From assembly GCA_024626585.2 (NCBI GenBank), contig JANKJI020000004.1, positions 143,324,748 through 143,354,048 on the forward strand: DNA of 29,301 nt. The letters run 5' to 3'. Below are positions 1-29,301 of this stretch, in pieces; positions within the stretch are counted from its first letter, which is position 1, and the number at the start of each line of letters is the position of its first letter. The notes below the pieces were generated by a model, which saw nothing but the letters and a program-made list of their open reading frames with translations, did no database searches and was not told where the DNA came from. This stretch comes from Ginkgo biloba (lineage: Eukaryota; Plantae; Ginkgophyta). The translations under genes and the position numbers were made by a program.

Positions 1-700
1 GTATTATAAATGAGGCCTATCACCTTATTTAATGCAGAATAGAAAATTCTTGCTAAAGCTTTAGCTAAAAGAGTGGCACTAATATTAAATGATGTGGTCT
101 TAAGGAGGAGACTAGTTTTATAAAGGATTGGTATATTATGGAAAACCTCTTAAATTCCTGGGAAAGAATGGATTAGGATTAGAGATCCAATAAAAAAGTG
201 TTAATGGTGATGTTGGACTTTGAAAAGGATTATAATAAAATAGAATGGGACATTATGGACTATATATTGAGATTGATGGGATTTGGAGAAAGGTTTTGCA
301 AGTTTGTTCAAGTCCTTTTAAAGGGAGCCTCTACAAAACCATGCATTAATGGATATATATCATAAGGTATAGAGTTGTAGCGATCTATTAAACAAGGATG
401 CCCTATAACTCCCTCCTTGTTTTTTCTTATTGTTCATGCAATTAGTTATCTCCTACAAGATTATATGATTCTGCCAATACATGGAATTGCCCAACCTAAT
501 GGTAGAGATCTTCTTAATAACTTTATAGATGACTCTACTTTGTATTAAAGGATGACATTCAAAATGTTTATGGTGCTTTAAGATAATTAGTGTTTTTTTT
601 GTCTAGCTTCAGGAGCCAAGATTAACATCAAAAAGAAAATGGCCTTGTCATCTTAGAGATAAAAAGTTTAGGAATGGTCTTCTGAGTTTAATTGGAAGTG
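1..700 (+). mobile_element. Decayed L1-clade LINE ORF2 reverse transcriptase (pseudogenised; runs off the window start)
   Basis: Manual translation from nt 13 across stops and frameshifts gives RPITLFNAE*KILAKALAKR...LDFEKDYNKIEW...LMGFG...INGYIS...RSIKQGCPITPSLF...FIDDSTL...LASGAKIN. These are the ordered L1 RT motifs (RPIsLlN, DFEKAYD, QGcPLSP, F/YADD, SGakIN). Confidence 0.92.
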
Positions 701-2016
701 GTTAGTGGGTGATTGAGAATATTAAAAAGATAAATAAATGAAATAATATATTATTATAAATAGTTGGTAGATTTGAGTTAAGTGATAGGAAGGGATACTA
801 GTGTGCATTTATGGGATTAGTCATAGTAGAGAGGGTTGACTTCCTACACAAGCCTAAATATTATAATCTTAAACATGCCTTTATAGAGCATAATTATATA
901 ATGATGGTTGACTTTATATAAAGTATCGATAAGGATGGTTATAAGGAATGGTAATGGAAATATATGTCTCAATGGGCATTCCTATGAAAGACTCTAAAAA
1001 TTATCTATAATAAAATTCTTTGTGAATTATAAGAAGTGTATATATCAATGCCAAGAGCATAAGACATGGTTGTATAAATTTTTTTCCATAATATGGGGAA
1101 TTACAAGGTTTAGTGGGGAGTTAAATTATATCAACATGATTTGGTGGAAGCTAACATAACTAACAAGGTATGTAAATGTATCTAGTTACCTCTAATGAAT
1201 CCTAGTGTAGATTATTTTCTCTAGTTACTTCTATACAACAAATTATTGACTTTGAGCACTTTATGAGGAAAGGTTTGTTTGGNNNNNNNNNNNNNNNNNN
1301 NNNNNNNNNNNNNNNNNNNNNNNNNNNNNNNNNNNNNNNNNNNNNNNNNNNNNNNNNNNNNNNNNNNNNNNNNNNNNNNNNNATGATCAACACCGACCAT
1401 CTGCATGCACTCATTTCCACCTCTTTGCAGTGATTTTTTTGGCTTTGAGGTGGTATATCTTATCTCTTTTCCTACCTCATCCATTATTTTTCTTTTTTGT
1501 ATGATGTGTAGTTTATAAACAATTTTTTATGGATATATTATACTACATTTCCTATCATCGTGGCATAAAGCAAGAAGATCGTGTTCATTTAGGTGCTTGA
1601 TCTGGCAAGTGGTTTATAATCTTCCACCAACTTGCCATATTGCTAAACTTCCATTGTTACAACTTAATTGAAATAAATAGACCCAAGTCGCTCTAAAATA
1701 CTACAATTACAAACATAACACTATTAGGATGATGTACACTGCCACATAGAATGGATTCATCACACATGGATGCTATATCTCTTCGTCTCAAATATATGAA
1801 CAAGTGGTTAATATTTATTACATGCATTCTACTACAGATGAATATTTTATTCAAACATTACGTTAGAATTAGTGAAGAAGAGTTATATTTATTATTTATT
1901 AGTTTTATTAATTATCTACCACTAGTTCCATTCATTATCCACTAGCTCTTAGTTTTCTTAAAACAAAGTTATCTTTAGTTATTAACAATTTTTATATATT
2001 GCTTCTATTAATTTAT

Positions 2017-2279
2017 GACCAGCGTTAACGGGTGTGTGCATTCACTCATAGAGTGCTTAGTACCGTCAGCGTTCTCCACTTTTTTGGTAAAGACTTGTGT
2101 TAAAATTCAATAGTGTGATTCGACCCCGTCACCTCCTTCATGCTCGCCTTATGTTGTATGGATTCTACCATCTCCTTTGCATCCACAGTGGTTACCACAT
2201 ATGAATTTGAAATCCATTGTCAATATTACTGTTGAATAGAACAACGCGGCACTCAACACACACATCCGTTAAGTCTGGC
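2017..2279. mobile_element. Mutator-like MITE (about 263 bp, non-autonomous)
   Basis: Imperfect terminal inverted repeats: left GACCAGCGTTAACGGGTGTGTG versus reverse complement of the right end GCCAGACTTAACGGATGTGTG. Termini are G...C. An exact 10-bp AT-rich direct repeat ATTAATTTAT flanks it (2007-2016, 2280-2289), consistent with a MULE-type TSD. An alternative reading is an 8-bp TSD TTAATTTA with TG...CA ends. Confidence 0.7.
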
Positions 2280-2662
2280 ATTAATTTATCAATCTCCCAT
2301 AAGTTCCATTAATTATCGTTCAATATAATATTTAATTATAATTGTAACTTAATTGCAGGTTCAATATTCTCCACTTTTGTGGTAAAAACGTGTGTTAAAA
2401 TTCAATATTGTGATTCACCCTCACCACTTCCTCCTTGCTCACCTTACGTTGTATGGATTCTACCATCTCCTCTACGTCCACAATTGTTACCACATATGGA
2501 TTTGAAATCCGTTGTCACTATTACTGTCAAATAGAATGGTGGGATGCTCAACACACACACCCGTTAAGTCTAACATTAATTTATTAATTGTATTAATTAT
2601 CTCCCATAAGTTCCATTAATTATTGTTCAATATAATATTTAATTCTAATTGTAACTTAATTG
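2072..2662 (+). repeat. Diverged tandem duplication of about 285-295 bp (copy 1 2072-2355, copy 2 2367-2662)
   Basis: The copies align colinearly from TTCTCCACTTTT(T/G)TGGTAAA to ATTGTAACTTAATTG. The unit covers the right part of the MITE, its right TSD and about 65 bp of flank. Many differences are C/T or G/A transitions. Confidence 0.93.
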
Positions 2663-2719
2663 GTGGACAAAACTTTATTTTGTAAGGAATAAATGCTTGT
2701 AAATATTCCNNNNNNNNNN

Positions 2720-3014
2720 AAATGTTGTCGGCGCAATTAGCGTATGCACTAGTAAGGCGCACTAGGGTTCAAATGCGGCGTAAGGGTTTACAAGATTTTC
2801 TGTTGATTGAAGCCAGGATTTCAAACGAGGGTTCCAAAACCGCCTCGTCAAATGGAGGGTTTGAAGTTAGGGTTTGAATACAGGCCAGTGTAATATATGG
2901 TTTTATTGATAGCCATGTATGTACACTCATGGGATCTCTAGGGAAGAAGGATTTACAATTAACTTTCTAATATTGTGGTTTTTGTGTAGACTCTGCAACA
3001 TGTGCTCATGGGCC
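2720..3014 (+). promoter_or_regulatory. CpG-rich promoter/5' region with a telo-box cluster and a Site II element
   Basis: Perfect telo-box TAGGGTTT at 2868-2875, with same-orientation variants TAGGGTTC 2763, AAGGGTTT 2782, GAGGGTTC 2827 and GAGGGTTT 2855. Site II TGGGCC is at 3009-3014. CpG density is high relative to the depleted flanks. Telo-box plus Site II is the known signature of plant ribosome-biogenesis, ribosomal-protein and snoRNA genes. Confidence 0.68.
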
Positions 3015-3241
3015 GCTGCTGCGTATTTCCTTAACAGGTTCACTCTGTGTTTACATCGTTTAAGGATGGTACTCTGACCCTGAAATGTTTTATTTGTATT
3101 TATTAGAAATTGTTTGTCTTGAAATGAGCACAGTATGTGCCTGGTTATTCGTGTTTATGTCAATTTGTATATAGTCCTGCAGTTTGGCTTTTGTGAATCA
3201 AGTGTGTGTACTTTAGCTGATCTTTTTTTCTTGTGTTTTTC

Positions 3242-3392
3242 TGCCTGATATTGCAATTTCTTTTTTTCTGCTTTTATCAGAACGAGGAATCTATCGTTAG
3301 GCCAGAGTAATATTTCCCTTTAGGGTTCTACCTCTAGTTCTAATCATCCTCTTTAGCACATAGGATGCATCGGTGACAAGGTAGTGACATTC
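3242..3392 (+). ncRNA. Box H/ACA snoRNA, paralog 1 (predicted guide for an 18S rRNA pseudouridine)
   Basis: Hairpin 1 has lower stem GCCTGAT(3243-49)/GTTAGGC(3296-3302), pocket ATTGCAAT(3250-57) + TCTATC(3290-95) and an upper stem TTCTG/CAGAA. H box AGAGTA(3304-09) follows at the canonical 14-nt spacing. Hairpin 2 has CTACCT/AGGTAG and CATCCT/AGGATG, then ACA(3387-89) plus 3 nt. The pocket is complementary to plant 18S GAUAGA-UC-AUUGCAAU. Confidence 0.85.
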
Positions 3393-3556
3393 CTAAACAT
3401 CTCTAGGCTTCCGCATTTTCCCAATGTTCGACATATAAAGTGTACGTATATGTTCATGTCTTATAAATATGGCAAAATATATTAAAATTGGTGATTAGTG
3501 CAGGTGTATTAAAACTGTGAATGTGGCTCCTCGGTGCCTANNNNNNNNNNNNNNGG

Positions 3557-3699
3557 TGCCTAATATTGCAATTTCTTGTTTCTGTTTTTATCAGAACAGG
3601 GAATCTATCGTTAGGCTACAATGTTTCCTTAGGGTTCTACCTCTAGTTCTGATCATCCTCTGATATATAGGATGTATTGGTGACAAGGTAGGGACATTT
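3557..3699 (+). ncRNA. Box H/ACA snoRNA, paralog 2
   Basis: Same architecture as paralog 1: GCCTAAT(3558-64)/GTTAGGC(3610-16), identical pockets ATTGCAAT(3565-72) and TCTATC(3604-09), H-box variant ACAATG(3618-23), hairpin 2 and ACA(3694-96). Differences from paralog 1 fall mostly in loops and the hinge, or keep pairing (G-U to A-U). Similarity ends at the predicted RNA ends. Confidence 0.82.
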
Positions 3700-5761
3700 A
3701 TATTACTGCAAATTTGTGCAATGCGTTTACTACATAGGGTTACTGTAAGGTTGTTGGTTTATTATAAAGAAATAGTATATTTTGAAGTGTAAACGNNNNN
3801 NNNNNNNNACTTTGAATGTCGTGTGAAAACCGTACATCGTATAATTAATATGGAACCTGGTTCGCTGTATTCTGATAGTGAATCTCCTTATAGCTTTGTT
3901 GGGGACACATTGCGACTTTATCCCTATTTGCACTCTAAGTTTGCGAGCAGAGTCATTTCTTTTTATAAAATGTATACTTTTTCGCCCCAGGGGATTTAAT
4001 ATAGTCTACCCACAAGAGTTCCGGGGATTTTTGTATCGGAATACTGAACGTTTTGGACTGCCTTTTTTTTCCATCTTTTGCTTGCTTCCTTTCACGGGAT
4101 TCTCAAATATGTAAAATCTGCTGCAATTTCAAGCAAGAGCAAGTAATAACAATTGGAATGAGATGAAATCAATGTATGGTTATTGGAAGACGAGTCTCTA
4201 AATACTGATCCAAGACTGACTGCATAGAGAGGTATTCTTCTCACTGCTTTGTATGCTCACATTCGTTCCAAAGTATCTAGTCTTTAAAATCCTAACAGAT
4301 GCTTCGACTGTAAGTTCCATATAGGCAATGCAACGTATACATTCGATCACTCTTGCCTGCATCAAGGGTGGGGACTAGGTACTCTAATGGGCGCCAGTGC
4401 CTCTGAAGTTTTTGGAAGTGGGGCAATCCTTTAGATGCGTACCAAGTTGCTGAGCATTATTGATTCTGATGCAAGTGAAAGGTCCAGTTGTGGTCTTTTT
4501 TCATGGACTATTAGCTTGATGTTCCAGGTCCTTGCATTGAAATATAATTTAGTTGTATGGTTGATATTCTTTGCTTGATAATGAACATGCCGATATGAAA
4601 AGCTTGTAATCCACAAACGTGAACAGGGCTCATTGTTAATGACCGTTATTGTGCATTATTTCACACTAATATGAGCACTTAATGCATAAATCCCAGGCCA
4701 ATCTATGTGCTAGAATAATGAATTTGGTCACCTTACATGGTATTAGAGATGATTAGTCTAATAATTCGTTTCATTGTGACGGTGATTACTCAAATGCTGC
4801 ATGTAGATAAACAGTATTGCTCTATTTTGTGTTGCATCCACAGAAGTGGATACAAGTTCTGCAAGTGTACATTCAGTGCACTTCAATAATGGTGATTACT
4901 ATGATTGCTTCTTGAAGTTGATGATTCAATGGTCACTTTTTTGTTTAAAGAGAGCTTGAGGGTTACACTAACCGAAAACCTGAATCTATACAAGGAGATT
5001 CTTTAATCTCGAATTTCATATACAAATAAGAATGAAGGTGAATTAAATATTAATCCATTCTTTCACATGATAAATCCTTGAGATTGATGAGAGCATAAAA
5101 TGAGTTGACTTCTTTGAAGCTACAAGCTTATTTGAATAAGTTTTGGAACATATATCATTTACACATGTTTAGCATTTTCGAGTTGTCTTCTAGCAAGAAA
5201 AGTGCTTAGGAAGGTGTTTCCTTCTTTAGAATTGCTACTCATTCTCTCTAAATTTTCCTCTANNNNNNNNNNNNNNNNNNNNNNNNNNNNNNNNNNNNNN
5301 NNNNNNNNNNNNNNNNNNNNNNNNNNNNNNNNNNNNNNNNNNNNNNNNNNNNNNNNNNNNNNGTAAAATCATAAATAAAAATAATTGGCTGGAAGTAGTA
5401 GGAAAATAGGGTGCCTCCTCCTATGAAATTGGGTTGTAGTAAGGAGTAGAGAGAAAAATGGGGCATCCTCCTTAATGGGATGTTGCACTAAAATAAAAAT
5501 ATGGATGATGCGATGGACTACATGGAAAATGGAGGGAATATTCGCAACAATCCCTATATCTATTGTGGCAACCTATAAGACTGGCGACTGTTGCGACTGA
5601 TAACCCAAGCAGACTGGTAGATGGTGTCAACACCATAGGGATGCTCCTGACTTCAGTGAAGGCAGATATCGAGGCTGGTTACCTAGGTATTTTGATGAAA
5701 TATGAAGGTAGGGATCCAGATTATATTTCACTTTCTTATCTCAAGATGAGACAAAGGTTTA

Positions 5762-6081
5762 GGTGTGGGGGAGTGTTAGATGATATATCATGTAATTAAC
5801 TATTATCACTAATGTATAAAGAGATAGTTAGGAAGTTGGGCTATTGAACAGAATTTTTCCATCTATATATACACATGTACTTGTTGATCTAGGTAGAGGA
5901 GAATAGAGAGGAGATTATTGTAATACCTGGGCAGTTTTGAATCTCATAACTGCCCCTTTCCACTAATGGAATTCATGTCAGTTTCTATGATCTTGTTCCT
6001 ATGATTATCTCTTGAATGATTCCCCTTGTATGGATCTACATGTGTCATGCTTGTGCATCTATTGGCAAACCACAGCCAACA
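5762..6081 (+). mobile_element. Polypurine tract plus putative 3' LTR (about 308 bp) of an LTR retrotransposon (copia-like junction)
   Basis: GTGGGGGAG is immediately followed by TGTTAG at 5774. There is an internal TATATA box near 5863, and the segment ends CCAACA at 6081, giving TGTT...AACA termini. No partner LTR is visible, but an assembly gap lies upstream. Confidence 0.5.
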
Positions 6082-6449
6082 GGGTGCATCCAAAATTTAC
6101 TAGCATTTAATAGGGCCCTTCTGTAAAATACCACTAACTTATACAAAGTTTAAAGCACCAAAATTGTCCATCTTTATTACTGTAACCATCAACTATTTAT
6201 ACATTTATTCAGCTAAGTAGTTTATTAGGTTAACTATCTGCAACTAACTAGAACAGTTACCCATTACATTATAACTATAAGAAATATGTATTATTCATGC
6301 TAGTCACATACCGACTGGTAGGTACATTACATGGAAATAACCATAAAGTTACTAGTCACTAAGTGACTGGTAAGTACATTAGATTTCAGTCACTTATAAA
6401 ACTTGATACACATGAGTAATGAAAAAGAAGAAACTTAGACAGAGAGAAG

Positions 6450-6860
6450 AAATGGCAAGAGGATGGCTTGGAGATGGTTTAGGCATGGAATCATATCTCT
6501 TTAGTTGGCAACCTTGAATGCTCAACAATTTGCAAAAGTCTAGCAAATAACGATTAGTGAGATAATCGCTTATCATTGGCGAAGACTACATTAGAGTTTG
6601 TGATAACTATAAGTATTTGGGTATTAAGGTAGACTATAAGCTCTTGATAGAAAGGATGATCAACAAAAAGAAGGGTTTGTATGGAATGAGATGCTTCCTA
6701 ATGGATAAAAGAATCTCCACATGGTCTAAGGTTTTAGCGTTTAAGGCATTGGCCCACCTACGCTTGACATTTGGTGTGAACATTATAGGTATGCATTACT
6801 AGAGTAAGCAATGGCCTTTGTAGTGGGTAGTAGTGGAGGGCATCAAGTAGATTGTAGGGA
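6450..6860 (+). mobile_element. Decayed non-LTR retrotransposon RT thumb/C-terminal fragment
   Basis: Translation LIIGEDYIRVCDNYKYLGIKVDYKL...FLMDKRISTWSKVLAFKALAHLRLTFGVNIIG shows the YKYLG motif followed by the K..xxKxxxxPxLxYG-type segment typical of RTE/L2/CR1-group LINEs. Confidence 0.65.
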
Positions 6861-7218
6861 AGTTAGTTAGGTCCTCGATGGTGGGAGCGACAATGATCTC
6901 CCATTGTTAAATAAGAGGGGACAAGTAGATTAATAAATCTACTTATAAGGTGCACATTAACGAAGAATAAATATTTAGTTATGTTGTAAATAAATTTTCC
7001 ACAAGCTCACAAACGATCCTTAATTTTTCACATTAGTAGCACATATAGTACATAGATGAAATTGAAGTTGGGTTAGGTGAAATATAGAGGGAAGAATATC
7101 TTACTCCAATGGTTTAGAGGTCCATCATATTAGGAGATTAATTAAATTTTGCACAAGAGCACAAAAATGAAATGATCAAAGTAATAAAAGTGCACAAAGA
7201 TTCTCTTTTTTGCGGGTT

Positions 7219-7234
7219 GTGTGTGTGTGTGTGT
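7219..7234 (+). repeat. (GT)8 microsatellite
   Basis: Direct reading of a GT run. Confidence 0.85.
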
Positions 7235-9225
7235 TGGTTAAGACGATTGTGAGGTTAGGGTTGGTGGACAATAGAATAGGGACTTGTGGGCCCTTTGTAA
7301 CAAAGGTGGTAGTGATTCATTTTTTCATGTTTTGATTTAGTGTTCAAGCTTGGTTTGTGAATGGGGCAGGATTATATGTTTAGGGAATCTTTTATCAAAG
7401 TTTTATCCAATTGATGTGATGCTTGATGATAGGGCCCGACTCATGTTACTCCTTGGTGGGGAGTGTGGTATTGGGCTCCATAATTGGTTGGGGGACCAAT
7501 TACATAGGACGGGAGCCATATGTTGTGTCGATGGCAAATCTCCTCATTGAGGTTATTTTGCTATGCCTTCAAGCCCTTAGGGACTAGGAAGTACATGGGG
7601 ATGGATCTCAATTGAGCCTAGTTGGGGGGCCTTAGAGAATTGACACCACCTTGGAGCTAATGCTTGAGAGGCTAGGGTCGACCTTTTAGCAAGACATGTA
7701 ATGGTTAGTATAATGGAAATTTATCATGGTGAAAGTGTTAGCAACGTATCAACCAACAAGTAGAGAGTAACATTTAGCAACAAAAAGAAAAGGCTTATGG
7801 AGCTAAATGAGGCACTCAAACTATGCTAGTTATTAACTTGTATGGGCACGTCACTTAGAGCCTTTGGAGAATTTGTCAAAGTCATTAGGACTATGAGCTT
7901 TGGTTTATGGTCGGTGCATATAATCATAGCCATCTTAGACTGTTGGAGCCTAATGAGCTTGGGGTGTGTATTTGAGCCNNNNNNNNNNNNNNNNNNNNNN
8001 NNNNNNNNNNNNNNNNNNNNNNNNNNNNNNNNNNNNNNNNNNNNNNNNNNNNNNNNNNNNNNNNNNNNNNNNNNNNNNTAGGTTCTAGGCCAATGCATGT
8101 CCTCCCAGTTGTGCTAGAACATGGGAGCCTAATAAGCTTAGGGCGTGAGTTTAGCCTTGAGTTTGGCTAGCTCAAAATCAAAATAAAAAGATTTGCAAAA
8201 AAAATGCTAAAGTTCTACATAGTGTAAGTAGTAGACGAAGAACAAGAGCAATTTAAAGCACATGAAGAATAAACACAATTATAATAAGAATCGTTAGGAA
8301 AAATGAGAAGATGATATCATCAAGCCACTTATACAACAAAGAAAATTGAGATCTCATTATTACCAATGATCATATCAAACTATTGAGGTTAGACACATTT
8401 AAGGTAAATGGATTTATGTGCAAGTCTAAACTCTTGGTCATAGTAGTTTTAGGGGAGTAGACTTTGAAGATGGAAGTTTGAAAGAAGATACTTGAAGATT
8501 CAGATATAGAAATGATTAATAATATTTAATGTGATGTCATACAATAATTATAGAGAGATTTATAGACCACTTTTTCTAGGGTTACTATGAATATGCACCT
8601 TTTCAATTGTGACCTATCATTTATAACAATTAATTATTCATTAATGTTAAGCATTATCCTAACTATTAACATAACAATTAGGCTTATTAACATTTTATTT
8701 AGGTACGTTACATGCTATTCTTGCTTAAGATTCTTTGTCCTCGAAGCATTGTTGTCAAAATTGAAAAAATTTTGGAAAAATTATTTCAGATTCCTAAGAA
8801 GCATCTTCTAAGGGTAAACCTTGCCATTTAATAAGGAATTCTTGAATTGTGGTGGAGGTTAATCGTTTTTCTTGTATATGTAGGATAGATTTTGGAATCA
8901 ACACTAAGCTTCCTTCGTTGTTGGGCATGGAAATTCTAGTTTTGCACTTGATCTAATATGGGTTATGAAAATGAGGGTTGCATCTTTTGCTATGAGATCT
9001 TTTTTGTGATAATTTCTTATCTAGTTGAAGTTGTGTGACTTGGTATTTATTGAATATTTTTTTGAATTTGTGACGTGCCCGCTCGGTGTCGGAGGTTTTA
9101 AAGAGCAATAAGCTGTAGCGGAAGCNNNNNNNNNNNNNNNNNNNNNNNNNNNNNNNNNNNNNNNNNNNNNNNNNNNNNNNNNNNNNNNNNNNNNNNNNNN
9201 NNNNNNNNNNNNNNNNNNNNNNNNN

Positions 9226-9500
9226 AATATAAGGCAAATCAAGTGGTTAGGTTTACATGTCAATAATAAACATGGATTCTCATTAGCACTTCTTGGACAC
9301 AACTTGATAATTTGTGAGGGAATTGTTGAAAACATCCAATTGCAAATGGGAGATTACCCACTCAAATATATGTTTTGTGCACTGCCATTCGAAAGAGTAG
9401 ATTCAATATTGAGCATCGAATGGCTTTGAACACTCAAGACATTAAACAAATCATAATGAGAACAACTTGAGTTTTAAGCTAGATAGAATTTCACATGCGT
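9226..9500 (+). mobile_element. Ty3/gypsy aspartic protease, C-terminal half (pseudogenised)
   Basis: Translation NIRQIKWLGLHV...IICEGIVENIQLQMGDYPLKYMFCALPFERVDSILSIEWL*TL matches the retropepsin DxILGxxWL motif region. The catalytic DSG part would fall in the preceding gap. Confidence 0.8.
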
Positions 9501-11589
9501 CTATGGTACGTAAGTACCAAATAGAATATAATGATAACAACTTGAAGTTTAAGTTAAATAGAGTATGAATGGGATGAATAAGAATGGTGACAAATAACAT
9601 TGAGTAAGAATTTAGCAACCTCATTTGCATCTAAAGAAGGAATGGCTTTAGCTTTAGAGCATCAAGTAAGATATTCTATAGAGTTAAAATGAAATAATTT
9701 CTAGAAGATTAGGGAGGAAAATGTTCTTATATCTCATAAGTGTCAAGTTCAAAGGGTGGGTTCATGTTGTCTTGTGTGCACACTTAGGTGATTTACAACA
9801 CTAACAAGATGGACAACTCCAAAGAAAACTAGACAAGCCTTGGTGAAGTTTAGGCTTAAAAAAATGTTGTTAAAACTTAGACAAGACTTTGTTGAAGCTT
9901 AAATGTTCATCTAAAGGGTGAAAAGGAACTCCAACCATATATGATTTGTGAAGGGTTATAGAAACATAAAGACATAGGGATTGGCCCTATCAAATAAATT
10001 ATAAAAATTGGTTAGTAGTTTGATAGCGTTGTTAAAGGAAATGAGTAGAAGGAAGTAAATGAAATATACATATTGTTTAATGATATGTTGCACTAAACGA
10101 TTGAACTTGGCAAACTTTTCCAATGACAAAGTATAGATGATGTTATCATGGCATATTATGCAATAGGCATATCCCAAGATACCACATTGACTTCCAATTT
10201 TACTTTCCTAGGTCAATAACATAATATAAAATCATATTTTTAAAGTGCTAAGACTGAGATAACTGGAGGGATTTCACCTCTTGTTTTGTGAAAAGATGGA
10301 TAGGTGCAACATGTTCAGTTTCAACAATTCTTTCGTAACCATGTAAACCTAAACTACAACAAGACATACTTTCTCAATGGAAGAGTAATTATGCTTGAGT
10401 TGGGCCATCCCCTTCTCTTATNNNNNNNNNNNNNNNNNNNNNNNNNNNNNNNNNNNNNNNNNNNNNNNNNNNNNNNNNNNNNNNNCGTATAACAATTTAC
10501 TTTGATCACTCTTATGATTGTTCTTATGAGGAGCAACTTGCTTAGTTCCTTATAAAATTTTATTCCCTTACCTCAACCACTCTTAAATTTGAATTCCTTA
10601 CTTGAATTTTTTATGAAGCTACTTAGGATTTATCTCCTTTAATATCCACTATCTCATGCCTTTTTGTACACCAACATAACGCCCCATAATATTTATCCAT
10701 ATTTTCCACTTAATTTTCTCATGAATTCCATCAAATTTGATCTTGCTACAATAATGGCATGCCATGTCGTGGAGGATTGACATGAATTGTCAAGGTTGAA
10801 GAAGGCTTAGAAGGATTGTGTTAGGATAACTCAAACCTAAATCTAGCATTTCTATGCACATGCACAACCTTTATGAGTCTTGTTATAGTGGTTGGGAACT
10901 TAAAGGATCTAAAGGGACATTCCTTAGAGTTGTGCAATTTTCCAAGATGATTTGACAATTGGGTAGTGAAGGCATCAGATGATATTAGAACATGGGCAAT
11001 GTAGAGGAAATCTAAGATGTGAATATGCTTGCTTGAGTTGTTAGAAATAACAAATGATATTAGCCAACTAGGTGTGGAGGATGCTCCTTTAGCTAGTACC
11101 ATTTGTGTTGCATTTCTTTTTGTAGTGTTTACTAGATGTTCATTCTCTCATTTGACACTTTAAAAAGTTAAAAGGGGAGTTTTATACTATAATATAGTAG
11201 TGGGGACTAATAGAGGCGAAGCAATATGTGGATTGCCAGCTTGGTGACACTTTAACATGGTGTTTGAAGAAAAGCCTATGGGAATGTTTAATTCAATAAC
11301 ATTAAAATAATAAACATTTTTTTAGACATGGCTCATTTTCAAACCTAAGCAACATTTTCTTGCATTTTTAGTTACTCTTGAAACTATACTTGATTAATTG
11401 CAAATTCAAATCACGTAGCCCCCACTAGGAAGCTCTCCTCTAGAAGGGATTCACTTGAGAACCTAAAGAAACATAATACCATAAGTAGTGAATTATAGGA
11501 AACAATTTTTAAACTTCAACAAAATCAAAGGTGTCAACAAACTTACAAGTGGCTATTTCCACCATCCAATTATCATGTAAGGAAATAAA

Positions 11590-12180
11590 GGAGCTAAAAA
11601 ATTAAGGAAACCTTATGATGCATGCAAAAATGGAAGAATTAAATCGAGATAATCTCAAAATAAGAAATCATATAAAATGAAACTATTAAGAAGAAAAGAA
11701 GAATAAGAAGAAGATTAGAGAGCAAGGCTCTTGGGTTCATGTTGTTGAAGGGAAAAAAGTACCACTAATTGTTGAATTGGTTGCCCAAGCAAAATTTGAA
11801 GAGGATAGACCTAGGCAAGTGAAGGCACTCTACTTATGAGTTAGAGGGCTTACAAAATTAGATAACCCATTGGAGACTTCAACAAAATTTATCCAAGAAA
11901 TTTTGGTCTTTTAAAACACCTTCCCTAAAAGATCCCAACCTACATTGGATTTTATTCTTGTGATTTGGTTTCAATTAGGTGAAAGAAAGTTAATGGACCT
12001 TTAAGCCAAGAGAAAGCTCTTCTCACTTGATTTTTAGTTTTTGGGATTAATATCTCAATGAATTATAGGTAAAGAAACTTAAGAAAGCTCGAGATTAGGT
12101 GATTAAAGCCAAGAACAAGAAATGGGCAATTATCCACAATGATAAAACTCAGATTTAGGATTCTCCTCCAACAAGATGAG
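11590..12180 (+). mobile_element. Decayed LINE ORF1 (coiled coil followed by RRM-like domain)
   Basis: An E/K-rich N-terminal stretch is followed by SWVHVV...AKFEEDRPRQVKALYL*VRGL...FIQEIL...AKRKLFSL...KWAIIHNDK. It sits immediately upstream of an APE domain on the same strand. Confidence 0.5.
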
Positions 12181-12239
12181 AACGACTATGGGATGACTCC
12201 AATTGATGACATGTTCAAAGGGGGTAGACTCAAGTGGTA

Positions 12240-12990
12240 CTGTCAATGGCCTTTTCATTGCTTGTTGGAATTGTAATGGCTTAGTTTGGATTGCAATGAG
12301 TTTCATATATCATATTATTAGATGATGTAATATCACCTTCCAAAATGAGCCCTACCCCCTTTCTCAAGTTGTTTATAGATATTTGTATCACAGTTAAAGA
12401 ATACAAAATTTAGTGAGTTTAATGATTAGGTGGAGTAACTTATCATCTAAGACCCCTTGCATTTAATTATTTATTTGATGGATTTAGATGAGCATCTCAT
12501 GTTCCTTTGGGTGTGGATTCATAAAGGCTCTACTTAGGATGTTCATTATTTTTCCTTCACTTCAATATCACATCATCTTCAATATCCTTAAACTTTGCCA
12601 TTTCACATTAATGGTGATCTCTATTTAGACCTTTATATAGAGATATGCCATTTCTTAATGTAAAGTGGTGGTATTCTTATAGGAGACTTAAATGCACATA
12701 CCAACATTTTCAAACACCTCTTCATGACCTTTTGGAGAATAAGTTATGAGTTTTTTATGTTGACCATGTAGATTTTAGATTGGAGAGATTGTTATCTAAA
12801 TTTGAGACATCTATAACTCCTAATGGGCATCATTTTATTGGTCTTGGTAAGTGTTATGATTTGCTTATTCTTATTGGTGTTAGTTTTCATGGGTCAGGGG
12901 CCTTCATCTATTTTACTTATAAGGGAGAAGCTAGGATAGTTGACTACATTCCCACTAACTTGTTCCACATCTTCAGATTCTAGATCACAT
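12240..12990 (+). mobile_element. Decayed LINE ORF2 apurinic-like endonuclease (APE) domain
   Basis: Ordered motifs are IACWNCNGL (TGG at 12266), ILIGDLNAHT (GGA at 12682) and TPNGHHFIGLGKCYDLLILIG...GAFIYF...RIVDYI. It is interrupted by stops and frameshifts and truncated before the RT. Confidence 0.85.
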
Positions 12991-13363
12991 GGTGGATTTC
13001 CTCACTAACTATGCAAGGAGAGCGGTTTTGACCTAAAAAATAAGTTAGGAAAGGACACATCCCTTCTAAATGTTAGGTCTCATGAAAGTGAAGATAGGAA
13101 TCCTATTCGTAACCGAAAGTTGAGTAGCAAAGTGATTGAAGACATTACCCTTCTTGTAGAGGAAGAGAATTGTCAACCATAGGCAAGGCCATCGGGGGCA
13201 TCTCCTAATCTAACATGCGAAAGTAATACATTCTCAAACATCACACACGAGCCAGTTGAAGCTNNNNNNNNNNNNNNNNNNNNNNNNNNNNNNNNNNNNN
13301 NNNNNNNNNNNNNNNNNNNNNNNNNNNNNNNNNNNNNNNNNNNNNNNNNNNNNNNNNNNNNNN

Positions 13364-16300
13364 AGGGACATGAATTTTTAATTAACTCATGGGAGTTTCC
13401 ATGGATGATTGAGCTTCATAGGTTGATGGGATTTCTAACATTCCCTTATTGATCCCTAGTGTCAAAGGAGAAGGAGTTATAGGGAAAAGGGACCTCTGAT
13501 AGACCATCTCAACCTTGATTCTTTTATTAGATGGATGATCCATCTTCACTTTGACTTGACCCATTTTCAAGGTGAGGGAGATAAGGGAACCCACTTATAG
13601 GGATATTAATCGAACCTCTTGACCCTCAAATCTAATAAGTTACAATGTATCAACAAGGGAATTTTTGTCCCTACTCACCATATGCTTGGCCTACTATGTT
13701 AGTTGAGGTAATGTCAATTATTCATCAAATAATTTTTTCCTTCTTGCGAAGGTTTGTGATCAAAATGAGACTATATCTTCATACTATTGGAATAGGCCAA
13801 CTTCCTTACTTTCTTGTTGGGTTATATCTGTAGCCTTTGGGAGCCCTTGGTAGCCTTCTTCCAATGCTACCTTTTTAGCCCCTTTTAGTAGCTAGTAGCT
13901 TGTGCAATATTACCAATTCATATAATCAAGATTCCATAACCTCTTCGTCTTTTGACCTATTTTCAATGCCTTGCACCAATTGTTCTTTCACCTCAATTAT
14001 GCCTTGTCTTTCTTGCACTAACTGTTCTTTAACTATGGCAAGAAATTAGGCAGGGGGTCATTCCAACCTTTTAATTTCATCAACATTTTCTTCAATGTCC
14101 TAGTCATTTCGTTCAACATCATCATATAACTCTTCTAGGAATTGTTCCTTGTGTTGGAGTTGATTCTCTATGGCTTCACATTTTTTTAAATTTAAGAGAC
14201 TTCTACTTTTAGATGAACTAGTTCAACCTCTACATCTGGAGGAAGAAGGGTGCCTCTTTCAAATCCAATACTTGTTGTCTTAATAAATATACATGGGGTT
14301 GAAAATTAGTTGGAACTTCTGTAGCCAAAGTAGATTGTTCTACTGAGGGAAAGGCATCCAACTTATTGATCTCAGTTATAACATGACACTCTTATCACTC
14401 AAAATGATTTTCTCTTTTTGAGCCTAATTGGCCTGAACAATTAATTTACTTCTAACTCCTCCACCCTAGCTGTCAATTCCTGAGCTATACCAATAATCAA
14501 TTGGCCAAACACTTTAGTATTCAAATCATCATAAAAAATATGAATAGATGGGTTGAAGCATCCTTTTCTCTTTTCTTTAAATTTATGTAATGTGGGAAAT
14601 GGGGCTACCACTAATGAGAAATCTAGGGATGGGTCATATATAAAGAGATTCTAACACTAGTGAGTTAGGGGTACTTCTTTGATTACTGATTAAGGAGAGA
14701 TATAATGAATGGAAGTTAAAGGTTTCATAAGTTGAGGCACTGCAACTACTATATTTTGGGGTGCATTAGGTGCGGGAGGCAAACTTATTAGCTCAAAATT
14801 ACTAGGAGTGAGGTTATTGGAAGTATGGGTAGANNNNNNNNNNNNNNNNNNNNNNNNNNNNNNNNNNNNNNNNNNNNNNNNNNNNNNNNNNNNNNNNNNN
14901 NNNNNNNNNNNNNNNNNNNNNNNNNNNNNNNNNNNNNNNNNNNNNNNNNNNNNNNNNNNNNNNNNNNNNNNNNNNNNNNNNNNNNNNNNNNNNNNNNNNN
15001 NNNNNNNNNNNNNNNNNNNNNNNNNNNNNNNNNNNNNNNNNNNNNNNNNNNNNNNNNNNNNNNNNNNNNNNNNNNNNNNNNNNNNNNNNNNNNNNNNNNN
15101 NNNNNNNNNNNNNNNNNNNNNNNNNNNNNNNNNNNNNNNNNNNNNNNNNNNNNNNNNNNNNNNNNNNNNNNNNNNNNNNNNNNNNNNNNNNNNNNNNNNN
15201 NNNNNNNNNNNNNNNNNNNNNNNNNNNNNNNNNNNNNNNNNNNNNNNNNNNNNNNNNNNNNNNNNNNNNNNNNNNNNNNNNNNNNNNNNNNNNNNNNNNN
15301 NNNNNNNNNNNNNNNNNNNNNNNNNNNNNNNNNNNGGGCCAATATTTATCCTTCAATTCCTTAAAATTTTTCTCTATCAAGCTGGGTTGGGCCAAAATGA
15401 AACATATATCCTTTAATTGGGTACTCCCACTAAATTGGAATAAGATGCCTTGTCACCATCTATCCATTCAATCTCCCTCCATTGCTTCTTAATATAATTA
15501 GGGATCCCTTTAATTCCATCTCGTCTATCATTTAACTATCATAGGGATGTGTAGAAGCTTCCTAAATATGTCATGGAAATTATATCCTCCTTATCTCCCT
15601 TTTTTATCTATAATTGCAAATACATATTTAGCTAGAGATTGGTTCAATCCATTTAGAGTGTCCCAAAGATTCCATGTAGATAACAATAATCAAAGAAGGT
15701 ATGGGAAATGCATTCCCATACATCTGTGACTAAATGCAAAATTTTTGTAGTCATTCGATGAAACATAGAGCTTAGGCATAGCTATTCCCTTTGGATACCT
15801 TCATTGCTACAAAAACCCATTGGAGGCTTATATAACTGTTGGCCTTTATGCAAACCAATCTTTTGGCTATGATTCTAGCTGCCCATTTTGATCCATCATT
15901 AATGATTCAATTGGTATTAAATCCATTTGACTTGCTCTATACGTCAACTTCAGAGTAGCCCGAATATATTTTTTAAACAATTAATTCTTTCTTTGCTTGC
16001 TTGGCCTCCTCCCTAAGGTCGATTGAGGTGCCTTCCAATGATAATCTAGTGACCTGAGAAATCAATTCTGCATCTATCGAGATAATATTATTGTGGAACT
16101 AGAATGTTCCCCTCTTAAAATGATGAAGCATTTCTACCACTACAGTATAGGGAATATATATGATCAACAATTTAGTGTATTCCACCACCTTGGTTTGTTG
16201 TAACCATAGATACTTTGGGCAATGCTATCCATTTTTGTTGAGAGAAAATAAATGCCGTCATTCCTTAACATAATGACCTAAGTGATCCTCATTAACCTTG

Positions 16301-16450
16301 GTCACCGAGAAAGACCTGGTCATCATGTTTATTCAACCAATTCTTAATTGGGATGGTAATTCAAACAACTCTTTACACTTTTAAATGAAAATTTCTTATT
16401 GGAGAAATTCATAGGAGGTAGGTCACATTGATTACCTAGCTCTTCTAAAA
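13364..16450 (-). mobile_element. Heavily decayed retrotransposon internal/accessory ORF-like sequence
   Basis: The minus strand has a coding-like purine-rich, E/K-rich coiled-coil stretch (about 13850-14200) and short peptide remnants, but no diagnostic catalytic motif. The call rests on composition and context. Confidence 0.3.
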
Positions 16451-16984
16451 ATAGGCATAATCTTTAGAAAATATTAAATGGACAAGTTATGATCTTGTAC
16501 AACGATAATACAAATTTAGAAAGACAAGATTTTTGAAATTGTGTTGAGTTTACAAGTAAGAAGTTTTGTAAGGGACATGGTGGAGATATAATATTAAAGT
16601 CAAATTAGGGATTTTATTAGAAAAAAGGTCAAAGTCAGAGAAAACTTGTGAGATTTGGATTCAGATAGCTTAGAACACGTGGTTATTTATTACTTGTAGA
16701 GGGATGAATTAAAGACACAATATGTTTGGGAGTAGTGTCATTAAGTTATAGCCATGTGGTCGTATGGATTCCACTCTGACTACGATCTAGTCACTAGTTA
16801 TATTAATGACATAGATTTCTAAAATATTCAATATGACTGATATGATATGTCACTAACATTCATTGGTTAATGCATTAATATCCATCGCCATCTATTCGAT
16901 GCATAAGGTAACAACTCTGTTATCCTAGCACATGATTTTGTTCCCTGGCTAATCAAGGGCAAAGGGGATCAAAGGAAGACAATC

Positions 16985-17675
16985 ATCCTTCTCATAGAAA
17001 TAATTAGTTATGTGTTCCAAGCAGCACTACTCATGAGCAATTGCTGGGAGGGGTTCATTCCTCTTCCTATGGAAGACATTTTGGAGTATTGAAGACTCTT
17101 CAACATCTCCAAAGATATTTCCATTGGCCAACTATGCGGAAGCAGGTGGAAGACTATCTTTGCAGATGTTCATTGTGCAACCAATCCAAGCCTTCCAATT
17201 AGAACATTGGGTTGTACCAGCTTCTTCCTGTGCCTTCTTGTCCTTGGGAATCCATCTCAATGGACTTCTTCACTAGGCTTTCGGTTACTCAACATCAACA
17301 TGACTACATTTTCATGGTGGTGTGTTGATTCTCAAAAATAACAATCTTCATTCCATGCAGCAAAACCATTGATGCCACTATTTGGACACACTATGGATTG
17401 CCACTCACTATTGTTTTTGATAGGGATACTTGCTTTCTCAATCATTTCTAGCGATCCTTATGGAAAATATTGGGTTGTCAGTTGCAATTCTCCACATCCT
17501 TCCATCCTCAAACTAAAGGCCAAACTGAAGTGGTGAATAGAACCCTAGTTCACGCACTTCAAATCCATCATCAAACAAATAAGCAATGGGATAAGTATCT
17601 TCATATCATCCAACACAACTACAACAGAGCAACACATGTATCCACTAGCCACTTACCTTTTGAAGTTTGCTATGG
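16985..17675 (+). mobile_element. Ty3/gypsy integrase (HHCC zinc domain plus rve core), pseudogenised
   Basis: Translation LCVPS...VHSSSYGRHFGVLKTLQHLQRYFHWPTMRKQVEDYLCRCSLCNQSK...GLYQLLPVPSCPWESISMDF...HYGLPLTIVFDRD...FSTSFHPQTKGQTEVVNRTL...YNRATHVSTSHLPFEVCYG. It has several stops and an internal deletion. Confidence 0.95.
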
Positions 17676-20399
17676 NNNNNNNNNNNNNNNNNNNNNNNNN
17701 NNNNNNNNNNNNNNNNNNNNNNNNNNNNNNNNNNNNNNNNNNNNNNNNNNNNNNNNNNNNNNNNNNNNNNNNNNNTATCACCCCCTTATTAAACTAGGGT
17801 CAAAGATGCCTTCAAGGATTAGTGGCTCTCTCACTTCCAATATCACTCACTTTCCAATGAAGGAAATAATATATCAACCTAGGATTTAGGACACCACTTT
17901 AAATCAGGAACTTATAATTGTTATATTTCCATATCCTATTTAATCTTCACTTTCAATGAGTATTTTGGTATTTTTTCATAATAATCTTCCATTAAATGAA
18001 TACAATTAAGATTGGCAATGAAACTATTTATGTGGGATCATATTAGCATAATAATCATCCATGTCTTTGGATGAAAAATATTTTCCTATATCTCTTCATA
18101 TAGGTTTAAACTTCTTCAACACAGAGTGCATAACATCCTTTAACATGTCTCTCTAGTATTTTTGGGTTGGCATAATACTCATATAGGCCAAATTTATCTT
18201 TTGTGATATGCAATCGCTCCTTCCACATGATCATCAATTTCCTCTCATATCGAGCTTCTTCATGGACAACAGACCCTACAACAAACATTCCTTGCGAAGA
18301 GTTCAAAATTCATTAGGGTGACCTTTTAGGAGGTCAACAAGACCATTCCTTCACTCTAAATACCAACTTCATATTTTAAGTTGTATAAGGGATACAAATC
18401 TCTTATCATTTTGTAAAGATAATGCTTTCACCTCCACTTTAAGAACATTGGTTCAAAGTTACGATTCTTTGATGTTATTGTAAAACCCATTGTGCTTAAT
18501 AGATTAGAGATTTTGGTCATATAACCTTGGGTATATAGAGTGGGCAAGGGTTGATATGATAATCATGCTTTAACATGTCAAACCTTGTAAGCATACAATT
18601 CTTTAATGCATTATTCAAAAAGAGTTTGCTACTCATTAGGTTTATGTTGAGACCATTTTTATGCTTACATCATATCTTTAGAGGATTTATTATATGGAAT
18701 ATATGATATTTTAGAGGAATAAATATCCATATTTATCCCTTTGAAAATCACATGGTTTGGTCTTCCTCAATCATTATACTTATAAGCATTGTTATTATTT
18801 AGATGTTTCAACACTCTCATAGATGTGAGCATATTTATTTATTGTGTTCTCCCTTTTAGATTCTCTCTAGATGTTCCTCATCTCCTTATATTTAATATGG
18901 AGATACATGAAGCTATCTAAGATAATATCTATCAGGTGTACATTTAGCTACATGGATTGCTCCCCCCCACCCCCTTAGTCCCAAATTACCCTTTTATGCT
19001 CAATACTTCCTTTATATTCGATGAGTCCATTATTATTCTAGACTAACTTAGGCATCATTGATCCTCTCGGTTGAGATTTGTATTGGGTCAACTTTGAATT
19101 TACTTGTAGCATCAACTCAAAGTGGAGAAATATCATTATATATTTAGGGATCGATGTATTTTAAGACTTTTCTCTTTAGATGTCAAGATAGAAGAGAACT
19201 TTATTCTTAGGTGTCCAATTTACTACGTGATCAAAAGGAGCTACTATTATTTTTTCAGGAGATCAAATGGATCCCTCTCCATCTTATTTTGATATAAGGA
19301 CCAAAGGTGCCTATCCCTTTTCTTAGGGATCTATTATTGTATATATTTCACTTGTTAAGAGATAGATATAGAGCTTAGGGTTCTCACTTAGTTATAATCT
19401 CTCAAAACACCTACATAATAGTCCTAGGGGGGTCTCTTAGATATAAAATCTAAAAACATGTGCAAGATAGACCTAATAACTAATACCCATATATAGGCTC
19501 CCATCCATATATTTTCTCCCCATATTTTGTACCCTTAAGTAAACTCTTTTATACAATTTATAATTGCATAAAAAATAAAATCTAATAATCATTTATACCC
19601 CTTTTATATAAAAATAGAATAATCATACAAATTATAACAAATATACAGAGGAATTGACCCTAAATAGAATAAAATATTTATACATGTTTAATATAATAAA
19701 ATAAATTATATTAACACCAAACCATACGTATAAGTTAAAGTGTAAATAAATATAATAGGTTTTTTCTACTCTTTTTTATCAAATGAAAACTATAGACATT
19801 CCTTTACAAGAAGGGATTATTCTATAACAAGAGGTAGTTATTTGTATGCATAGCTATGAAATATGGAGAAAATTGATGATTTCCAATATTGGAAGTATAT
19901 TTATCACGGGGTGATTTCTATGAGTTTTACATATACTATACCTATTAGAGAAAGAGAAGAAAATAAAAAGAATATAACTTACTTTAAAACTTATTGAGAA
20001 ATAAAAAATAAGACCAATATTCTTTTCACATATGATAAGAAGTTCAAGATTTAATTGACGGACAATATTGCTATTGAGAACCGTGTCCCTCATAATTAAA
20101 CATAATTGAAGTGTTGCTAATAACTCTGATAATACTCATAATATTGAGAAACATTAGTTAAAAAATCAACACTATTGTCTAAATGTATAGATACTCCATA
20201 CACATAAATGCATGCTTCTAAATCCAAATGTCATTATAGATTCTATAATAGATGAGATTCTTGAGACATATGAAATCGATGAGCTAAGTAGGGGATCATG
20301 GGCTTTAGTTAGAGGTCTTGTTGTAGATCCTAAGTACACTTGTAAGCCTTAGAGGGCTTAGAATCTTATAGGGGAGGTTATATGGCCTCAAGTTTCTAA

Positions 20400-20950
20400 T
20401 GGGGGTTATGACTCATTGGCTTATTTTGAAATGATTATTATCTTATTTAATCTATCCTACATATTTAGGTTTTTTTCCTCATCTAAGGTTTTCTCTTAAG
20501 TATCACATTCATAAATAATACACAACTAAATAAGGACTCCTTTCATGGATAGGTCCTTAGTGAAATAGATGATAGCATGTGCATATCCTTAATCAATAAA
20601 GGTATGGTTATATGCCATCTTTTTATACAATATTTCTTATTTTTAGACCCATATTCATCTATTTAAGAGAGACTTAGGAATTATTATGTACATTATATAC
20701 ACATTTTATTCTGATGTAATTACTATTCTTTAGTTGTAATCTCAAAGAGGTTTGATCAAATTAGTTGTATTATATCCAAATTCTTCTTATTATTACTCTC
20801 TTGGGATTCCATAGATTCTCTTTCATAGATTATTATTCATGTATTCCATCTTGTAATTCATGGTTTATATTTGAGATTCTATATTTAAAGAGATTGTAAT
20901 TCAAACTTGTGTTTATATAGGATTTAAAGTTCTTTGTCATAATCCCAACA
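20400..20950 (+). mobile_element. Putative decayed PPT plus LTR
   Basis: A G-run at 20401 is followed by TATGA (possibly a decayed TGTGA). The body is AT-rich with several TGTAAT motifs and ends CCCAACA at 20950. No partner LTR was seen. Confidence 0.3.
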
Positions 20951-21899
20951 TCAATTCACATGAAAAAAAATGCACATGTGAAGATGAACATTTAGCACTT
21001 TTTTAGTCCTAGACAAAGATGATAGTAGTCACCCAAATTTGTATAAGCCTCATATTCATTGATATAATCATAAGAAGTAATGATTCGAGTGTTATTAAAG
21101 TTTGCTAATGCTTATACAATTCCAAGATATTATACTTTATGACTTTATCTCCAAGGACACATCAAAGATATTCTTCAAAAGTTTCAATAATAGCATATTA
21201 AAACCAAATGCATTATTTTCATTTAAAAATTTTCCTATCTAAAGGTGCATAGGGGCTATGTGTCATACAATACCCCTAATAGTGATAGTCACATGTTAAT
21301 CCTTATGGTTTATAAGGTTCGATAACTTCAAAATTTCCTATAACAACTTTAAAATGATAACTATATTTGGGTTTATATCATTTTGAAGAAAATCATGACT
21401 CAAACATTATTCATTCAATAAGTAAATGAAATTTAAATCCAATAACAAAATGAATGTTAATAAGGGATTGACTTCATCTACATGTCTAAGCCACTATAGA
21501 ACCACTAAATTTATTTGCTCCTCTATATTAGCAATGTGGTAAACCATGGANNNNNNNNNNNNNNNNNNNNNNNNNNNNNNNNNNNNNNNNNNNNNNNNNN
21601 NNNNNNNNNNNNNNNNNNNNNNNNNNNNNNNNNNNNNNNNNNNNNNNNNNGATGGAAATTGGTATTTCTATTGGTAGATATGTGAGTAACTCTTAAGAAC
21701 CTACCCTTAGGAGGGTAATAATAACTAGAAATGATTGATAATACCCCATAGACTGTGAATCAAAAGGAGGAATCTATCTAAGAAGGAACTCATGTCTAAG
21801 AAGCTAGTTGGTGAGATAATGTCTTATAAAGGCAACAATCAGTAGTTGGTTTAAGAGGATGATCAACGAAATTGGGATTAAGATGCGACCTATAATCTT

Positions 21900-22713
21900 A
21901 CAAGAGAAAGTAATGGGGATTTTGTTTGTGATGGACGAAATCATAACAAAGTAATACTGCTTGAAGGTGGAAGGTCCACAAGTCATGCACTTCAATTCTC
22001 AAAGAACTAATGATGGTATATGAGGGATAATCATCAAACAACTCTACGTTAGAATCCATGATAAAACATAAGGTGCATGCGTTATACATAATCATTGGGC
22101 ATAAAGCATCTGTAAGTGAATTTTCAAGTTTATCATAAAATCCTAGGGCTTAACCTTAGATAGGCGATAAAAACTACCAAGATGGATTATTATTAGGGCA
22201 AAGGGAATTTTTAATAGAGTGATGGCATATCTAGAGACCAAAAAGAACATTAATGATGAAGTCATTCTACTAGGATCACATGGATATTGAGAGATGAAAG
22301 GTAAAGGAATAAATCAAATTCTATACCCAAGTAGTCCTCTTTGTAAATAATAGATAGTATGTTACGTTCCTAAAATTACAACTATATGTTAGAAGAAGTT
22401 AAATAAGAACCCTTAAAGCTAAGATCATATGGATACTTAAACGAATTCATTTAGACTCTTAGAGGAGCTAGAATAAGGTTGCTCAAGTTCTTAATATCAA
22501 GGGACAATTTTAGACCTAAACAACATCCCCAACTGACATAGTAAAAGAATAAAGTCATTTGCATATGTTTGGGATATGAAAGGGATAGCATTCTTCTCAT
22601 TTTACATCAATTCAACAAAATTTTCTACTTTCCTTCTTTGGAAAAAAACATCTTTAGGAAGTAGGCACTTCCACCTTATTCTCTTATGGGTATAAGGTGC
22701 CCCACAATCTCAT
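21900..22713 (-). mobile_element. Possible very decayed LINE APE endonuclease fragment
   Basis: Minus-strand remnants GGSAYFLK, VVILG and TLCF...DDY occur in the order expected for APE motifs, but they are heavily frameshifted. Confidence 0.3.
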
Positions 22714-22913
22714 ANNNNNNNNNNNNNNNNNNNNNNNNNNNNNNNNNNNNNNNNNNNNNNNNNNNNNNNNNNNNNNNNNNNNNNNNNNNNNNNNNNNNNN
22801 NNNNNNNNNNNNNNNNNNNNNNNNNNNNNNNNNNNNNNNNNNNNNNNNNNNNNNNNNNNNNNNNNNNNNNNNNNNNNNNNNNNNNNNNNNNNNNNNNNNN
22901 NNNNNNNNNNNNN

Positions 22914-23297
22914 AGGATTTCCTTTGAGAACATGAACGCAGGTGGTGCATGGATGTTGTTGGCTTATGTTGTAAGGTTTTAGGTTAAGTCTTACAATGAG
23001 CACAACCCTTGTGGTTAGTTTCCATCCATCATTGAGTTTGGAACCTTGAATACATTACTACTAATAAGATAAAGGAAGGTGCAGATGACATCAAATCATC
23101 ATGCCCCTTATACCCTTAGTGACACGCATATTATAATGGTTAGGACAAAGGGTTATGACCTCATAAGGGAAAGATAACCTAAAAAACCTAATCTTAGTTC
23201 AAATTACAAGCTATAACTCAATTGCATGAAGATAAATCACTAGTAATTACTTGTCATCCATATTGTAATAAATTCATTCCTAGGCCTTGTAGGCACC
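22914..23297 (+). pseudogene. rrn16: Nuclear plastid DNA (NUPT): decayed fragment from the 3' part of chloroplast 16S rRNA
   Basis: Colinear with 16S from CAGGTGGTGCATGG through GGTTAAGTC, CAACCCT, the plastid-type TTGAGTTTGGAACC(C/T)TGAA, AGGAAGGTG, TCATCATGCCCCTTAT and GGACAAAGGGT to GGCCTTGTA..CACC. Nearly all CG/CHG sites are converted to TG/CA/TA. Confidence 0.95.
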
Positions 23298-25074
23298 ATA
23301 TGGAGTATTGTATTTATCTATTACTATATGAAGAGGGTTCTCTAATTAGAAGGTACACCAAATAAGTGTACCTTCTAGAGTTATAGCCTCATAATCACTA
23401 GCTAATATGATTTTCTTTTATGCCCTTATTCATTCATGGTTTGATATTCTAATGTCTCGGGAATAAAGGAACTACACCAATCCATATTAAACTTGTCATT
23501 AAACTATACTATGATGATAATATTATAGGGGAAGCCCTATGAAAAAATAGTTCAATGCGAAGATGATAAAATTATTAATGCCACGTATTCTTATTCTTAT
23601 TCAAAGCTCGTCTTCTTCAACACCGCACACATACTTTGACATCCTTTCTTATCCCACTCCATATTCCACCTCCCTCCAAGAGATGCATATTGATCAATCG
23701 ATCTCTATGTATATTAGGGAACTCTAGAAATGAGGGCGCATGAAGTATAGTTGGGAAAAATTCCCTAAGTAAATCTCTTATGGGCATGAATAAAAAGGAA
23801 AAGAAAAGACAATGGTATGAAAATTGCTTCATCCTCATCTATTCCTTTATTTGTCTTCTCTCTCTTCTTTATTTTTTATTTTTTAAATAAAAAACATAGA
23901 AGCCCCGTGTATAAGTGTGAAAATTCATAAAAAAATCAAGAGTACAGGTATAGAAAAAATGAATAATGACTTTTAAATCATATTACAATCTAAGATCTCC
24001 AAAGCATATAACTATATCATCATCATAAAAAGGCTTAATCCATGTTCGTATGGAAAAGTAGTTGTAAATTTTTTATCGACTTCCTCTAGAAGGTGCCATC
24101 ATATTTTGTAGGTTGTCTCATCATCATGTAAGATAAAGACCTTAAATCAACATGAAAACACTTATTTGGTCTTCTTTCTAACTTTGCATATCTTGATGAT
24201 GGCTTGATGGGTAACAATGCTATTTGTGCTAAGTCAACAATTGAAAAGAGGATAAATTCAAAGCCTACAAGCACACTCATTATATATATGGATTAGATTA
24301 AATACATATGCATAGATTAAATATAATGATGTATAATATATGATTCTTTTTCTTTTTTAATTTTTTCTTAGAAGCCCATAATATTTCACATAATGTTTTA
24401 AATTAATATTATCTTCCTACCCCATAAAATTTATGCCAAGGAACTTAATAAAGCTACACATTATTATCTGAGAGTAAAAAGGATTAATAAAATCTACATG
24501 AATTAAATCATAACCTCCTATATTAATCCTCTAATCTATTTATTGGCATACTAAAATAAGTAAGAAAACCTAGTCAACACACATTTATAAAGGAATATTT
24601 TATCATATTTATGGTATATCTCTTGTTTCTCTTTCTAAAGCATTTTCTAANNNNNNNNNNNNNNNNNNNNNNNNNNNAAAAAATTCTTAAGATGTTAAAA
24701 TGCTACCTATTGGGCAAATGCTCAAATCTTTATAAAATGATTTTGGTTTTAAATAATTTTCCATATTACCTTATCTTTCTTCCACTAAATTTATTTCATT
24801 ACTTCTCTTATTATCCTATATAATAATTATATCCCATCTTTACAAAATGAATTTTAAAAAGTGAAAAATATTATTGATTTGTGTAGATATTGACATAATT
24901 TGATCTNNNNNNNNNNNNNNNNNNNNNNNNTTATAAATCAAATTGAGTTGCAATCCATTAGCACCTATTCAATTATTCTTTCATTATGTTAATATTTACT
25001 AATAAAGTTTCATACATCTTGAATAGTGTATATGGTAAATAACATTGCACCTGAATAGATGATGACTCCCTCTA

Positions 25075-25500
25075 GCCCCTATTCCTATCTAGGTTTGGTT
25101 TATTAGTAGTCTATAAATATCCACCTAAATGTAGGGACAAGGAGGGTATCATTAGCCACCTAAAGGGGCCTCTCTATAAAATTGCTTGGTCTCCTTGACT
25201 TTTGTAGGTCATCTATTTGAATTTCTTAGGTGTTGGTAGTTTATGGTTTATTTTCCAGGCCCATTTAAGGGTTCTCATTACCAATGATAGTCATTCAGTT
25301 CTTGGCTTGTTAAAGGGTTTTTTTCTAACAAATGGTATGATGTAGTTTTGAGGCAAGTTTATTTGGGCATTCTCCAAGTGGTTTCTTCTTTATTCGCGGG
25401 GCTCTGGTTACCTATGTATAGAGGTATGACCCATTTTCTATGTATTTTTGCCTCTGACCTAGCCCACCAAGGGCATCTTCCCATCAACATTATTTACTAG
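25075..25500 (+). mobile_element. Decayed L1 LINE ORF2 fragment downstream of the RT core
   Basis: Remnants SPYSYLG ... SLTFVGHL (compare L1 LSxAGRL) ... MVYF...FK occur in the expected order and spacing, with many stops. Confidence 0.5.
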
Positions 25501-25763
25501 CATAGATTCAACCCACTTTGTAAATTATTTTTATGCAATGATAATGTATTGATATCTACTAGCTATAGATTATTCAAAAGGACAAATGAAATCAATTCCT
25601 CACTTAGTTAAGGGACCAAACAAAACTATAGGATAAAGTGGAGATGAAGGTGCATGTGATCGTGAGATAAATTCTTGACATATTTGGTAATGCTTAATTA
25701 ATTCATAATAGTGTTTATGAGGGAGGGTCAATAATAACTCACTCTTGGGTGAAAGCACGTAGA

Positions 25764-26054
25764 TGTGACACCATTTTTGGTAAAATGGTGGAAGCCGAAA
25801 AGATGCCTGGGAGAAAAATTTTAGGCACACAATTTGTTCGATCGAACATATAGCTACCCGAAATTTTAAATTTCGAAAAAACATGCCCTGCACACGCCCG
25901 ATTTTTTTAAAATTTGAATCGGTGGAAAATATGTTCGATCGAACAAATTATATGACCAAATAATTTATTACCCAAAAATCAAAATCAAAATTCAAAACTA
26001 GGCGTGCACGAAAAAATTAAATTTTTGCTCAAATTCGCGGTATCGCAGATTTGC
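25764..26054 (+). mobile_element. Terminus of a young, CpG-rich LTR with palindromic repeats (cut by an assembly gap)
   Basis: It begins TGTGACACC, a gypsy-type LTR start, and CpG content rises abruptly. Two TGTTCGATCGAACA palindromes sit within a perfect 21-bp inverted pair (25831-25851, 25929-25949). Confidence 0.55.
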
Positions 26055-26359
26055 NNNNNNNNNNNNNNNNNNNNNNNNNNNNNNNNNNNNNNNNNNNNNN
26101 NNNNNNNNNNNNNNNNNNNNNNNNNNNNNNNNNNNNNNNNNNNNNNNNNNNNNNAGAATGATCACATGTAACCACCTTCTTAGTCCCCTTTATATCCTTT
26201 TAATAAATCAAAATTGACCTTAGGAATAAACTCTATTAAAGTTTAGGGATTTAAAAAAATGATGAATAATAGGAGTCAAGTAGCTCAAGGCAACATAGAG
26301 GGAGATCCACCTATAGTTAAGATCGACTGACTAATAATTTAAGACCCCAAGGAAGCTAA

Positions 26360-26730
26360 TTGGAGTGATAAATCAACATCCATGAAAAGCACAAGATCAT
26401 ATTAGTTTAACAAGGCTCTAGGAAGGAAAATCAAAGCATGACAACCTTTGACAAACTCAAAGTAGTGATGCTAGGTATAGGAGGGGTAGCAAAACTCTAT
26501 TCGACCTTTAGGAACCATACAAAAATAATTAATAAGAAGAATGGACTTCCACCATAGCCCAAAAATTCATGGAGCAACAAAGAAGAATGTGGGATGCTAG
26601 TTTTCTTGTCTCAGAGTGCAATTATCAAAGGATATTTTAGACTAGTTGACCAAGTTGCATCTTTATTAATGCCATGTATATATTTAAATGGGACAAAGGT
26701 TGTTCCTTTCTCAAAACTACTAATAGTTTT
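26360..26730 (-). mobile_element. Possible decayed L1 ORF2 C-terminal zinc-binding (zf-RVT) region
   Basis: Minus-strand remnants ...CTL...QE..ASHILLCCS...LW resemble the CxxC...EtxxHLxxxC motif, across frameshifts. Confidence 0.35.
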
Positions 26731-27339
26731 ATAAATGGAAAACACTTGAAATGATTCGATGGTTACTTGGTAACTACCTCCTCAACTATTGGAATATCAA
26801 ATGCTAAGCCATCATGCGATGTCTATAATATTTTTGTACAAAATACAAACAAAAAGAGAGTCTATAAACAATGTTTAAAAATAATTTCTTTCACAATATT
26901 CTTATTTTAAGAATAAAGGCTAGGTGTGTATTTAATTTCCCAAACACTCATAAACATCCTTAGATAAAATATCAATAGTATTGGACACAACTCTTGACCA
27001 ACCTTAATTTTGTTTCTCTTAAGAATTTGGACGCAAATCTTTAAACTAATAATTCATTCTCCTATAATCTATAAAATGGATCTCAAGATAATTGTACTCA
27101 TTAATATACTAAATGGTGTGGACATGTGTCAGTTATAATGAATATTTCACAATAATTATGGGTTATATAGAAATTAGGAGTATATAATGAATATAGGAAT
27201 CACTATCATAATATTCTTCACTTAGTGCAATTTTTATTTTAAGAACCAATATTGATAGTATTTAAAGAGATCCCATATCATGTTAGAAAATATGACGGAT
27301 TTCATATTTGGTCAAGAAGAATTCAAGAATTTTAGAATG

Positions 27340-27683
27340 ACACAGACATGTGAGTATAGTCAACCAATCCCTAAACACTTTATGATGGAATAAGTGAAAC
27401 ACTATAAAATCTATGATAAGGATACATTTAAAGACATGGATTGACCCAATCATCGCCCTTATAAGATAACAAATATTCAATTGGTTGAATTTGAAGAAAA
27501 TTGTACCATTGAATTTTGTGATTTTTGGAATGAAAAGATAATTTAAATGGCTCGTGAAATTTTTAAAGAATATGTGGACGTATCCACATGGAATATTACC
27601 TGAAGGGAATTCCTCCAAAGATTAATCAACCAAATTAGATGAGAATGAAAAACCTATAATGCATAGACTTTATAGTATGAATC
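27340..27683 (+). mobile_element. Ty3/gypsy (Tat/Ogre/Athila-type) pol segment immediately upstream of the RT
   Basis: Translation ...EFCDFWNEKII*MAREIFKEYVDVSTWN/LKGIPPK/QIR/LDENEKPIMHRLYSMN matches the EYxDVFAWxYxDLKGIPP..H.I.L....KP..QR.YRMN pattern. The RT core would lie in the following gap. Confidence 0.75.
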
Positions 27684-29301
27684 NNNNNNNNNNNNNNNNN
27701 NNNNNNNNNNNNNNNNNNNNNNNNNNNNNNNNNNNNNNNNNNNNNNNNNNNNNNNNNNNNNNNNNNNNNNNNNNNNNNNNNNNNNNNNNNNNNNNNNNNN
27801 NNNNNNNNNNNNNNNNNNNNNNNNNNNNNNNNNNNNNNNNNNNNNNNNNNNNNNNNNNNNNNNNNNNNNNNNNNNNNNNNNNNNNNNNNNNNNNNNNNNN
27901 NNNNNNNNNNNNNNNNNNNNNNNNNNNNNNNNNNNNNNNNNNNNNNNNNNNNNNNNNNNNNNNNNNNNNNNNNNNNNNNNNNNNNNNNNNNNNNNNNNNN
28001 NNNNNNNNNNNNNNNNNNNNNNNNNNNNNNNNNNNNNNNNNNNNNNNNNNNNNNNNNNNNNNNNNNNNNNNNNNNNTTGATTGAAGTATGCAAAGAAGTT
28101 AAGATTTGATCATCAATTAGTAGAATCAATATTCTTAACACTTGTCTCCAAGGATAAGTTGCACACATATATTACTAGGTAATAAGATTATTTTTCTAGA
28201 TTTTTCTCTTGGATGCTTGTGTGCAAGCTTTCAAGAATTAATTTTGTATGTTGAGAAAATCTTTTACGAAAGATTTCTAAAATGATAGGTTGTAGGAAAA
28301 TTCTCATACATGCTAAGTACCTAATAGGTTTTGTGACACTCGTATAGTTAAATATCTTAGGTTTTGTACATTTCTAGAAAAGGGAAAACCCATTGGGAAA
28401 ATCAAATATGAATTTTTAGAATTGGAATGCTTTTGTCCCTACTTAAGCATAGGGTTAAAATTAATTGGAAAAGAAATTTTATGATTTGACAGAAGTCATT
28501 CAGTAATAATGGATCCCAAAAAATTAGTTGCACTAGTATCAAGAACATTTGTTTGCTTATTTTAAGTTCCTTAAAGTTTTTGAACTACTTTTGTTATTCA
28601 CTTTAGGTTTGTATTTGAGTGTTCCATCTCACGACATAGCAATAAAATATTAAAGTAAAGTTGATACTTGGACTAATAAATAAACTTATTTATTTTTGCA
28701 TATATTTTTTCATATTCTCTATGGCTTTAATAAAGTTTATATACAAGATTGTTGGCTTCCACATAAAGCGATAACAAACCTTATGAAGAGAGTATTATTG
28801 ATTTATGAATAATACTCTTAATTTATAGGCGATGAACAAAATTTGAAACATAAAAAAAAGGAATAACCAAAAGGCAACAACAATGAAACTAAAAAAAATT
28901 GTGCATTGTTTAATGTTTTGTTGAATAGCATTGATCGATTTTTGAGTTGAGAAGTGTGGATAGATTTGTTTAATTCCCTTTTCTGGATGTATGCCAAATA
29001 GGTTGGTATTGTGAGAAAGAGATAGGATCCCTGGGAGAATTGAATATGGAGAAGTCACTCTCGAATTTATTTAAATGTTATGCATTGGTTGAATGCAAGA
29101 TTGAAGGCAACTTTCATAAAAGAGAGAAAAGAAAGAAACATATGCATGACTAAAAACCTAACTTCACTCTATTACAAAAATCCATAATGCAGATTAGAAT
29201 GAATTTGATTGTTGATTTTAAACTTTAGACTAAACTAAGTTTTCTCTAACATTCTAATGCCAAATCCTTAAATTTACTAATGCCCTAATTCAAAACATTT
29301 A

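Follow-up and report, generated by a model that had tools for sequence, protein, structure and literature searches.

Two tandem H/ACA snoRNA copies

The window, by which we mean the whole 29-kb stretch of DNA analysed (29,301 nucleotides), contains two tandem copies of a box H/ACA snoRNA. Their positions and parts are given below, with the supporting evidence in brackets.

3242-3392, + strand: H/ACA snoRNA copy 1, 151 nt, with canonical boxes (alignment, fold, covariance model R1 with 139.8 bits)
3243-3249 with 3296-3302, + strand: copy 1, basal stem of the 5' hairpin (read from the sequence)
3250-3257, + strand: copy 1, 5' strand of the 5' pocket, AUUGCAAU, predicted to pair with 18S on the 3' side of the target (invariant in five of five homologs, 8 Watson-Crick pairs)
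3290-3295, + strand: copy 1, 3' strand of the 5' pocket, UCUAUC, predicted to pair with 18S GAUAGA (invariant in five of five homologs, 6 Watson-Crick pairs)
3304-3309, + strand: copy 1, H box AGAGUA, which fits ANANNA (read from the sequence)
3328-3384, + strand: copy 1, 3' hairpin with basal stem CUACCU/AGGUAG, a small pocket CUAGUU / UGACA and an extended upper stem (RNAalifold, pair counts)
3387-3389, + strand: copy 1, ACA box, with the predicted 3' end of the RNA at 3392 (read from the sequence)
3557-3699, + strand: H/ACA snoRNA copy 2, 143 nt, with a non-canonical hinge box (alignment, fold, covariance model R1 with 144.3 bits)
3565-3572 and 3604-3609, + strand: copy 2, strands of the 5' pocket (read from the sequence)
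3618-3623, + strand: copy 2, hinge box ACAAUG (read from the sequence)
3694-3696, + strand: copy 2, ACA box (read from the sequence)

The two copies lie in direct orientation and are 85-86% identical, with the similarity running from the motif TGCCT to 3 nt beyond the ACA box and the flanks being unrelated, which agrees with the two diverged copies described by the first-pass annotation. Pattern searches and the covariance model R1 find no third copy in the 29-kb window. Single-sequence folding predicts for each copy a 5' hairpin, in which an internal loop separates the 7-bp basal stem from the upper stem; the hinge, a 3' hairpin and the ACA box come next. The minimum free energy (MFE) z-score is -2.9 for copy 2 and about -0.5 (-0.49) for copy 1 alone. 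Both copies keep every base of the 5' pocket, and the differences between them keep the pairing by changing G-U to A-U pairs; both the invariance of the pocket and the pairing-preserving substitutions had been pointed out from the sequence before.

The hairpin-H-hairpin-ACA fold proposed by the first-pass annotation is found in both copies, but the hinge box of copy 2, ACAAUG, departs from ANANNA, and the hinge of this copy has a 5-nt deletion relative to copy 1. The G at position 6 of the H box is also found in one legume homolog (L001, AUAUUG; these homologs are described below), the other two (L003 and L007) reading AUAUUA. The hinge of the window copies includes a short CCCUUUAGGG hairpin and also contains UUAGGGUUC.

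For an H/ACA guide, we took a distance of 14-16 nt from the target U to the H or ACA box downstream of it. In copy 1, counting from the first base of the 3' strand of the pocket, 14 nt (3290-3303) lead up to the H box, and the same spacing of 14 nt, which falls within that range, is seen in the window and legume copies. In the 3' hairpin the distance from the pocket to the ACA box is 13 nt, so that the uniform 14-nt spacing claimed earlier is right for the 5' hairpin and wrong for the 3' hairpin.

Covariation supports an extended upper stem in the 3' hairpin, leaving a small 3' pocket of 5+4/5 nt, (C)UAGYU and UGACA, the strands of which are nearly invariant. Unconstrained scans of plant rRNAs for a target of the 3' hairpin gave noise, and with the small pocket only two candidates fit all five homologs, namely 18S GUCA-UC-AGCU (4+4) and 25S UGUCG-UU-GGCUAA (5+5/6, with wobbles next to the target). 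After six pocket definitions, neither is better than chance. The 3' pocket is treated here as a putative orphan, since the scans offer no convincing rRNA target.

The transcribed unit and its surroundings

Both copies lie within one transcribed unit, which has telo-boxes at its 5' end and is interrupted by an assembly gap.

2686-4714, + strand: unspliced transcribed unit (precursor or host RNA) containing both copies (contigs of sequencing runs X5 and X13, reads of run X24)
2763-2903, - strand: telo-box cluster at the 5' end of the unit (one exact and four one-mismatch copies)
3533-3554, no strand: spurious assembly gap made up of a duplicated ggtgccta and 14 N, with the N run at 3541-3554 (contigs of runs X5 and X13)

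Run X5 provides a single 1991-nt contig covering 2686-4714, and run X13 provides contigs for 3035-4696 and 2735-3064, with little or nothing outside these limits. An unspliced contig confined in this way fits a discrete transcript rather than the DNA of a very large genome. The 820 bases used as a query (2721-3540) are contained in 20 runs. Of these, 16 from six studies are small runs of 44-94 million letters in which 99-100% of the sampled words are present; they are transcriptome-sized, and their RNA nature is presumed. The poly(A) RNA-seq run X24 adds two read pairs within 2805-3107 whose first mates map to the minus strand. Provided that the library, of undocumented type, follows the usual stranded protocol, this orientation would correspond to plus-strand RNA. 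Apart from these reads, the RNA evidence at the locus consists of precursor-length contigs, which cannot show mature ends.

The contigs of X5 and X13 have no spliced joints across the unit. The unit encodes no open reading frame (ORF) of at least 80 amino acids, and neither a search for paired C and D boxes within the 2 kb nor Rfam on 2600-4900 indicates a C/D snoRNA. One X13 contig shares 3035-3064 with the window and then continues with about 290 letters that are absent from it. Position 3065 begins with GA and not GT, so the branch at 3064 has no canonical splice donor; it could be due to a paralogous locus, an insertion allele or a chimeric contig.

Telo-boxes mark the promoters of plant snoRNA clusters and ribosomal-protein genes. 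An exact AAACCCTA occurs in the window only at 2868-2875, and four copies with one mismatch lie between 2763 and 2903. A single unspliced contig of 2 kb, headed by telo-boxes, carries both snoRNA copies of the window, which is the arrangement of a polycistronic or host transcript.

The assembly gap lies just before copy 2. The 8-mer ggtgccta flanks the 14 N on either side, and the contigs of X5 and X13 both span 3533-3554 and skip exactly 22 letters, corresponding to the 14 N and one 8-mer. The gap is therefore an unmerged overlap, and copy 2 is continuous and intact; about 142 nt actually separate the two copies. Two further N gaps, at 2711-2720 and 3797-3809, are mis-sized, as the X5/X13 contigs omit 7 and 9 letters there, indicating that a few real bases replace the N runs. 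The window also differs from the X5 and/or X13 contigs at single bases (3783 T>C, 4048 A>G, 4135 A>G, and 4290 T>G), and these differences are probably allelic or between individuals.

The ORFs of the window are gap-ridden or transposon remnants. An ORF at 17470-17889, which is interrupted by a gap, shows integrase-like residues (…HPQTKGQTEVVNRTL…) and resembles what is left of a Ty3/gypsy-type retrotransposon. At 21509-23315 lies a small-subunit rRNA of bacterial type, full-length but badly decayed (Rfam SSU_rRNA_bacteria, only 223 bits over model positions 1-1533). Its GC content is 0.37, it has an N gap, and at many places A replaces a G, or U a C, of the consensus. It resembles a plastid-like organelle 16S that entered the nuclear DNA long ago and has decayed by deamination.

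Complementarity to 18S rRNA

The rRNA reference is a plant rDNA contig (L027), present as contamination in the assembly of a Psychotria leaf-nodule symbiont, which stands in for the 18S of the window's own species; Rfam recognises a complete 18S (846-2655), 5.8S and 25S on it. In bacterial and archaeal assemblies, a 20-mer of plant 18S finds more than 93 contigs that carry eukaryotic 18S, L013-L092 among them. Their sources include leaf-nodule Burkholderia with plant host rDNA, a Frankia from nodules and sponge-symbiont metagenome-assembled genomes, and the eukaryotic 18S in these assemblies is host or laboratory contamination.

Compared with the 18S, 5.8S and 25S of L027, the 5' pocket has exactly one site with at least 8 pairs. 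This site is GAUAGA-UC-AUUGCAAU, where 6+8 Watson-Crick pairs form with zero wobble and a U takes the unpaired position, U1556 of the 1810-nt 18S of L027. The probability of finding 14 specified pairs by chance over about 1,300 U sites is of the order of 1e-5. In the motif GAGG, the second G is m7G1581 in tomato, and the target U precedes it by 27 nt; this U therefore corresponds to U1554 in the 1808-nt numbering and, in the Arabidopsis numbering of 1804 nt, to U1550. When aligned to E. coli 16S, the predicted target falls in helix 42. The first-pass annotation had derived the same site by the H/ACA pairing rule from a plant 18S sequence; the rule holds, the 18S sequence it gave is confirmed on L027, and both the perfect 6+8 match with U at the modified position and the distance of 27 nt to the m7G are reproduced.

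Homologs in legumes, conservation and covariation

A metagenome scan, using as pattern the two pocket strands with their adjoining bases, yields 12 contigs. Seven of them, representing three distinct sequences, carry full-length homologs. The other five (GC 0.41) are chance matches, which neither have the hairpin-H layout nor match the model R1.

L001, 3870-4041: legume homolog
L003, 5757-5922: legume homolog
L007, 2156-2328: legume homolog

In these contigs the homolog is part of a snoRNA cluster with the order snoR1, H/ACA homolog, snoR12 (one or two copies) and U24 within about 900 nt, where the neighbours snoR1 and snoR12/U24 are recognised by Rfam with 60-84 bits. One of the homolog contigs encodes a MULE (Mutator-type) transposase, and all of its named relatives are from Vigna or Vicia, which indicates that the plant is a legume. 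A telo-box-like TAGGGTT(T) is located between snoR1 and the H/ACA gene in the legume cluster (L001-L012).

The window and legume copies share 65-70% overall identity. The conservation and covariation set consists of five distinct homologs, two from the window and three from legumes, representing two lineages. The invariant columns are distributed as follows.

5' pocket, 5' strand: 8 of 8 columns invariant
5' pocket, 3' strand: 6 of 6
5' hairpin, basal stem: 13 of 14
5' hairpin, upper stem plus loop: 11 of 32
Hinge: 8 of 50

On the H/ACA structure, 92.8% of the cells show standard pairing, compared with 32-51% when the partners are slid by 1-3 columns. Eight pairs show double-sided changes, a number that drops to 0-3 with slid partners; in the 3' hairpin, for example, C-G is exchanged for U-A in the basal stem, as is G-C in the upper stem. 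Covariation from five sequences and two lineages is supportive, not conclusive. The legume copies read AUAAA or GUAAA where the window has UGACA, so their 3' box would be AAA, or an AUA 2 nt upstream, and not ACA. Their hinge is longer and includes an extra small hairpin.

The presence of the family in both a gymnosperm-like genome, that of the window, and legumes indicates that it is old, and the lineage-specific origin suggested by the first-pass annotation has to be given up. Its claim of a functional snoRNA family, in contrast, gains weight from the legume homologs, in which the pockets are unchanged and the stems carry compensatory changes; it had proposed a search for covarying homologs in related genomes, and these full-length copies with the eight double-changed pairs are of that kind.

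Relation to known snoRNA families

No snoRNA family of Rfam 15 matches the whole window at the gathering score. With E values up to 10, Rfam searches of 3100-3850, of 2600-4900 and of a legume copy assign no family to the H/ACA copies either, which answers the Rfam comparison proposed with the first-pass annotation. The only match to the snoRNA stretch, SNORA1 (RF00408), is noise: it scores 15.7 bits where the family's gathering score is 70 (E = 9.3), and its likeness is the generic H/ACA shape. SNORD110 stays below its gathering score with 16.7 bits.

Plant H/ACA guides in general, e.g., snoR72-snoR100 and snoR134-160, likewise fold as hairpin-H-hairpin-ACA with a bipartite pocket 14-15 nt from the box, and are likewise found in polycistronic clusters or non-coding precursors in a telo-box promoter context. 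The window family differs from the compiled Arabidopsis H/ACA guides in that its guide sequence and target position are absent there. The Arabidopsis guides snoR73, snoR78 and snoR152 (18S U1520, U1523, and U1531) address the same part of the 3' major domain 20-30 nt upstream; their target nucleotides are different ones, and none of the three is predicted for U1550. Near snoR1a/b, as well as in front of snoR12-1a and snoR12-2, the Arabidopsis annotation shows only C/D genes or nothing, and so offers no name for the family.

In maize clusters snoR2 presumably follows snoR1, as the H/ACA homolog follows snoR1 in the legume contigs, and this order raised the suspicion that the family might be snoR2. 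snoR2, the most widespread H/ACA family of land plants, is reported from nearly all of them (Patra Bhattacharya et al. 2016, PMC5122169). Its published hairpin-1 pockets in pine, Amborella, date palm and maize (...AUGCCACGUC... / ...GAUGCUAUGA...) are different (PMC5122169), so the identity is rejected. The pocket octamer is absent from the searchable part of the supplement to that study, which comprises 200 of its 621 files.

A full-text literature search with a 13-mer spanning the guide and the basal stem gives no match, and a literature search finds no work on H/ACA snoRNAs of Ginkgo or other gymnosperms. The earlier description of the family as undescribed therefore holds for Rfam, the Arabidopsis compilations and the literature searched, whereas species catalogues or databases may list it. 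The family is apparently uncatalogued, and the predicted pseudouridine is unreported.

Modification status of the predicted site

To our knowledge, plant rRNA pseudouridine maps come almost wholly from Arabidopsis and tomato, and many H/ACA guides are without an assignment. For Arabidopsis, a review table lists neither a pseudouridine nor an H/ACA guide at 18S U1550, with guides being present for U1520, U1523 and U1531, and it gives U1550 as a mapped 2'-O-methylation without a guide. This methylation is described in the RiboMethSeq study of Azevedo-Favory et al. 2021 (PMC8583080) as Um1554, with a strong signal which is lower in nuc1-2 and is also present in stems, and with the remark "snoRNA not found". 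It is one of three guide-less Arabidopsis 18S positions with a strong RiboMethSeq signal in that study (PMC8583080). The position is exactly the nucleotide predicted as the target of the window family in the 1808-nt numbering, in which snoR8 guides Am1579 (PMC8583080). Um1554 is, however, a reported 2'-O-methylation and not a pseudouridine, and a link to an H/ACA guide is speculation. The Arabidopsis Nm table of Wu et al. 2021 does not include U1550/Um1554.

The tomato 18S contains the target sequence. A mass-spectrometry table for tomato lists psi1535, psi1538, psi1567, Am1579 and m7G1581 and gives position 1554 as unmodified. The main texts of Chen & Wu 2009 and Kim et al. 2010 do not mention U1550/U1554, nor do the main texts of the tobacco and wheat ribosome papers mention 18S positions 1551-1556. 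That the target U is missing among the described plant 18S pseudouridines, as the first-pass annotation had stated, is correct for the published Arabidopsis and tomato lists.

Interpretation

The two copies belong to a genuine, old seed-plant family of H/ACA snoRNAs, a known class. We consider it probable that the stretch represents two tandem H/ACA genes on a telo-box-associated transcript of about 2 kb, which guide the pseudouridylation of the 18S U, and likewise probable that this species has, at least in copy 1, a functioning guide for this uridine. The sequence, fold, conservation, covariation, unique complementarity and transcription of the locus are observed, and from them we infer processing, snoRNP assembly and modification. 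RNA polymerase II would produce an unspliced transcript of about 2 kb with both copies, from which the mature RNAs of about 145-150 nt would be cut out and assembled into a snoRNP with Cbf5/dyskerin, Nop10, Nhp2 and Gar1. The 5' pocket would then pair with the 18S pre-rRNA on either side of the U in GAUAGA-UC-AUUGCAAU, bringing it to the catalytic site at a distance of 14-15 nt from the H box, where it would be converted to pseudouridine; the 18S of this species would be expected to contain GAUAGAUCAUUGCAAU. Copy 1 has canonical boxes, and copy 2 with its ACAAUG hinge may be the less efficient guide. The particle would need the 3' hairpin, which is conserved.

The same RNA might bind 18S without modifying it, acting like snR30/U17 as a chaperone of folding or processing, or might modify only a minor share of the ribosomes, which we regard as unlikely. 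The tomato site is unmodified despite the presence of the target sequence and Arabidopsis Psi-seq gives no pseudouridine there, while the guide is still invariant over a long time span, all of which would suit such a role. The pocket geometry is nevertheless canonical for modification, with an unpaired U-N and 14 nt to the H box, and the unmodified sites in tomato and Arabidopsis may simply reflect a loss of the snoRNA gene. More improbable still is that the window copies are decaying duplicates, i.e., pseudogenes, with the active family member elsewhere in the genome. The non-canonical hinge box and the 5-nt hinge deletion of copy 2 point in this direction, as does RNA evidence of precursor length only; on the other hand, both copies keep all pocket bases, the stems and the ACA box, their differences preserve pairing, the locus is transcribed in many runs, and the boxes of copy 1 are canonical.

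We give hardly any credence to the idea that the hairpin pair arose by chance, or is a piece of some repeat or transposable element, and matches 18S by accident. Such an origin could be thought of in a transposon-rich window with an integrase remnant (17470-17889), given the unremarkable MFE z-score of copy 1 (-0.49), yet there are only two copies within the window, the 14-bp target is unique, the stems covary, and the homologs reside within a bona fide snoRNA cluster of another plant lineage.

Returning to two working guide genes as the preferred reading, a bolder proposal, which we put forward tentatively and consider rather doubtful, connects the family to the Arabidopsis methylation data. 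In this proposal the ancient seed-plant family installs an unmapped pseudouridine in helix 42, or, together with an unknown methylase, a 2'-O-methyl-pseudouridine, which has been read as "Um1554", and both the family and the modification have been lost in some plants, e.g., in tomato.

The understanding of how H/ACA guides act would remain unchanged. If the preferred reading is true, a deeply conserved guide family is common to a gymnosperm-like genome and legumes, with a precise predicted modification in the head of the 40S subunit, in helix 42 near the m7G, and it offers a candidate explanation for one of the three guide-less Arabidopsis 18S RiboMethSeq positions. The family would then be an example of the gain and loss of rRNA modifications between plant lineages.
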